Assembly: GCA_965197905.1 (NCBI GenBank)
Contig: CBDAOB010000004.1
Coordinates: forward strand, 1,248,001-1,312,000
DNA: 64,000 nucleotides
From: Candidatus Latescibacterota bacterium
GTDB lineage: Bacteria > Latescibacterota > UBA2968 > UBA8231
Direction of reading: 5' to 3'
Notes under the pieces: model-generated
Told to the model about the DNA's origin: nothing
Databases searched by the model: none
Seen by the model: only the letters and a program-made list of their open reading frames with translations
In this document: one piece after another, positions 1 through 64,000 of the stretch
How the letters are laid out: each line of letters opens with the position of its first letter
Position numbering within the stretch: the stretch's first letter is position 1
Translations under genes and position numbers: made by a program

Positions 1-107
1 ACCGTTATCCCGAGGATTCGGTGCACGGTCTTGTTGACCAGCGCCTGTTCGCGTTGGCGGAATGTTTGAAAGAAGGCGAAAACGACGATCGCAAAGAAGA
101 GAACTGA
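1..107 (+). CDS. 3' end of an upstream gene, probably a Lon-like (S16) AAA protease (partial)
   Basis: Frame from nt 3 reads RYPEDSVHGLVDQRLFALAECLKEGENDDRKEEN*, resembling the 'YPEGSVNxLVxxRL' tail of LonB-like proteases; only 34 codons visible. Confidence 0.45.
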   Translation, partial: RYPEDSVHGLVDQRLFALAECLKEGENDDRKEEN

Positions 108-125
108 ATCGAGAGGTGTTGTGCG

Positions 126-1574
126 ATGGCTCTGAGAACAGCGACCGAGTTCAAGACCGGCCTCCAGGATGGTCGCGTCGTTTTTTGCGGCGGTGAGCGT
201 GTCGAAGATGTGACCCACCACCCCGACCTGGGTATCGCGGTAGATCACGTGGCGCTGGATTTCCGGCTGGCGGAGGATCCCGAGCATCTCGAGCTCATGA
301 CCTGGCAGGATCCCGATAGCGGAATCACCTGTAGCCGCTATTTCAAGGTCCCTGGCAGCAGCGCCGACCTCTTGGACCGGCGGGAGATGATCGAACGTTC
401 CACCCGGCTCGGAAGTGGCGTGGTGCTGCTCGTCAAGGAGATCGGATCCGACGCGCTCTTGGCGCTGGACCTGGTGGCGCGCCAGCTCGACCTCCAGTGT
501 GGCACGGAATACACCGCCCGCGTCGGCGCCTTTCACCGCCACTGCATGGAATCGGACCTGACCATGGCGGTCGCCCAAACCGACGTAAAGGGGGATCGCA
601 GTCTCCTGCCCTCGCAGCAGGAACACCCCGACTATTTTGTGCACATCGTCGAGGAGCGGTCCGACGGCATCGTGGTGCGCGGGGCGAAGGCACATACGAC
701 CTGTGCGCCCTACGTCGACGAGCTCATCGTCCTACCCACCCGCGCCCTTGGCAGCGACGATTCCGCCTACTCGGTGGCGTTTGCGGTTCCGCTGGATACG
801 CCCGGATTGAAACTGATTGCCAGTCCGCTGGGCGCGGCGGACGAAGACACCTTCCACTATCCGGTGAGCTCGAAACATCGCATGGTGGACAGCCTCACGA
901 TCTTCGACGACGTCTTCGTACCGTCCGAGCGGATCTTTCTCAAGGGAGAGTGGCAGTTCGCCGGGCCCTTGGCCAACGCCTTCGTAGAATTCCACCGCTT
1001 CACCGCCGTATCTTACAAACCGCCACTGTGCGATCTGTTCATCGGGGCCGCCGCGTTGTTGGCCGAGCTCAACGGGATCGAACGCGCCAGCCACGTGCGC
1101 GAAAAGCTGACCAAGCTCATCACCTACGCCGAGACCGTTCGAGGCTTGAGCCTGGCGGCCGCCCATGAATGCCGCATCTCCGACGCGGGCACTGCCGTCC
1201 CCAACGTGGTCTACACCAACCTGGCCAAGCACTACTTCGCCAGCAACTACCACCAGGCGGTCGCCTGGGTGCAGGATATCGCCGGTGGCCTGGTGGTTAC
1301 GGGACCCTCCAGCGCAGATCTGCAGAATCCGGAAACGCGGCAGTACGTCGACCGCTTTTTCGGCGGCAAAGCGGGTACGTCTGCCGAGACGCGCCTGCGC
1401 GCGTTCAATTTGGTGCGCGATCTGACCGCGTCCGCCTTCGGGGGGTATAACCAGCTCCTGGCGATCCACGCCGAGGGTTCGCTGGAAACGCAGAAGATCA
1501 CCATTCTCCGCGACTACGATGTAGAGCGCTGTAAGGCATTGGCGAAAGCCGCGATCGAGGCGGGCGCTTCCTAG
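126..1574 (+). CDS. HpaB / 4-hydroxybutyryl-CoA dehydratase-like flavoprotein
   Basis: Motifs TDVKGDRS..PSQQ.HPD, GIVVRGAKAHTT, FDDVFVP.ERIF, QDIAGG, IHAEGS; RBS GAGGTG upstream. Confidence 0.85.
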   Translation: MALRTATEFKTGLQDGRVVFCGGERVEDVTHHPDLGIAVDHVALDFRLAEDPEHLELMTWQDPDSGITCSRYFKVPGSSADLLDRREMIERSTRLGSGVVLLVKEIGSDALLALDLVARQLDLQCGTEYTARVGAFHRHCMESDLTMAVAQTDVKGDRSLLPSQQEHPDYFVHIVEERSDGIVVRGAKAHTTCAPYVDELIVLPTRALGSDDSAYSVAFAVPLDTPGLKLIASPLGAADEDTFHYPVSSKHRMVDSLTIFDDVFVPSERIFLKGEWQFAGPLANAFVEFHRFTAVSYKPPLCDLFIGAAALLAELNGIERASHVREKLTKLITYAETVRGLSLAAAHECRISDAGTAVPNVVYTNLAKHYFASNYHQAVAWVQDIAGGLVVTGPSSADLQNPETRQYVDRFFGGKAGTSAETRLRAFNLVRDLTASAFGGYNQLLAIHAEGSLETQKITILRDYDVERCKALAKAAIEAGAS

Positions 1575-1660
1575 GCCGTCCGCCGGCTGCCTGCTGATGA
1601 CGTTGTTAGGCCTCGGTGGCCGCTCGCGGTAGTTGCGGGTGCTAAAACCTCTGGAAGTGG

Positions 1661-3103
1661 CTACTTCTTCCAGAATTGCGGCGACAACAAAACAATCACC
1701 GTAAAGATATCCAGCCGGCCGATCAGCATCAGGGCGGAGAGTATCCACTTCCCGAAGAAAGGAACCTGGGAATAGCCATCGGTTGGACCGACCATTCCCA
1801 GGCCGGGTCCGATGTTGCCCAGGGTCGCCGCGACCGCGCCCATTGAGGTGGTAAAGTCCAATCCCATCGCCGCCATCACCAGGACCCCCGCGACAAAAAG
1901 ACTCACGAAGAGGATCGAATAACCGACCACGTTCGTTACCACCTCCCGGGGAATCGCGGTCGGACCCAGACGTACGGGAACCACGGCGTGAGGGTGCACC
2001 AGTCGGATGACCTCGGTGAGAACGAATTTCAGCAGCAAGTGCACGCGCATGATCTTCATGCCGCCGCAGGTCGATCCGGCACACCCCCCCACAAACATCA
2101 GCACAAACAGCAGAAGTTGTGAGCTCAGCGACCATTGTTCGTAGTCAGCGGTCGTGAAGCCGGTGGTGGTGAGAATAGAGGCCACCTGAAACAGGCTCTT
2201 CTCCGCCGTCTCAGCCAGATTCTGGTAGTTGTTGTAGTAGGTATCGAACCCGATGAGCAGGGTTATCACCGCGGCAATGGCCAGAAAGAGCCGGAACTCC
2301 CCGTTGCGGAGATGGGCGGTGAGGTCGCCGCGCAGGAAGCGGTAGTGCAACGAGAAGTTGGTCCCTCCAAGAATCATGAAGAAGATAATGACGTAGCGAA
2401 TAAAAGTGCTGTCGAAGGCGCCCACGCTGGCGTTGCGCGTTGAGAAACCGGCGGTTGCCACCGTTCCGAAAGCGTGGCAGAGGGCGTCGAAGAACTTCAT
2501 GCCACCTGCCAGGAGCAGCACGACCAACGCGGCGGAGATCAGCAGGTAGACGCCGGACAGAATCTTGGCGGTCTCGGTAATGCGCGGTGTCAGCTTGTCG
2601 ACCACCGGTCCCGGGATCTCTGCTTTGAACAACTGCATACCGCCAACGCCGAGGAACGGCAGGATGGCGAGCGACAGCACGATGATGCCCATGCCTCCGA
2701 TCCAGTGGGTGAGACTGCGCCAGAACAACACGCCGTGGGGCATCCCCTCGATATCGACGAGGATGCTAGCTCCGGTGGTAGTAAATCCGGAAACCGTCTC
2801 GAAAAAGGCGTCGGTGACCGACGGTATGCTGTTCGAGAAGAGGTATGGAAGGGTGCCGAACGCGGAGAAGCTGAGCCAGGCCAGGGTCACTACCGCGAAT
2901 CCCTCTTTGGGGCGCAGGTCCTGTTCCAGCTTGTAGGAACGGAAGGCGAGGAGCCCGGCGAAAAACGTCACCCCGGCGCTCATTAGAAATGCCGAGTAAT
3001 CTCCGTCACCGTAATATATAGAGAAAGGTATCGGCAGCAGCATGGTCCCGGAAAGGAAGACCAGCAGGAATCCTATAATGTGGATTACACCGCCGAAACG
3101 CAT
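1661..3103 (-). CDS. trkH: Trk potassium uptake membrane protein
   Basis: Four pore loops: [40 protein letters not shown]. Confidence 0.95.
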
Positions 3104-3119
3104 CGCCCCTGTTTCGCGC

Positions 3120-4463
3120 CTAACTGCTGAACAGCTTTTCCACTTGTTCCAACGCCTGGGGCAGGGTAAAAACCACCGCCTTGTCGCCGGACTGAAGTTG
3201 GGTGACGCCGGTCGGAATGATCAGTTGATCGTCGCGCAGCAAAGCCCCGATAATGCTGTGTTTGGGAATCTTGAAGCCGCTCAACGGTTTGCTCGTAATC
3301 TTGCTGCCTTCGAGAACGCGGTACTCGATGCAGTGGGCGTCGATGCCCGGAAAGGACGCGATGGAAACGACCTCCTGGTGCTGGATGTGTCGCTGCACAG
3401 CGTTGACCGTCAGTAGCTGTTTGCTGATCACCGCATCCATGCCAATAGTGGGCGTGATGGGCAGGTATTCGACCTTGTTCACCAGTGCAATCGTCCGGGC
3501 CACTTCCAAATGGTGCGCCATGAGGGTGGCGATAATGTTGGTTTCGTCGTCCCCGGTAACCGCCACGAAGGCATCCATCTCAAGGATGCCCTCACTGGCA
3601 AGCAGATCATAGTCCATGCCGTCGCCCTGAATGATCAGCGTTTCCGGCAGCTGGTCGGCGATCTCCCACGATTTCTCTACTTTGCTCTCGATCAGCTTGA
3701 CGTTGACCCCGGGGGTGAGAGAGCTGGCCACGAACTGTCCGACCAAACCACCGCCGAGGATCATAACATCTTCGATCACCGTATCCTTCTTGCCGGCGGC
3801 GTTGACGAACGTTGACAAGTAGCTAGGGTCGCACATGGCGTAGATCTGATCGCCGGCCACCAGAACGTCGGGTCCGCGTGGAATTAACGTATGTTGTTTC
3901 CGTTGGACCGCGACGATGCGCACAGGCGGATAGTTGTGCCGCACCCACAGCTCAGCCAGCGGCGTGTGCAGAAGTCTAGAATCCTCTTCGAGGCGAATAC
4001 CCAGCAACTGTACCTTGCCGCCTTCGAACTCGGTGATATCGGTGGCGCTCGATTGACGGATGAGGCGCACGATGGCATCCGCGGTTTCGCGTTCGGGATG
4101 GATGATCAAATCGGTACCCAGTTCTTCGGCGGTGAGCGGATATTCGGGAAGGGTGTACTCGGGATTGCGAACGCGGGCGATGGTGGAGGCCGCGCCCAGC
4201 CGCTTCGCCAGTCGACACGCGAGAAGATTCGCTTCCTCGTTGGTGGTCATGGCAGCCACGACGTCGGTCTGACCGATATGGGCTTCGCGCAAGGTACGAA
4301 CGCTGGTACCGTTGCCGGATACGACCAGAACGTCGAGTTGTTCGCCGGCGCGGCGGGCGCGGCGCGGGTCGATCTCGATTAAGGTGATATCGTGATCGTG
4401 CCGGGACAGCTGCTTGCACAGCTGGAAACCGATGGCGCCGGCGCCTATGATGAGAATGCGCAT
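3120..4463 (-). CDS. trkA: Trk potassium uptake NAD-binding regulatory subunit
   Basis: Starts MRILIIGAGAIG; second RCK with ILGGGLVG; immediately upstream of trkH; start trimmed from the ORF track. Confidence 0.93.
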   Translation of the reverse strand: MRILIIGAGAIGFQLCKQLSRHDHDITLIEIDPRRARRAGEQLDVLVVSGNGTSVRTLREAHIGQTDVVAAMTTNEEANLLACRLAKRLGAASTIARVRNPEYTLPEYPLTAEELGTDLIIHPERETADAIVRLIRQSSATDITEFEGGKVQLLGIRLEEDSRLLHTPLAELWVRHNYPPVRIVAVQRKQHTLIPRGPDVLVAGDQIYAMCDPSYLSTFVNAAGKKDTVIEDVMILGGGLVGQFVASSLTPGVNVKLIESKVEKSWEIADQLPETLIIQGDGMDYDLLASEGILEMDAFVAVTGDDETNIIATLMAHHLEVARTIALVNKVEYLPITPTIGMDAVISKQLLTVNAVQRHIQHQEVVSIASFPGIDAHCIEYRVLEGSKITSKPLSGFKIPKHSIIGALLRDDQLIIPTGVTQLQSGDKAVVFTLPQALEQVEKLFSS

Positions 4464-4622
4464 GTACCGTCTCGCTAGCTGATAGAACAGACAGTAGTCA
4501 AACCAGCCACCCCCGCCGGCCCCAAAATCGTCGCCTCTGTCTGCACGGGGACAGTACGGCATCCGGACGGTTGCGTCCAACCTGATCGACTAGGTAGAGA
4601 AAGCACCATGGTAGCGCATCGG

Positions 4623-5723
4623 TCATTCGTCGTCTTCGTGATCGTGATCCTCGACGTCACCGCCGTGACCGGTGCGCAAATGGAGGAGGTATTGGATCAA
4701 GGCGTTGCGGTCTTCAAGTGGTTGTTCATCATAACTTCCCGCTCCCCGCTCCGTTCTGGTTTCCCACATGAAGCGGACCTTTTCCCCCAAGTCGCCCTCC
4801 GCCAGCGCGCTTGTGCGGAGGTCATGGGCTTGAGGATCCGCCGGTTGGAATCCGTCCGCATCAAGAAACCCTTCGGGACCGTGGCAGGATTGGCAGGCAA
4901 GACCAGCGGGACTTTCGGCGCTGAACAGCGCCAACCCCCTCCGAATGATTTCGGCGTCATCTGAAACAGTGAACCCTTCGATTTGCTGAACGAATCCCAG
5001 CGAAAAGATTGATGTGCCGTTTTCCTGTAGCAGGGTCTGGGCATCGGCATTGCCCATGATGCCACCGCGCCCGGCGAAGTCGTAGACGTTTGGTTCGGTA
5101 AACCACTCGTTGATGTCCATGACCACCTGGATCGCCCACTCGTCGCCATCGAGGTGGAGCACGATCGGTAGGTGCAAGTCGATGGAATAATCGATCCCTC
5201 CCGATGGTCCGGTGTGTACCAGGAAAGCACCCTCCTCGTCGCCGGCCGCAAAATTGCCTTCGAGCTTCATGTAGTGATAACCGCCGCCAATGACATCGGG
5301 CCAGGCCATGCCGTTGTAATCCGCCTCGTTCGGCAGCGCGCCGGTAAGGTTGTCCTCTCCCGTGATGCCGAACGTGAACGCCAGTGCGGTATAGTCGCCG
5401 GCCGGCATCTTCACCGCGGTGAATTTTTGCGTCGCGGGACGTGCCGCATCGCGGTAATGCCGATTCTCGATCAGGACAGCGCCGCCGTCAGCATCTATCA
5501 ATCTGAAATCGCTAGTGATGTATTCAAGAGTCAGAACCTCGTACCGATTACCGGCGGCATTGGCGTACTCGTCGCTGTGCAGAGTGAGATCCTCGCCGTC
5601 AACCACATGTTCCAATGAGACCGTGACCGTGCCGGCATCATCCTTGTCGTCGTCCCCACAGCTATAGAGCGAGACCAGCAAAAGTGCGAGGACTGAAAGG
5701 ATTGATCGATTCAGGGGAGGCAT
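4623..5723 (-). CDS. MbnP-like lipoprotein with C-terminal CxxCH cytochrome c domain
   Basis: Lipobox LYSC; motifs LEYITSD, MAWP....GYHYMKLEG typical of MbnP-like proteins; CQSCH; His/acidic tail. Confidence 0.65.
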   Translation of the reverse strand: MPPLNRSILSVLALLLVSLYSCGDDDKDDAGTVTVSLEHVVDGEDLTLHSDEYANAAGNRYEVLTLEYITSDFRLIDADGGAVLIENRHYRDAARPATQKFTAVKMPAGDYTALAFTFGITGEDNLTGALPNEADYNGMAWPDVIGGGYHYMKLEGNFAAGDEEGAFLVHTGPSGGIDYSIDLHLPIVLHLDGDEWAIQVVMDINEWFTEPNVYDFAGRGGIMGNADAQTLLQENGTSIFSLGFVQQIEGFTVSDDAEIIRRGLALFSAESPAGLACQSCHGPEGFLDADGFQPADPQAHDLRTSALAEGDLGEKVRFMWETRTERGAGSYDEQPLEDRNALIQYLLHLRTGHGGDVEDHDHEDDE

Positions 5724-5787
5724 TGGCGCTCGATTACATCAGGAGTTGCCGCGCGGAGCGGATCGCCAAGGACGCCAGTGCTTTGGC

Positions 5788-6732
5788 TCAATATCCTTTG
5801 GACTTGTCGATAACCGCCAGCAGCGGTTCGCCGGACCGATACCGTCGCAGGTTTTCGCAGAACAGATCTGTGGTTCGGCGATTTCTTTCCGGTGAGGCTC
5901 CGGCAGTGTGCGGGGTGATGACCACGTTTTCCATCTGCCACAACGGGTGATCGTCGGGCAGCGGTTCCTGGGGCGTTACATCGAGACCTGCACCGCCGAT
6001 CGATCCGGTTTCCAACGCTTCGACCAGCGCCTGTTCGTCAACGATTTTTCCCCGGGTCACGTTAAGGAGCAGGGCGTGGGACTGCATGTGATTAAACGCC
6101 GAGCGGTCGAAGAAACCTTCGGTTTCCGGCGTCAGCGGTGCACAAATGGCGACGACGTCCGCTCGCTCCAACAGATGCTGGAGCCGGTCCATGCCCCAGC
6201 ACGCTTCGACGCACTCGGGGAGATCCATCGATTCCGGGTCCACGGCAATGACGTTCATCCCGAACGCCGCTGCCCGGGTCGCCAGCTCTCGTCCAGTACC
6301 ACCGAGACCCACGATACCCATCACCCGACCGGGTAGCTCCCACGAGCGCTTGCGAATGGCCATCTTCACGGTCCAGTTGCGGGCGCGGATTGCAGTTCCG
6401 AGGCCGCGGGTAAGAGCTAGGAGAAGGGCCATGGCGTGCTCAGCGAGATGCACCCCGACGTTTCCCTTGGCGCTGGTGATGACAACGTCTGAGGCAACGC
6501 ACTCCGGCGTCAGGGCGCCATCCACCCCGGCAGAAGGGAACTGGATCCAGCGCAGCTTCTTAGCGCTGCTGTAGAGATCGGGGTCGAAACCTCCGAAGAC
6601 GATCTCTACCTGCTCAACAATCTCGGCTATCTGCTCCTGGCTTTGGCGCGACAGGACCTCCACATCCGCTCCCACCGCGCGTATCTGGTCGATCAATTGC
6701 TCTTCCAGGTCAAACGTCAACAGGATCTTCAT
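5788..6732 (-). CDS. D-2-hydroxyacid dehydrogenase family
   Basis: GLGGTG Rossmann motif, NVTRG, LDVTPQEP, TPHTAG. Confidence 0.92.
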   Translation of the reverse strand: MKILLTFDLEEQLIDQIRAVGADVEVLSRQSQEQIAEIVEQVEIVFGGFDPDLYSSAKKLRWIQFPSAGVDGALTPECVASDVVITSAKGNVGVHLAEHAMALLLALTRGLGTAIRARNWTVKMAIRKRSWELPGRVMGIVGLGGTGRELATRAAAFGMNVIAVDPESMDLPECVEACWGMDRLQHLLERADVVAICAPLTPETEGFFDRSAFNHMQSHALLLNVTRGKIVDEQALVEALETGSIGGAGLDVTPQEPLPDDHPLWQMENVVITPHTAGASPERNRRTTDLFCENLRRYRSGEPLLAVIDKSKGY

Positions 6733-6928
6733 GGTTTCGCCCGTAGCGCCCCAGGTCGGCGCGGATGAATTCCAAAGTCGTGAGCAGCTTTGAAGCTACC
6801 GGCCGTCGAACCGCACGACGTGAGAAAGTATTTGAGCAAGGGGTGCGTATTCGGTATACATATAAGCGAAATAACAGCCAAGATAAATGAAGTTAATAAC
6901 TGAGGATTTGCAATCGAGGAGCTGCGAG

Positions 6929-8107
6929 ATGCCGACGAGTCCATTGAAGGTTTCAAGCGTGTTATTCTGCGCTGCAGCAGTCCTGTTGGTGGGCGGAATC
7001 GCCAGGGTCGATGCGCAACCGGTCATGGGCGAGGTTCCGCAGGCGGTGACCGACCAGTTCTTGTCCGATGTGAAAGGGGTCAAGGTCGAAACCTGGGTCC
7101 AGGATCTCGAGGTCCCCTGGTCGCTGAAGTTCCTCCCCAACGGAGATGCCCTGGTTGCCGAGCGACCCGGCAGGATTCAGCGCATACCGAAGGGAATGGA
7201 CCAGGCGGAACTCTACGCCGAAATAGAGGTGGCTGCCACCGGCGACAACGGTCTGTTGGGCATGACACTGCATCCCGATTTCGCCAGTCAACCGTTTGTC
7301 TATGCCATGCACGGTCATTACCCGACCGATAACAGTTTTTCGATGCGCGTCATTCGGTTACGTCACGAAGGCAGGAAAGCTCGATTCGACCGGGTGATCA
7401 TCGACGGGATTCCGGGTGATCCGATTCATATCGGCGGCAGGATCGCCTTTGGTCCGGATGGGTTGCTTTATGTAGGTACCGGCGATCTTTGGAATCAGGA
7501 GGTGTCCCAGGATCTGAATTCGCTGGCCGGCAAGATCCTGCGCGTCACCCCTGAGGGAAAAATCCCCGACGACAACCCGTTCCCGGGCTCGCCGATCTAC
7601 TCCTATGGTCACCGAGTCGTCCAGGGACTAACCTGGGATCCGGAAACCGGCGTCATGTTCAATTCCGAACACGGGCCCTCCGGCGAATGGCCCGGGGTCT
7701 TACACCGGGACGAAATCAATATCGTCGAAAAAGGGGGCAACTACGGCTGGGCGAAGGTGGTAGGCGCACCAAGGTTGGCCGAATACAAAGATCCGATCGC
7801 CATGTGGCGGCAAGAGTCCGTCCCGCCGGCTGGCATGACCTTCTTTCGGGGCGATCTCTTCGTGGCCACCTTGGGAAGCCAGGCGCTGTTGCGCATTCGG
7901 TTCGAGGACCATAGCGAATACAAAGTGGCCGAGATTCAGCGTTGGTTCGGCCACAACCTTAACTACGGACGCTACGATCGGTTGCGCGATGTGACGGAAG
8001 GACCGGACGGCAACCTGTACGTGCTTACCAGCAATCGGGGCGGGCGCGCCGCGCTGCGGGCCAACGACGACAAGATCCTGCGGTTGATAGTCGCGACGCC
8101 AGAATAG
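6929..8107 (+). CDS. PQQ-dependent sugar dehydrogenase (glucose/sorbosone dehydrogenase family)
   Basis: Signal peptide; HIGGRIAFGPDG, GKILR, YGHR, NYGW, GPDG motifs; GAGGAG RBS before ATG 6929. Confidence 0.88.
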   Translation: MPTSPLKVSSVLFCAAAVLLVGGIARVDAQPVMGEVPQAVTDQFLSDVKGVKVETWVQDLEVPWSLKFLPNGDALVAERPGRIQRIPKGMDQAELYAEIEVAATGDNGLLGMTLHPDFASQPFVYAMHGHYPTDNSFSMRVIRLRHEGRKARFDRVIIDGIPGDPIHIGGRIAFGPDGLLYVGTGDLWNQEVSQDLNSLAGKILRVTPEGKIPDDNPFPGSPIYSYGHRVVQGLTWDPETGVMFNSEHGPSGEWPGVLHRDEINIVEKGGNYGWAKVVGAPRLAEYKDPIAMWRQESVPPAGMTFFRGDLFVATLGSQALLRIRFEDHSEYKVAEIQRWFGHNLNYGRYDRLRDVTEGPDGNLYVLTSNRGGRAALRANDDKILRLIVATPE

Positions 8108-8125
8108 CCCGGAATCGCCTGACCG

Positions 8126-9838
8126 TCATTTCAATATGCCCGACACATCGGCGATCCAGATGCTCGGTTCCGTGCTTTTGTAGCTCAGATACAGGATCTT
8201 GCGGCCGTCCGGGGACCAGCGCGGCGATGCGTCGCCGAAATTGATCGCCAGCAACACCGACGGACTTCCCCCCGTCAACGGAACCGTGCAGACATCGTTT
8301 TGCCAGATGTAGGTGATCGTCGTCCCATCGGGAGACCAGTGCGGGGAATGACCGGCAGCGAGCCATCTTGCATTGCCGCCCGCGGCTGGAATAACCCAAA
8401 GATTCCACTCTTTGTCCGTCTGTCCTGCGAACGGCCGGTCGGAAGCAAAGACGATCTGGCTCCCATCCGGGGACCAGGACGGGTCAGTGTCGACGCCCGG
8501 TGACTCATCTAGTGCACGAGGCGATCCGCCCCCCGCAGGCACGATCCAGATATCTGCCTCTTCGTCGGTTCCCGAGGCGATCGCCATTAGCTGGCTGTCG
8601 GGAGACCAGGCCATCGCCAGGTCAGCGCTCGCATCCATACTCGCCTGACGCGGTTCCTCACCATCAGCCGCAACCGTCCAGTACTTCCCGATCTCACCCT
8701 TGCGAACGAAAGCCACCGTCGTGCCATCTGGGGACCAACGTACATCCGTTTTACCATCGTCCAGGATGCCGCCTTGAGTCAGCGCCTTCTCCCCGCTGCC
8801 ATCCACTTTCACCCGCCACAGATCGGGGCCCTCGGCACCGAACCTGGCAACAGCCACCTCTCCCCCGTCGGGGGACCAGCTGGCCCCCTTGCCGGGAGCG
8901 ATGTCCAGATCGCCGCCAATGGTGGCGGCCTCCCCTTCTTCCAGGTCGATCGCCCACAATTCGTTCAGCGTGATGTGCCAGGTGAAGCTGATGCGGCGGC
9001 CGTCTGGTGACCAGGAAGGCCAAACCTCATACGAAGGGGTATCGGTCAATTGAATCTCGGCGCTTCCATCAACGGCTGAGAGATATAAGTCGCGGACCCC
9101 GGTGCGGCTGGAGTTGAAGGCGATCCACTTGCCATCGGGCGACCAATCGGGCGAGCCAGCGCGGGGATGTTCGGTAAGCCGGCGCGGAGAACCTCCCGTC
9201 GCGGGAATAACCCACAGGTTGTTGTCCTTTCTATCCTCTGTCGAGCCTGTAAAAACGATCCATTCGCCGTCGGGCGACCAGGCGGGATTGTTGCTGCGCG
9301 GAAACCCGGTCTCGAGGGTTCGGATAGCTCGGGTGCTGACATCGAGGATTCGTAGTACCGATCCCTCACCCTTCTTCGCCTCGTAGATGAGCTCCCTTCC
9401 GTCCGGCGACCAGCCGAACTGGCCCCGCATGACCGAATCTGCCGCCGTCGTTACCTGCCGCACGGTTTCCTCCGCCGGCCCGAAGGGATCTACGGAGTAC
9501 AGATTCCAACAGTCGGCCCGGTTCGACATGAAGGTGAGCAGATTGCCGTTCGGTGACCATTCGAGATAGCGGTCGTAATTCGGGTCGGTCGTGAGCTGCC
9601 GGGCGTCGCCTCCTGCCGCCGGTTTGATCCAGACATCGCGGCTGCCGCCTCGGGTTGAAATGAAGGCGATCCATTCGCCATCGGGCGACCAAACTGCCGT
9701 CTCATCCCGTTCCGGAACGTGAGTATAGCGTACGATATCGATCGGTTCGGTCGGTCGCGTGGCCGTCGGTAGTTCCTGAGCCGTGGTGTCTGCCGATATC
9801 AACGCGAAAACCAGGAAAAACAAGGTCCGTCGTTTCAT
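8126..9838 (-). CDS. Secreted TolB-like PD40-repeat beta-propeller protein (paralog 2)
   Basis: Signal peptide; ~12 WSPDG repeats; no catalytic domain recognised. Confidence 0.88.
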   Translation of the reverse strand: MKRRTLFFLVFALISADTTAQELPTATRPTEPIDIVRYTHVPERDETAVWSPDGEWIAFISTRGGSRDVWIKPAAGGDARQLTTDPNYDRYLEWSPNGNLLTFMSNRADCWNLYSVDPFGPAEETVRQVTTAADSVMRGQFGWSPDGRELIYEAKKGEGSVLRILDVSTRAIRTLETGFPRSNNPAWSPDGEWIVFTGSTEDRKDNNLWVIPATGGSPRRLTEHPRAGSPDWSPDGKWIAFNSSRTGVRDLYLSAVDGSAEIQLTDTPSYEVWPSWSPDGRRISFTWHITLNELWAIDLEEGEAATIGGDLDIAPGKGASWSPDGGEVAVARFGAEGPDLWRVKVDGSGEKALTQGGILDDGKTDVRWSPDGTTVAFVRKGEIGKYWTVAADGEEPRQASMDASADLAMAWSPDSQLMAIASGTDEEADIWIVPAGGGSPRALDESPGVDTDPSWSPDGSQIVFASDRPFAGQTDKEWNLWVIPAAGGNARWLAAGHSPHWSPDGTTITYIWQNDVCTVPLTGGSPSVLLAINFGDASPRWSPDGRKILYLSYKSTEPSIWIADVSGILK

Positions 9839-9862
9839 AACAACCCTCCCTCCGCTGTCCGT

Positions 9863-11584
9863 CTATTCATCCAGCACATCGCCCACGTCGGCGATCCACA
9901 CATCGGGCTCCGATGGCTTCCGCGCCAGATACATGATCTGCCGACCATCCGGAGACCACCGCGGCGAGGCATGTTCGTAGTTCACTGCCAACAGCACCGT
10001 CGGCACCCCTCCCATCACCGGAATCGTGCAGATATCGTTTTGCCAGACGTAGGTGATCTGCGTCCCGTCCGGGGACCAGTGGGGGGAATGTCCTTCGGTG
10101 AGCAGAGCAGCGTCGCCGCCGGCCGCGGGCACGACCCAGAGATTCCTCACTCCTTCGGTTTGCCCTTCACGAGGTCGGTTGGAGGCGAAAACGATCTGGC
10201 TGCCGTCCGGTGACCAGTCCGGATCTGTATCGACACCGGGAGCCTCGATCAACAACCAGGGCGACCCTCCGTTCAGCGGCACAACCCAGATGTCGACCTC
10301 TTCATCCGTTCCGGAGGCGATCGCCATCTGTCGACTGTCCGGAGCCCAGGCCATCGCCACGTCGTTCCCGCTACCGACGCCAAGCTGTTTTGTTTCGCCG
10401 CCCTTTGCCCGTATGACCCACACCTTCCCGTTCTCCTTTGAAACGAAGGCAATCTTCTTTCCGTCCGGTGACCAGCGCACGTCGCTTTGGCCCATATCCA
10501 GAGGGGCGCCTTCGGTCAGCGCCTTCTGGCTTTCGCCATCGACCGCGATTCTCCAGAGGTCGGCTCCCTGCGGTCCGAACCTGGCAATAGCAACCTCATC
10601 ACCGTCAGGCGACCAGCTGGCCCCCTTCCCGGACACGATGTCGACATCACCGGCAATCATGCCAGCTTCGCCCTCTGTTACCTCCATTGCCCACAGCGCG
10701 CTCAAGGGTATGTGCCAGGTGAAGCTGATCCGCCGGCTGTCTGGCGACCAACTGGGATGGACCTCGTACGAGCTCGGCGTGTCGGTAAGGTGAATCTCGG
10801 TGCCACCCGAGGCTGGCCCGATGTAGAGGTCCCTGATTCCGCTCCTTGCCGAATAGTAGACGATCCATTTGCTGTCGGGGGACCAGTCCGGAGAGAAATC
10901 AGCGCTGGTATGTTCGGTCAACCGGCGCAGTGGACCTCCTGCGGATGGAATAATCCACAGGTTGCTCTCCTTTCTGCCGTTTTTACCCCCGCCCTTGAAG
11001 AGGATCGACGTGCCGTCGGGTGACCAGGTGGGGCTGTTGCTGTGCAGAAACGGTGTCTTCAGCGTTCGCCTCGCACCACTGTCGAAGTCGGCGACGTGCA
11101 GTTCGGTGCCTTCGCCGTTCTTCGCTACGTAAACGATCTCGCCCCCGTCGGGTGACCAATCGAACTGACCCCCTTTGACCGAATCCGCCAGCGTCGAAAG
11201 CTGAAGCAGGGTCTCCGGTCCACCAGAGGGATCGATTGTCCAGAGATTCCACTGGTCGCCCCGCTCGGACATGAACGCAATCCGTTTCCCGTCGGGTGAC
11301 CATTCCGGACTGCGGTCATAGGCAGGATCGGTGGTCACCTGCCTGGCGTCGCCCCCCGCTACAGGTTTGATCCAGATATCGCTATTGCCGCTGCGCGAGG
11401 ATACGAACGCAGTCCACATGCCGTCGGGCGACCAGACGGCATTCTCTTCGCTCTGCGGATGGGTCGTATAGCGGACAATATTGATCGGCTCGGTCGGGCG
11501 AACGCTTGGCGGCAGGTCCTGCCCGCGAGCGGAGAAGGATGGCGCAAGCGTGAGCGCCGCAATAAGGAAGGCCAATCTTTTCAT
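9863..11584 (-). CDS. Secreted TolB-like PD40-repeat beta-propeller protein (paralog 1)
   Basis: MKRLAFLIAALTLAPSFSARG signal; ~12 WSPDG repeats; collinear with the neighbouring paralog. Confidence 0.88.
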   Translation of the reverse strand: MKRLAFLIAALTLAPSFSARGQDLPPSVRPTEPINIVRYTTHPQSEENAVWSPDGMWTAFVSSRSGNSDIWIKPVAGGDARQVTTDPAYDRSPEWSPDGKRIAFMSERGDQWNLWTIDPSGGPETLLQLSTLADSVKGGQFDWSPDGGEIVYVAKNGEGTELHVADFDSGARRTLKTPFLHSNSPTWSPDGTSILFKGGGKNGRKESNLWIIPSAGGPLRRLTEHTSADFSPDWSPDSKWIVYYSARSGIRDLYIGPASGGTEIHLTDTPSSYEVHPSWSPDSRRISFTWHIPLSALWAMEVTEGEAGMIAGDVDIVSGKGASWSPDGDEVAIARFGPQGADLWRIAVDGESQKALTEGAPLDMGQSDVRWSPDGKKIAFVSKENGKVWVIRAKGGETKQLGVGSGNDVAMAWAPDSRQMAIASGTDEEVDIWVVPLNGGSPWLLIEAPGVDTDPDWSPDGSQIVFASNRPREGQTEGVRNLWVVPAAGGDAALLTEGHSPHWSPDGTQITYVWQNDICTIPVMGGVPTVLLAVNYEHASPRWSPDGRQIMYLARKPSEPDVWIADVGDVLDE

Positions 11585-11653
11585 GATAGCTCTCCGCGTA
11601 TTCGTTTCTGGTTTTTGGAAACTCCTCTGCGCCCCAGCAACAACCTTCACAGA

Positions 11654-12901
11654 TCAGCTCTTGCCCTCGATGTCGAGGGAGACGATCTCTTCCAGATTCC
11701 TCAGATACAGACGGCCATTCGCCAGGCTCGGCGCCGTCCAGCAACGCCCGCTCAATACCTGGGAGCTGGTTATTTCCTTGTGAGCGTTCGGATTTGCTTC
11801 GACCAGTGCCAGCTTACCGTCCTCGCTCAGCACCACGAGATGGCCATCTGCGTAGAGGAGGCTACCCTTGCCGTATCCCCTCGCCTTCCATTTCACCTCG
11901 CCGGTCTTGGCGTCGATGCAGGTCAAAATGGCGTTGTCGAATCCGTAGAGCATACCCTGATGGTATACCGAGCTGTTGAAGTGGTTCTTCATCTTCTTGG
12001 TGAACCACAATTCCTGGACGCCCAATCCAGAATCAGCTTGCGTAATCTGCACCATGGCCCCACCGATGCCGTATGAGGAGGAGACAAAAACGCGATCGGG
12101 CGATATGAAGACGGGCATGGCCGGATTGATGCTGTTGGGCCATTCGTGACGCCAGTACGGCTCTCCGCTCGATGGATTGAGGGATACCAGCGCCGCACCT
12201 GTGAAAAACAGAATCTGCCGCGAGCCAGCGGAGTTGACCGCGATCGGCGAGGAATAACCGATGGGGTCTTTGCCGCTGCCCCAGACAACCTCGCCCGTAT
12301 CTTTGTCGAACGCCATCAACGATCGTTCGTTCGAGCCGCCCGCTTCGATCAACACTAGGTTGCCCTCGATCAGCGGGGAGGACGTGAACCCCCATGTCGG
12401 CCTCTTGCTGCCGAATTCCATGCGCAGATTGCGCTTCCAGATGACCTTGCCCGTAGCCGCGTCCAGGGCGAAGAGCTCACCGCTGGCTCCCATCGTGTAC
12501 ACCCGGTCTCCGTCCAGCGTCGGGGTGCAACGTGGTCCGTTGCCGTGACTCTCCATGTATTTGGCGCCGCTGCGGACCTTCCAGATCTCGCTGCCGTCGA
12601 CTGTGTTGAGACAGACGGCATACTCGTTCGTCCCTTTGGCGTACATGGTGTAAAGCCGCGAGCCGGAGATCGACATACCCGAGAACCCCTCTCCCAGCGG
12701 CTGCCGCCACATCTGAGGCGGTCCGGTTTCAGTCCATTCTTTGTTCAAGGGGACCAGGGACGACATGCCGTCGCGATTCGGACCTCGCCATTGTGGCCAC
12801 TCGGTACTACCGTCCGCCGGCTGGGCAAGCGCCGTTTCGGCAGCCCAGAAATAGCTCAGCGCCAGGATCGCTGACGCGTAGTAGAGATATCCAGGTTTCA
12901 T
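11654..12901 (-). CDS. PQQ-binding-like (BamB-like) beta-propeller protein
   Basis: WPQWRGPNRDG, TPTLDG, YSSP, WTAPSLANGRLYLR. Confidence 0.88.
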   Translation of the reverse strand: MKPGYLYYASAILALSYFWAAETALAQPADGSTEWPQWRGPNRDGMSSLVPLNKEWTETGPPQMWRQPLGEGFSGMSISGSRLYTMYAKGTNEYAVCLNTVDGSEIWKVRSGAKYMESHGNGPRCTPTLDGDRVYTMGASGELFALDAATGKVIWKRNLRMEFGSKRPTWGFTSSPLIEGNLVLIEAGGSNERSLMAFDKDTGEVVWGSGKDPIGYSSPIAVNSAGSRQILFFTGAALVSLNPSSGEPYWRHEWPNSINPAMPVFISPDRVFVSSSYGIGGAMVQITQADSGLGVQELWFTKKMKNHFNSSVYHQGMLYGFDNAILTCIDAKTGEVKWKARGYGKGSLLYADGHLVVLSEDGKLALVEANPNAHKEITSSQVLSGRCWTAPSLANGRLYLRNLEEIVSLDIEGKS

Positions 12902-12998
12902 AGTCGCATCTCCTTCTCGTTGCGCTCAATAATTGATTGCGAATATCTACCTGCAATGTTCACGCCTGTAGATAACGCGCATGATCGTCTTGGTGTCA

Positions 12999-13952
12999 TC
13001 AAGCCCCTTGCACCAGGTCCCCGAGCGCCTGGTGGATGTCCGCTGGCAAAGGACCGGCACTCGCGGCCTCCACGTCCTGCTCGACCTCCTCCGGTGTTTG
13101 GCAGCCGAGCAGAGCGATCGTCACGGCCGGATCGGCCATGACATACCTCAGGGCCAGCGCCGGCAGCGAAAGGCCGGTATCACTCTGAATCTCGTAGAGC
13201 CGCTTGAGGGAAATCTTGAGCTCCGGTGTCATCCACTCGGGCGCCGACACGAACCACTCGTCGTTGCGCTCGGCGAGCCGTCCCACACGGAGCACGCCTC
13301 CCAGGATCGTCGCCACCCCCTTCTTCTGGGCTAGGGGCAGGGCCTGCTTCTTCGCCTCCCGTTCAAGTGGGTTGTAGCTCATGGCCAAGAGATAGGTATC
13401 CACCTCCACCTGCTGTAAGACGCGAGCCGTTCCCGCGGGAGTGTTTCCGGTGATTCCGATCGCGTCGCAGCGGCCTTGATCCCGCGCCTCGGCAAGGACG
13501 TGCATAACCGGAGCGTCTCTGAAGTTGTAGTCTTTTCCATTCTGCAGATCACGATCATCGCAGGGTTCGTCTGACCACCACTGGTGCCAGTCGGCTTCAT
13601 GAATCTGGAGCACGTTCACGTGCTTTCGCTGCAGCAGCCGCAGGTTTTCGTCCAGCTGGGCACCAATGGCGTCGGCGGAGCGGAAATGGGAGGGGGTGGC
13701 GAAATGCCCGACCTTGGTTGCCAGCACGTACTCCTCGTCCCGATCGCGGAGCGCTGTCCCGAGAATCCCCTGGGAAAGACCTTTGCCGTAGTGGGGTGAG
13801 GTGTCGAAGTAACGTACGCCCAGTTCCAGAGCCCGCTGGACGGTCTCCACACCGGTGGCGAAGGACTGCACGTTGAGGGAGCCACCGCCCAAACCGAAGG
13901 TGGTGGTGGAGAGATCGGTGCTTCCCAGATTGGTAGTTGCTAGCGCGGCCAT
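12999..13952 (-). CDS. Aldo/keto reductase
   Basis: FDTSPHYG, ATKVG, LQIH catalytic-tetrad motifs. Confidence 0.9.
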   Translation of the reverse strand: MAALATTNLGSTDLSTTTFGLGGGSLNVQSFATGVETVQRALELGVRYFDTSPHYGKGLSQGILGTALRDRDEEYVLATKVGHFATPSHFRSADAIGAQLDENLRLLQRKHVNVLQIHEADWHQWWSDEPCDDRDLQNGKDYNFRDAPVMHVLAEARDQGRCDAIGITGNTPAGTARVLQQVEVDTYLLAMSYNPLEREAKKQALPLAQKKGVATILGGVLRVGRLAERNDEWFVSAPEWMTPELKISLKRLYEIQSDTGLSLPALALRYVMADPAVTIALLGCQTPEEVEQDVEAASAGPLPADIHQALGDLVQGA

Positions 13953-14205
13953 AATCTTGGCACTCCTTCCGAAATCGGACTGACTGCTTAGCCGGCAGAC
14001 ACTCAACCTATCCTATACTATACCACATCCGAATACCATGGGAAATGAGCGAGCGAAAGAACTGCCCGGCAGGACGAATACGGCATCGATTGTTGACAAA
14101 CTGCGGAGATATAACCGTATTCCCTTACAGACCGTGTGAATACATTAGAAGGCGGCACGCCGAGACAACCGAAGCTGATCAAACCTACCTCATCGGAGAG
14201 CAAAA

Positions 14206-16521
14206 ATGGCTGATTCCCGATCTACCTATCCGGATTTTACCAGCGATGGAAAATACAAAGTCATCGGTACTCGCCCGGTCCGTCACGACGGTCTCGACAA
14301 GGTAACGGGTCGCGCTATCTACGGCGCCGATGTCCGCATACCGGGGCTGCTCTACGGAAAGGTTCTGCGCAGCCCCCATGCTCACGCCCGCATCATCTCC
14401 ATCGACACCACCAAAGCTATGCAGCTCGAAGGGGTGCGCGCCGTGGCAACGGCGGATGATCTGGTGGAGACGGTGGATAAGTTGTCGACGTTTGGCGAGT
14501 CGATCGTCAACATCCGCGAGCTCGCCAAGAATTCGCTCGCCTCCGACAAGGTGCTCTACAAGGGCCACGCCGTTGCGGCGGTTGCCGCCACCAACCCGCA
14601 TATTGCCGAAGAAGCGCTCGACCTGATCAAGGTCGAATACGAACCGTTGCCGGCCGTCCTCGATGTTCTAGATGCGATGAGAGAAGGCGCACCCCTGCTG
14701 GACGAGAGCCGCACTACCAAGGCATTGGGGGAGGACACCGGAAAGAAAAGTAACATCGCCTCGCACAACCGCAGTGAGATGGGGGATGTCGACAAGGGTT
14801 TTGCCGAGGCCGATGTCGTTGTCGAACGAGAATTGCGCACCGCGACAATCCACCAGGGATACATCGAACCGCACAATACCACCGTTCACTGGCGCGATGA
14901 CGGATCGGTCACCGTCTGGGTCAGCACTCAAGGTTCCTTCGATATTCGCGCTCAGGTATCGGAGGTGTTACAGGTGCCGGTGTCGAAGGTGAAGGTGATC
15001 CCGTGCGAGATCGGCGGCGGATTCGGCGGCAAATTCTCCATCTACCTGGAGCCGGCAGCGGCGGTCATGTCGCGAAAGACCGGCCATCCCGTGAAGATGG
15101 TGATGTCCAGAACAGAGGTGTTTGAGGGTAGCGGACCGGCACCCGGATCGTACATGAAGGTAAAGATGGGGGCCACGAAAGACGGAACCATTGTGGCTGC
15201 CGTGGCCTATCTGGCGTACGAAGCCGGAGCTTATCCCGGCTCGGCCGTGGGCGCTGGCGCCTCCTGCCTGTTGGGTCCGTACAACATCGCCAACGTGCGC
15301 ATCGACGCCTACGACGTGGTCAACAACAAACCCAGGTCAGCGGCCTATCGCGCACCCGGAGCGCCCAACGCGGCCTATGCTTCCGAGACCGTCATCGACG
15401 AATTGGCCGAAAAGCTGGGTATCGATCCCCTCGAGTTGAGGAAAAAGAACAGCGCTCACAAAGGCACCCGACGCGCCGACGGCACTGTTTATACGGACAT
15501 CGGCTGCATAGAGACCGCCGAGGCGGCGATGAATTCCGCCCACTATCGCAGTCCCGCCCCGAACGGTCCGTACCAAGGGCGTGGGGTGGCCTCCGGCTTC
15601 TGGTTCAATGGCGGTGGGCAGTCCGCGGCGACGTTGAGCGTTAATCCCAACGGCACCGTCAATCTGATTGAGGGCTCCCCCGACATCGGTGGCACTCGCG
15701 CCTCGATGGCGATGATCGTTGCCGAGACGCTTGGCCTGGCCGCCGCCGACGTCAACCCGATGGTCGCCGACACCGACTCCATCGCCTACACCGATGGAAC
15801 CGGCGGCAGCCGCGTCTGTTACGCAACGGGTCACGCATGTTACCTCGCTGCCGAGGACATCAAGGAAAGGATGTGCATCCGCGCCGCCAAACAGATGGAG
15901 CTGGAAGAAGGTGACGTGGAGTTCGTCGACGGCAACTACGTCGCCAAATCGGACAGCTCCAAGAAACTCACCTTCAAAGAGATCGCGGAGCAGCAAGGCA
16001 GCACGGGCGGTCCCATAGAAGGTTGCGGTACCATTAACGCTCCCAGTCCCGGCAATGCCTTCGCCACCCATATCGTCGATGTCGAGGTGGATCCGGAGAC
16101 CGGCAAGGTGACGATACTGCGCTACACCGCAGTCCAGGACGTAGGAAAAGCGATCCATCCCAGTTACGTGGAAGGTCAGATACAGGGTGGTGTCGTTCAG
16201 GGAATCGGCTGGGCTCTTACTGAAGGGTATTTCTACAACGACGACGGCACGATGGCCAATCCCACGTTTCTGGACTATCGCATGCCCACGACGCTCGACC
16301 TACCCCTGATCGAAACCGTGCTGGTCGAGGTACCTAATCCTGGCAGCCCACACGGGATTCGCGGCGTCGGCGAAGTGCCGTTGGTGCCTCCGATGGCGGC
16401 CATCGCCAACGCCATCTATCAGGCCACGGGTCAGCGCATGGGAGAACTTCCCATGACTCCGGAACGGGTCGTGGCAGCGAGTCAGATGAGCGAGTCGAAG
16501 TTCCAGGAGGCGGCAGGCTAG
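14206..16521 (+). CDS. Xanthine dehydrogenase family molybdopterin-binding large subunit
   Basis: LRSPHAHARI, GGGFGGK, AYRAPG, GGSR, EGQIQGG..QGIG, RGVGE. Confidence 0.92.
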   Translation: MADSRSTYPDFTSDGKYKVIGTRPVRHDGLDKVTGRAIYGADVRIPGLLYGKVLRSPHAHARIISIDTTKAMQLEGVRAVATADDLVETVDKLSTFGESIVNIRELAKNSLASDKVLYKGHAVAAVAATNPHIAEEALDLIKVEYEPLPAVLDVLDAMREGAPLLDESRTTKALGEDTGKKSNIASHNRSEMGDVDKGFAEADVVVERELRTATIHQGYIEPHNTTVHWRDDGSVTVWVSTQGSFDIRAQVSEVLQVPVSKVKVIPCEIGGGFGGKFSIYLEPAAAVMSRKTGHPVKMVMSRTEVFEGSGPAPGSYMKVKMGATKDGTIVAAVAYLAYEAGAYPGSAVGAGASCLLGPYNIANVRIDAYDVVNNKPRSAAYRAPGAPNAAYASETVIDELAEKLGIDPLELRKKNSAHKGTRRADGTVYTDIGCIETAEAAMNSAHYRSPAPNGPYQGRGVASGFWFNGGGQSAATLSVNPNGTVNLIEGSPDIGGTRASMAMIVAETLGLAAADVNPMVADTDSIAYTDGTGGSRVCYATGHACYLAAEDIKERMCIRAAKQMELEEGDVEFVDGNYVAKSDSSKKLTFKEIAEQQGSTGGPIEGCGTINAPSPGNAFATHIVDVEVDPETGKVTILRYTAVQDVGKAIHPSYVEGQIQGGVVQGIGWALTEGYFYNDDGTMANPTFLDYRMPTTLDLPLIETVLVEVPNPGSPHGIRGVGEVPLVPPMAAIANAIYQATGQRMGELPMTPERVVAASQMSESKFQEAAG

Positions 16522-16567
16522 GAGCCGATACCACGTTGCGAGGATCGCGCCTGTCAGATTCGTACCG

Positions 16568-17872
16568 TTAAGGTTTGTTGCCTTTGATCGTGACCTCTCC
16601 CGCGGAACCGCTCGAGACCATCTTGTCCGCAAGGCCCTGAGCTGAACGGGTTGGTAGATCAGGGTTGTTACTGATTGTCACATCCCGCCCGACGGCTTCG
16701 AGGTTGTTCAACCCATCCAGGTTGGCCAGAGATCCATTCCAGCTGATTCTCAAACTCCCGGCAACGCCGTTGAGGTTTTCCAGACCTTCAATAGTACTCA
16801 GTCTCGCGTTGTTCTGAATAGCCAGTCTGCCCTCGACTCTTTTGAGTTTCCCCAGTGCTGCCAGGCTGGTTAAAGACCCATTGAACTTGATATCCAGGTC
16901 GCCGGCGATGCTTTCGACGTTATTCAACCCCTCCAGGCTCGTTAGAGCGCCAATGTTTTCAACGACCAGGTCCCCTCCTAGCGTTTTGAGACCATGTAGT
17001 CCTTCCAGGCTCGTCAGGGCACTGTCGTAGTTAAAAACGAGATTGCCACCAAGACTGTCTAGTCTGCTCAGTGCCCTCACGCTGACCAGGGAGCCATTGC
17101 CGAAGACAGCCAGGTCACTCCCAACCTTTTCGAGTTTATTCAGCCCATCGAGGTTCGCAAGAGACCCGTTGGAGGAGATGATCAGCCTCCCGCCGACACG
17201 TTTGAGGTTACTCAGTGCTGCCACACTGGTCAAAGCGGCGTTGTTATCGATTTCCAGACGCCCATCGACGCTGGTGAGGTTGTTTAGGCCTTCCAGCGTG
17301 CTCACACCGATCCAGCCAATAGCCATGCTCCCGACGCTGGTCAGCTTACTCAAAGCCGCCAGACTGGTCAGACCCGGATTGTCGACGATATGCAGATGTC
17401 CCAAGACCTCCTTGAGGTTGCTCAACGCCGCCACACTTTTCAGCACGGGATTGCCCTCGATTTGCATGAACCTTTCCACCCTGGCGAGGTTATTCAGGCC
17501 ATCCAGGTTGGTCAGAGAATCATTCGTCCGAACATTCAGTCCTACGATGCTTTTTATATTTCTCAGTGCCGCCAGGCTGGTCAGAGCGGGATTGCTCTCG
17601 ATAAACAGAAAGTTTCCAACGCTGATCAGGTTCTCCAAACCTGCCAGTGTGGTGAGCGGAGAATGATCTATTATCAGGTTACCGCCAATCGCGAACGGTC
17701 CGCCCCCGCTCGCCGCTATCAGCCGGTCAAATTCCTCTTGAGAACCAACCTTATAATCGCCTTCCAGAACGACATCCGCCGATATCGTATCGTCCACCTC
17801 GGCGGCGCTCTGTGCCCAGACGAAGGAGCCGAAAACGCCGCTCAGCAGCAGGATTTTTAGCCGAAGTTTCAT
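16568..17872 (-). CDS. Secreted receptor-L-domain / leucine-rich repeat protein
   Basis: Signal peptide; about 14 repeats of ~24 aa (tsLeGLnnLxxVgGxLxIxxNxxL). Confidence 0.85.
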   Translation of the reverse strand: MKLRLKILLLSGVFGSFVWAQSAAEVDDTISADVVLEGDYKVGSQEEFDRLIAASGGGPFAIGGNLIIDHSPLTTLAGLENLISVGNFLFIESNPALTSLAALRNIKSIVGLNVRTNDSLTNLDGLNNLARVERFMQIEGNPVLKSVAALSNLKEVLGHLHIVDNPGLTSLAALSKLTSVGSMAIGWIGVSTLEGLNNLTSVDGRLEIDNNAALTSVAALSNLKRVGGRLIISSNGSLANLDGLNKLEKVGSDLAVFGNGSLVSVRALSRLDSLGGNLVFNYDSALTSLEGLHGLKTLGGDLVVENIGALTSLEGLNNVESIAGDLDIKFNGSLTSLAALGKLKRVEGRLAIQNNARLSTIEGLENLNGVAGSLRISWNGSLANLDGLNNLEAVGRDVTISNNPDLPTRSAQGLADKMVSSGSAGEVTIKGNKP

Positions 17873-17886
17873 GTGCGCCTCCTCTT

Positions 17887-19155
17887 TCATGGCTTTTCTC
17901 CCATCACGTTCAGGCAGATCATCTCCTTGTGGTTGCGGATATACAACCTGCCGCCCGACAGGGTAGGAGCGGTCCAGCATTTGTCCTCGAGTATCTGTAC
18001 ACTGGCTATTTCCCTGTATTCTTCAGACGTGGCTTCCGCCAGTGCCAACTTCCCCTCGCCGCCGAGCACGATCAAATGTCCGTCGGCGACGATCAACGAA
18101 CCCTTTCCGGGGCCCCGGCTCGCCCACTGCTGAGCCCCCGTGCTGGCATCGATACACTTTAGAATCGAGCCGTCGAAGCCGTAGAGATAGTTTCCGTGCA
18201 ATACCGATGAGCTGTAGTGATTTTCCATCGCTCGATTCTTCCAACGTTGCTCTACGACAAGGCCGTCACCAACCGCATTAATCTGAAGAAGTGCACCGCC
18301 GTAGTCGTACGAGGAAGAGACGAATATCCTGTCATCGGGAACGTAGATCGGAGTGGGAACGGCGATCCCGTGGTGCACCAGCCAAGGATAGGTCCAGAAC
18401 ACCCGACCATCCCGCGGTGAGACGGAGACGAGATTCTCCGAGGTGAGAAAGATGATTTGTCGATGGCCCTTGGAGGAAATCGATATGGGTGACGAATAAG
18501 CGGCCTTATCGGAGTGCGTTGTCCACCGCACCTCCCCGGTATCTCGCGCGAACGAGGCAATCGATTTTTCACCCTCACCCCCCACTTCCACAATGAGCTG
18601 ATCGCCCTCAATGAGAGGCGAGGTGGAAAAGCCCCACCGTGGTACGGTGCTCCCGAATTCCTGGACGAAGTCGCGCTGCCACAGCGTTTCACCCGACTCG
18701 GCGTTCAGGGCGTATAGCTTCCCGTACGAGGAAAGCGCAAACAACAGATCTCCGTCTACCGTCGGCGTCGATCGCGGACCGTTGCCGTATTCTTCGAGAA
18801 AGGTGCTGTCGGCGTGAACGCGCCATTTCTCCTCCCCGCTGGAAGCATTAAAACACACCACGAACTCGGCGGTACTATCCGCCAGCATCGTATACCCGCG
18901 GCCCCCAGAGATGGAGATGCCGGAGAATCCGCTTCCGAACGGAATTCGCCAGAGAACCTCCGGGCCCTCCTTTGGCCAGCTCTTGAGAAGCCCTGTTTCG
19001 CGGGAATTGCCGTCGCGGTGCGGACCGCGCCATTGCGACCATTCAGCGAGCGGCTCTCGGGGATCGGAGTCACCGCCCGCCCCGCAAGAAGCCCAATACA
19101 ACGGAGAGGTTGCGACAAAACAGATTAGAACCAGGAAATGTGTTTTCCTACACAT
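17887..19155 (-). CDS. PQQ-binding-like beta-propeller protein
   Basis: WSQWRGPHRDG, GPRSTPTVDG, WTAPTLSGGRLYIR; GGAGGT RBS before ATG 19155. Confidence 0.88.
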   Translation of the reverse strand: MCRKTHFLVLICFVATSPLYWASCGAGGDSDPREPLAEWSQWRGPHRDGNSRETGLLKSWPKEGPEVLWRIPFGSGFSGISISGGRGYTMLADSTAEFVVCFNASSGEEKWRVHADSTFLEEYGNGPRSTPTVDGDLLFALSSYGKLYALNAESGETLWQRDFVQEFGSTVPRWGFSTSPLIEGDQLIVEVGGEGEKSIASFARDTGEVRWTTHSDKAAYSSPISISSKGHRQIIFLTSENLVSVSPRDGRVFWTYPWLVHHGIAVPTPIYVPDDRIFVSSSYDYGGALLQINAVGDGLVVEQRWKNRAMENHYSSSVLHGNYLYGFDGSILKCIDASTGAQQWASRGPGKGSLIVADGHLIVLGGEGKLALAEATSEEYREIASVQILEDKCWTAPTLSGGRLYIRNHKEMICLNVMGEKP

Positions 19156-19349
19156 AATTACCTCCTTCAACGCCTACGTCCTCAACAAGCACGGACAAAC
19201 AGAGCAGGCCAGTGGGCGTCGATATATCACGGGTAGAAAACGGCGCCAAGAAAGCCGAGATTTTAAGGGTGTGACTGTTTTGTGGAGATGATGTTGTAGT
19301 CGGTTCATTTTGGAATCGGCTGGGCTTGAGATTGAGTTCATGAGGGAGA

Positions 19350-20270
19350 ATGGCAATGGCAATGGAGAAACGCCCCTTCGGTCAGACCGGCGAGGAAGTA
19401 ACCGTCATCGGCCTGGGCGGGGCCGGCCTGTACAAGCACTCCTTCGCGGAAGGGGTCGCCACCGTGCATCGGGCCCTGGAGCTCGGGGTCAACTATTTGG
19501 ACACCGCCCCTCATTATTGCAGGGGAATGAGCCAGCCTATCTTCGGCGATGCACTCAGGGATCGGCCCGAAGACTTCCTATTCGCAGCCAAAATCGGAAT
19601 GCTTCCGTACTCGCCCAGGTTCCGTTCCTACGATGCGCTGCGAGCCCAGCTTGACGAAAACCTGCGCCTCCTGCGGCGAGAGACGGTGGACGTTCTCCAG
19701 GCGCATGACGTGGATGCACACCGGTGGTGGACGGACACACCGCCTGAGGACAAGCGGGCGCCGGGAATTCGGGTGCTGCGCGAAGCCAAGGAAGAGGGTC
19801 TCTGCCGGTTCACTGGCGTTACAGGTGGTCAGTTCGCCGGCGTCGCGAGAGTCTTCAACGACGTGGATGTCGATGCCTGCCTTCCCGCGTTCCATTACGA
19901 CGTCCTGCGAAGGGGCGCACGCCGCGAGGTGATCCCTCTAGTACGTAGCAGGAACGCCGCGGTAATATTAGGTGGGATATTCAGGCTGCTACCCATTTTC
20001 GCAGACATCACGAACTGGTTGAGCTCGCCTCCCGACGGGACCACTCCGGAGCTCGTGGACCGCATAAAGCGTCTCTATGCAGTCCACAGCGACTCGGGCC
20101 TTTCGGTAGTGGAGTTGACGATTCGGTACCTGGTAGCTGATCGAGACGTGAGCACAATACTGGTGGGCGCCGCGACGCCGGGCGAGATAGAAGAGAGCGT
20201 TGCGGCGGCCGAGAGAGGCCCACTCCCGGCGGACCTCCACGCCGTCATCGAAGACCTGGAGTTGCCGTAA
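19350..20270 (+). CDS. Aldo/keto reductase
   Basis: LDTAPHY, AAKIG, LQAH; close paralog of 12999..13952. Confidence 0.9.
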   Translation: MAMAMEKRPFGQTGEEVTVIGLGGAGLYKHSFAEGVATVHRALELGVNYLDTAPHYCRGMSQPIFGDALRDRPEDFLFAAKIGMLPYSPRFRSYDALRAQLDENLRLLRRETVDVLQAHDVDAHRWWTDTPPEDKRAPGIRVLREAKEEGLCRFTGVTGGQFAGVARVFNDVDVDACLPAFHYDVLRRGARREVIPLVRSRNAAVILGGIFRLLPIFADITNWLSSPPDGTTPELVDRIKRLYAVHSDSGLSVVELTIRYLVADRDVSTILVGAATPGEIEESVAAAERGPLPADLHAVIEDLELP

Positions 20271-20382
20271 GGGGGTCGACAAAGCGAACCGAGACGGGCC
20301 TGCGAGATCCATATCCTTAAAGGTGCCACGAGCACCAGCTGCTCACCCCTATCGTCTCTGACACGTTCACCCTCCGACGAAC

Positions 20383-20416
20383 TCACGGTATATCGCAACC
20401 TCGCGATATACCGTGA
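20383..20416. repeat. Perfect 14-bp inverted repeat
   Basis: TCACGGTATATCGC-aacctc-GCGATATACCGTGA in the intergenic region. Confidence 0.8.
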
Positions 20417-20583
20417 TCATTCCACCTAGAAGCCGATAAATTTTCAGGGCAGCTTCAAAGCCTTAACATATTGTTATGTATACTCTTACGAGCATTTCTA
20501 CGCCACTGGCACGGTTGTTGATTGGGGATTGGTAGCGAGACACTCAGCCTCCATCAAAATGAGCGCGAAAAAGGAGACGACCG

Positions 20584-21849
20584 ATGTCAAGAATCTCTGT
20601 TTCAGGAATGATAGCGATCCTGGTTATGTCCTTCGCCGGCTGCGGCGGCAGCGAGGACAAATCACCCCTGGCATCTCCCACGCCGTCGACCCCATCATCG
20701 GGAAGCATCGCGGAAGATTCGACGACGCCTGGAAACGATGGGGAAAGCGCCCAAGCAGGTACGGATGCGTCGACCGACTCGTCGCCTATCTTGGGTGGCG
20801 GGACCGGGATGGGGTCTGCGACCTCATTGCCTTCCCCGAGCGGACTTAATCCTTCGTTCGTGGGCAACTTCCTCGACGTAAACAGCTTTCCCCTCAATCT
20901 GATTCTGTCCGGCGGACCACCCAAGGATGGTATTCCCGCACTGACGAATCCGACGTTTGCGGCGGATGCCACGTATTTGTTCGACGAAGATCTGGTCCTG
21001 GGCGTGGTGATCAATGGCGTGGCCCGCGCCTACCCGCACAATATCGGTTGGTGGCACGAGATTGTGAACGACGAGATCGGCGGCGAGTTCATATCCGTGA
21101 CCTTCTGCCCCCTCACCGGCACCGGATTGGTATTCGACGCCACCGACGAAACCGGTGAGCAGTTCGAACTCGGCGTCTCCGGCCTGCTCTTCAACACCAA
21201 TCTGATCATGTATGATCGCCGCGACGGCACGACCCTTTATCCGCAAATGACCTTCACGGGCCTGCAGGGCTCCCGTGAAGGCCAAGCATTGAGCCTGCTA
21301 CCGGTGGTGGAGACTACGTGGAGCACCTGGAAAAGACTACATCCAGATACGCAGGTTGTAGCCGAGGGGCCGTACTCCGTTACCAGGTATGGCAGTTATC
21401 CCTATGGCAACTACCGCAGCAACGACGGCCAGTTTCTCTTCCCTCTGACGCCCCCCCTGCAATCCTTCGACGGCGCTAAGGATATGGTCCTGGGGGTGCG
21501 GCTGGACGGCGAAGCCAAGGCGTATCCGTTCGAGAAGATGGGGCAGCAGGCGATCATCAACGACCAGGTAGGAGGTGTGGACATCGCGGTGTTGTGGGAT
21601 CGGGGGAGTTCGCTCGCCATTCCGTACGCCCGCGAGGTGGGCGACCAGGTATTGAGCTTCGAGCTCCAGACCGACGACGGCTTCCCGTTCCTGTTGAGAG
21701 ACCGGGAAACGCAAAGCCTGTGGAATGTGAACGGACAGGCCATCGAAGGTCCCCTGGAAGGCCAGCAGCTAACCCAGATTCCCGCCCACAATAGCATGTA
21801 TTTCGCCTGGATAACATTCTGGCAGAATAGTGAAGTGTGGAACCCGTAA
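20584..21849 (+). CDS. DUF3179-family lipoprotein
   Basis: Lipobox FAGC; S/T/P-rich linker; GGPPKDGIPAL, HEIVND, TFCPLTGT, SGLL, YFAW. Confidence 0.88.
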   Translation: MSRISVSGMIAILVMSFAGCGGSEDKSPLASPTPSTPSSGSIAEDSTTPGNDGESAQAGTDASTDSSPILGGGTGMGSATSLPSPSGLNPSFVGNFLDVNSFPLNLILSGGPPKDGIPALTNPTFAADATYLFDEDLVLGVVINGVARAYPHNIGWWHEIVNDEIGGEFISVTFCPLTGTGLVFDATDETGEQFELGVSGLLFNTNLIMYDRRDGTTLYPQMTFTGLQGSREGQALSLLPVVETTWSTWKRLHPDTQVVAEGPYSVTRYGSYPYGNYRSNDGQFLFPLTPPLQSFDGAKDMVLGVRLDGEAKAYPFEKMGQQAIINDQVGGVDIAVLWDRGSSLAIPYAREVGDQVLSFELQTDDGFPFLLRDRETQSLWNVNGQAIEGPLEGQQLTQIPAHNSMYFAWITFWQNSEVWNP

Positions 21850-21882
21850 GGACAAGCCAAGGCGGTCGGGACGAGGGACGGC

Positions 21883-22779
21883 TCAGCTCTCGGGAGTTTC
21901 CCCGATATTGGCCAAGCGCTCTTTTGCCTGTGTGTAGGTCTCGTCGGGCAGCGGCCCTGTTTGGGCTGTAGCCGCATTGGCGTTGAGATGATCCACATCA
22001 GCGGTGCCCGCAATGGTGGTATGACATGCTGGGTGCGTCAGCGTGAAGCGAAGCACAAACTCGTAGCGGTTCATGCCTTCAGACAATTCATCGAGATGGG
22101 CATTGTCAAACTTGCCCCAGGTTTCCTCGCCGGCCATATGACCCTTGGCGACGCCCCCGCGGATAATAATGCCCGCTCCCAGTTCCGCGGCTTCGAGAAT
22201 CATATCTTCATGTTTTCTGGCCAGCGCTGAATACGGAATCTGAAACGTGTCGAAAACGCCCATGCGGGCGAAGGTCATCAAATCCGGTGCCATTGATGAA
22301 ACACCTATGAAACGGGTCTTGCCCGCCTGCTGAATCTCCTGCAGAACCGCGACGAGTCCGCCTTTCTCGACGTCCTCCACGGTTGGATTGTGCATCTGCA
22401 GCAGGTCCACCTGATCGGTCTTCATCCGCTCCAAGCTCTGATCGATGTTCCTGTGCAATCGATCTGCCGTCCATATGTGACGCGGCTCCCGTCTCACGTG
22501 GTCCGAGCCGACGTTGCAGCCGCATTTGGTTGCTAAGAAGAACTCATCGCGCCGCTGGCTGATATACTTGCCGATGCGCTCCTCGCTGAAGCCGTAGTCT
22601 GGCGCCGTATCAATAAAGTTGATACCCGCATCAAGCACTCCGTTGAGTACTCGTTCGGCCTGCTCTTCGGTAATTTCTTCCCTCGTGCCGCGCAGCTCCA
22701 TGGCACCAAAGCCGAGCTGGGTTACCTCCAGGCCCGTGCGACCAAGCGTTTTCTTCGGCAAATCCGGCGGCATGTTCAA
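21883..22779 (-). CDS. Aldo/keto reductase
   Basis: LGRTGL, FIDTAPDYG, ATKCG, LQMH. Confidence 0.92.
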   Translation of the reverse strand: MNMPPDLPKKTLGRTGLEVTQLGFGAMELRGTREEITEEQAERVLNGVLDAGINFIDTAPDYGFSEERIGKYISQRRDEFFLATKCGCNVGSDHVRREPRHIWTADRLHRNIDQSLERMKTDQVDLLQMHNPTVEDVEKGGLVAVLQEIQQAGKTRFIGVSSMAPDLMTFARMGVFDTFQIPYSALARKHEDMILEAAELGAGIIIRGGVAKGHMAGEETWGKFDNAHLDELSEGMNRYEFVLRFTLTHPACHTTIAGTADVDHLNANAATAQTGPLPDETYTQAKERLANIGETPES

Positions 22780-22830
22780 CCTCCATTCAAGGGATACTGC
22801 AGTTCAAATCGTTCGGCCAACGTGTCCCGA

Positions 22831-23799
22831 CTAGCTCGGCACATTGCTCTTGTAGTCGAGGGGTAACTCGAAATCGATCAGTTCCGGAAAGTAACACTCG
22901 TGCGCGTCGCAAGCCTGGAATCGCAGACGCGCCTGTACTGTAAACGACTCTTTGCGATGGTTGCGAATCGGCGCCGTGAGCAGAATGCGGCCATCGTAGA
23001 TCGGCAGGGTCTCGCCGAGACCTTCCAAGAGAAGGAGTCTTGGCTCGGGATAGGCAACATCTCCAAAGTGGACATCCCCGACCTCCTGAAAGGTGAGCGT
23101 GGTCGGAACGTAGTTCTCCGGGAGCGGACGGCCATAGAGATGGCTGCCTTCTCTGACCTCGATCTCAGCGGTGAAGGTCAGCACCTGGCCTGGGCGGACG
23201 GTTCGCGCGGAGAGGTAAGCGGTCGCATCCACCCTTTCAGAGCTCGAAGTCTGCACCACGCCGCGGCTGGCATCCTCGATTCGAAAGACATCCCCGAGCA
23301 TACGAGAGACCGCATCCCGGACGCCGTGATTGGCGTAGAAGGAACGATCGATAACGGTGCCATGTTCGTCGGCCACTATAGTACCGGGAAAAGGGACCCC
23401 GTACCAGGCATGATCCACAGGGATGTGGGTGTTGAAAATACCGAAACGACGGATGACAGCGCTATCGGTATCGGCCAGTAGCGGATATGAGATATCGTGT
23501 TTCTCCGCGAATTCGCCAAGAACCTGCACCGTGTCATAGCTGATGGCGCAGACCCGGATGGCGTTGTTCTCGAATTCCGCTTCGCGTTCCTGCAGTTCGA
23601 CCAACTGCGTTCGGCAGGGAGGTCACCAGGAAGCGCTTCGATGAAAAAGGATCAGAGCCTTATTCGTCCCATCCGGCTGGTAGCGAAACGGCTTGCCGAA
23701 CTGATCGGGAAGGGTGAATTCGGGAATCCGCTCGCCGACCTCGGGACCCTTGGCAAACTCTTCGCTGGTGGGATCGCCGGAATTTTTCAGCTCTGCCAT
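22831..23799 (-). CDS. Probable selenoprotein: AhpC/TSA-type redoxin (UxxC) fused to DsbD N-terminal-like domain
   Basis: ATG 23799 with GGAG RBS gives MAELK...GERIPEFTLPDQFG...FHRSASW-TGA(23623-25)-PPCRTQLVELQ, in frame with ORF 22831..23604; C-terminal FQACDAHECYFP. Confidence 0.85.
23592..23608 (-). promoter_or_regulatory. Putative bacterial SECIS hairpin
   Basis: GCAGUU-GGUCG-AACUGC begins 14 nt after the UGA; loop starts 20 nt downstream with G first. Confidence 0.65.
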
Positions 23800-23863
23800 T
23801 TCTTAGAAACTCCTTCTGGCGATGTAACCGAGTCGCTTGGATTCCCTGGCTCGAACCGAAGAA

Positions 23864-25073
23864 TCAAGCGTACTGTTCCATCCTCTCGCTGACCGCTTTG
23901 CCCTTGCCCCTTACGATGTCGTCGCGTTGCCAGGTCGCCGCAGCGCGATAGATGTCACTCTCTTCGCCGACCGTCTTCTGAAGCTGTGCTGGCGTGAGCC
24001 ACTCAGCGCGATTTCCGTTTTCGACCAGCGATGCAGCCAGGGATTCTTCGGGTGAGTAACCGTAGACTCGACAAATGCCATCGTCCTGCTCGACGTCTTC
24101 GATATAGGACATCCACGGGACCTCGATCCCGATCTGCTGCTGCGTGAGCGCTTGCAGCGACCCGATCCGGGCCCCAACGTCCCAGCCGACACCCTCCTCT
24201 TCCTCCCAACCTTCGCCCCCGGGCAGTTCAAGCCGATCATTCTCCTGGTCGTGCAGTACGAGAAACTTAGACTGATCTCCCACCGAGTCCTCGATCAGTA
24301 AACGCGTTGTAGAGATCGGTTTGTCGAACCAGACCGGGATCAACCGCTTACCGAAGTCGCTGAGCGCTTCGAGGGCCGCCGGATCATATGGGTAGTAACC
24401 TGCCGCCGGCGGCGCGTTGACCGCACAGTACTTGTTGAAGATGCCGCAACGATCCTTGTCCGTTGTGCCTGGGGGAGCCTTGTGCCAGGTATGACCGTGC
24501 ATGAGTAGCAGGTCCCCGGCCTTGAGTTCAGAATCGATGAAATCGGGGAGCCGCTTTTCGTCGGGCCGCGTAACATCCCATATCGGACCAGTGGTATCCC
24601 ATTCCGACAGCCGGTGCGATCCAGGCGACACGAGAAGCGGACCGTATTCGGGGTTGAAATCCGTCAGCGGGATGATCGCAAACAGCCAGTTCATCGACGA
24701 GCCGACCGGTCGCCAGCGTTTGTAATCGCAGTGTGCGCCGCCCCCTTTGTCCCCGGGGACTCCGGAGATAAGCAACGTACGCGGTGAGGTGGGCAGGTTG
24801 TCCGAGCAACGCTTCCACGGCATCGACAACAACTGGATGTTCCGCGATCGGGGCCAGACCCGGCGCGGAAATTCGGTTGCCGCTGATGGTGTATTTGCCG
24901 GGTTCGGGATAAGTCAGGGTAGAGGGATATCCCATATGAGGGGTGTATTCCACTACGGTGCGGCGAAGATCGTCGGCTTCCCCTGAAGACAGCACATCGC
25001 GAATGATCAGGTAACCCTCTTTCTGGTAATCCGCGCTCTGCTGATCCGTCAAAGCAGCGGTCATTGTGGCCAT
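23864..25073 (-). pseudogene. Phytanoyl-CoA dioxygenase (PhyH) family with Nudix-like C-terminal region, frameshifted
   Basis: N-part (YQKEGYLIIRDVLS...YLRSP) and C-part (GDKGGGAHCD...GSH...AGDLLLMHGHTWH) join if one C is removed from CCCCGGGG at ~24751-24758. Confidence 0.8.
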
Positions 25074-25106
25074 GGTCGTGTCCTTGGTATTATCGCGCCG
25101 AGCGCA

Positions 25107-25400
25107 TCATTTCTCGCTGGCAACCTCAAAACGTTCGGAATCGGTCGGTTTGGACCAGAGGTCGGGAGCCCCGCTCATGACGGCCTCGCGTTCCGGACTG
25201 GCTTTCCATGCGTCGTAGATCTCGTTGCTCTCCCACGTCACAAGGGTTGTGATCTTCGTCTCGTCAGTCAGAGAATACAGCGTTTCCCGGCTGATGAACC
25301 CGGGTGCTCTGCTCTGCGCCAGGCCATTTCGATCCAGGAGCTCCCTGGCTGTGCCAAGCTGATCCTTCTTCGCCCAATGGTGTGTTAGTACGCCGATCAT
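25107..25400 (-). CDS. Antibiotic biosynthesis monooxygenase (ABM) family protein
   Basis: 97 aa; APGFIS...LVTWES..Y.AW.AS. Confidence 0.8.
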   Translation of the reverse strand: MIGVLTHHWAKKDQLGTARELLDRNGLAQSRAPGFISRETLYSLTDETKITTLVTWESNEIYDAWKASPEREAVMSGAPDLWSKPTDSERFEVASEK

Positions 25401-25448
25401 CGATTTCCCCGTCTGTGTTCGGTTTCGCGATTTCTTGCCGAACCCTTA

Positions 25449-25628
25449 CTAATCGATCCTCAATTCTTTCAGTGCCTTGAGAACGGTAACTCCATCAACA
25501 CGATCGTGGACCCGGTCGAGCCATTGAGCTCGGATAATACTGTTTGAATCGATCAGGTAGGTGCTGGTAATGCCGTATTTGTCGACGACATTCAGTCGAT
25601 CGTGTGCCGGTTTTCGCCCAGGATTCGC
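25449..25628 (-). pseudogene. C-terminal remnant of a redoxin/peroxiredoxin-like protein
   Basis: HDRLNVVDKYGITSTYLIDSNSIIRAQW...VLKALKEL*; no start codon or active-site half. Confidence 0.5.
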
Positions 25629-26876
25629 TCATCCTCCCGCAGCTTTGACGTCATAGGCGAACAGCAATTCCTGGTCGCGCATGAAGAGCGTCCCGTTGGC
25701 AACCACCGGGGAAGCCCAGATGCCACCATCCGGTTTTCGCAGCTTTGACAGCGGAGTGAGCTTGAAGCGGCCGTGCTCAGTGTATTTGTCCGGTCGAGCC
25801 TCGATCAGCGCCACGTCTCCATCCTGGCCCAAACAGTAGAAGCGGCCGTCGGCGAAGGTCAGCGAACCTTTTGCCGGTCCGTTCTGCTCTTCGTTCCACA
25901 ACAGTTTGCCGGTGTCGAACGCCTGGCAAGCCCATCCGACCTTGTCGGAATAGCCGTAGATGTGATTGTCCAGAAGAAGGACGCCGCCGTGGTGATTCTT
26001 CATGACCTTGTTGGAGTAGACTTCTGTCGGCTGTTGGTCGGGGCCGATCTCCACCACCTTGCAGCCGACGCCATACCCGGCGGTAACGTAGACCCTATTG
26101 TTCCGCGATATCGGAGTGGGAGCTACGGCCACGGCGCCGGGAAACTCAGCGCGCCAAAGGAGCTTTCCGGATGCGGGTTCGATTCCGACAACGCTCTTCA
26201 TGGTGAGCTGAACGTATTGGCGGGCGCCTTGAATCAACGGAGCAATCATGGAGGTGTACTGGGCTTGATCGGTGAATTCCTTGGACTGCCAGATGAGCGC
26301 GCCAGATTGCGCATCCAGAGCGGCGATCGCACCGTTTGCACCCCCCGGTGTACAGAGTACTCTGCCGCCGTCGACCAGGACCGACTCCGTATAGCCCCAC
26401 CTAGGGACCGTACCTCCCAGCTCAGCGAGATTCTGCTGCCAGATCAGGGAGCCGTTCTCAACGTTGAGGCAAACGAGGTTGCCACTCGCGCCCAGGGCGT
26501 AAACGCGATTCTCATATACCGTTGGCGTCGATCGCGGGCCGTTTCCCCAGTGGTTTTCGAACAAAGTACCGATCTCGGTCGACCAAACCTCAGCCCCGGT
26601 CTCGACGTCTACCGCGATAGCAAACTCGGCATCACCCCGGGAACCCATGGTGTAGAGCCGCCCGCCGGCCACCGCGAAACTGGAATAACCGAGACCGGCG
26701 TCGCGGAAGAGCCACTTGAATTTGGGTCCGCCTTCGGGCCAATGCTGGAGCAATCCTTTTTCAGCAGATATGTTGGTCCGATCGGGACCGCGCCACTGGG
26801 GCCAGTCCGTTCCGGCTGAGGGTTGGCAACCAACGACCCCGGCCAAAACGAGGAGGAGACATTTTCGTTGTTTCAT
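25629..26876 (-). CDS. PQQ-binding-like beta-propeller lipoprotein
   Basis: Lipobox VVGC; WPQWRGPDR, GPRSTPTV, MKNHHGG, WASPVVANG. Confidence 0.88.
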   Translation of the reverse strand: MKQRKCLLLVLAGVVGCQPSAGTDWPQWRGPDRTNISAEKGLLQHWPEGGPKFKWLFRDAGLGYSSFAVAGGRLYTMGSRGDAEFAIAVDVETGAEVWSTEIGTLFENHWGNGPRSTPTVYENRVYALGASGNLVCLNVENGSLIWQQNLAELGGTVPRWGYTESVLVDGGRVLCTPGGANGAIAALDAQSGALIWQSKEFTDQAQYTSMIAPLIQGARQYVQLTMKSVVGIEPASGKLLWRAEFPGAVAVAPTPISRNNRVYVTAGYGVGCKVVEIGPDQQPTEVYSNKVMKNHHGGVLLLDNHIYGYSDKVGWACQAFDTGKLLWNEEQNGPAKGSLTFADGRFYCLGQDGDVALIEARPDKYTEHGRFKLTPLSKLRKPDGGIWASPVVANGTLFMRDQELLFAYDVKAAGG

Positions 26877-27076
26877 GGGGCTTATCCTTCCACTTTGTGG
26901 CTTGCTTGAATACCAAACTCAATCTATCGAAAAACAGCCCTAACTGAAAAACAGAAGCTCTTGATTTGAGGACTGCGCACGGCGTCGATGAGGACCGCCG
27001 CCGGCACGCGCGACTCGGCTGAACTCCTGTCGGAAGCAGAGGGTCTGCACTATTATCTGAGACCGGAGGAACCTGG

Positions 27077-28048
27077 ATGAACCTCAAACCATACACGCAC
27101 GTCATCTATGCCGCTGCGGCCTTGTTTGCAATCTCGAGCTGCGGCACGGAGGGGGACGGTCGCCGCTTTCTCAGTGTCGGCACAGCCCCGCCAGGTGGCG
27201 CGTTCTTTGTCGTCGGTGGCGCCATTGCCCAGGTGGTCGGCGCTCACTCGGCCGACCGCGTTTGGCAAATCTCGGCCGAGGCCACCAAGGGTACGCAGGA
27301 AAACATACGAAGGTTGAACCGTGGCGAGTTGCAGTTCGCCCTGGCGAACGCGGCCATCACCTTTTTTGCGGTGCGCGGCGAGGGGGCCTGGGGCGAGAAG
27401 CAGAACGTCAAAACGGTGGCGACACTTGCCCCTAACGTCGCTCTTTTCATCGCGCCCGCCACAGAGGAGATCGAACGCATCGGCGATCTCAAGGGCAAAC
27501 GTGTGGTCGTGGGCCCGGCGGGAGCTGGCTTCGAATATTTCCTCGAGCCGATCCTCGCCGCACACGGTGTCACCTACAACGACTTCACACCGTTGCACAA
27601 CACCCAGGCTGGCGCGGTCGACATGCTTGCAGATGGCTCTGCCGGCGCTGCGTTTCTGGGGGGCGCCGTGCCCACGGCTTCCATCACCCAGGCATCAGCG
27701 AGCCAAGAAATCCGCTTCGTGCCCTACGAGACCACGGCATTGACCCAGCTGTTCGAGCATTACCCCTTCTTTAACAGCGCGACGATCAAAGCCGGCACCT
27801 ACCGCGGTCAAGCCGAGGACTTTCACGGAATGAATGTGGGCGCCATGCACCTCATCGCCGGAGCCAGTCTAGACGAAGACACCGTGTATTACTTCACCAA
27901 GACCCTCTATGAGAATCGCGCCGAGGTGGTCAAACACCACCCCGCCGGCAAAGCGATCAACCCCAAGAACGTAGTTCGCGATACCGGGACTCCATTCCAT
28001 CCAGGGGCCGAACGCTATTATCGGGAGATCGGCATCTGGCCCCGGTGA
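27077..28048 (+). CDS. TAXI-family TRAP transporter solute-binding subunit
   Basis: GTAPPGG.F, EATKGTQEN, DLKGKRV, PFHPGAERYY. Confidence 0.93.
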   Translation: MNLKPYTHVIYAAAALFAISSCGTEGDGRRFLSVGTAPPGGAFFVVGGAIAQVVGAHSADRVWQISAEATKGTQENIRRLNRGELQFALANAAITFFAVRGEGAWGEKQNVKTVATLAPNVALFIAPATEEIERIGDLKGKRVVVGPAGAGFEYFLEPILAAHGVTYNDFTPLHNTQAGAVDMLADGSAGAAFLGGAVPTASITQASASQEIRFVPYETTALTQLFEHYPFFNSATIKAGTYRGQAEDFHGMNVGAMHLIAGASLDEDTVYYFTKTLYENRAEVVKHHPAGKAINPKNVVRDTGTPFHPGAERYYREIGIWPR

Positions 28049-29967
28049 TTCCGGCGGCTGAACGGCGAATCTTTGGCGTCGGTGCAGCGCTGTTGTGTCT
28101 GTTCCTGCTGGCCGAAGTGAACTACCCCCAACTCCCACCCCAGAGCCAGTTGTCCCTTTTTGCACTGCTCGGTCTGGTTCTGGTTTTCCTGAAATTTCCT
28201 TCCTCGCAGGCCACTCGCACGCGCCGTTGGCGTGTTGTCGACGCGCTCCTGTGTGCACTCACGATACTTTGCTTCGGCTACGTGTTCACCCAGGTGGAGC
28301 CGACGTTGAGCATGGTGTGGTTAGACGGGGTTGCCCTTGGACATCGGGCCGGGGCGGAAAACCCCCTCGATTTCTGGGTCGGTTTAGCGGGTCTGGTTTT
28401 GATTCTGGAAGCGGCGCGACGAGCTGTGGGTCCGGCGCTACCGGCCCTGGCTTTGCTTTTTGTGTTGTATGCGGCGACCGGCCCGCTGATGCCCGACTGG
28501 CTCTTTCCCCACCGCGGGTATTCCTGGCAACGGATCGTCAGCCAGACCTTCCTGCACAGCCAGGGTGTGTTCGGCGTGCCCCTGCGGGTGATGTTCACCT
28601 ACGTATTTCTGTTCGTGCTGTTCGGTGCGTTGCTGGAGCGAACCGGCGCCATCGGTTTCATCCTCGGCTTTGCGCGGCGATGGCTGGGACAGAGTGCTGG
28701 GGGGCCGGCCAAGGTAGCGGTGGTAGGCAGCGGTCTCATGGGATCCCTCTCCGGCAGTGCCGTGGCCAACACGGCGACCACGGGGACCTTTACCATCCCG
28801 CTGATGCGCGCCGTCGGCTTTCGGCGCGAGATCGCCGCTGGTGTCGAAGCTGCGGCCAGCTCCGGCGGCGCGTTGGTTCCACCCATCATGGGAGCTGGGG
28901 CCTACATGATGCTGGAGTTGGTGGACCCGCCCGTGACCTACCTTCAGATCGTGCGAGCCGCGTTGCTGCCCGCCGTGCTGTATTACCTGTCCTTGCTGCT
29001 TGTGGTACACCTGCAGGCACGTCGTCAGGGATCCGCGGGTGAATCGCAAACCCATAAAACCTCCGGCGTTTGGCCCGGCATCGTTTTTGGTGGAGCCTTC
29101 GCTACGTTGCTGATTTTCCTGTTGTTGGGCTACACGCCATTCCGCGCCGTGAGTTTGGGCTTGTTAACTACAGTGATCCTCGCCGGCTGCGGCAGCGATA
29201 CTCGAGTGGGCCCCCGGGGGCTTCTGCAAGCAGCGGAGCGAGCGGCTCACAGCGGCGTAGCGTTGGTCGCGGCAGCCGCGTGCGTGGGAACCATCATCGG
29301 CGTCGTCACCCTGACCGGCATCGGGTCGAAACTGCCCGGGCTGTTGTTGCCGCTAGCCCAGGACAACCTTCCCGCGGCGTTGGTGCTGTTGATGGTATCG
29401 ACCATCATCCTGGGCCTCGGGCTGCCTTCGGCTGTCTGTTATCTGCTGATGGCCACGTTCGTGGGGCCGCTGCTGGCAGACCTAGGACCGACACCGCTGG
29501 CCGGACACCTTTTCATCTTCTACTTCGGGATGATGTCCATGGTGACGCCGCCGGTAGCGCTGGCGGCCTACACGGCCGCAGCCATTGCCGGCAGCCAGAT
29601 TTTGAAGACCGGGCTGGCTGCGTTTCGTTTTGCGTCGATCGGTTTTGCCTTGCCGTACGCTTTTGTGTTGCGCCCCGAACTGCTGATGCTGGCGCCAACC
29701 GGGGGCACGGCTTCCCTTGGAGCCGTTCTGATCAACTTTGGGACCACGGCGATCGGCGTCGGAGCGTTAGCAGCCGCCGTTGCGGGTTATCTGCGCACCC
29801 CGCTGGGGGCCGCTCCCCGTCTGTTGTTGGTGGCGGTGTCTGCCGTCTTCCTGTTCGTGGGACCGAACCTGAACAATCTTGCCATGTTTCTGGGGGCCGC
29901 GATGGCGGGAGTGGCCGCCCTGCTCCTCAACCGTCGAGTTCAAATCGCACAGTCGCCGCCGCCCTAG
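28045..29967 (+). CDS. TRAP transporter fused 4TM/12TM permease
   Basis: GGPAK, SGSAVAN, TGTFTIP, PPIMGAGA, TPPVALAA; overlaps the TAXI gene stop. Confidence 0.93.
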   Translation: MIPAAERRIFGVGAALLCLFLLAEVNYPQLPPQSQLSLFALLGLVLVFLKFPSSQATRTRRWRVVDALLCALTILCFGYVFTQVEPTLSMVWLDGVALGHRAGAENPLDFWVGLAGLVLILEAARRAVGPALPALALLFVLYAATGPLMPDWLFPHRGYSWQRIVSQTFLHSQGVFGVPLRVMFTYVFLFVLFGALLERTGAIGFILGFARRWLGQSAGGPAKVAVVGSGLMGSLSGSAVANTATTGTFTIPLMRAVGFRREIAAGVEAAASSGGALVPPIMGAGAYMMLELVDPPVTYLQIVRAALLPAVLYYLSLLLVVHLQARRQGSAGESQTHKTSGVWPGIVFGGAFATLLIFLLLGYTPFRAVSLGLLTTVILAGCGSDTRVGPRGLLQAAERAAHSGVALVAAAACVGTIIGVVTLTGIGSKLPGLLLPLAQDNLPAALVLLMVSTIILGLGLPSAVCYLLMATFVGPLLADLGPTPLAGHLFIFYFGMMSMVTPPVALAAYTAAAIAGSQILKTGLAAFRFASIGFALPYAFVLRPELLMLAPTGGTASLGAVLINFGTTAIGVGALAAAVAGYLRTPLGAAPRLLLVAVSAVFLFVGPNLNNLAMFLGAAMAGVAALLLNRRVQIAQSPPP

Positions 29968-31340
29968 CCGGCGTCTTGCGATTCTTCCCCCGACTGATTC
30001 CCACTTTCGGGGGGTGTCTCCGCAGGGTGCTCTCGGCGTGCCGGCTGCCCCCCCTCGAGTCGCCCGATGAGCTGTTCAGCGGCGGCCAAGCCCCGACTCT
30101 TGCTGCCGATCTCTAGGTAGATCTGTTTGGCTTGGGCCAGTGATTCCAATGCTTCAGCGGTTCGTTTCTCCCGCGCGAGGAGGCTGCCGATGTTGGTGAG
30201 CACGTGCGCACGCCCCAGCAGATTTCCCACCCGGTCGTGTTGCTCTAGCGCCTGGTCGTAGGCGCGCAGAGCTTCTTCTCGCTGGCCTTCCTTGAAGTAG
30301 ATGTTCCCCATGTTGCTCAGCGCAGTGGCCACCCCGATCAGATCACCCAACTCTTGGTGCAGGTTGTGCGCCGCCTGGTATTCGGTGAGGGATTGTTCAA
30401 GTCGCTCCTGGCGAAAGTAGACATTCCCCAGGTTAGTGCGCGCGCTTGCCCGGCCTAACTGATTGTCCGCCTCATCGTGAATCTCCAGCGCCGTGAGATG
30501 CAGCTTCATCGCTTCGTCCAGTTCACCCTGGGAAACGCGCAGGTTGGCAATACCACCGATGGCGTTGGCGCGGCCCAGTCGGCTCCCCAATTTCTGAAAC
30601 ATGGTCAACGCGGACGCATAGGTCCGGTCCGCCAGTTGGACGTTTCCCTGCTGCGCCGCTACGTTGCCCATGTTGAGCAACATGTCGGCGGCACCCCGCT
30701 CATCACCGAGACTGCGGAAACCGTTAAGCGCCGCTTCGTAATGGCTCGCCGCGCGCTCCAGGTCTCCTTTGCGCAGTTCGACGACGCCCAGATTGGCTGC
30801 GAAGGCCGCGAGAAACTCGCGGCTCTCCGCCTTTCGCGCCCGTTGGAGGCCCCCGTTGAGGACATCCTCGGCGCCCTTGATGTCGGACAGGACCAACCGC
30901 GCCAATCCCAGATTCAGATGAGCGGCCAGCGTGGGAGCGGCATCCACCGACTGCTCGAAATGATGCGCCGCGGCGGTGAACCGACTCGCACGCAGATGCC
31001 GCTCGCCCAGCTTGAATGCCCGCTCGGCGGCCCCGTTGGCTACCTCCGGGTCAACCCTTCGCAGGCTCCCCGCGGTAGCCTTTTGAATGAGATTCCCGCC
31101 GGATCCCTGCGCCGTAAGGATCGAAAAAACGGTCAGGGGTCGACGCCAGTACCAAGCGAGATAGAAGAATCCCCACGAAAACACGGCGGCAAACAGCAAC
31201 GGAAGGATTGTGTGCTTAAGGAATGCGAGGATTTCGACGACGGAGAGAGCAACACAGAGAACTAGAAGAACGGTAGCGAATATGGCGAGGTTGCGCGCCA
31301 GCCCGTAGAAATCGACGGCAATGCGTTCTCGAATCGACAT
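29964..31340 (-). CDS. Membrane-anchored tetratricopeptide repeat protein
   Basis: Two N-terminal TM segments; repeated NLG/NMG ~40-aa TPRs. Confidence 0.85.
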   Translation of the reverse strand: MSIRERIAVDFYGLARNLAIFATVLLVLCVALSVVEILAFLKHTILPLLFAAVFSWGFFYLAWYWRRPLTVFSILTAQGSGGNLIQKATAGSLRRVDPEVANGAAERAFKLGERHLRASRFTAAAHHFEQSVDAAPTLAAHLNLGLARLVLSDIKGAEDVLNGGLQRARKAESREFLAAFAANLGVVELRKGDLERAASHYEAALNGFRSLGDERGAADMLLNMGNVAAQQGNVQLADRTYASALTMFQKLGSRLGRANAIGGIANLRVSQGELDEAMKLHLTALEIHDEADNQLGRASARTNLGNVYFRQERLEQSLTEYQAAHNLHQELGDLIGVATALSNMGNIYFKEGQREEALRAYDQALEQHDRVGNLLGRAHVLTNIGSLLAREKRTAEALESLAQAKQIYLEIGSKSRGLAAAEQLIGRLEGGQPARREHPAETPPESGNQSGEESQDAG

Positions 31341-31403
31341 TGACGGCCCAAGCCTAGCAGCGGGTGTTAGACCATCGCCAGTGCAGGGGGTCGAGCATGA
31401 CGA

Positions 31404-32864
31404 CTATTCCAAACCCAGCAGTTTGCGGGCAAGACCCCAGCCGCTGAGCGCCGCGAATACTAGGAGAACTGCTGACGACAGCACCGAGCCGATCAGCACC
31501 GGCGCGCGAGTCCGGTAGGAGCTCGGCAGCTTGAAGTTGAGGTAGAGGGCAACGAGCATAATCAGGGCAATGGCAAAATTTGCGAACAAAAAACCGGCGA
31601 TTTGGATGAGGGTGTTGAACGGAATGTTGAGCCAGACGAGGACCATGGTGATGCCAAAGATGTAGAGGCACACGGTTTTCTTTATCCCACCGTATGACCA
31701 GGTGCGCCGCGGCCAGATAGACTGGAAGAATTCCTGCGTGACCCTCGCGTAGATTTCCGGCAGCGCCTGCAACGAGCCCCACAAAGCGGCAATCACGCAG
31801 ACGTAATAGATCCAGACTAAGGTGGGATGGATGGTGCGCCAGACGTGCGCCTGATTGGTCAACAAGCTCCAGCCTTCGAAACGACTCTCCAGGGGCATCA
31901 GCACCGCCGCACCCGAAAGCATGAAAGCGGCCGTCACTATAAAGAGTACCACCGCACCCATCGTCACGTCCCATCGCAGCGGGGCACACAGTTGCCGCAG
32001 GCGCCTCACGGATGTGGCATCGTCCGGAAGGTAGTCGATTTCGTCGCGGCTAAAGGCGTGGGTGCGGATGGCTTCGATTTCCTGGTGACCGCTGAGTCCC
32101 CACTTGTGGAGGCCGACCCAACCGGAATACACCACGTAGGCCATAACCGAACCACCGATGTAGCCGAAGGTGGTGGCCATGGTCAGCATGCGGTGTTTCA
32201 CCGCGTCTTCCGGTGCCCATGGGGGGAACTCGGGGAAGTGCCCGAAGTTCAGACTGCCCACCACCGCTTTCACGAAGTCGGGACGCACCATGGCGGTACC
32301 GATGATAGTGCCCGTAACCAGAATCGCGCATATCAGCAGCTGTTGTTTTTCGAGGCGCTCGTAAGAGAGCCTGAGACTCAACCCCAGCGCCACCGCGATA
32401 AACCCGGAGGCGATCAGGTTTTCCCAGGTCGATTCTGCGAAGAGATCGGGGAGCGGCAACACGTGGTGAAAGAGATCACCGCACGGTTTGGAGATCGCCA
32501 CCCAACCCATGGGGGCGGCGAACATCTCCACCACGACGATGGTGATCAGCAGCCACCCCCTTGGACCGGGGAAACGGACGATCCGGTGGCCAATGAACTC
32601 ACCGCTGATCGCCGTGTAGCGACCGATTAGATAGGTGACGAAAAGGCCCTTGACCAGACAGCTCAGCAGCACCAACCACAGCAGATCGTATCCAGCCCAG
32701 GCGCCGGCGCGCACCACCACGATGGTTTCCCCCGCACCGATGGCCACCGAGGCGACGATGGCGGCGGGCCCGAAGACACCGAGCAGACCGAACAGTTTGC
32801 GCAGCGACCAAGGTTCGGCAAAGACACCTTCGAGCTGGGGAATATCGAATTTTTTTGTCGCCAT
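31404..32864 (-). CDS. Nramp-like (APC superfamily) transporter
   Basis: GPAAIVASVAIGAGE, GYDLLW, RY..ISGE; ~11 TM segments. Confidence 0.8.
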   Translation of the reverse strand: MATKKFDIPQLEGVFAEPWSLRKLFGLLGVFGPAAIVASVAIGAGETIVVVRAGAWAGYDLLWLVLLSCLVKGLFVTYLIGRYTAISGEFIGHRIVRFPGPRGWLLITIVVVEMFAAPMGWVAISKPCGDLFHHVLPLPDLFAESTWENLIASGFIAVALGLSLRLSYERLEKQQLLICAILVTGTIIGTAMVRPDFVKAVVGSLNFGHFPEFPPWAPEDAVKHRMLTMATTFGYIGGSVMAYVVYSGWVGLHKWGLSGHQEIEAIRTHAFSRDEIDYLPDDATSVRRLRQLCAPLRWDVTMGAVVLFIVTAAFMLSGAAVLMPLESRFEGWSLLTNQAHVWRTIHPTLVWIYYVCVIAALWGSLQALPEIYARVTQEFFQSIWPRRTWSYGGIKKTVCLYIFGITMVLVWLNIPFNTLIQIAGFLFANFAIALIMLVALYLNFKLPSSYRTRAPVLIGSVLSSAVLLVFAALSGWGLARKLLGLE

Positions 32865-33162
32865 CTTGGATCCACTTTTGAAGTTGGCCCGAAGATAACA
32901 CTGCTTCTGCCGATTAACAAAATGGGCCCGCGATCCCCAAGGTGTGGCATTGGGGGCAAGATTTTTCTGGTGCAGGCGATAAAAAGTGCATCCGCGAATG
33001 GGTAAGTTGTAATCCGCGTCCCGTGGTGTTGTGGGGCGGACCTTGCATCTGGGCAGGGTGCGCCGAACGATCGCTGCGGGCTATTCTTGACCTCCGGCAC
33101 CGGAGTTCGTACCGTGCCGGAGTGGATATTCTTTCCACGCTTTTACAAAGGAGGCGAACCAG

Positions 33163-33228
33163 ATGCCATCGTTATTGCTCGTGTCGAACATCCAGAGCAT
33201 TGAGCGTCCGTCTCCCGGCACTCCTTAG
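33163..33228 (+). CDS. Putative 21-aa leader/micro-peptide MPSLLLVSNIQSIERPSPGTP
   Basis: AAAGGAGG RBS 8 nt before ATG; followed by hairpin and terminator. Confidence 0.55.
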   Translation: MPSLLLVSNIQSIERPSPGTP

Positions 33229-33291
33229 GGTTCTATTCGCTTCAAATAGTCAGGGTCCGACGATCCTGACCGAATAGGTCTTCCTCTCGAG

Positions 33292-33324
33292 AAAGCCGCA
33301 GGCGGATTATGCCTGCGGTTTTTT
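33292..33324 (+). terminator. Intrinsic terminator / possible attenuator
   Basis: AAAGCCGCAGGC-ggattat-GCCTGCGGTTTTTT, 35 nt before the next ATG. Confidence 0.85.
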
Positions 33325-33359
33325 GGTGGCCACACTTCACCGGAGGAGGATAGGCCTAT

Positions 33360-33731
33360 ATGTACAACTCGGATTTCTGGGAAGTCCGTATTGATCCGAA
33401 CGATTTAGCGCAATTTCCCAACGAAGCGGGTGTATGGTACCAAACACCCTACGACGCCCGGTACGAGCGACGACTCAAGACCCGCCACACCCAGGTGATG
33501 TCGCGGTTGATGGAGCTCATCCGTCGGGATCTAACAGAAAGACAGTTCATGATTCTCGTCCTCTACTTTATGCACCAGAAGACACAGGAGGAGGTGGCGC
33601 AGATCATGGGCATTTCGCGCAGAACAGTCAGTCAACACCTGTTTGGGATATGTAGAAACGGTAAACAAGTGGGCGGCGCCATACGCAAGATTCGCAAGCT
33701 GTGCCGTCGCCGGGGTATCGAACTTCAGTAG
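33360..33731 (+). CDS. Stand-alone sigma70 region 4 HTH protein
   Basis: LTERQ..ILVLYF....TQEEVAQIMGISRRTVSQHL; GGAGGAGG RBS; no region 2. Confidence 0.85.
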   Translation: MYNSDFWEVRIDPNDLAQFPNEAGVWYQTPYDARYERRLKTRHTQVMSRLMELIRRDLTERQFMILVLYFMHQKTQEEVAQIMGISRRTVSQHLFGICRNGKQVGGAIRKIRKLCRRRGIELQ

Positions 33732-33850
33732 TACCGCCGAAGTGCATCCGTTGGGGTGTCAGGAGTCGGACGCTCTGTCCGATGCTGATCGATCAGTTTA
33801 ACCGGCGCGGGATTACCGGAACCCCGTCGCCATGTCGAAAGGAGGTTTTG

Positions 33851-33883
33851 ATGACTGCTATACTTTGGAGGTGTCGCGTCTGA
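33851..33883 (+). CDS. Putative 10-aa micro-peptide MTAILWRCRV
   Basis: AAAGGAGG RBS 5 nt before ATG; followed by hairpin and terminator. Confidence 0.5.
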   Translation: MTAILWRCRV

Positions 33884-33946
33884 TTTAATCGGACGTCGAG
33901 CTTCCTGGATGACCTGCCCCCCTTACGGCGGTTCATCCGTTAGAAA

Positions 33947-33980
33947 CCGGGCGCACCAGCATGGTGCGTCCGGCTTTTTT
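33947..33980 (+). terminator. Intrinsic terminator
   Basis: CCGGGCGCACCA-gca-TGGTGCGTCCGG-c-TTTTTT. Confidence 0.88.
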
Positions 33981-33986
33981 GTATTC

Positions 33987-34015
33987 TTGACAGGTCCTTG
34001 CGTCCTCTGTACCTT
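33987..34015 (+). promoter_or_regulatory. Sigma70-type promoter for the GNAT gene
   Basis: TTGACA-17 nt-TACCTT. Confidence 0.6.
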
Positions 34016-34039
34016 GCGCGCTCGCCGTGGCGAAAAACG

Positions 34040-34630
34040 ATGAAGTGTGCACTCATTGCTCCCGACGACGGGTACCAAACCAGTTTCCTGGAGGGTGCGG
34101 CCGAGTTCAAAGCGCTGGGCCGCCTCGATTCGACCTACGCAGTCTATCTGGGATATAACCTGGATACCCTTCGCGATCGGTTCAGTCAGTTCACCCGGGA
34201 CCTGAACGCGCTCGGCGCTGCGTCCCGAGCAACCAGCGGCTGGTACGTGGATATCGTCCTCTGGCTGGTGGCCGGAAAGAACTATCTCGGCCAGGTTTCG
34301 TTACGACCTGAGCTGAGCACTAACTACCTGATTCAATTCGGAGGCCACATCGGCTACAGCATTCGTCCGTCGATGAGACGCCGCGGGTTTGGCGAGAGGA
34401 TTCTGGCGCTTGCTCTGGACCGAGCGTGCGATTTGGGATTGCACCGGGTGCTTGTAACCTGCGACTCTGACAACGTCGCGTCTCGAAAGATCATCGAGCG
34501 TAATGGAGGCACCTTCGAATACGCCATGCCCATGGACCCACACGCGTTCAGGGCAGAAGGACGCCCCCCCAACGAAGGTGTAACAAAGTTCAGGTACTGG
34601 ATCGACCTGGTCCCGGTCGAGGCAGGGTAA
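34040..34630 (+). CDS. GNAT family N-acetyltransferase
   Basis: GGHIGYSIRPSMRRRGFG, VTCDSDNVASRKIIERNGG. Confidence 0.92.
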   Translation: MKCALIAPDDGYQTSFLEGAAEFKALGRLDSTYAVYLGYNLDTLRDRFSQFTRDLNALGAASRATSGWYVDIVLWLVAGKNYLGQVSLRPELSTNYLIQFGGHIGYSIRPSMRRRGFGERILALALDRACDLGLHRVLVTCDSDNVASRKIIERNGGTFEYAMPMDPHAFRAEGRPPNEGVTKFRYWIDLVPVEAG

Positions 34631-34647
34631 GCCCGTTCGCGGGTCGA

Positions 34648-35829
34648 ATGGTTTCGTCCGAAGGTCTTGTGGAGCCGGACTATGCCGGCGGCAGCATCGT
34701 AAATCTGGCCTCCTCCCTGTTCGAGGGCTTCGGTATCGAACCACCCAGCGCCCCCTGCTCGGAGCGCTTCGGACTGCGGGAACCGTTGTCCCGCGCCGGC
34801 GCCATCGTGCTCCTGGTCTGCGATGCGCTCGGCCTGCGTCAGCTGGAGACGGCGCTCGAGCGTGGAGCATTGCCTCGATTGCAGGCGCGGGCCGAGAATT
34901 CTCCCTACGGGATTCAGCAACTGACCTCTGTCTTCCCCGCCACGACAACCGTTGCACTACCTTCACTCACGTCCGGATACCCGCCGTCAAGACACGGAAT
35001 ACTGGGCATGCGTCAGTGGCTGGACCGGTTCGACGCCCTCTGCAACATGCTGCGCTTTCGCACCATCGAGGCACAGGCCCGCGATTTTGCAGAAGAAGAT
35101 CTGCCGGCGGTGGAGACCGTGTTTCGGCGCTTGAGAGCGGCCCACATTCCGTCGTTTGCGATCAGTCCCGCGGAATACGAAGGGACCGCGTTTACCGGAC
35201 TGATCAATAATGGCGCCACCTACGTGGGTTTCCGCGCCCAGTCCGAGATAGCTCATCTTCTGGAGCGGTCGCTGGCGGACTGCGCGGGAAATCGCAGCTT
35301 TCACTACCTCTATTGGCCCATGGTGGACACCGTAGCGCATACCTACGGTCCCCTGTCGGCGGCGTATTACCGGGAATTGGAGTTCGTCGACCTCATGTTC
35401 CAGCAGGTAGCAGAGTGCTGCGCGAATGCAGGCGCCACGCTGCTGTTTACCGCCGACCACGGACAGGCGATGCTGGCGGAAGGGCGCGCGGTGATCATCA
35501 ACAACGAATGTGCCCGCGCATTGAAGCGACCCCCGGGTGGCAACCGGCGAGCCTTGTACCTCACCGAGAAGGAGTTCGGGGAACTGCGCCAGCAGCCGCT
35601 GCTGCGCCAGGAAGATCTGGTGTTAGTGGATGCCGAGGAGGCGATAAACCGAGGCTGGTTCGGGGGGCGCGAGGTCGCCAATCGCTCGGCATTGGGCGAC
35701 CTGATCGTGATGGCGATGAACGACCGGCAACTGCTGTTCGACTACGGCGACGGGATCGGCACCTTCGCCGGAGCCCACGGCAGCTTGACCGAGGATGAGA
35801 TGCTGGTGCCGCTTTTGGTCTTACCCTGA
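34648..35829 (+). CDS. Alkaline phosphatase superfamily / type I phosphodiesterase
   Basis: DALG, SVFPATT, D..AH.YGP, TADHG, HGSLT.DEM.VP. Confidence 0.9.
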   Translation: MVSSEGLVEPDYAGGSIVNLASSLFEGFGIEPPSAPCSERFGLREPLSRAGAIVLLVCDALGLRQLETALERGALPRLQARAENSPYGIQQLTSVFPATTTVALPSLTSGYPPSRHGILGMRQWLDRFDALCNMLRFRTIEAQARDFAEEDLPAVETVFRRLRAAHIPSFAISPAEYEGTAFTGLINNGATYVGFRAQSEIAHLLERSLADCAGNRSFHYLYWPMVDTVAHTYGPLSAAYYRELEFVDLMFQQVAECCANAGATLLFTADHGQAMLAEGRAVIINNECARALKRPPGGNRRALYLTEKEFGELRQQPLLRQEDLVLVDAEEAINRGWFGGREVANRSALGDLIVMAMNDRQLLFDYGDGIGTFAGAHGSLTEDEMLVPLLVLP

Positions 35830-36813
35830 TCGGGCTGCGGCTTGCAGTCGCGGGTGATCCAGAACCTCGGCATTGAGTAGATGCGCCGGTGTGCGACCCC
35901 CGAGAGCATCGCGAACCTGGCCGAAGGTACGCCGATCCAACCGCTGAATGGACTCCACGGTCACACCGGCATTGTGATTGGTGCAGATGATCCGCGGATG
36001 GCCCTTGTGAATGGCCCGAGGTCCGTTTACCGGATCGTCGACCACATAATAGAAGAGGCAGTTCTCGTTGACAGCCCGGTTGGCCGCTTCGTCGTCCACC
36101 AGGGTACCCCTGGAGGGATTGATCAGCGACGCATGCGGTTTCATGGCGCTCATCTCGCGATAGGTGACAAGGGTTTCAGCCCCCGCCGTGTGCAGCGAAA
36201 CCGTGTCGCACTCCTCGAATAACCTCATCGGGTCGTCCACTGCCTCGGCACCGAATTGAGCCGCCACCTCGGCGATGTCGGGCCGAATATCATAGACCAG
36301 AAGACGGCCTTGTTCACCCAACAGAGGAACCGCCCGTTCGGCAACAGCTTGACCGATGCGTCCGAGGCCGTACAAGCCCAGCGTTGAACCGGCCGCTTCG
36401 CGGGTTGGCAGTAGTGCGATGTCGCCAACGTGAGCGTTGGCGTTGAGGGTGTAGACCCGTTTGAGCGTCGCCATCCATTGGGCGATGGTGTATTCGGCGA
36501 CGGTCATCATATGCTCCGGGGCGACGGTGACCATTACACCCTGCGCGGTGGCTACTTCGAGACTGGTCTTTTCGTACCCGACGCCCCAGCGCGCGATGAT
36601 GCGCAGATCGGTACCAGCCTCGTAGAAGCTGCCATGGATCTGGTGGCTGTTGGCGATAACAGCAACTACGCCGTCGCTGTGCTTGTCGGTAAGCTCCTCG
36701 TCGTAGTAGTCGATTTCGGCCAGTGTTGCCAGTGCGGCAATCCCTTTCGTTCTCGCCTCCGAAGAGAACTCGTCGTTGGTGAAGTTGGCTTGCGTCAGCA
36801 GAATCTTACCCAT
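35821..36813 (-). CDS. D-isomer-specific 2-hydroxyacid dehydrogenase family
   Basis: ARWGVGY, GLGRIG, VSLH, INPSRG, TNHNAG. Confidence 0.85.
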   Translation of the reverse strand: MGKILLTQANFTNDEFSSEARTKGIAALATLAEIDYYDEELTDKHSDGVVAVIANSHQIHGSFYEAGTDLRIIARWGVGYEKTSLEVATAQGVMVTVAPEHMMTVAEYTIAQWMATLKRVYTLNANAHVGDIALLPTREAAGSTLGLYGLGRIGQAVAERAVPLLGEQGRLLVYDIRPDIAEVAAQFGAEAVDDPMRLFEECDTVSLHTAGAETLVTYREMSAMKPHASLINPSRGTLVDDEAANRAVNENCLFYYVVDDPVNGPRAIHKGHPRIICTNHNAGVTVESIQRLDRRTFGQVRDALGGRTPAHLLNAEVLDHPRLQAAARSG

Positions 36814-36839
36814 GGTTTCTCGTCATCGTCCGTTGAGTT

Positions 36840-37727
36840 CTAGATGATTGGATGTTCCCGGTCGGGGGTTTGGCCGACGAGGAGATAGTGGGTTGTGGCG
36901 CCCAGGACGTCGGGGTGTTCGCAATGCTTGCGATGAAATCTGATCCAGGCGTCTCGTCGGACGCCCTGGTTCAGTGGACGGATCTGCTCGTCGCCTAAAA
37001 GACCGATCAAACCCTCCAGGCTGCGCATTCGCATCGTTTCTACCCCACAGCGCTCCATCAACGCTCGCGCCTGAGAAGGCCAGCAGCTGAAAAAATCGTA
37101 CGGCTGCTCAGCGCCGCCAAAATCGACTGCCGTAGAATTGGGTGCGAGTCCCCGCTGATGCAGGTCGTCCATGAAGCGCTCATTGGCAAGCAGCTCTCCG
37201 TCATTCTTGAGCAACCTGGGGAATACGGAGAATGGACTGATGAAGGTGGCAAACAGGTGGCCGCCGGGTTTGAGCAAGCGGATTGCTTGCTCGACGGCGG
37301 CTTGCCGTTCCTCCGGTTCGAGCAGGTGATACAGTGGACCCATGAGCAACACGGCGTCGAAGGAGTGCACGTCGAGCCCGTCGAGCTGCGTAGCACAACC
37401 GGTGCGGGTGAACAGGATCTTCGACGCCTCGCCACTTGGAATCCGCTTGCGGAAGAGCTCCAGCGAACGCGGGGAAAGGTCTACGAGTCCCACTCGGCAG
37501 CGCCGGTCACGCAGCAGAAATTCGGCATATCGACCGGGGCCCGCGCCGACGTCCAAGACCCTCGATGCCGGTGGTATGTACTCTGCTAGGAGCTCTCTGG
37601 CCAGAGCGAACTCCGCCTGCTCGCGCGGCGACTGCAGGAGTCGGTGCTGCTCCGCTTCAGCGCCGCGATCGTAGATTTCAGCAATGAGCGAGCGGTCGGT
37701 CAGTGCGGGCGTCGGCGGCAACAGCAT
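36840..37727 (-). CDS. Class I SAM-dependent methyltransferase
   Basis: VLDVGAGPGRY, DLS, MGPLYHL, LKPGG. Confidence 0.9.
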   Translation of the reverse strand: MLLPPTPALTDRSLIAEIYDRGAEAEQHRLLQSPREQAEFALARELLAEYIPPASRVLDVGAGPGRYAEFLLRDRRCRVGLVDLSPRSLELFRKRIPSGEASKILFTRTGCATQLDGLDVHSFDAVLLMGPLYHLLEPEERQAAVEQAIRLLKPGGHLFATFISPFSVFPRLLKNDGELLANERFMDDLHQRGLAPNSTAVDFGGAEQPYDFFSCWPSQARALMERCGVETMRMRSLEGLIGLLGDEQIRPLNQGVRRDAWIRFHRKHCEHPDVLGATTHYLLVGQTPDREHPII

Positions 37728-37733
37728 GATGGA

Positions 37734-39341
37734 TCAGCCCACTCCCGGGGCGACCGCCAGGAGTTCGGGAGCGTCGGTTTGGTAGGCCGTAAAATGCTCG
37801 TTGAACAAGCACACCAGGTCGGCCGCCTTGCGATCATAGGCGTCGCCGTCCCGCCAGGTTCCGCGCGGTCGCAGGATCTCCGTCGGGACCTCGGGGCAAG
37901 CGGTCGGCACGTCGATCTTGAAGAGCGGATCCGTTTCGAATTGTGCTTTGGCCAACCGGCCCTGAAGAATGGCGCGTATGATGGCTCGGGTGTATTGGAT
38001 CGAGATGCGCTCCCCTTCACCGTACGGCCCGCCGCTCCATCCGGTATTAACGAGCCAGCAGCTGGTCCGGTGCTCGCTCACCTTGGCGCCCAGCTGCTGG
38101 GCATAGTGGATCGGCGGCAGCACCATGAACGGACCGCCGAAACAGGGCGAGAAGGTAGCGGTCGGCTCGGCCACACCCCGCTCGGTGCCGGCCACCTTGG
38201 CGGTGTAGCCAGAAAGAAAATGGTACATCGCCTGAGCGGTGGTGAGGTGGGCGACCGGCGGCAGCACGCCGAAGGCATCGCACGTTAGCATGATCAGGCA
38301 GGTAGGATGATCACCCCTGCCATCGGCGCTGGCGTGCGGGATGAATTCTATCGGATAGGAGGCCCGGGTATTCTCGGTGATGCTGTCATCATCGAGATCG
38401 ACCAGATGAGAAGTGGGATTCATCACCACATTCTCCAGCACGGTTCCGAATCGCCCGGTGGTGCTGTAGATCTCCGGCTCGGCCTCTTCGCTGAGCCGAA
38501 TTACCTTGGCATAGCAGCCGCCCTCGAAATTGAAGATGCCGTTGTCGCTCCAGCCGTGTTCGTCGTCTCCGATCAGAACCCGGTCAGCGCTGGCGGAAAG
38601 GGTCGTCTTGCCCGTTCCCGAAAGCCCGAAGAAGAGCGCCGTTTCGCCGTTGGCCCCCATATTGGCGGAGCAATGCATGCTCAGAATCCCCGCACGCGGC
38701 AAGACGAAATTGAGCACCGAGAAGATCGCCTTCTTCATTTCGCCGCCATAGCTGGTGCCACCTATCAGGATCATCTTGCGTCCGAAATGAAGCACGATGA
38801 ACGCCTCCGATCGGGTGCCGTCGGAAGCCGGGTCGGCGGCGCAGCCCGGGGCGTAGATGACGTGCCACTCCGGATCGAACTCCGTCAGCGACCGTGTCGG
38901 TTCCGCCGGGATGAACATGTTGCGGGCGAACAGGCTGTGCCAAGCCAGCTCGGTTATGGCGCGGAGTGGGATGCGAAACTGAGGATCGGCACCGGCGAAA
39001 CAGTCCTGCACGAAAATCTCCCGTCCCTGCAGGTAACCTCGCATCCGGTAAAGCAGCGATTCGAAATCAGCTTCCTCGAACGGCAGGTTGGTCGCGCTCC
39101 AGCCGACTTCATCCATTGAAGAAGATTCCCGTACGATGAACCGATCCTTGGGTGAGCGGCCTGTATACTTGCCCGTTTCCACCACTAGCGGTCCGTCGAT
39201 GGCCAGGGTTCCCTCACCCCGCCGAACTGCTGCCGCATAAAGTTCGGGACGATTCAGATTGGCCAGCACCGTAGAGACCTGGTCGAATCCGCAGTAGGCT
39301 AGATTCTTCGGGTTCCCTCGCTCCGGAATTAGGGGAGACAT
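37734..39341 (-). CDS. pckA: Phosphoenolpyruvate carboxykinase (ATP)
   Basis: TGRSPKD, YGGEMKK, MHCSAN, GLSGTGKTTLS, IGDDEHGW, NFEGGCYAK. Confidence 0.97.
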   Translation of the reverse strand: MSPLIPERGNPKNLAYCGFDQVSTVLANLNRPELYAAAVRRGEGTLAIDGPLVVETGKYTGRSPKDRFIVRESSSMDEVGWSATNLPFEEADFESLLYRMRGYLQGREIFVQDCFAGADPQFRIPLRAITELAWHSLFARNMFIPAEPTRSLTEFDPEWHVIYAPGCAADPASDGTRSEAFIVLHFGRKMILIGGTSYGGEMKKAIFSVLNFVLPRAGILSMHCSANMGANGETALFFGLSGTGKTTLSASADRVLIGDDEHGWSDNGIFNFEGGCYAKVIRLSEEAEPEIYSTTGRFGTVLENVVMNPTSHLVDLDDDSITENTRASYPIEFIPHASADGRGDHPTCLIMLTCDAFGVLPPVAHLTTAQAMYHFLSGYTAKVAGTERGVAEPTATFSPCFGGPFMVLPPIHYAQQLGAKVSEHRTSCWLVNTGWSGGPYGEGERISIQYTRAIIRAILQGRLAKAQFETDPLFKIDVPTACPEVPTEILRPRGTWRDGDAYDRKAADLVCLFNEHFTAYQTDAPELLAVAPGVG

Positions 39342-39560
39342 CCCATCCTCCGGCTCACGACTTAACCAGCCCTTCAGTATTCATGTGAAACACCAAAGCG
39401 GGACGCCGCGAGAAGATGTCGTTTTGGCAGGCCCGTACTATGGATGGCTGTTTTTGTGCCACAATGGCATGAGTCCGCTTCAGCATGGTTGACAGCATGT
39501 TGCCGTGAAAATAGTACAAACCTTTGTTTTTGTGGCGCTTATAGAACGCATAATTGTCGC

Positions 39561-39576
39561 TGGTACGGGCTTTGCG
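39561..39576 (+). promoter_or_regulatory. Sigma54 (-24/-12) promoter of hsp20
   Basis: TGGTACGGGCTTTGCG matches GG-N10-GC; palindrome TGCCA-CAA-TGGCA at 39457-39469 is a possible activator site. Confidence 0.7.
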
Positions 39577-39647
39577 AAAGGAATCCTCGTCGAAAGAAAC
39601 GATGCGCAACGCATCAAACATCACAATCCAAAACGGAGGTTATTAAA

Positions 39648-40094
39648 ATGCTAACCAAAACCTTTCTTCCCAGCGTCTTCAAAGGTGCCACACGGAGTCT
39701 GGACCCGTGGTCCGGGTTTGGCGAGTTGGGTCGCGTTTTCGCTGACGATTGGTTCGCCCCGGGCTCAACCTATCCCGCGCTCAATGTATCGAGTACCGAC
39801 GAGGAGGCCGTCGTAACCGCCGATCTCCCCGGATTCGACCCTGCCGACGTCGAATTGTCGGTGGAGGGTACGATACTGAGACTGCGCGGCACCCGCGCCA
39901 AGGACGAAACCGAAAACGGTGAAACCTATTATCGGCGCGAGCGCTGGAGTGGTTCATTCGAGCGCAGCGTGCGCTTGCCTTTCGAGGTGGAAAACGGCAA
40001 GATCGAGGCCAAGTTCAACAAAGGCGAGCTCACCATCACGTTGCCGCGAGCCGAAACCGATCGGCCGAAAAAGATAGAGGTCAAGGCGACCTGA
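39648..40094 (+). CDS. Hsp20/alpha-crystallin small heat shock protein
   Basis: YPALNV, DLPG, RRER.SGSFERSVRLP, A.FNKGELTITLP; GGAGG RBS. Confidence 0.93.
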   Translation: MLTKTFLPSVFKGATRSLDPWSGFGELGRVFADDWFAPGSTYPALNVSSTDEEAVVTADLPGFDPADVELSVEGTILRLRGTRAKDETENGETYYRRERWSGSFERSVRLPFEVENGKIEAKFNKGELTITLPRAETDRPKKIEVKAT

Positions 40095-40176
40095 GCAAGG
40101 ATATGCCCAGGGTGAGGATCGAGGCAACGTTTGATCGCTCCCGCGATCCCGGGCAGACCAAACGCGCGTTAAACGA

Positions 40177-40211
40177 AAAGGCGGGGCCACTGCGAAAGTG
40201 GTCCCGCCTTT
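40177..40211. terminator. Bidirectional terminator between convergent genes
   Basis: AAAGGCGGGGCCACT-gcgaa-AGTGGTCCCGCCTTT. Confidence 0.75.
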
Positions 40212-40237
40212 GTGCCTGAATGTTTCCAGCTTCCCTT

Positions 40238-40933
40238 TTAGTCGTCCCTGCCACCGAGAAGACCCGCCCGCATAAGAAAGTAGAGCAGCTGAGCGATACT
40301 GGCCGCCGCGGCCGCCACATAGGTCATTGCGGCGGCGTTCAGCACCGAACCGACAGCTGCGTACTCCTGACCGCGAATGATGTTGTATTGTGACAGCAGC
40401 GACTTGGCGCGGCTGGAAGCGTTGAATTCCACTGGCAGGGTCACCAGTTGAAAAAGCACGATGAACGCGAACAGCAAAATCCCCAGCTGGATGAGTCCGA
40501 ACATGTTCATGAAGAACCCGATCAGCAACGCCCAGACGGCGAAGTTGCTGGCGAAGGTTGCCGGTTTGGCCAGCATCTGCCACAGGTTCATGATGGCGTA
40601 ACCCGAGGCGTGCTGGATGGCGTGTCCGGCCTCGTGGGCAGCGATGCCTGCACTGGAGATCGAACGGCCGTTGTACACATCAGACGACAGCCGCAACACC
40701 TTTTCGGTGGGCGAGTAATGATCCGACAGCCACCCGCCCGTCTCCTCAACCGCGACATCGTTGATCCGGTTGGCGCGCAAGATCTGCCGTGCAATCTCGG
40801 CCCCGGTCTGACCCGAGCTCAAACTATATTGGGCAAATTTCTTGTATCTGGACTTGACCATCCATTGGGCCCCGAGGGAAAAGATGAAAACGGGGGCCAT
40901 GATGATCAGGTATTCCATGTCGAAGAACATCAT
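40238..40933 (-). CDS. Neutral zinc metallopeptidase (YugP-like, membrane)
   Basis: LSDHY.P, AAHEAGHAIQH, TLPVEFNASSRA, AAAMTYVAA. Confidence 0.92.
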   Translation of the reverse strand: MMFFDMEYLIIMAPVFIFSLGAQWMVKSRYKKFAQYSLSSGQTGAEIARQILRANRINDVAVEETGGWLSDHYSPTEKVLRLSSDVYNGRSISSAGIAAHEAGHAIQHASGYAIMNLWQMLAKPATFASNFAVWALLIGFFMNMFGLIQLGILLFAFIVLFQLVTLPVEFNASSRAKSLLSQYNIIRGQEYAAVGSVLNAAAMTYVAAAAASIAQLLYFLMRAGLLGGRDD

Positions 40934-41028
40934 CGGCAGTTACTCCTTATCGTCTGTTGCTAAATCTAACCTGCGGCTCACGGTGTTGCCAACTCGCGCC
41001 TACTGCAGATTTCGTGTCAACCGCCGCA

Positions 41029-42111
41029 TTATCCGGCGGCAAAGTCGCCCAGGCGTACCGGCTTACGACGTGCTCCCCACTGACCGGGTGGACCGTCGAA
41101 ACGCCCGGCACACGGGGTGCCGCAAGACAAGCAGCGTCCGTCCGCGCCAAGTTCCCAGTCGCTGAGCACGTACCAGTCTCGAACCACCAGCCTGGTGCCG
41201 CATTGGTGGCAGACCGTCGCCCCCCCGTCCACATCGTGAACATTGCCGGTATAGACGTAACGCAGCCCGTTGCGCAACGCCATGCCGCGGGCGCGCGTCA
41301 GCGTTTCAGGGGGCGTATGTCGATGCTGCCGCATTTTCCAGTCGGGGTGGAACGCGGTGAAATGAAGAGGGACGTCCGGGCCCAGGTGGTCCATGACCCA
41401 GCCGGAAAGCTCGTCCAGTTCGCCGTCGCTATCGTTTTCGCCCGGTATGATGAGATTGGTGATCTCGAACCAGGTGTCTGTCTCTCGCTTCAAATAGACT
41501 AGTGTGTCCAAAACCGGTTGGAGCGCGCCACCGCAAACCTGTCGGTAAAACCGCTCGGTGAACCCCTTCAGATCCACATTCGCCGCATCCATATGACGGA
41601 AGAATTCCACCCGCGGTTCCGGGCATATCTCGCCGGCCGTAACGGCGACGGTCTTGATGTTATGCGCGCGACAGGCTGCCGCCACATCGACGGCGTATTC
41701 GAGAAAAATGACCGGATCGTTGTAGGTGAAAGCGACACTCCTGCATCCGAGTTTTCGCGCCGCCGTGGCGATCGTTTCAGGATCCGCCGCGTCGGCCAGG
41801 GTATCGACCTCCCGCGATTTACTGATGTCCCAGTTCTGGCAGAATTTGCAGGTGAGGTTACACCCCGCGGTTCCGAACGAGAGAACGGCGGTGCCTGGCA
41901 GGAAATGGTTCAGCGGTTTTTTCTCAATGGGGTCGACGCAGAATCCGCTTGAGCGTCCGTAGGTCGTCAGCACGATCTGCTCCCCTTCGCGAGCGCGCAC
42001 GAAGCAAAGCCCGCGTTGCCCATCCCGCAATCTGCAGAACCGAGGACACAGATCGCACTGGAGCTTGCCGTCTCCAAGATCGTGCCAGTAACGCCCGGGT
42101 ACGATGTCCAT
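41029..42111 (-). CDS. amrS: AmmeMemoRadiSam system radical SAM enzyme
   Basis: CDLCPRFC, DPIEKKPL.HF.PG, CNLTCKFCQNW, FHPDWK, YVYTGNV. Confidence 0.95.
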   Translation of the reverse strand: MDIVPGRYWHDLGDGKLQCDLCPRFCRLRDGQRGLCFVRAREGEQIVLTTYGRSSGFCVDPIEKKPLNHFLPGTAVLSFGTAGCNLTCKFCQNWDISKSREVDTLADAADPETIATAARKLGCRSVAFTYNDPVIFLEYAVDVAAACRAHNIKTVAVTAGEICPEPRVEFFRHMDAANVDLKGFTERFYRQVCGGALQPVLDTLVYLKRETDTWFEITNLIIPGENDSDGELDELSGWVMDHLGPDVPLHFTAFHPDWKMRQHRHTPPETLTRARGMALRNGLRYVYTGNVHDVDGGATVCHQCGTRLVVRDWYVLSDWELGADGRCLSCGTPCAGRFDGPPGQWGARRKPVRLGDFAAG

Positions 42112-42238
42112 TGAAGGCCCTGCTTCGTTAAATGCCGGCCCATTCGCCTGCTGCGGCCACATTAACGAACGGAATAAGTAAAATAAGGCTTGACTTATCC
42201 ACTTATTTTCTTTATCTTTATAGTAAGTAAAGGGGGAT

Positions 42239-43012
42239 ATGATGAACCTTATAACCGTCTTTCAGAAGTTTCCCGATCAACAAGCTTGCATCGACCACTT
42301 AGAGCATATCCGCTGGCCGGCGATAGCTCTTTGTCCTTTCTGCTTTAGCGATAAGGTGGCACGAAAGGTCGAGGGGAACAAAGTCGGTCGTTGGAATTGC
42401 CATAAATGCACCAACAGCTTCAACGTGCTGTCGGGAACCATATTTCAAGGTACCCATATCCCCCTGCAGAAGTGGTTTCTCGCTATTGCCCTGATGGCCG
42501 ACGCCAAGAAAAGCCTGTCCAGTCACCAGCTAGGGCGCGATCTGAACCTGAACCAGAAGACCGCCTGGAGGATGCAACAGTGTATCCGCTCCGCCATGAC
42601 CTCGGACGAAGGAAAAATGCTCCAGGGAATTATCGAGATGGACGAGACCTACGTCGGCGGCAAACCGCGCTACAGAAACACCGGCAACAAGCGCGGCCGC
42701 GGAACTAGAAAATCCTCAGTAGTCGGAGCCGTCCAGCGTAAAGGCGAAGTCAAAGCCCAAGTGACCAACGATACCAAGGGCCGCACGCTGTTGGAATTTA
42801 TCAAGCAATCCGTTGACACGGCCAAGTCCGCCCTTGTGACCGACGATTACTCAGCCTACCGCAATGCGGGCCGGTTGATGCCCCACGTTGTGATCGACCA
42901 CCGCTACGGCTATGTTTATCCTTACGACCGGAGTATTCACACAAACACCATCGAAGGCTTCTGGAGCCTGATCAAACGCGCCTGGAAACTCCAGCCGAGC
43001 GTCACGGGTTGA
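42239..43012 (+). CDS. IS1595-family transposase, apparently C-terminally truncated
   Basis: Zn ribbon CPFC..CHKC, HTH, EMDETY, TD, HTNTIEGFWSLIKR; lacks the usual downstream YLxEFxFRxN segment; TTGACT-17-TATCTT promoter starts in the left IR. Confidence 0.9.
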   Translation: MMNLITVFQKFPDQQACIDHLEHIRWPAIALCPFCFSDKVARKVEGNKVGRWNCHKCTNSFNVLSGTIFQGTHIPLQKWFLAIALMADAKKSLSSHQLGRDLNLNQKTAWRMQQCIRSAMTSDEGKMLQGIIEMDETYVGGKPRYRNTGNKRGRGTRKSSVVGAVQRKGEVKAQVTNDTKGRTLLEFIKQSVDTAKSALVTDDYSAYRNAGRLMPHVVIDHRYGYVYPYDRSIHTNTIEGFWSLIKRAWKLQPSVTG

Positions 43013-43066
43013 ACTTATCCCAAAATCTACAGGGCTACCAGTAGGAAGTCAATCTGCTTCCAGCCT

Positions 43067-43522
43067 TCATGGTCTGTAAGGCTCGAACTCCCACCCCTTG
43101 GCAGCCAGGCGGGTTACGTATTCGTCCTGCACGAAAGTCCCGGTAAGGTCCTGGCCTCCGCTTTCGAGGCCGCTGAGGAAGGCCGCAAGGGTGAACTGGT
43201 ACAGCACCATGCGCTGATACCGGGTCTTGGAGTAAAGCTCCTTCACTGTATATTCTGTAAATAACGCGGTCGTGAACTTTCCGTGTTGTTCCTTCAAGGT
43301 CAGGCCGATGGTATGCTTTAGCATGGACGTAGCCTGGTCCATGTCCTGCATATAGTTTTCCGGGTCTTTTTTGATTGCCAGCAAACTTGCCAAGACAATA
43401 CTCGGGAAACTCACGTTGCGGAGAATCTCCGAATCAAGCTCTTGCCGCGCCGCCTGGCGTTCGGAGAAAGCGACAGATGGAATGAGCAACAACAGGATAA
43501 TAGGAACGAACCGCATGGGCAT
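43067..43522 (-). CDS. Hypothetical secreted protein (IS passenger)
   Basis: GGGAGG RBS; signal peptide MRFVPIILLLLIPSVAFS; lies between the transposase and the right IR. Confidence 0.75.
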   Translation of the reverse strand: MPMRFVPIILLLLIPSVAFSERQAARQELDSEILRNVSFPSIVLASLLAIKKDPENYMQDMDQATSMLKHTIGLTLKEQHGKFTTALFTEYTVKELYSKTRYQRMVLYQFTLAAFLSGLESGGQDLTGTFVQDEYVTRLAAKGWEFEPYRP

Positions 43523-43765
43523 TTCCTCCCCAGCTGGGTAATCCCGCCACCGAAATTGGTGGTCGGGCGGTTGTCCCCAGCTACGCGGTATAGCGCACGG
43601 TCCCGCTTATTTACCTGGAAGGCTGTTGTATTGAGCGAGCCACCCGGCCAGAAAGGCCGCAGTAGCTGAGGACGCAGGGAAGATACCCAATATCAGAAGC
43701 AAATCAAGCCTTATTTTACTTGTTCCGTTAACGAATATAGGGATACGGCCTGGCAAACAAGGAGG

Positions 43766-44560
43766 ATGGTCTTGGCGAGGACGAGAAGAGCGGCGGTAGC
43801 CGGCATGTTTTACCCCGCGGACCCCGAGGAGCTCCGCAGCGCCGTGCAGGAATATGTCGGCGGGGCCGAGGAGACGGCGCCCACCTTGAAGGCAGTCATC
43901 GCCCCACACGCCGGGTACATCTATTCGGGACCCATTGCCGGCGCCGCCTTCGCTCAGATCCCGCCGTACCGAGAAGCAAGACGCCGCGTGCCGATCCTGT
44001 GTCTGGGCCACCGCCTGGCGTTTGCCGGACTTGCCGCCCCCGCCGCGGACCGCTTCGAGACCCCGTTGGGCGAGGTGGCAGTGGACTCGGCTCTGCTCGA
44101 CCGCATCGCCGATCTTCCCCAGGTCCAGATCATCGACGAAGCACACACCCTCGAGCATGGGATAGAAGTGCAGCTGCCTTTTCTACAATACCTGCTTCCC
44201 TCCTTCTCGATCGCTCCGCTCCTGGTGGGATCGGCGGAACCTGAGGAGGTGTGCGAGGTCCTCGATGCCCTCTGGGGTGGAGACGAAACCTTGATCGTGA
44301 TCAGCTCGGACCTGAGCCATTACCACGACTACCCTACCGCCCAACGTTTCGATAGGGAAACCACCAGCTCCATCGAAGAATTGCGGGACGCAGATATACG
44401 CCCGGAGCAGGCCTGCGGCCACCTTGCAATCCGGGGTATGCTCCAGTCAGCGCGCAAACACGGACTGACAGCACGCAACCTCGATCTGCGAAACTCCGGC
44501 GATACCGCCGGCCCCAAAGATCGCGTGGTGGGATACGGCGCCTACGCGTTCACCAGCTAG
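43766..44560 (+). CDS. amrB: AmmeMemoRadiSam system protein B (MEMO1 family)
   Basis: AVAGMFYP, PHAGYIYSG, EH.IEVQLPFL, SSDLSHY, ACG, NSGD, VVGY. Confidence 0.95.
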   Translation: MVLARTRRAAVAGMFYPADPEELRSAVQEYVGGAEETAPTLKAVIAPHAGYIYSGPIAGAAFAQIPPYREARRRVPILCLGHRLAFAGLAAPAADRFETPLGEVAVDSALLDRIADLPQVQIIDEAHTLEHGIEVQLPFLQYLLPSFSIAPLLVGSAEPEEVCEVLDALWGGDETLIVISSDLSHYHDYPTAQRFDRETTSSIEELRDADIRPEQACGHLAIRGMLQSARKHGLTARNLDLRNSGDTAGPKDRVVGYGAYAFTS

Positions 44561-44567
44561 TACGCGA

Positions 44568-47500
44568 ATGACCAAACGGAAACTGCTTACCGTTTGTGTC
44601 GCCGGCTTGGTGCTCGGAGTGCTTCTCGTCATTTCCCCAGCGGCACCTTTCCTCGGGGGGAAACTGCTTGCGCCTCTCGCAGCGCAACAGGGCTGGCAGC
44701 TGCGGATCGACACGGTCGGCGGTTCCCTGTTGCACCAGATCGAGCTTCTCGGTGTCGAGCTGGCCGACTCGACTGGATCGACTCGCATACGAATACGAAA
44801 GCTGAAGTACCACCCGTGGTCCGATTCGATAATCGTCGTCGAGCCGCACATCGAGTTGCGCCCGGCGCCCGACGCGCCGGCGGCGGATACCCTGTTCGTG
44901 CTGCCAACCCTTCCCGCCGTGGCCATCCGTAGAGGATCTCTCACCTACCGCGGCGAGGACAGCCTCTCCATCGCCGTCGATTCGATGAAGGCAGCTTACG
45001 CCACCAGGAGCGATTCCACGGGGTTCATAACCCTTTTCCACGGCCGCTATCGCATCGACGCGCCCCGGAAGGTGGCGACTGGCTCGGCATCGGGACAGCT
45101 CCATCTCCGTCCCGGATGGATCGAAGGGTCAGGGCTCCAGATCGCGTTTCGCACCGGCGAAATCGATGGATCCCTGGAACTTGAAGGAACTATCGCGTTG
45201 TTCGGTGAGAGGGAGGCCGATCTTCATGCCGACCTGCGTCTTGCAACGGCCGGAATCAACTGGGAGACCGCATCGGACGTCGGCGGGCGGCTGCGTCCCA
45301 TGGACTTGAAGATGATCTCACGCACCGCCGCAGACCTGGGGAAGTGGGGATCCTCCAGATTTTCCTGGAACCTGGCTGCAAATGATGGGAATGTCTGGGT
45401 CGACTCCCTGAAGGGACACGTTCGGGAAGCGACGATCTCCGGCGGCGCCCACTACGACGTTGGGACCAGGACCCTCGAAACCGAGCTTCACCTGCGCGGC
45501 TTGAAGCTAAGCGAACTTCCAGGCAGCTCGCTCGCGGGCGAGCTGGCCGCCACCGCCACCGCCCACCTTCAACTGAGGGACGAGAACTATCGGGTGGAAT
45601 CCATGGTGTCGGCGCGAGACCTGGACCTGGGCCCGTTGGGAAAAACCGATGCCGTCATCGAGGGACGTTACGACCATGGGCAGGGGATCGATCTGAAGCT
45701 GCGATCCGATCTGGCGCAGCTCACGGCAACTGGCCCCTTTCACTCCCTCGAACACTTTCAGCTGGATCTTGCCGGTCTGCTGCCGCTCGAACCTCTGCTG
45801 GGTCGAGGGTCCCAGCCTTTCACCCTTCGGGGTGTGGCCCACCCCGACTCGATCCAGGTCGACTTGACCAGCGGCGATCTGCGGGTTGCAGGGCAGAGAT
45901 TCGGACCGCTTCAATTGCATCTTGCGATGAAGCAGGACCGTCAGCTGTTCGGCAGGCTCCGGCTCGAAGACGGCCAAGCCAACCTGCAGTTCCACGCCGA
46001 CCTGAACCGAACGCGGCTCGAATCGATGACGGGCCGTTTGCATCCCATGCCGCTGCATCGAATGGTGCCGGGCTTGGCCGGAACGGTACGGGGAACCGTG
46101 GGCAGCCGAGTCGATACGCTGCCGACAGCCAGGGGGATTGCAGCGCGATTTCACCTTCAGGATCTGGTGTATGAAAACTGGCACGTCGGCGCCGTCGACC
46201 TGGAGGCGGAATTCCTCGAAGACCAGCTGCAGATCCGGGCAACGGGAGAGCACCTGAAATCGAGGATGCAGCTGGATATGGAGGGCGGATTTCGGGGCCG
46301 CATGGATGCGGATGGGGTGCTGATAAGGAGGTTCAGTCGAGGCAAGAAGCCAACCCTCCGGGGCGACCTTGCGATGCGAGGAACGCTCGAGATTGCCGGT
46401 CGGCTGGGACAGGCTGAAGACTTCGCCGTCGATCTGTCGGTGAACCAACTCGAATTCAGCCTCGACTCGTTTCACGCCGCCAGCCTGGAACCGTTCGCTG
46501 CCAACGTTGCCGCCGGAGCCGGCGAGATCGAAGAGATGCGGGTCCGCACCTCATTGGGTGAGGCATGGATGGGGGGATACGTCCACCGCGACAGTTTGCG
46601 CCTGACCGCTCGAATCACCGCCCTCGACCTCGGTGGGCTCATCATAGGAGCAAGCTCGACCGGAAGCGCGGCGTTGACGTTGAACGGTTCGATGGAACAA
46701 CCCCAGCTCATGGGCACCTTGGCCGTAACGGATCTGCATTTGGCCAACCGCACCTTTGGTGACATCGAGGCGGAGCTGAGCTGGGGAGACCGCCTGCGAG
46801 CAGATGCCGAGCTGCATCAATACGGCTCGCGTGCCGCCCATCTGGCGGTGGATAGTGATCTGGGGTTGGCGACCTACGCCAGGCAGCTCTCGGATCGACC
46901 CACGAAGGCCCCTACCGCGCACATGCTCCGGCTTCAGCTGGGGGTGGACGACCTGGATCTGGAGGCACCGCTGAGCCAGCTCTTGGATCAGCCGACACGG
47001 GGAGTTACCGACTTCGGGCTCGATCTTTCGATGCCGTTTTCGCGGCACAGCTCAGGCACCCTTTGGCAGAGAGTAAACGGTGAGCTGGCCATCGAACGTC
47101 TCGGTGTGGGAACACAGAAAGCCCGTGTGGAACTGGTGCGGCCGGTAACTTTGGCCGCCAGATCGGGGGCGTGGAAGGTGGACGATCTCGCCTTCCAGTT
47201 TGCCGTTTCCCGCGGTGACAGTAACAGTTATGCCGATGCCGGCCGGGCGCGCTTATCAGGCGAAATAGGTGCTGACGGCGTGTTGGATCTGACAGCTGAC
47301 GTGGAAGGTTTGGATCTGGACGTGTTGGAGGGATCCGGCGCTCCCAGTCTTCCCGAAGGCGCCGCCACAGCTCGCATCCAGGTTGCCGACAGCCTCGCGG
47401 CGCTTCTCGTCGAGGGCACAGTGGACGTCGCGTTGGAGGATCTGGGCGAGGTTACTGGCTCCGTGCTGAGCCGTCGGGGCCACTCCGAAGCCCAGTTGAT

Positions 47501-48917
47501 CTGGAGCACCCCCGTAGGTGACGAGCTGGCCGCAGACGTGCAGATCCCGTGGCCGCCCGACCCCGAGATACCACGCCCGCATGAGGGCAGGTTGCGTTTG
47601 AATTCGGACGGAGTCGACCTCTTCGTATTCCTCGACCAGGCCCCCCAGCTGGAGAATCTGGAGGGCACCCTTGTCATCGATCTCCTCGTGGACGACCTGT
47701 TGAGGAAACCCCGCTTCGCCGGCGCGATCGATCTGTCAGATCTGGAATTCGCGCTAATGGATGTGAGTCCGGCTTACCGGATACCGGCTGGCCATCTTCA
47801 ATTTTCGGACCGCCGCTGGGAGCTGAGCGGGTTTTCGGGAGGACCGACCAAGGGACCGGGCCGGCTCGCACTCGCCGGCAGTATGGGCTTGGGGAAGAAG
47901 GACGAGCTGGATCTCGAGCTGCGCCTCACCACCGCCGATCTCCCCTACAATTACGACGATGTGTTCGAGGTGCCCGCCGTCGATATGGACCTGCGGTTCG
48001 ACAAGACCGGACCCACCTCGCGGCTCTCGGGATATCTGCGACTCGATGAAATCCTGGTGGAGCCGACCCTGATCGATCTCTCGGCGCCGCCAGTGCCTCC
48101 GCCGACGGCGGTGCCGGATGAATCCCTGGTCGAACTGGAGCTGGATATCAGCGTGGACGTTCGCTCGATGCATGTGGAGAACGAGCTCTCCGACCTGGAT
48201 ATGGTGGGCGGCGCCCGGGTGTACGGAAGTTTCTACAAACCGCGGTTTCAGGGCCAGATGGAGGTGGAGCGCGGAAAGGTCTTCCTGCTCAACCGGCAGT
48301 TCGATATTCAGAAAGGGCGCATCACCCTGGATCACCTGGTGCCCACCCATTCCCTGCTCGAGCTGGCCTACGACCCGATGCTGTTGAATCCCGATCTGCA
48401 GGTAGAGGCCAGCACCTCGGTGCAACCGATAGACGCCGAAGAAGCGGAAGAAACCTACGAAGTGCGGCTGACCTTGAGCGGGCCGGCGCGGGTCGTGGCG
48501 CCCCGGTTCGAATGCGGTGGTCTCACCGATGGGCAGATCCTTACCCTCTTGGCGTTCGGCTACCGCTCGGTGAACCAGCTGACCGAAGACGACTACCAGG
48601 GCGCCAAGAGCGCGCTCTACACGGCGGCGGGACAGCTCCTGTTGAGTCGCCAGGTGAAGAAGATCGGCTTCGACGAGTTTCAGATCCTGCCGTCTGGAAC
48701 CGCGCTCGGCACGGTGGGTAAGACTTCGGTACGCCTGGGAAAGTACCTGGGGAAACCGGTACCGCTCTGGTTGCGCTACGAGGCTTCCACCGAAGAACCC
48801 TCATTGGGCGAGATTCGCCTCGAACACAAGCTGGGCTCCTTCCTGACCTTGACCGGGACCGCCCAGAGCGAGTACGAACGGTACGGTCTGGGTATCGGCA
48901 TCAAGAAAGCGTTTTGA
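44568..48917 (+). CDS. Translocation/assembly module TamB-like protein
   Basis: N-terminal TM anchor; long beta-rich repeats; C-terminal DUF490-like region ending GLGIGIKKAF. Confidence 0.8.
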   Translation: MTKRKLLTVCVAGLVLGVLLVISPAAPFLGGKLLAPLAAQQGWQLRIDTVGGSLLHQIELLGVELADSTGSTRIRIRKLKYHPWSDSIIVVEPHIELRPAPDAPAADTLFVLPTLPAVAIRRGSLTYRGEDSLSIAVDSMKAAYATRSDSTGFITLFHGRYRIDAPRKVATGSASGQLHLRPGWIEGSGLQIAFRTGEIDGSLELEGTIALFGEREADLHADLRLATAGINWETASDVGGRLRPMDLKMISRTAADLGKWGSSRFSWNLAANDGNVWVDSLKGHVREATISGGAHYDVGTRTLETELHLRGLKLSELPGSSLAGELAATATAHLQLRDENYRVESMVSARDLDLGPLGKTDAVIEGRYDHGQGIDLKLRSDLAQLTATGPFHSLEHFQLDLAGLLPLEPLLGRGSQPFTLRGVAHPDSIQVDLTSGDLRVAGQRFGPLQLHLAMKQDRQLFGRLRLEDGQANLQFHADLNRTRLESMTGRLHPMPLHRMVPGLAGTVRGTVGSRVDTLPTARGIAARFHLQDLVYENWHVGAVDLEAEFLEDQLQIRATGEHLKSRMQLDMEGGFRGRMDADGVLIRRFSRGKKPTLRGDLAMRGTLEIAGRLGQAEDFAVDLSVNQLEFSLDSFHAASLEPFAANVAAGAGEIEEMRVRTSLGEAWMGGYVHRDSLRLTARITALDLGGLIIGASSTGSAALTLNGSMEQPQLMGTLAVTDLHLANRTFGDIEAELSWGDRLRADAELHQYGSRAAHLAVDSDLGLATYARQLSDRPTKAPTAHMLRLQLGVDDLDLEAPLSQLLDQPTRGVTDFGLDLSMPFSRHSSGTLWQRVNGELAIERLGVGTQKARVELVRPVTLAARSGAWKVDDLAFQFAVSRGDSNSYADAGRARLSGEIGADGVLDLTADVEGLDLDVLEGSGAPSLPEGAATARIQVADSLAALLVEGTVDVALEDLGEVTGSVLSRRGHSEAQLIWSTPVGDELAADVQIPWPPDPEIPRPHEGRLRLNSDGVDLFVFLDQAPQLENLEGTLVIDLLVDDLLRKPRFAGAIDLSDLEFALMDVSPAYRIPAGHLQFSDRRWELSGFSGGPTKGPGRLALAGSMGLGKKDELDLELRLTTADLPYNYDDVFEVPAVDMDLRFDKTGPTSRLSGYLRLDEILVEPTLIDLSAPPVPPPTAVPDESLVELELDISVDVRSMHVENELSDLDMVGGARVYGSFYKPRFQGQMEVERGKVFLLNRQFDIQKGRITLDHLVPTHSLLELAYDPMLLNPDLQVEASTSVQPIDAEEAEETYEVRLTLSGPARVVAPRFECGGLTDGQILTLLAFGYRSVNQLTEDDYQGAKSALYTAAGQLLLSRQVKKIGFDEFQILPSGTALGTVGKTSVRLGKYLGKPVPLWLRYEASTEEPSLGEIRLEHKLGSFLTLTGTAQSEYERYGLGIGIKKAF

Positions 48918-51004
48918 TGCGCCGTCTGGTCGCGGCGCACCGCCGGCGTGCGATTCTCCTGGTTGCGGTCCTTTCCACGGCGATACTGTTGTGTCTCCCG
49001 GACCAGGGAACGACCCAACTGCAGTCGGTAACCTTGCGCGAGGCGGACGGGGAACAGGTAGGCGCGATTCGGTTCTATCACCTCAAACACAAACCGATTG
49101 TGAACGCCGAACTGCGCGCGGCGATGCGCACCCAGATTGGGGAACCGCTGCAGCGACGGTTTTTCCGCAACGATGTGGAGACCCTGGAAAACCTCTACCG
49201 CAGCAAGGGTTTTATGGACGTCTCCATCCGCGATCGGCGATTGACCATCGACGATAAGGGCAGGGTGCACATCGCCATCGACATACACAGCGGGAGAAAG
49301 TGGAAGGTGGCGGCAGTGGAATTGGTCGTCCGCGACTCGGTCTCGGTGCCGAAGCTGCCAAAGAAGAGGAAGCTGCAACCGGGCAAGACCTTTAGATATG
49401 GGCGGATGCTGCAGGATGAGCGCAAGCTGCAGAGCGCCCTAAATCGACAAGGGTATGCCCATGCTCAGGTAAAAGCCCAGTTGCAGTTGGATTCCAGGAA
49501 ACGCCAGGCCACGGTGCGCTATCACGTCGATCCCGGACGGCGTTACTATTTCGGCTCGGTAGCGGTCAAAGGGATGAAAGGCAACCAGGAGCGTCCGCTC
49601 AAAACGCTCCCCAGCCTCGTAAACCGCTCGCTCACTTTTCGCGAAGGCGACCTTTACAATCCCGCCGAATTAAGCTTGAGTCGCAGCAATCTCGCACGGA
49701 CCGACCTCTTCCGCTCCGTGATTGTGAATACCAAAACAGGTGCCGAAAAGGACAGCCTGCAACATGTGGAGATCGTGCTGGAGGAGCTGAAGTACCTGCA
49801 TCTGGGCGGCCAGTTTACGATGGAGAACAAAGATGCACGGGTCGCGGCCAATATTCAGCACCGCAACTGGCTGGGACGCGGCGGCCGCATCGGACTCGAT
49901 GGCAGCCTCGGTCAACCGAAGCAGGGGGCGACCGCGTACATCTCGGAGCGTCACGTTCTCGGCAGTAGCGCCGATCTTACCCTATCCTCCGGGATTGCGG
50001 AAGAATGGGGACGAACGCAGGTGGGCGTTTCGGAAGACGAAGAGCAGCGAACGATGCTGGAAGCAGCCGATCCGTTGCTGCGGCGTCTTTTGGCGGACGG
50101 TGAATCGGTTGCAGCCGGGCTTTATCTACGCGAGTCGTTCTACCAGTTTCGGTCGATCGAGCGAATCTGGAATGCGAGCGCCATTTTACAGAGGAGCTGG
50201 GCCCGCGCCGAGGGGTTGACCCATTTGTTGCGCCTGTCGTTGCGCTGGACGTTGTCGCGCACCCAGCCCACCGGCAACAGTATCGATTTCAAAACCGCCA
50301 GGCGCGGTGCGGGGGCCGCCGGCGACGCTTTGGGAAACCCGAGTCTGGCGGACCAGTTGGCCACGGATGGAATCCCGGTAGACCGAGCCTGGAAGAATGA
50401 GCTTACCGATGAGTCCCGCACTATCGACCTGAATCTCATCTTGGAACGCGACTCTCGCGACAATCAGATCGCTCCCAGTGAGGGAACCTACCTCAAGGTG
50501 GGCGGGTTGGCGGCGCTCCAGGTGGGCGGGTTGGCGGCGCTCCAGGTTGGCGGTCAGGCCACTCAGGTCCTGGATGGTGTCCTCGAATTCAGGTACTACC
50601 AACCGGTCGGATCTCACCTGGTCTTCGCGCAGGGGTTCACGGTGGTGCAAGCGGCCTCGCTGCGGGCGGACCGTACCCTGCCCCGAACCTATTGGAAGGA
50701 ATCTGGCGGCGAAGGAAGTGTTCGTGGCGTGCCGCGGCAGAGCATTCAGGCGGTGGGCGGAGGTCGCACCGGATTCAATCTGCGCAGCGAGCTTCGATTC
50801 GAGTGGCGCAACCTCGGCGTCGTGAGTTTCTGGGACCGTGCGGATGTGTGGCGTCACACCAGCCAGGCTCAGTGGACGGGCATGACCGACGGATACGGCC
50901 TTGGCCTGCGCTACGCCATCGGATTCCCACTGCGCTTCGACCTCGGCACCGATGATGGCTTCAAGAGCAAAAGGTATTACTTTTCTATCGGGCAGGCGTT
51001 TTGA
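48917..51004 (+). CDS. TamA/BamA (Omp85) family outer membrane protein
   Basis: POTRA-like segments (YRSKGF, GY.HA, FREGDLY); GG.GSVRG; C-terminal YYFSIGQAF. Confidence 0.88.
50496..50547 (+). repeat. Perfect 24-bp tandem duplication within the Omp85 barrel
   Basis: (AGGTGGGCGGGTTGGCGGCGCTCC)x2 + AGGT, encoding VGGLAALQ x2. Confidence 0.9.
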
Positions 51005-51042
51005 GCCGGTCCGGCACGGCATTGAGTAGCGGAGGAACAACC

Positions 51043-52905
51043 ATGCAAAATCGCGGTTTTCGCAGCGGCATTACCACCCAGGGTCGACGCATGGCAGGGG
51101 CTCGCGCTCTGTGGCGCGCCACCGGCATGAAGAAGGAAGATTTTCAGAAACCGATCATCGCCATCGCCAATTCGTTTACCCAGTTCGTACCCGGTCACGT
51201 GCATCTGCACCCGGTCGGTCAGAAGGTCAAAGAGGTGATCGACGCCAACGGCGGCTACGGCGTCGAATTCAACACCATCGCGGTGGATGACGGCATCGCC
51301 ATGGGCCACGACGGCATGCTCTACTCACTACCCAGCCGCGAGCTGATCGCCGACAGCGTCGAGTACATGGTACAGGGGCACAAGGCGGACGCACTGATCT
51401 GCATCTCCAACTGCGACAAAATCACGCCGGGGATGTTGCTGGCGGCGCTGCGTTTGAACATCCCGACGATTTTCGTCTCCGGCGGTCCTATGGAAGCGGG
51501 TAAAACACAGCTCTCCAGCGGCGCCGCCAAGCTCGACCTGATCGATTCGATGGTCGCCGCAGGAGATGAAAGTGTTACCGACGACGATGTGGAAGCCATG
51601 GAGGAATCCGCCTGCCCCACCTGCGGGTCTTGCTCCGGGATGTTTACCGCCAACAGCATGAACTGTTTGAACGAAGCGATTGGCCTGGCGCTTCCCGGAA
51701 ACGGCACCATTCTCGCGACTCACGTGTTGCGCTGGCAACTTTTCGAGACCGCCGCCAAACGCATCGTCGAGATGGCGCGCGCCTATTACCTGGAGGGTGA
51801 CAGCTCGGTGCTGCCCCGCAGCATTGCCACCTTCGAGGCGTTCGAGAATGCCATTAGCCTCGACATCGCCATGGGCGGCTCCACCAATACGGTGTTGCAC
51901 CTGCTCGCCATGGCGCGGGAGGCGGAAGTGAACTTCAACATGTCCGACATCGATCGCTTATCGCGCCAGGTCCCGTGTATCTGCAAGGTGGCCCCGGCCA
52001 CCAACGAGTTTCACCTCGAGGATGTCGCGCGCGCCGGAGGCATACCGACGATTTTGGGCTCCCTCTTGCGCGCCGGAAAGTTGAATCCCGATACCCGTAC
52101 CGTTTCCGGCGAGTCGATGGGCGAGGCGATCGCCAACAACGACCTGCGCAGCGGCGGCGAGCTATCCGAGTTTGCCCGCCAGCGGTCCCTGGCGGCGCCC
52201 GGCAACGTGCGCACGAAGGTGGGCTTCTCGCAGGAAGCGTATTACGAAGAACCGGATCTAGATGAAGAGGCGGGGTGCATCCGCGCCGCCGAACATGCCT
52301 ACTCCCAGGACGGGGGTCTGGCCGTACTCCACGGCAATATTGCCGAAGATGGCTGTATCGTGAAAACGGCCGGCGTCGATGCCGCGCTAATGAGGTTCAG
52401 CGGGCCGGCCAAGGTGTTCGAGTCGCAGGAAGCGGCCTGCGAAGGCATTCTTGGAGATCGCGTCGTGGCGGGCGATGTGGTAGTCATTCGTTACGAGGGT
52501 CCCAAAGGTGGACCCGGTATGCAGGAGATGCTCTACCCTACTTCCTACATCAAAGCGAAACATCTGGGCAAGGAATGCGCGCTTATTACCGACGGACGTT
52601 TCAGCGGCGGAACCAGCGGGCTGTCCATCGGCCACATGTCGCCGGAGGCAGCGGAGGGTGGCGCCGTGGCCCTGATCGAGGAAGGCGACATCATCGAGAT
52701 CGACATAACCGAGCGACGTCTCAATGTGAAGCTGAGCGTAGAGCAGCTGCAGGAACGGCGCAAGAGGATGGAAGCGTTGGACGAGGATGCCTACCGGCCG
52801 CTCAAACGCAAGCGCTACGTATCGCAAGCGTTGCAGGCGTATGCTGCGCTCACCACCAGCGCCGCCCAGGGTGCCATCAGGGACGTATCGCAGGTTGGGA
52901 AGTAG
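51043..52905 (+). CDS. ilvD: Dihydroxy-acid dehydratase
   Basis: [58 protein letters not shown]. Confidence 0.97.
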
Positions 52906-52981
52906 GAGACACACCCGAATAAACGCGGATCCAGAACTTCCTTCGAGCGTCGATATAATAGGGTGGTATCGAGGCCCCCAA

Positions 52982-53010
52982 TTGACAGCCTAAAAAGGGC
53001 CGGCTATATT
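52982..53010 (+). promoter_or_regulatory. Sigma70 promoter of tmRNA
   Basis: TTGACA-17 nt-TATATT, 28 nt before the mature 5' end. Confidence 0.8.
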
Positions 53011-53038
53011 CCACTAACATCTGGTAAAACAAAGTCTT

Positions 53039-53398
53039 GGGGGCGATATGGGTTCGACGGGAATGGCGAAGCCAAGATTGCGTGCCGAGGTCCCCGAAAC
53101 CTCGTTAAACCTTGGGGAAACTTTTAGTTGCCAATAGCGATTACGCTTTGGCTGCCTAAGAATTCTTAGGTAGCCCGCCGGGGCCGATTGAGCCTGCGCG
53201 GCCGGCCCCGACGTCATCTTTAGCAGGCTAGTCTCGGTTCCTGTGTTCGGGGGGGCCGGGGCGAAACTTACTGGACTAGTTCCTTGAGGATCCTGTCAGT
53301 CGGAACCACGGGGGATGAGATTGTAGACTGACTACGCACGTAGGATATCTGGGTAGGATCATTTTCGGACGCGGGTTCAATTCCCGCCGCCTCCACCA
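53039..53398 (+). ncRNA. ssrA: tmRNA; tag peptide (A)ANSDYALAA
   Basis: 5' GGGGGCG pairs with 3' CGCCTCC-ACCA (G3-U Ala determinant); TTCGAC near 5' end; T-arm GCGGG-TTCAATT-CCCGC; tag GCC AAT AGC GAT TAC GCT TTG GCT GCC TAA at 53130-53159. Confidence 0.97.
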
Positions 53399-55427
53399 AT
53401 TGTGAAGATACGCAACTCTCTGTTTCTATGGGAGTTGCGTTTTCTTGTTCTGCGCCGACGGCTTGGCGGTACATACTATGTACATAGTTTTCGCCGATTC
53501 TTAGGTGCTCCGCCACTTTGTCGACCGCCTCGGTCAAACGCTCTTCGCGTGTCCTACCGTAGACGTTCATGGTTAACTCAGGAGTAGCGTGACGCGCCTG
53601 GGCCTCCTTGACCGTCACGTCGCCCCGCTCCAAGACCAGATTGATATAGGCCAGTCGGCAGGCGTGGAAGTCCAGCTTTCCCCCAGGTGCGTACTTGGGG
53701 ATATCCGCCGCCTCCAGATCTTTATCCAGGTCACGCGCCGTGTGCGTGGGAACATATAGAAGCGGGTTATCCGGCGTTTCCTGGTGGGCGTCTTTGCGGC
53801 CATAACGACGGTCATAAAGTTGCTTGGCTTCGCCGGTTTTTGCGAACTCACTTAGTCGATCAACGAGCAACGCCGGGATAGAGTGGAATCCGCCCTTTCG
53901 ATTTTTTGTCCAGGCTGCGTCCAGGTGTAGCCCACGGCGTTTAACATCGAGATGGTCGACGGTGAGGTTGCAAAGCTCGTTTGCTCGTAACCCCGACAAG
54001 AATGCGGTCTCGTAGAGGATGCGACGGTACGTGGGCGCAACGTCCAAAAGGCGGTTTATTTCGTCGACGGTCATCGCCCTGCGTTGCGTCAGCGGCGTCG
54101 TGTCAAAGGGAGCCATTGCGGCGAGCGGGTCGTGCCCCAGGTATCCGCGCTTCACACACCAATCGCAGAAGGCCCCCAGAGCCTCCGCATAGTTGGCGAT
54201 CGTCTTGCCGGCCCTCCCCAGCCTCTGCAACTCGCGCAGAGCCTTTTCTACTCTGGGAAGAATACCGGGCATTTCTCCCAATGTCAGGATACCCAAGTTG
54301 TCCTGCCACCATCCGAGATGTCTACGTCGGTTTGCTGCGTGGGTCGGGCTCCAGGGTAAACCGTTTCGCCCACCTTGTGAGTTCCCCCAGGCCAAATATT
54401 CCGATTTGACGTCCTCGACACTCAGGTGGTCGGTTTGGGCGGTATTTTTCTGCTCTTTGCTGATGGTGATATTGCGGCTCCCCGACTTGCATTTTGAAAT
54501 GAGAATGCCCGCATCCTGTAGGTTCGTCCTTACCTCATTAAGACGACGCCCCAAGGCGCTTGGCGACTTCGGCCACATCTTATCTCGGACATCGATTTTC
54601 TGGATTGCCGCCTCCGCCTCCAGCTCATCCAGCAGCGCCGCCGCTTGTCCGTCCCAGTGGCCTTCCTTGTCCATCAAGGCCATGATCGCGGCCGCTACCG
54701 GATGTCCATACACAACCTCATCATTCTGTTCGTCGATGTTTGCCATATACGCGGCCATAAAGCATTCCGGCGAAGAACCAAGGCCGGCAGCGATAGCACA
54801 CCCCCAATTAGCGAAGTCCGCCAAGCGTGGTTTTGAATCAAGCCGCGTGTTGGTCTTGATCGAGATCGCTTTCGACAACGCGTCGAGCATGCCACCCAGT
54901 ATATGCGGGCGCGCCTGGGAAAATTCTGTTTCGAGTCGCTCCTCGTCCCGGCGTTCATTGTTGGCTATGCGATCCAAGCCGATCAATATGGACCTATCCA
55001 GTAGATCTGCTTTGGTCGCCGCGGCGTTAATACCATTCAAAATGATGCAGCGCCGAAAAGAGTAGATGATATCATCGTCGTCGGTGTAAAGTTGGCGTTT
55101 GCTGATACCGTCCCCCGTGCATCCTCGGCATAGCGCATCGGATTGTTGGGACTGAAGCATGTCTACGTTGTCGAAGGGCACCATGTAATGATGGGAGAGA
55201 ATTTGGGCCAACTCGGCCGGGTTTCGGGGAAAACTCAAATTTTCCAGCGACGATGGATCAATCAGTCGGCGCAGCAGCCGCGACATGAATGTTTTCCCAG
55301 ATCCCTGAGGCCCATGGAGCACTAGGATTGGATGGGGGAAGTTGGGGAGCAAACAGAACACCATCCAGGTTTTTAGGCGGTGTAGATCGTGTGGGACATC
55401 CAATGGCGGAATCGCAAACTTCCGCAC
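53268..55427 (-). CDS. Chimeric ORF: primase-associated P-loop ATPase fused to tyrosine integrase, running antisense into tmRNA
   Basis: VLHGPQGSGKT, FDN, DLLDR in the N-half; SGLRANE, TKN, HACR, ARH, NVY (R-K-H-R-H-Y) in the C-half; junction near 54430; LVEAAGIEPAS is the antisense T-arm. Confidence 0.85.
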   Translation of the reverse strand: MRKFAIPPLDVPHDLHRLKTWMVFCLLPNFPHPILVLHGPQGSGKTFMSRLLRRLIDPSSLENLSFPRNPAELAQILSHHYMVPFDNVDMLQSQQSDALCRGCTGDGISKRQLYTDDDDIIYSFRRCIILNGINAAATKADLLDRSILIGLDRIANNERRDEERLETEFSQARPHILGGMLDALSKAISIKTNTRLDSKPRLADFANWGCAIAAGLGSSPECFMAAYMANIDEQNDEVVYGHPVAAAIMALMDKEGHWDGQAAALLDELEAEAAIQKIDVRDKMWPKSPSALGRRLNEVRTNLQDAGILISKCKSGSRNITISKEQKNTAQTDHLSVEDVKSEYLAWGNSQGGRNGLPWSPTHAANRRRHLGWWQDNLGILTLGEMPGILPRVEKALRELQRLGRAGKTIANYAEALGAFCDWCVKRGYLGHDPLAAMAPFDTTPLTQRRAMTVDEINRLLDVAPTYRRILYETAFLSGLRANELCNLTVDHLDVKRRGLHLDAAWTKNRKGGFHSIPALLVDRLSEFAKTGEAKQLYDRRYGRKDAHQETPDNPLLYVPTHTARDLDKDLEAADIPKYAPGGKLDFHACRLAYINLVLERGDVTVKEAQARHATPELTMNVYGRTREERLTEAVDKVAEHLRIGENYVHSMYRQAVGAEQENATPIETESCVSSQLVEAAGIEPASENDPTQISYVRSQSTISSPVVPTDRILKELVQ

Positions 55428-56475
55428 CGCAGCACTTCATGGTGATCCCCAACGTAAACCTGCGCGTGCGGAACGCGGTGTTGATCATGGAACAGCTTCG
55501 CATGGGAAGCAACCATCTTGGCAAGGCGGGAAGCCTGAGACTCTTTTGCATCACCAGCACCGTCATCCCCGTCTCCGTCAGCAACGCTATCCTCGGTTGG
55601 CTCCCAAGGCTTGGCCTCAGCGAGAATCCGGTCGATGTCGTCACGATTCCACCCTAATCCGTGTACGCCGTCCCAGACATCCCCCGTTTCGGGCAGTGCT
55701 TCGGGAGGCTCGACAATACGGATTGACTTGGCGACGCCTTCCAGGAACCGCCCCACCTGCTCCATATGGCCACGGCCGGCGGTATCGTTGTCGGGCCACA
55801 GAATCGCGTCTTCATTGGCCAAGTAGGCAGTGAGTTCAACGGTCCACCCGCCGGCCCCAAAAGGGTTGGTGGTGGCCCGGAATCCCATAGCCCATAGTGT
55901 GTCAGCCTTAGCCTCCCCCTCCGTGATTACAACCGGACCCTGACCTTTCGTTGTTACGAGATCGTGAAGCCGGTAAGGCAACAACTCAACCCCCTTGCAT
56001 TCCAGATCCAAGCGCCGTTCCCGTCGGGGCGACGGACTGAAAAGTCCTTCCTTCTTCCGTTCTTGCCCGGCTCCTTGCGAACTGTTTGAAATTGCAGATT
56101 GTTGGACTCGTCGGTGTAGCTGAACTCCGCAACGAGCGTTTGCGCTCGATCATTGCTTGGCACGGCGATGCCAAAGTCCTTGATGATTCCTTCCAATACC
56201 ATGGGGAACTGTGCCCGGCAGTCGAGCCCGGTCTGCTGTGCGTAATAGTCGATCGCGTGCCCCCCAGCTTTGCACACCAGACAATAGTGACTACCTGCTT
56301 TTCTTCCCCTAAGAACAAGGTTTCTACTCGGTCTCTGATCATTGTGCGAAAAGCAAATAACATCCGTCGTGTCGCCATTACCCAGATCGGGATGGAAGTG
56401 GGAATAGAAAGGGGTGTAATCTTGACCGAAGTGGTCGAGAATCGCCTTCTTGAGGTCGGGCGTACTGTCGGTCAT
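55373..56475 (-). pseudogene. Primase (CHC2 Zn finger + TOPRIM), frameshifted
   Basis: CFSH...CLVC; VVITEGEAKAD; WPDND..G; 1-nt loss at ~55990-55997 (WIWNA/KGVELLPYRL); ATGA overlap with xis. Confidence 0.82.
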
Positions 56476-56720
56476 GGCAGTTCGCTTCCATCGGCTCGCT
56501 GATTCCGCACCCCTTGGTCCGCCTGTGCTGAAGTGGATCCTTCGAGCCATTCGGTGATCAGAATCCAGTCGTAAATGACCTTACGCCCCACTTTTAGAAA
56601 TGGAATCTCGCGCCGGCTTGTCTTTTTGCGAATAGTGTTCAAAGCCAGCGGCACCCATTCAGCTAACTCCTCGGCACTCAAAAATCGCTTCGAAGGAACA
56701 CCGCATATCGTGCCAAGCAT
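56472..56720 (-). CDS. Excisionase-like HTH protein
   Basis: AAGGAG RBS; FLSAEELAEW...NTIRKKTSRREIPFLKVGRKVIYD...ITEWL. Confidence 0.85.
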   Translation of the reverse strand: MLGTICGVPSKRFLSAEELAEWVPLALNTIRKKTSRREIPFLKVGRKVIYDWILITEWLEGSTSAQADQGVRNQRADGSELP

Positions 56721-56747
56721 TTCAAAATCTCCTTGGTTGCTGAGCAC

Positions 56748-56783
56748 AAAAAAGGCCCAGGCATTACTGTGTATGCCTGGGCT
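56748..56783 (-). terminator. Intrinsic terminator after the AAA+ regulator
   Basis: Minus strand AGCCCAGGCAT-acacagta-ATGCCTGGGCC-TTTTTT. Confidence 0.8.
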
Positions 56784-56832
56784 TGTAGCAAGTGGTATTC
56801 CGAACGACGTAACTATTAGTCGTGAAATATCC

Positions 56833-58299
56833 TTAGGGATCGTGTTCGGGGAGCCGCCCGGCTTCCGAACAGTTTTCCGAATCCCAGCCGGGGATCTCGC
56901 CGTTGGCCTCCAGCACCGTCCAGGCATTGCCGAACTTGGTGCTGGTATCGCTGAGCGTGGACTTGCCGATGCCCAACTCAGCGGCAACCTGGCTTTTCTT
57001 AACGGGTTCGCCGTTCGGGCAGAGCCGTAGTATCGCCCCGAGGACACGGTCCACATGATGGTCATGCACCTTAAGAACCTCAGCCAGATCCCCCTGGCTT
57101 TCTCGGCAAAAGGAGCCAATCTCGTTCCTAATCGTTCTAACGCTCAGACGGTCCTCTTGTCCCCACTGGCGCAATTTTCTCGCAATCTGGAATCGATATT
57201 TGGAAGCCTCCTTGATTCCAGATTGCTGATCCACAAAGTGACGGACAAGGTTGGGTATGTCGGAAACTCGAAAGAGCACGTCAGGAACCTGCACAACATG
57301 TTGGTTGATCCGTTCCAACAAATCCGTTTGGAAACCTTCCAGCGTCGCGAGAGACTGGTTGGAGGTTACAACAATCATTGCACCCGCTCCTGAAATAGGA
57401 TCAACATCGCCAACCTTGGTAAAAGTGCGTTCTTCAAGAACCTGGAGCAGTTTGGGTCGTTGTTTTTCGGCGAGGTAGTTAATGTCGTCGAGTACCAATG
57501 TGCCATTGTTGCTGCACGCCTCGAACCATCCATCCTGATCGTCAGTCGCACCAGTGAAAGCGCCCTTTCTGTGGCCAAAAAGCGCTGATTCGACCAAGTG
57601 TTCGGAAATTGCTGAAACATTAAGTCGGTAAAACCTGCCCTCACGCCCACCCAAATCGTGAATAGCCTTCGCGATGGCGCCCTTCCCTGAACCACGTTCC
57701 CCTTCGATCAGGACGATTGGAGATTCGCCTCCCAATGACAGCTTTGCAATCTGGGCTACGTCGCGGTACAACCCAACCATCGAGAGCGCGTTGCCGACGA
57801 CGCCGAACTGCTGCATTCTCTGGCAAAGACCGTATGCCACTTCATTCGTAAGCCCCAACTCACGCATATAAAAATCCTTGTAGGGGAACGGCTTTTCTGC
57901 AAAATTGCTCCAGCCATCGATCGCTTTCGCCTGGTCGTAGTAGCCTGCCCGCAGGAAACAATCGCGCTGCTCTTCTGGGCCCAAATCACGAACGAGGCGT
58001 TCCAGTTGCTGGAGATCACAAAGCCGGATGATGACGTCTACATCAGGATCGTCTAGTGTAAGTGGTTTGAATTGCGAGAAAGGTTTGATCAACCAATCAA
58101 ACTCGAAGGGCTTGAATAATACCTCCTCGGGCGTCACATCACTATCTTCCATCTTTGAAAACGCCCGTGACAAGAGAGTCGTGAGTTCGACGACGCCCGG
58201 CCCGCCTGGAGCATCCTCCATCTCCCAAATCGGAAGGCCCGTTGGGCGCATCTTCTGCGCGAAGTTTTTGAGGGCGTGCTTCGCGGCTGTCGATTCCAT
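56833..58299 (-). CDS. Sigma54-interaction (bEBP-like) AAA+ protein with C-terminal HTH
   Basis: GERGSGK, ESALFGHRKGAFTGA, LVLDDI, LLQVL; HTH KSQVAAELGIGKSTL; AAGGA RBS before ATG 58299. Confidence 0.85.
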   Translation of the reverse strand: MESTAAKHALKNFAQKMRPTGLPIWEMEDAPGGPGVVELTTLLSRAFSKMEDSDVTPEEVLFKPFEFDWLIKPFSQFKPLTLDDPDVDVIIRLCDLQQLERLVRDLGPEEQRDCFLRAGYYDQAKAIDGWSNFAEKPFPYKDFYMRELGLTNEVAYGLCQRMQQFGVVGNALSMVGLYRDVAQIAKLSLGGESPIVLIEGERGSGKGAIAKAIHDLGGREGRFYRLNVSAISEHLVESALFGHRKGAFTGATDDQDGWFEACSNNGTLVLDDINYLAEKQRPKLLQVLEERTFTKVGDVDPISGAGAMIVVTSNQSLATLEGFQTDLLERINQHVVQVPDVLFRVSDIPNLVRHFVDQQSGIKEASKYRFQIARKLRQWGQEDRLSVRTIRNEIGSFCRESQGDLAEVLKVHDHHVDRVLGAILRLCPNGEPVKKSQVAAELGIGKSTLSDTSTKFGNAWTVLEANGEIPGWDSENCSEAGRLPEHDP

Positions 58300-58536
58300 C
58301 TCTCGTATCCTTATGCGGCAAAGGCGGGAAAGTACGGATCCATGCTGGGCACTGGCCAGGACCAGCGATGCTGCACAATTGAACACTTAGGGACTTTTTG
58401 TGCAGGTATTACTAAGGTATATTCTGGGTATGCAGTTGTCCAGAGATGTCCTTGGATGGCTCAGATCGCGGTGTGCAGCAGAAACTTATTCCTAATCTTT
58501 TGTGCTACGCGTTATAAGTCACCGAAAAATGACAAC

Positions 58537-58695
58537 TTAAGACATGCCGAAGAGATGGAAATTAGCCGTTTGCCCCATGCTTGCCCCACAAAAACGGTGT
58601 TGTCTCGTTTTTTCTTCATACCAGATCTTCCCATTCCAGCAGTACCCCACACCGTCCAATTCGACCTGCCATGTAGGGGTTTCCGGCTTCTTCAT
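58537..58695 (-). CDS. Small hypothetical protein MKKPETPTWQVELDG... (52 aa)
   Basis: GGAG RBS; its ATG overlaps the integrase stop in the reconstructed attP. Confidence 0.5.
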   Translation of the reverse strand: MKKPETPTWQVELDGVGYCWNGKIWYEEKTRQHRFCGASMGQTANFHLFGMS

Positions 58696-58907
58696 ATCAG
58701 TCTCCGCATGGCCGAAACGTGGGCGAGTAATGTAATGTGTTCCTCCACCAAGCCGCCGTATGATCAAGAAACCAAGTGATCCACCAAGGCCAAGGAGTTC
58801 ACGGAGCTCATGCACCGAACGATAGCGGCGGGGTCGACGGCTTCGGGCTCGCGCCCTTCTCGCCCTCTGTCGGGGGGTGCCGAAAACTTTTTCGACGGAG
58901 AGGATCC

Positions 58908-59891
58908 TTGCGATACATCATCTATGGAGCGGGCGGCATCGGAGGCACGATCGGCGGGCACTTACACCGCGCGGGTCGCCAGGTGGCGCTGGTGGGCAAT
59001 GCCGCCCATGTGGAGTCGATCCGGGCCCGGGGGTTTACCTTCCTGACCGGCGACGGGAGCTATTCTCTGGAGATCCCCGCGTTCGAGACGGCGGGGGGAC
59101 TGGCCCCTTTCCACGACGACGACATCGTCCTGCTTTGCGCCAAATCCCAACACACGGTCCGCTGCATGGGGCAGTTGAAAAACGCCGGCGCACCCCGGTC
59201 GCTCCCTGTCGTATGCTGCCAGAATTCGATCTGGAACGAGGCGGCGGTCACCCGCGTCTTCGACCGGGTCTACGGCGCCGTGATCTCCGTGCGGGCCATC
59301 TTCCTGAAGCCGGGAGAGGTGATCAATCCGGTGTCGGAACGCGCCGGCTATATCGAGGTGGGGTGTTATCCCTCGGGACAGGACGAGGTCTGCGAAGCGG
59401 TGAGCCGCGATCTGTCGGAGGCGAGTTTCTCGGCACACGTCAACGCCGAGGTCATGAAGGCCAAAGGGGCCAAATGCCTGGGCAATCTGGTCAACGCCCT
59501 GCAGGCTATCACCGATGGCAAGGGAGACACGCGAGCCTACTTGGAACAGGTGCAGCGGGAGGCCGAAGCCGTGTGGGCGGCCGCCGGCATCGAATGGGAA
59601 GATCGAGGCTCGTACGGCGAGCGGCGCGCGAGGTCGGGCGAGGTTGCGAAGAAGCCTCCAGGATGTGAAGATGTCAAGGCAGGCGGCTCCTCCTGGCAAA
59701 GCTTGGTGCGAAGCACCGGCTCCATCGAAGCGGAGGAACTGAATGGGGATGTGGTGAAGCTCGGCGCCTATCTTCGAATTCCGGCGCCTTACAATGAACT
59801 CCTCTGGCGGCTGGCAACCGAAATGGCTGCCAATGGCGAACCGCCGGGCAAATATTCGGCCGACGCACTGATGGCGATGATTCCGCAATAG
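58908..59891 (+). CDS. Ketopantoate reductase (PanE/ApbA) family oxidoreductase
   Basis: RYIIYGAGGIG, CAKSQ, CQN, K..GNL.N, SSWQS, E.EELNG; TTG start after GGAGAGGA. Confidence 0.88.
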   Translation: MRYIIYGAGGIGGTIGGHLHRAGRQVALVGNAAHVESIRARGFTFLTGDGSYSLEIPAFETAGGLAPFHDDDIVLLCAKSQHTVRCMGQLKNAGAPRSLPVVCCQNSIWNEAAVTRVFDRVYGAVISVRAIFLKPGEVINPVSERAGYIEVGCYPSGQDEVCEAVSRDLSEASFSAHVNAEVMKAKGAKCLGNLVNALQAITDGKGDTRAYLEQVQREAEAVWAAAGIEWEDRGSYGERRARSGEVAKKPPGCEDVKAGGSSWQSLVRSTGSIEAEELNGDVVKLGAYLRIPAPYNELLWRLATEMAANGEPPGKYSADALMAMIPQ

Positions 59892-60146
59892 AATACCAGC
59901 ATGTCCGCCAAGTTCAAGGTTCAGCGAGTCCTGGCGCCCATGGTTGATGGTCTTGCGCCCTGCGGTTCCAGAGGAGGAATAGCCCTGAAGGCCGGTGGGC
60001 GCAGTCAGATCGGCGTAATCGTCGCCACATCGAATATCAGCGCAGTTTTCGCCACGGCGCTGCTCGCGCCTTATATCACCCGCTTCGCGGTTCGCAAACC
60101 GGCATGACATTGTGCGCCATAGAAGCAAGGGGAGAAGAGTCACGGC

Positions 60147-60483
60147 ATGAAGAAACGAAACTCTTCGTCGGATGCGCTTGTGTCGGTCCACGGTGGACAC
60201 AGCAGAGAATTCGGCGATGCAGATGAGTCCGCCCTTGAAGAAATCGTATGCGCCTACATTCACAAGGGCTTCAAATGGGTGGGTATTACCGAACATATCC
60301 CGCCCGTTTCAGCGGACTTCCTGTGGCCTTGGGACATTGAGAAGGGTCACACGGCACCAGTCGATGCTACGTCGGTTCGAAGAATATTTTTCCGTCGCTC
60401 GCAAGCTCCAGGTGGAGTATCGGGATTCCATTCACATGTTAGTTGAGGCCAGACAATTTTTGGAAAATGCGCCACAATTATGA
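60147..60483 (+). pseudogene. PHP-domain histidinol-phosphatase-like fragment
   Basis: VSVHGGHS, GITEH; frame switch near 60355 into ...FEEYFSVARKLQVEY; truncated. Confidence 0.7.
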
Positions 60484-60540
60484 CGTTGGACCGATGAAAG
60501 CAGGAAGGGACAGAGCCTCCGAGCGTCTTCAGTAAACATT

Positions 60541-61302
60541 ATGCGGGAAAGTCAGAAACAATTTAAGAGGCCCCCAAAAAGACATCAGCCGAGGGGGCTT
60601 TCGATTCTCTATGAAGATCGAGATATCCTGGTCGTGGATAAGGTGAGTGGTCTTTTGACAGTGAGTAATGAGAAAGTCAGATGCAATACAGCTTATTATC
60701 TCTTGAATGATTACGTGCGCAAAGGGAATCAGAAATCAAGGCACCGGGTATTTATCGTGCATCGTCTGGATAGAGATACTTCCGGTGTTATCGTGTTTTC
60801 CAAGAATGAGAATGCCAAGCGTTATCTTCAGGAAGAGTGGCAGGGATTTCAAAAGAAGTACTATGCCCTCGTACATGGAACGTTACCGGAGAAGGAGGGT
60901 GTAATTACTTCCTATCTTGCAGAAACCCGTGCTCATAAGATGTATTCTGTTGGTGATCCGAAAGAGGGTAAGCTTGCTAAGACCGGGTATAGAGTTCTGA
61001 GAGAATCACCAAAGTACAGTCTTCTGGAAATAGATCTGTTGACCGGTAGGAAGAACCAGATCCGGGTCCATCTTTCGGACAAGGGCTGTCCTGTGGCTGG
61101 CGACAAAAAGTATGGAGTCAAGGAAAAGGGCATCAAAAGGCTCACACTTCATGCGGCCTCCATTACAATAGTTCATCCGTATTCAAAAGAGAAGATGACC
61201 TTCACAACAAAGGTTCCCGCCTATTTCGAATCACTTATAGAGGGGTCTAAAGGGGCACACAAAAGCTCAGGAAGAAGTGGACCCCAGAATTCGGACAGCT
61301 AG
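60541..61302 (+). CDS. RluA family pseudouridine synthase
   Basis: ILYED, DKVSGLL, VHRLDRDTSG, TGRKNQIRVH, GDKKYG, LHA. Confidence 0.93.
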   Translation: MRESQKQFKRPPKRHQPRGLSILYEDRDILVVDKVSGLLTVSNEKVRCNTAYYLLNDYVRKGNQKSRHRVFIVHRLDRDTSGVIVFSKNENAKRYLQEEWQGFQKKYYALVHGTLPEKEGVITSYLAETRAHKMYSVGDPKEGKLAKTGYRVLRESPKYSLLEIDLLTGRKNQIRVHLSDKGCPVAGDKKYGVKEKGIKRLTLHAASITIVHPYSKEKMTFTTKVPAYFESLIEGSKGAHKSSGRSGPQNSDS

Positions 61303-61739
61303 GTTAGGTGGGCCCAACAGCTGATGCGGAGGATATGGATTTATGACGGGTATCCCTTGGGCATCCGTTCCGTGCCAGACGACACGGCTGATTCCATTCG
61401 GACATCTGACCGGCTTGCCAGTCGCACGATGCGCGGCCAGCGGATAGAGATGTTGATATCCCCCAGATCCCATTCAGTCGGCATGTTGATCTCTTCGGTG
61501 ATCTCACCGGAATCGGTCATCGAAACGACCGGATCGGGCCCGCGCGGGGCGCTCCTGACTCGTGAGACCCATGATCATTTCTAAATCCAAGTACCTGTCT
61601 GGTCTCAATCCGTATTCGGTGAAGCCGATGAGAGCGCGGACAAAGAAGGTAAGCCGGTCGAACTCCTCACTTCGGCGAAAAGAGTCGTCGAACTCCCGTT
61701 GATCTGAACCGCGAAGCGGATGCCAAAGGACAAGGGCCT

Positions 61740-62016
61740 TCAGGCTTCAACGGCAGATTGGTTCTTGGGATCTATATCGCCGTAGCGTGCCGTTACGACA
61801 TCCTTGATGTTCTCGTAATGTGCTATGGCCGCCAACTCCAGTGTCTCGGGAGAAAGCCGTTCGCGGACCTCTTCTGAAAAGGGCTCGAAAGAGCTGCCCA
61901 CGTTGTACTGCAAGTTGTACCGCATGATCAGAAATCGGCGATCCCGATCCTTGGGAATCCAGTTGAGCACGCCGTGGATGAGGCGTTCCGAGATGATCAC
62001 CACATCACCTGCCCTA
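61740..62016 (-). pseudogene. C-terminal fragment of a PhyH-family dioxygenase
   Basis: RAGDVVIISERLIHGVLNW...RRFLIMRY; N-terminus absent. Confidence 0.65.
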
Positions 62017-62394
62017 GGAGGTTGGAATCGAAATCGGCAGACGCGGCTGCCCGGAGAAATTGGGGCTTTTAAACAGCAGCTGCCCCTGTGGGTCAAAGAT
62101 GCGGACGAACGTTTCGGTGCCGGGTGATTGTGATTGGAGGTCCTGGTAGGCTGTGACAGGCCAGACGGGAATTCCTTCATCAAAGCTGATTGAGGATAGG
62201 ATGCGGGCCTGGTGCTGCGCCAGGCGACGATCGACACCGTGGTGAACGGCGATGAACATGGCGACAAAGAGAACCAGGAAGATGAATCCCATCAGGACGA
62301 TGAGACTGGCCCCGTACCACAGCGCCAGGCGTGTGGATATAGAGTAGCGTGAGGAAGCGAGTGCCCCTACGAGTTTATAGCGCACGCCACTCAA
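62014..62394 (-). pseudogene. N-terminal fragment of a sensor histidine kinase
   Basis: SISTRLALWY + TM + VDRRL; directly downstream of the response regulator fragment; no kinase core. Confidence 0.65.
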
Positions 62395-62395
62395 C

Positions 62396-62710
62396 TCACT
62401 CAGACTCAACCACGAATCGGAATCCGGCGCCACGAACGGTTTCTATGTGGAGGCTCTCAGGCACATCTTCTGCACGGAAGGCCTCTCTGAGATGCTGGCG
62501 CAGCCCAGAAACCGTGACACCAATTACGTTGTCCGTAACCCACGGATTTCCCCAAACCCGCTCTGCAATCACGGTTCGCGAAATAACTGAACCGGGATTT
62601 TGGACCAAAAGAGTCAGCAGGGCGAATTCCTTGCCGCGCAACATCAGGTCGGTACTGCCCAGGGTGGCTTCCCGACGGCTTCGAAAGATGATATCGATCT
62701 CACTCGGAGA
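62396..62710 (-). pseudogene. C-terminal (winged helix) fragment of an OmpR-family response regulator
   Basis: KEFALL.LL..NPG.VISR..IAERVWG...NVI.V.VSGLR...IETVRGAGFRF; receiver domain absent. Confidence 0.78.
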
Positions 62711-63039
62711 ATGGAGGAGGCAGGGCAGCTGATCGGCATCGACGTCATAGATCACGTGATCGTCGGAGCTTCTTGACCAGTACCGGACGGTAGGCGAGGA
62801 GCGCCATGCCGCTACCTCAAAGAAAGCACAAGCTGCCGCTGGTCTCCTGGTCGTCGGTCTCCAACAGCCTTGCCCGCTTCGGTGTTCACGCACCGGGCGG
62901 GCGCTTTTCCGTACTAACTACGTCTACGAAATCAGTCTGTCAAAAGCAAGAGAAAATATTCTTAAGTATGTGTATTTATTAAAGTTTTTGGATCTTGAGA
63001 CGCAATAGCGTACTGTAAAATATACCGGAGGATTCTATA

Positions 63040-63288
63040 ATGGCATCGCTCGCCTACCTAAGGGTTTCCACCGAGGAACAGGCGCGGAGCGGTCTGGGAT
63101 TAGACGCACAGCTGGAGGCCATCGAGAGCAGTCTGGGCAAGCCAACGCAGGTATTCGTGGACGATGGATATAGTGGTAGCGATCCGAAGCGTCCCGCATT
63201 ACTGGAGGCCTTAGGCAACTCGCAGAAAATGATATACCAGCTCAACGGCCCTGATGTTGAATACAGACCTTGCAAACGCACAAAGTAA
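63040..63288 (+). pseudogene. Serine recombinase (resolvase) N-terminal fragment
   Basis: YLRVSTEEQ..SGLGLDAQ, FVDDGYSG...RPAL; GGAGGA RBS; homology lost after ~60 aa. Confidence 0.8.
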
Positions 63289-63528
63289 ACCGGGAAGCGA
63301 GTCCTTAACATGATCGCGAATCACCGGTAGTATATTTCTTGCGAGTTCCCTAAGACTCTGCCAAACCTCGAATTTATTTGCCTGCCATAACGCCCTTCTT
63401 TTCTCGCCGAATACATTATTCATTGGGTAAAATATAACACCGATCTCATCCTCCATGAAACGGGTGATGTTTGATGCTTCGGCGACGGCGTACTCAGCGG
63501 CGGAACGGTGGAATTCTCATACGGCCAA

Positions 63529-64000
63529 TTACCACGTGTGTACGATGTGGCCCTTTACCGGGAACCAGATCATATCCACCCACCTCGAAAACACTACTGC
63601 GAGCACATAGCCGATGGCCATCCCGTAGAAAAAGGGCTTCCCCCCCAGGTAGGCCCGCACTCCCCCGTAACGCAAAAGCACCAGCTTGACGGCCCACACC
63701 AGAGACAGACTCAACCAGTAGACCCACACCCCGGTCGTGAACTGAAAGGCCAGCCCCATAGGGTGCAGCGGAAACCAGAGAAAGCGCGCGCGCAAAAACG
63801 CGAGCCCGGCCGCCTCGAAAAACCCGAAGAGCCATACGCCCCACTTCCCCCCATCCGCAACCGTGCGATTGTACATAGCCAGGACCATCTGATCAAAGGT
63901 GGACGTATCACCTGCCGTGAAGACCATGAACCCTCCTTCATAGCCCCGTTCAACGGTCACTACCGCGATCGCGAAAAAACCCACCGGAAAGGCTACCACC
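63529..64000 (-). CDS. DUF6784/DUF6785-type membrane protein, C-terminal part (runs off window)
   Basis: RARFLWFPLHPMG, WAVKLVLLRYGG..AY...KPFFYG. Confidence 0.7.
   Translation of the reverse strand, partial: VVAFPVGFFAIAVVTVERGYEGGFMVFTAGDTSTFDQMVLAMYNRTVADGGKWGVWLFGFFEAAGLAFLRARFLWFPLHPMGLAFQFTTGVWVYWLSLSLVWAVKLVLLRYGGVRAYLGGKPFFYGMAIGYVLAVVFSRWVDMIWFPVKGHIVHTW

Follow-up and report, generated by a model that had tools for sequence, protein, structure and literature searches.

Redox domains of the DsbD-alpha type have an immunoglobulin (Ig) fold and, to our knowledge, have so far been characterised only in the cell envelope. According to the available text of PMC3137068, Escherichia coli nDsbD carries Cys103-Cys109 in a CX5C spacing and has thioredoxin-fold partners (cDsbD, DsbC and CcmG); the alpha-A domain of ScsB has CX3C in the available part of PMC10907172. 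A protein that joins such a domain to a redoxin has already appeared in selenoprotein surveys. The available portion of supplementary file 4 of PMC1794560 includes a full-length Solibacter usitatus orthologue under 'Prx-like thiol:disulfide oxidoreductase', and that of Dataset S1 of PMC2398784 (GOS) includes RSADWU reads and RSAVWU reads (13 of each); at least one read is filed under 'Prx-like 1', and one extends as far as the C-terminal cysteines. The entries for this family in both works are computational predictions. In its available sections, the 2026 review PMC13188914 places the Prx-like family (PF00578, UxxC) among 119 families, has no entry for a redoxin-DsbD_N fusion and mentions DsbD once, for the unrelated TsoB; the term 'DsbD' is absent from the main text of PMC2398784 and from the supplements of PMC1794560. 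Our literature search found no description of a redoxin-DsbD_N fusion (subscription journals and bioRxiv supplements lay outside its scope) and nothing on Latescibacterota among the matches listed. Atlas clusters are already auto-labelled AhpC/TSA plus DsbD N-terminal. The gene described here belongs to a family predicted as selenoproteins since 2006 and would not surprise a selenoprotein specialist; its new aspect is the fused DsbD-type domain in an apparently cytoplasmic version.

We analyzed a stretch of 64,000 nucleotides (the window) from a Candidatus Latescibacterota genome, in which the gene occupies the minus strand (Table 1). Its frame starts with the ATG at 23799-23797 and cannot be extended further 5', because an in-frame TAA (23805-23803) lies two codons upstream. 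The table-11 open reading frame starts at a TTG at 23604, and an earlier sequence-only reading had placed the true start, with a ribosome-binding site, 65 codons upstream; the ATG at 23799 and the AGGAG at 23810-23814 confirm this. AGGAG or AGGGAGG also precedes the ATG in three relatives (L024, L025 and L026), where that ATG lies 58 codons ahead of the TGA. The same reading had the redox motif opening with a TGA as the sole interruption, and codon 59 (23625-23623) is indeed the single break in the 322-codon frame, in the context SASW*PPC, or SASW-U-PPC when read through. At 22831..23799 there is a genuine gene for a predicted selenium-dependent redox enzyme, which gene callers shorten at its internal UGA.

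Table 1. Features of the redoxin-Ig gene, in window coordinates.
Feature	Position	Strand	Details and basis
Whole selenoprotein gene	22831..23799	-	322 codons/322 aa with UGA59 read as Sec; stop TAG 22833-22831
Shine-Dalgarno-like AGGAG	23810..23814	-	10 nt 5' of ATG; from sequence
Prx-like (AhpC/TSA) thioredoxin-fold domain	23272..23754	-	About residues 16-176; PF00578 and structural matches
In-frame TGA, codon 59, predicted Sec of UxxC	23623..23625	-	TGA conserved in relatives; C62 at 23616-23614
Bacterial SECIS hairpin GCAGUU-GGUCG-AACUGC	23592..23608	-	Consensus constraints and compensatory synonymous changes
Pro138	23386..23388	-	Peroxiredoxin catalytic Arg position (AhpE Arg116)
DsbD-alpha/ScsB-alpha-type Ig-fold domain	22849..23268	-	About residues 178-317; Pfam, fold search, Atlas
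Second cysteine pair C297-X4-C302, with Q295 and H220-x-Y222 strand	22894..22911	-	Conservation counts

The source genome encodes selA, selB, selD and tRNA-Sec, and its selD carries an in-frame TGA of its own; selA also scored above its cut-off in all seven related carriers tested. We detected the redoxin-Ig gene in 8 of 61 genomes of the same taxonomic family and in 17 of 168 of the phylum. Codon 59 is TGA in 16/16 same-phylum loci read, a count that leaves aside the 17th (L171), a partial match with several stops. One orthologue among the 16 (L026, in genome G012) is interrupted by a premature TAG within the Ig domain; since the almost identical P0014 from the database has its full length, this TAG is either a strain-level break or an assembly error. 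To sample the codon more widely, we searched metagenomes with a pattern that left it open (TGN); the residues encoded around the hairpin are prescribed by this pattern, and Cys forms may be underrepresented in what it retrieves. It yielded at least 120 stretches, 80 of them listed as loci, and in these 80 codon 59 is TGA in 78, TGT in 2 and TGG in none. At the protein level, the full motif is present in 35 of 267 database proteins, with Cys in 29, W in 4, L in 1 and S in 1; the W entries are most simply UGA translated as Trp by gene callers. Sec and Cys forms are intermixed on the family tree. Three of six tested pairs had unsaturated dS, and their dN/dS ratios 5' of the UGA were 0.40, 0.09 and 0.10; dN is smaller than dS on either side of UGA59. 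Contigs from two DNA samples span the TGA with zero differences, although one may be the source itself and the other covers just 12 letters on one side, and this agreement carries little weight. The search of sequencing runs had no RNA sample with the gene among the matches listed, and the plasmid collection gave zero matches at an E value of ≤1e-15.

The hairpin downstream of the UGA consists of a 6-bp stem and a GGUCG loop (23602-23598) that begins 20 nt past the UGA, with a predicted energy of -8.0 kcal/mol. It satisfies all four bacterial SECIS consensus constraints quoted in the available part of PMC13188914, and selD of the source genome has a similar GGUC loop. The sequence-only reading had pointed to this hairpin at SECIS distance; it is present at that distance, and taken alone it lies within chance. 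Folding of the 66-nt region gave a nonsignificant z of 0.44, and loosely similar hairpins occur at 1830 of 46790 open-frame TGAs of the source genome (3.9%), a scan too noisy for listing selenoproteins that served solely as background. We count the hairpin as support because its stem covaries across relatives, and not from the single-sequence fold. Of 86 Sec-coding sequences, 67 are distinct and 61 of these were testable by length; a perfect 6-bp stem was found in 52/61, whereas 2000 simulations that followed the codon usage of each individual gene predicted 5.0 and never exceeded 14. One stem pair is C-G in 59/67 and U-A in 8/67 with zero mismatches, and its neighbor (n = 67) is G-C in 55, A-U in 8, G-U in 3 and mismatched in 1. 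The U-A change arose 3 to 4 times in separate lineages and the A-U change about 5 times, and coupling is absent between hairpin positions that are not partners. Both Cys genes disrupt a stem pair that 85/86 Sec genes retain. Counting against the element, the outermost pair is missing in 7 of 8 further genomes, which leaves 5 bp.

These comparisons demonstrate, at the level of sequence, that UGA59 is selected as a sense codon with a covarying SECIS downstream and the Sec machinery present, and they make its recoding as Sec almost certain. The claim of a hidden selenoprotein is thus strongly supported by Sec machinery, TGA conservation and SECIS covariation. The competing explanation is a pseudogene or two genes, with a TGA that would stem from a nonsense mutation or a sequencing error or would code for Trp. 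It draws on the one-base insertion resembling an assembly error in the adjacent PhyH gene, on the few W entries and on the two relatives disrupted elsewhere in the gene (the premature TAG of L026 and the several stops of L171). We give it a negligible chance and regard it as already refuted by the sequence comparisons: the codon is TGA in 16/16 and 78/80 listed loci, never TGG, with Cys as the remainder, the SECIS covaries, the region 5' of the TGA is under purifying selection, and many family members also use TGA as an ordinary stop.

The main value of these observations is an annotation fix. Among the matches listed in the protein search, 102 of 120 homologues begin downstream of the redox motif and lack the active site because gene callers restart past the UGA; 36 close homologues begin where the short open reading frame of the window does or just after. 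The redoxin-DsbD_N fusion is not covered by any NCBIfam model, and the family would be mostly selenoprotein and mostly truncated in databases.

For the N-terminal domain, Pfam PF00578 (AhpC-TSA) matched residues 21-150 with 91.7 bits (cut-off, 26), bearing out the AhpC/TSA N terminus proposed from the sequence, and this match together with U59xxC62 places the protein among the Prx-like thiol:disulfide oxidoreductase selenoproteins. The AlphaFold model of the whole chain has a pLDDT of 90.6 and a pTM of 0.85, and its N-domain matches AhpE and BCP at Z 18-19 and ResA/TlpA at Z 12-15. When the family profile is set against an AhpE alignment, R54 falls on the motif Pro position, U59 on the Thr position and P138 on the catalytic Arg116, so that both the canonical PxxxT/SxxC(U) motif and the catalytic Arg of peroxiredoxins are missing. 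Pro138 is invariant in 47/47 family proteins (146/148 in a wider set) and would correspond to the thioredoxin-type cis-Pro. Because Sec opens a UxxC motif where peroxiredoxins have Thr, and because Pro138 replaces the peroxiredoxin Arg, we read the domain as an oxidoreductase rather than a peroxidase, that is, as a predicted thiol-disulfide UxxC site on a Prx-like scaffold devoid of the peroxiredoxin catalytic Pro/Thr/Arg. NCBIfam assigned zero families to the window protein at cut-off. The named selenoprotein models (SelL_rel_redox, WAxxUGC_long, perox_SUH and redoxin_TUGYCR) stayed below their cut-offs (for P0001, 40.9 versus 120 and 34.7 versus 300), and against 47 family members they gave weak matches (best E, 1.7e-14). 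Caulobacter PrxL was considered as the closest family and set apart by its description alone, which in the available source gives another CDD class and distant cysteines.

The second half of the anatomy proposed earlier, a DsbD N-terminal-like domain at the C terminus, is strongly supported as well. Pfam PF11412 (DsbD_N) covers residues 201-306 with 36.1 bits (cut-off, 25), and a wide fold search retrieved the N-terminal domain of ScsB (6c29; 127 residues aligned at Z 11.8 and rmsd 2.6) and DsbD-alpha (1jpe; 109 residues at Z 10.6 and rmsd 2.6); the first two fold searches had given thioredoxin-fold matches alone. Atlas neighbors of this domain are DsbD_N clusters (0.94-0.96). Its sequence profile found 0 matches among PDB sequences at an E value of ≤10, and a single-sequence model of the domain alone reached a pLDDT of 41. 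The motif ACDAHEC, likened earlier to a CxxxxC of nDsbD, is present and contains C297 and C302, but nDsbD has CX5C, and CX4C is a spacing of its own, found in 47/47 redoxin-Ig proteins. H220, Q295, C297 and C302 are all invariant in these 47; in the wider set (n = 148), Q295 and the first Cys are conserved in 148, the second Cys in 147, H220 in 143 and Y222 in 138. The features of a DsbD/ScsB membrane transporter are absent, as the window protein has neither a DsbD_TM match nor a signal-like segment.

We assessed localization with a hydropathy heuristic, and eight further genes of the phylum by eye. The heuristic found no hydrophobic N-terminal segment in the window protein, and a signal-like N terminus is present in 0/8 same-family genes (heuristic) and in 0/8 further phylum genes (by eye). 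The absence of a signal peptide noted earlier therefore holds for the window lineage but not for the redoxin-Ig family, since 65 of the 80 listed metagenome members have a signal-like hydrophobic N terminus. In a family tree of 87 rows with a midpoint root (the frameshifted L056 was left out), the window gene falls in a 15-row clade (support, 100/99), 13 rows of which are without a signal. Among the 80 listed loci, the Ig domain is present in 59, the contig end cuts off 13 and the frame closes without it in 8; three of these 8 (L035, L051 and L068) are natural-looking single-domain genes that end 114-120 aa past the Sec without an Ig domain. The family comprises 556 clusters at 50% identity with E values of ≤1e-30. 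Variants with a tandem redoxin-Ig duplication or an extra N-terminal domain also occur (P0122, 616 aa; L066, L076 and P0058), and the second copy of the tandem unit has SxxC instead of UxxC. At four loci a further hidden selenoprotein accompanies the family gene: a WASW-U-GC redoxin adjoins it downstream on the same strand (L029/L030), and a FASW-U-VGC redoxin-TPR protein is adjacent to it (L068/L070).

Next to the gene in the window lie a gene of the PhyH family and one for an aldo-keto reductase, neighbors that it shares only with the same-genus genome, and no conserved operon partner was found in the window lineage. The upstream PhyH-family gene (window 23864-25073, minus strand) consists of two overlapping open reading frames, because a CCCCGGGG run at 24758-24751 is one base too long; in the same-genus genome the frame is unbroken (419 aa), and the split looks like a homopolymer assembly error. 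Also in the window, at 20584-21849 on the plus strand, is a DUF3179 lipoprotein-like gene; its family is listed among selenoproteins, and the copy here is the Cys form (CPLT). In L045, too, a DUF3179 gene immediately precedes the redoxin-Ig family gene on its upstream side. We scanned the neighborhoods of relatives with Pfam (236 ORFs of 241 filtered, from 697 raw) and found no CcdA/DsbD membrane domain among these 236. Exported forms neighbor sigma-70 factors (15 loci), OsmC-like (9), DUF1223 (9), EthD (8), NrsF (4) and DUF692 (3) genes, with single cases of MsrA/MsrB, VKOR and MerT/MerR; these counts are not independent, because many of the loci are related. According to the available text of PMC12452194, DUF692, DUF2282, NrsF and DoxX are markers of bufferin copper-stress clusters. 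Seven exported members (L043, L073, L079, L103, L065, L109 and L032), from several separate branches of the tree, are part of or adjoin gene clusters of the sigma factor/NrsF and bufferin types (DUF2282 or Cys-rich precursors, DUF692, DoxX). A promoter/terminator scan gave nothing exceeding chance.

Elsewhere in the source genome (G000), TrxB and two thioredoxins scored over cut-off, and DsbD_TM has a sole match, an ScsB-type protein that is complete with all three domains and has a signal-like N terminus. A long protein (L020, G000:C4:1982182-1985071, plus strand) has an N-terminal CYWC thioredoxin-like part, which we take to be DUF255-like, and a C-terminal DsbD_N-type module with QACDDTRC; by its motifs it is a second thioredoxin-fold and Ig-module fusion in this genome. 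Seven further likely selenoprotein genes with an in-frame TGA lie at C4:453304 (-), C5:1123863 (+), C3:436095 (+), C5:758974 (-), C3:749097 (-), C4:2057446 (-) and C4:607021 (+). Judged by their motifs, they presumably include a signal-bearing Prx-like protein (YRGKW-U-GYC), a BCP-type protein (TGG-U), two TlpA-like proteins (U-x-x-C), a DsbA-like protein (U-PYC), a SelW-like protein (CTG-U) and SelD.

By analogy with DsbD, we give an even chance to a model in which the 322-aa product is a soluble selenoprotein whose Sec site is recycled by the fused Ig domain with electrons from an outside thioredoxin-fold donor. The thioredoxin-fold domain would be the working end, since L035, L051 and L068 end naturally without the Ig domain. 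Sec59 would attack an oxidized substrate, either a protein disulfide or another oxidized thiol, and C62 would resolve the adduct to a selenenyl-sulfide, which the Ig domain (C297/C302) would reduce to recycle U59/C62 in the manner in which nDsbD reduces CcmG and DsbC. In the signal-less lineage the donor to the Ig domain would be cytoplasmic thioredoxin with thioredoxin reductase, which the TrxB and thioredoxin matches make available, and in exported relatives the gamma domain of DsbD/ScsB. Electrons would then flow from NADPH through TrxB and TrxA to C297/C302, U59/C62 and the substrate, with the Ig domain as a built-in adaptor linking two thioredoxin folds.

A purely structural disulfide is not expected in signal-less (cytoplasmic) proteins. 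We propose the Ig domain as a redox partner because it has the DsbD-alpha/ScsB-alpha fold and its Cys pair is retained in signal-less members read whole, because the partners of nDsbD are thioredoxin-fold proteins and because redoxin-only relatives exist; the second thioredoxin-fold and Ig-module protein of the genome also counts in its favor. As both redox pairs are near-invariant, a relay between U59/C62 and C297/C302 appears plausible, and its direction, from the Ig domain to the Sec redoxin, would follow by analogy only. The "self-contained" relay claimed earlier is unlikely: lacking any part that binds NAD(P)H or flavin, the protein would need an outside electron donor. Against the explanation as a whole we count the CX4C spacing, which matches neither nDsbD nor ScsB, the lack of PDB matches to the C-domain profile at an E value of ≤10 and a fold nearer to true peroxiredoxins than to ResA/TlpA; the high pTM could reflect a fixed packing that holds the two redox centers apart. 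The patchy distribution of the gene (17/168 phylum genomes), broken in 2/17, and the lack of a conserved partner also count against this explanation. The more specific proposal, that an envelope-type DsbD-alpha Ig domain works in the cytoplasm and passes thioredoxin electrons to a fused Sec redoxin, we put forward tentatively, with rather more doubt than confidence; the signal-less branch (Latescibacterota and others) would then have redeployed a reductive module of the envelope in the cytoplasm.

The electrons could also run the other way, with the Sec redoxin acting as cDsbD (gamma) to reduce the Ig domain (alpha), which would pass them to other thioredoxin-fold proteins as a soluble gamma-alpha module. 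The CxxC of cDsbD opens with Cys461, which attacks the disulfide of nDsbD (PMC3137068, available text), and Sec holds the same position here, and Cho et al. propose a primitive chain from CcdA through a thioredoxin-like protein to ScsB-alpha (PMC3322552, available part). We consider this reversal unlikely, since no CcdA/DsbD membrane domain occurs among the 236 neighboring ORFs scanned, the lone DsbD_TM match of the genome is already a complete ScsB-type protein and members consisting of the redoxin alone exist. Still less likely is that the two centers are independent, the Ig domain binding metal (H220/C297/C302) or substrate in a copper or heavy-metal stress role. The near-invariance of H220, the binding and transfer of Cu(I) by ScsB in vitro (PMC10907172, available part) and the NrsF (4 loci), DUF692 (3 loci), bufferin-like precursor and MerT/MerR neighbors of exported relatives speak for such a role; yet the His is also found in the ScsB-type DsbD of this genome (GWHTYW), these neighbors are absent from the window locus and from the scanned ORFs beside seven same-family relatives, and a sigma-F promoter consensus matched 0/82 upstream regions.

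Selenols readily reduce peroxides, and the N-domain could be a noncanonical Sec-dependent peroxidase that the Ig cysteines resolve or recycle, as it matches AhpE, BCP and other peroxiredoxins best in structure and as genes for oxidative or metal stress are often found close to exported relatives (OsmC-like at 9 loci, MsrA/MsrB at one). The domain lacks the PxxxTxxC/U motif and the catalytic Arg, however, a true Sec-Prx has its Sec at the second position (TxxU), as in the paralogue of this genome at C5:1123863, and peroxidase activity was reportedly absent from a Prx-like protein of Caulobacter that belongs to another CDD class; we regard a peroxidase as the most improbable of these three functions. 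Recycling of the Sec site by the Ig domain is easy to test because natural Cys orthologues exist; if true, it would offer a compact, soluble system for studying how electrons pass between DsbD-alpha and thioredoxin folds when the attacking atom is selenium, and the first case of a DsbD-alpha envelope domain active in the cytoplasm.

Compared with known systems, the N-domain finds its closest solved folds in AhpE and BCP/PrxQ, from which it differs by its missing catalytic residues and by a PRK09437 score of 57.9 bits (cut-off, 140). It shares the W-C/U-x-x-C motif and the downstream Pro with TlpA, ResA and CcmG, the natural partners of DsbD-alpha-type domains, but its scores with ResA (Z 14.6) and CcmG (Z 10.6) are below those with peroxiredoxins, and the ResA model gives 40.6 (cut-off, 170). 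The characterized TlpA/ResA/CcmG proteins and those of the ScsB to TlpA to PprX pathway (PMC3322552, available part) are separate, exported and Cys-only, unlike the fusion in the window. The C-domain has the Ig fold of nDsbD (1jpe) and ScsB alpha-A (6c29) and exceeds the Pfam DsbD_N cut-off, and its Q-x-C and aromatic strand appear to match Gln101/Cys103 and Tyr40/Tyr42 of nDsbD by position; it differs from both in having CX4C rather than CX5C or CX3C, a His at the Tyr40-like position, and a C-terminal, redoxin-fused placement without a membrane domain or, in this lineage, a signal peptide. The nearest described relative is the Solibacter usitatus entry (PMC1794560, available part), which has the same two-domain length, RSADWUPYCKTQLVEL where the window protein has RSASWUPPCRTQLVEL, and a C-terminal QACDDKKC matching QACDxxxC; it bears a hydrophobic N-terminal leader, and the window protein does not.

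Follow-up and report, generated by a model that had tools for sequence, protein, structure and literature searches.

In the integration-dependent immunity of mycobacteriophages attP lies inside the repressor gene, and integration removes a C-terminal degradation tag from the product. Closer to the present case is the myxophage Mx8 (and Mx9), where attP lies within the gene for IntP and integration makes a new 3' end, by which the activity of the enzyme is changed but not killed (PMC6070905), and in the Mx8 record the antisense T-arm of the tRNA falls at codon 416 of 533, so that about 115 residues follow as a tail. In the Dehalococcoides islands at ssrA the gene for the integrase DsiB overlaps attL in every case and tandem arrays occur, and the authors speculate that the enzyme reaches full function only from the circle or from a position behind another, neighbouring island (PMC3146451). 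In SSV1, pTN3 and pT26-2 the att site is likewise inside the integrase gene, which is split on integration, and such self-disrupting recombinases have been called exclusive to archaea (PMC8371274). Control by an att site within the integrase gene has so far been known in one myxophage group and in archaeal viruses, with the Dehalococcoides islands as a speculative case.

The locus described here lies in a stretch of 64,000 nucleotides (the window) from a Candidatus Latescibacterota bacterium, and has the following features in window coordinates.

53039..53398, plus strand: tmRNA gene (ssrA; Rfam 214.5 bits; tag ANSDYALAA), the integration target, restored by the element
53373..53401, plus strand: attL core (29 bp), reaching from the T-arm to the third nt after CCA
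53405..53446, plus strand: GC-rich hairpin with T tract, terminator-like, 3' of the tmRNA and within the integrase coding sequence of the opposite strand
53469..53486, no strand: left arm-type repeat GTACATA-n4-GTACATA, paired with a repeat beyond the window (G000:C4:1320430-1320448)
53268..54430, minus strand: tyrosine integrase part of a 719-aa ORF (PF00589), reading through attL and stopping inside the antisense tmRNA
54455..55427, minus strand: helicase/ATPase part of the 719-aa ORF, joined to the integrase through a deletion
55373..56475, minus strand: split primase (zinc-finger ORF 55954-56475, toprim ORF 55373-56011)
56472..56726, minus strand: excisionase-like HTH gene (PF12728 below cut-off; phrog_66 E 9e-4)
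56833..58386, minus strand: sigma54-activator-like AAA regulator, cargo or regulator (PF00158 E 4e-36)
58480..58593, plus strand: foreign element end of the tRNA-Arg(CCT) anticodon-loop type (core TTCCTAATCT at 58489-98, TTGCCCC repeats at 58570-87)
58601..58714, minus strand: 5' fragment (RBS and 33 codons) of a 78-aa gene, 87% identical to a gene of genome G002
58742..58751, plus strand: tmRNA-like decamer CCTCCACCAA of 10 bp, at a mosaic junction inside the element and not the attR of the integrase family
58752..64000, no strand: cargo, partly gene fragments (ketopantoate reductase-like, pseudouridine synthase, two-component and resolvase pieces)

With a probability of about 0.85 we read this locus as a decayed element of 19.2 kb whose integrase gene is split at att and completed only on the circle. 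An exact 29-bp copy of the tmRNA 3' end is found as attR beyond the window, at G000:C4:1320610-1320638 (window-equivalent 72610-38), giving 19,237 bp from attL to attR, and the cargo runs about 8.6 kb past the window end, up to the tail and attR. Circularising at this site extends the integrase in frame by 94 residues that end in a conserved helical hairpin (DLxxVVxAWxxLP), and this circle-form tail, composed of linker and hairpin, is encoded at G000:C4:1320328-1320612 on the minus strand, likewise beyond the window. Two tails of the same genome differ in the hairpin part by 12 synonymous versus 10 non-synonymous codons and show no indel over 94 codons. Furthermore, the left arm repeat matches the 29-bp side with 18/22, the side of the decamer with 15/22 and 60 random windows with 13-16, and a score of at least 17 is reached in 12 of 14 scorable elements among the paired relatives described below, excluding G170C81 and L122, for which the script had chosen another repeat. 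A second copy of the tmRNA end, of 15 bp, lies at 1328571 (G000:C4), and was rejected as attR of the 19.2-kb element, since the circle then stops after three new residues and a cognate arm repeat was not found.

The element in the tmRNA gene is very probably decayed, satellite-like and the first of a tandem array. Its integrase lacks the N-terminal ~70 residues, the arm-binding domain of three strands plus a helix that is present in its relatives, and has a 2-residue deletion ahead of the ARH motif; this copy is probably immobile by itself. R162, K189, R272, H294 and Y304 are invariant and H269 nearly so over 65 rows including the window protein, and the catalytic R-K-H-R-H-Y and the CB/CAT fold of lambda-type tyrosine integrases are present, whereas the arm-binding domain is found in the family but not in the window copy. 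Between helicase and integrase core the relatives carry an HTH gene, a ribbon-helix-helix gene and the integrase N-terminus. Short-read contigs from two samples, one of them possibly the sample that was assembled, cover 53380-61638 without gaps and with only 0-2 letters that differ, so that the features are not assembly errors; frameshifts as long-read errors are ruled out by the same contigs, in which the integrase-helicase fusion is also present. A contig of run X5 passes from foreign DNA into the element precisely where the 29-bp core begins, at its first base. The circle junction of the 19.2-kb element was not among the joints listed for the contigs of four runs, and contigs drop rare forms. 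No empty ssrA site was found, the two same-genus genomes carrying elements or ending at ssrA, and behind the tandem array synteny is not regained within 18 kb. The hairpin at 53405..53446 folds at -20.1 kcal/mol and may act as a terminator to judge from its stem and T tract; like hairpins are seen in four related loci that were picked and folded, while a consensus scan did not call the one of the window; antisense transcription into the tmRNA from the integrase side is geometrically possible.

The tyrosine-integrase gene of a widespread element family spans its own attP. Nineteen candidate sets yielded 16 paired elements having both an att repeat (18-34 bp) and a hairpin, the other three being without a repeat above 11 bp, and in 16/16 the circle joins the hairpin to the integrase in frame and without a stop. 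These integrases share 28-56% identity, use different tRNAs and cover all three frames and both tRNA orientations, and with an in-frame chance of 1/3 per element the chance for all 16 together is about 2e-8. In the paired elements att follows the catalytic tyrosine, placed approximately, at a distance of 81-212 nt. The claim of the sequence-only reading that the state of integration rewrites the integrase C-terminus is supported by the family far better than that reading could show. The pair test is silent on prevalence, since only elements with a hairpin hit enter it. Among 53 hairpin hits, 41 have a T-loop upstream, and in 40 of these the frame from T-loop to hairpin is open, as compared to 6/41 and 2/41 for the other frames. 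Integrase and tail also occur naturally as single ORFs (L036, L071, L073, L089, G006:C483, P0079, P0128, P0172 and P0182), P0182 suggesting that further integrase clades have the hairpin. The integrated form reads through att in 58 of 73 cases (frames 23/19/16; five stop earlier and ten lack the motif), a count that is approximate because the T-arm regular expression has some mis-hits. The junctions of L065 and L122 are out of frame and are probably those of tandem neighbours, and in L088, with a repeat of 23 bp, the circle nonetheless ends after a few residues without a hairpin. Intact relatives (L066, G180:C56 and G185:C1 among them) are mostly 5-30 kb long and encode an integrase, an excisionase-like HTH protein, an Arc-like repressor and a primase-helicase, in some cases also a terminase small subunit. 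This is reminiscent of PICIs, and int, an xis-like gene and primase-helicase were found among 28 selected proteins scanned against PHROGs, but a tail-side terS was recognised in one probed element only (L159).

The geometry of the family is that of Mx8, with attP placed late in int, beyond the codon of the catalytic tyrosine, and with alternative C-termini. The Mx8 IntP tail however gives no positive match to either hairpin profile, hhalign relates the integrases only distantly (probability 70%, 24% identity), and Mx8 is a single full phage, whereas here we find a large family of small satellite-like elements using many tRNAs and the tmRNA and sharing a conserved tail domain. In the phage collection no close integrase was found, the best being 23-25% identical. 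DsiB differs in being a serine recombinase, and no conserved detached domain is described in the part of PMC3146451 considered here. Archaeal suicidal integrases have N-terminal parts cut from the catalytic part, whereas here the catalytic core stays whole and only a post-catalytic tail is removed. Unlike in mycobacteriophage immunity, att is in the integrase and not in a repressor, and the tails of the integrated forms show free variation across three frames, with nothing that points to a degron.

The tail itself belongs to no family of Pfam or PHROGs and gave no match in plasmids, and the only related entries in the ESM atlas are hypothetical Planctomycetota clusters at 0.89, which is a lead only. 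In the literature searched, which did not cover most subscription journals, no description of the tail was found. An AlphaFold2 model of the natural fusion P0128 gives a lambda-like integrase (Foldseek E 1.7e-10 against lambda Int), a disordered stretch at 387-483 and a hairpin at 488-522 with pLDDT 91-95. The hairpin is an amphipathic helix pair in which D, L, W, L and I are invariant or nearly so, and its best PDB sequence match, a weak and non-significant HMM match (E 0.33), starts at residue 67 of C.Csp231I. In that protein residues 67-98 make up 75% of the dimer interface, and helices 6-7 interleave into the dimer (PMC3115060); its helical hairpin however sits directly on the HTH domain, whereas that of the family is on a long tether. 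The hairpin model found no match in Foldseek and at most Z 3.1 in VIA-align, which is uninformative at such small size, and a complex prediction for two hairpin copies gave no answer, its score being 0.25 against a mark of 0.42 with controls not folded.

On the circle the reading frame runs from the catalytic domain through the left arm repeats, att core and right arm repeats into the conserved 35-aa hairpin, whose fold is predicted, the repeats and core encoding a linker of about 100 residues that is predicted to be disordered. By sequence, integration cuts the gene at att, so that the chromosomal form consists of the catalytic core and ends in arbitrary antisense-tRNA residues, while the hairpin stays at attR without an obvious start. 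As the likeliest role, though with somewhat less than an even chance, we propose that the hairpin is a self-association module aiding assembly of the integrative complex, and that the integrated form, as the module is absent from it, would be biased against re-integration and work with excisionase for excision, as in Mx8.

A fusion that is real but serves another role is a serious alternative, on which we would not bet evenly either: the hairpin might alter enzyme stability, bind excisionase or a host factor, or mainly couple translation to the genes behind it (terminase-like), the expression of which would then depend on excision. Indeed a co-oriented gene begins 9 nt past the tail stop in G000 and genes are found close behind the tail in several relatives, and the sole link of the hairpin to dimerisation is the C.Csp231I match. 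The conserved residues of the amphipathic pair nonetheless suggest a protein interface over a degron or spacer, and a conserved fold is unneeded for coupling alone.

It is improbable that the hairpin stands as a small gene in its own right, coding for a regulator or partner protein and starting within the arm repeat, with continuity with int as a by-product. An ATG or GTG is often found in the arm repeat just before the hairpin, gene callers give many stand-alone versions of 45-80 aa, and 12 of the 53 hits have no T-loop upstream, so that part of the 9,140 clusters retrieved by the hairpin search (top hit P0134, a TPR false positive) may be free small proteins. Such a gene would however account neither for the phase matches of the paired elements across three frames nor for the open linkers as set against the control frames, and an RBS with a start near the hairpin is seen in 4/41 only. 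A mixed case, fusion on the circle and a weak internal start when integrated, is possible.

The decamer had been taken by the sequence-only reading as the right end of a 5.35-kb element, with a short circle tail coupled through ATGA to a 52-aa ORF. Its two copies, at 53390 in the tmRNA 3' end and at 58742, are real and the only ones in the window, and both integrase tails, integrated and decamer-joined, translate as had been written. The decamer is modestly unusual and not decisive, since in 5.4 kb the exact word has a chance of 1.1% and any CCACCA-containing decamer of the att core one of 4.3%, the latter rising to 14% over 19.2 kb. GC furthermore climbs from about 0.50 to 0.64 at this point, and in run X6 there is a genuine break within the decamer, at 58748, with the right-side DNA in another context; the decamer therefore marks a real junction, one that the 19.2-kb model does not explain. 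That other context has only CCAA in common, however, and does not map to tmRNA, and in run X5 both sides are present in the same order with the decamer removed by deletion. A 20-mer from the DNA right of the decamer gave no match in metagenome or genome contigs, another gave 44 chance matches, and no alternative context was found in 75 other family genomes; nor was a homolog of 58715-58790 found.

A right boundary at 58742 is contradicted by the 29-bp copy with its matching arm repeats, and so short an att by the family core, which runs into the T-arm, the repeat including the T-loop in 5/5 paired elements with a tmRNA-type core. Left of the decamer there is no GTACATA arm or hairpin and right of it no integrase end; the TTGCCCC repeats were rejected as its arm site, as they belong to the tRNA-Arg-type core at 58489. 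A return of host-like genes after 58751, as had been proposed, was not confirmed: in five related genomes, two of the same genus, the matches to 55300-64000 are short and scattered, the longest having 347 bp, and form no syntenic block. The circle tail ending in RRLI lacks support. The ORF of 52 codons exists, with its ATGA overlap and GGAG, but it is a chimera of two unrelated fragments and no proof of att: its last 19 codons come from the foreign end, which is 80% identical to an element end in a split tRNA-Arg of G002, and ATGA and GGAG come with the foreign gene fragment and are the same in the 78-aa homolog of G002, which lies away from any att or integrase. ATGA plus GGAG arises in 0.6% of random joins, a figure that ignores the presence of a real gene start, and the empty-site join of 53399 to 58752 is absent among the contig joints listed for the four runs, in which rare forms are dropped. 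The 5.35-kb model is already largely refuted and very unlikely to hold.

For the window the outcome is a correction, in that the element is long and decayed, and an att site in the integrase is seen here as a design conserved across the family, together with a defined domain that can be detached. It is conceivable, and we propose it tentatively, that this represents a large unannotated family of bacterial integrases with a built-in directionality switch, in which a tethered dimerisation hairpin encoded across attP is present in the circle form only and drives integration, that such amputated tails account for thousands of 'hypothetical proteins' encoded beside tRNA fragments in Planctomycetota, Latescibacterota and related phyla, and that in tandem arrays the outer integrase borrows the tail of its neighbour if the frames match. 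Such detached tails would explain a class of small, mis-annotated 'hypothetical proteins' that is very common, and integrases mined from integrated copies for genome engineering would miss the circle-form C-terminus. Control of directionality by tail swapping furthermore becomes testable on many natural elements.

The element inserted in the tmRNA gene carries both copies of the decamer, the 10-bp tmRNA-end repeat, at 53390 and 58742, the left one is crossed by a 719-aa ORF whose stop falls within antisense tmRNA, and joining a circle at the decamer reproduces a short integrase tail with an ATGA overlap to a 52-aa ORF, all as the sequence-only reading had claimed. Its placement of the right end at 58742 is however mistaken, since a 29-bp copy of the tmRNA end with a paired arm repeat puts the boundary beyond the window, as follows from these features (all but the first outside the window, which covers G000:C4:1248001-1312000):

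53039-53398, tmRNA gene
G000:C4:1320610-1320638, + strand, attR, identical to the tmRNA end over 29 bp
G000:C4:1320430-1320448, right arm repeat
G000:C4:1320328-1320612, - strand, detached integrase tail
G000:C4:1320057-1320314, - strand, small gene behind the tail, co-oriented
G000:C4:1319846-1320205, - strand, second small gene behind the tail, co-oriented, possibly terminase-small-subunit-like by motif, an assignment for which Pfam and PHROG gave no supporting match

A period-11 repeat, GTACATA-n4-GTACATA, is found at 53469 inside the left end, with a second occurrence 180 bp inward of the 29-bp copy. With one mismatch allowed, it occurs just four times in 6.7 Mb, once at a different element end, at tRNA-Pro. 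For 22-mers, the best agreement of the integrase side with the 29-bp side is 18/22 positions, with the spacing seen in relatives, whereas the decamer side reaches 15/22, against 13-16 for 60 random windows. In the short-read run X5, furthermore, a contig fuses foreign DNA to the element precisely at base 1 of the 29-bp core. Together, the 29-bp copy, the arm repeats and the X5 joint give an element length of 19,237 bp. The DNA from 58752 onward, where host-like genes had been thought to resume, is cargo of the element, and no syntenic block to the right of 58752 was found in the five related genomes searched.

A second integrase end of the same family, 63% identical, begins at the 29-bp copy, so that the elements form a tandem array. 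At the tandem junction (L036:14325-15212, - strand; G000:C4:1320325-1321212) the truncated integrase of the second element is in frame with the tail of the first, a fusion amounting to tail borrowing between neighbours. A 15-bp copy of the tmRNA end lies at G000:C4:1328571-85, and the symmetric core GTGGA-CGCCGCC-TCCAC found there (G000:C4:1328566-1328585; L037:2566-2585) suggests that the array's outer member has an integrase of another class, of 3'-end type. The homologs P0007, P0034 and L076 likewise terminate in this 'VEAAST' junction.

As to the decamer, the chance of meeting the exact word within 5.4 kb is 1.1%, and that of any CCACCA decamer 4.3% in 5.4 kb and 14% in 19.2 kb. Short-read contigs from two samples span 53380-61638 gap-free and differ from it in no more than two letters, so the oddities of the sequence are real DNA. 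In the seawater run X6 the DNA right of the decamer runs leftward into different sequence from 58748, within the decamer, and this alternative context has only CCAA in common with the window and does not map to tmRNA. The decamer thus marks a true mosaic junction, perhaps left by an aberrant recombination event that used an att-like word. In the stretch 58744-58788, which begins within the decamer and extends to its right, TCCACCAAG occurs twice, 36 bp apart (58744 and 58780).

The 52-aa ORF has one homolog in 167 other genomes searched. Over its first 33 codons, and in its RBS and ATGA, it matches a 78-aa gene of the related genome G002. This gene is flanked by unrelated genes and has no att at its start, and the proposed coupling to the integrase tail was therefore inherited with the fragment. 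Its last 19 codons cross the end of another element type, 80% identical to DNA that interrupts the anticodon loop of a G002 tRNA-Arg(CCT) gene. In that genome (L177:8700-9090) the tRNA-Arg(CCT) gene lies behind a cold-shock gene, its anticodon loop split by an element remnant of ~140 bp, with a diverged tRNA-Arg copy behind it; the intact counterpart is found in G000:C5.

Rewriting of the integrase C-terminus by integration state nonetheless stands, though at the long core and not at the decamer. A circle closed at the 29-bp core adds 94 residues ending in a DLxxVVxAWxxL motif, and a second tail in the source genome is 75% identical with the same phasing relative to the T-loop. The tail profile was run on 55 genomes and the integrase profile on 34 of these, the relatives among the remaining genomes being covered by a separate search. 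Pairing tail and integrase on one contig and strand gave 19 candidate sets, a design that cannot yield the prevalence of the tail; in 16 of them both sides share a repeat 18-34 bp long, and every one of these 16 circles is in frame and stop-free, while in the remaining three no repeat exceeds 11 bp. The 16 paired integrases are 28-56% identical and target various tRNAs and tmRNA, sense-orientation sites included. A T-loop lies upstream in 41 of 53 distinct hairpin hits, its frame to the hairpin being open in 40/41 (the other frames in 6/41 and 2/41), and only 4/41 have an RBS and start near the hairpin. Natural one-piece integrase-tail ORFs exist. It counts against the tail swap that L088 has a 23-bp repeat without tail and that the junctions at L065 and L122 are out of frame. 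Of 722 integrase homologs, most among the 120 listed end in antisense tRNA/tmRNA sequence in all three frames, and approximately 58 of 73 distinct C-ends in the fetched loci read past the T-arm motif. The integrated tail is hence unconstrained, unlike the circle tail. By database record names, relatives are mostly Planctomycetota, Latescibacterota, Hydrogenedentota and Gemmatimonadetes.

In the AlphaFold2 model of P0128, a natural full-length protein, an arm-binding-type N-domain (three strands, one helix) precedes CB and catalytic domains, the core matching lambda integrase, and a disordered stretch (387-483) leads to a confident helix pair (488-522). The tail has no family in Pfam or PHROG; its profile matches 9,140 clusters with E-values of 0.001 or below, including some false ones. 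Two weak sequence matches came from the PDB; the stronger, to C.Csp231I 67-90 (E 0.33), falls on the helices that form the dimer of that protein (PMC3115060), and this may serve as a lead rather than a test of hairpin function.

Mx8 IntP, as described in PMC6070905, has the same mode of working and geometry, but its tail is unrelated and its integrase distant. Islander reports for Mx8 and SSV that their integrases reach across attP (PMC4383910), a comparable idea has been raised for DsiB, a serine recombinase at ssrA (PMC3146451), and the SSV1-type split (PMC8371274) is not the arrangement here. A term search for 'Planctomycet' in the main text of a tyrosine recombinase classification (PMC8138268) gave no hit, and in the literature we searched the tail of this family is nowhere described.

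Intact relatives have the order att, tail, sometimes terS, cargo, xis, primase-helicase, HTH, ribbon-helix-helix and int. In the window copy the primase is split, a deletion joins the helicase to an integrase that lacks ~70 residues at its N-terminus, and another two are absent before the ARH motif that are kept in 100 of 100 parsed homologs (20 unparsed); the element is probably grounded. Run X5 has a clean 2.4-kb deletion of 57312-59746, so the island varies between strains. Directly upstream of xis-primase, 56833-58386 encodes an AAA protein resembling sigma54 activators, unusual at its N-terminus and HTH-like at its C-terminal end, neither end having a homolog in the fetched loci. A frameshift interrupts a gene at 60147-60483 that we take to be of the PHP family, without a Pfam match, and further fragments, typical of eroded cargo, extend to ~63300. 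The Omp85/BamA-like ORF 48914-51004 contains VGGLAALQ twice, a tandem 8-residue duplication at about 50490-50550.

Other islands are seen as well. A 24-kb island at tRNA-Pro (G000:C4:488483-512763) has the 75%-identical tail and the same next gene at its far end, and no family integrase at its tRNA end. In G002 a tRNA-Pro-type att with tail (L034:11381-11816) lies ~1.4 kb inside the tmRNA island. On C4 and C5 of G000, the genes for tRNA-Val, -Pro, -Arg, -SeC, -Lys and -Tyr have 3' fragments downstream, marking at least six further islands (5-24 kb).

At the level of sequence we show that the integrase gene spans attP, the hairpin being lost in the chromosome form and regained in the circle. 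The hairpin would self-associate and favour the integrative complex, while the tail-less integrase would serve excision together with the excisionase. Only on the circle would genes behind the tail become part of the int transcript, and 9 nt separate the tail stop from the next start. The element is moreover predicted to supply the tmRNA with a terminator-like hairpin inside the int coding region, and from the geometry int transcription would proceed antisense into tmRNA.
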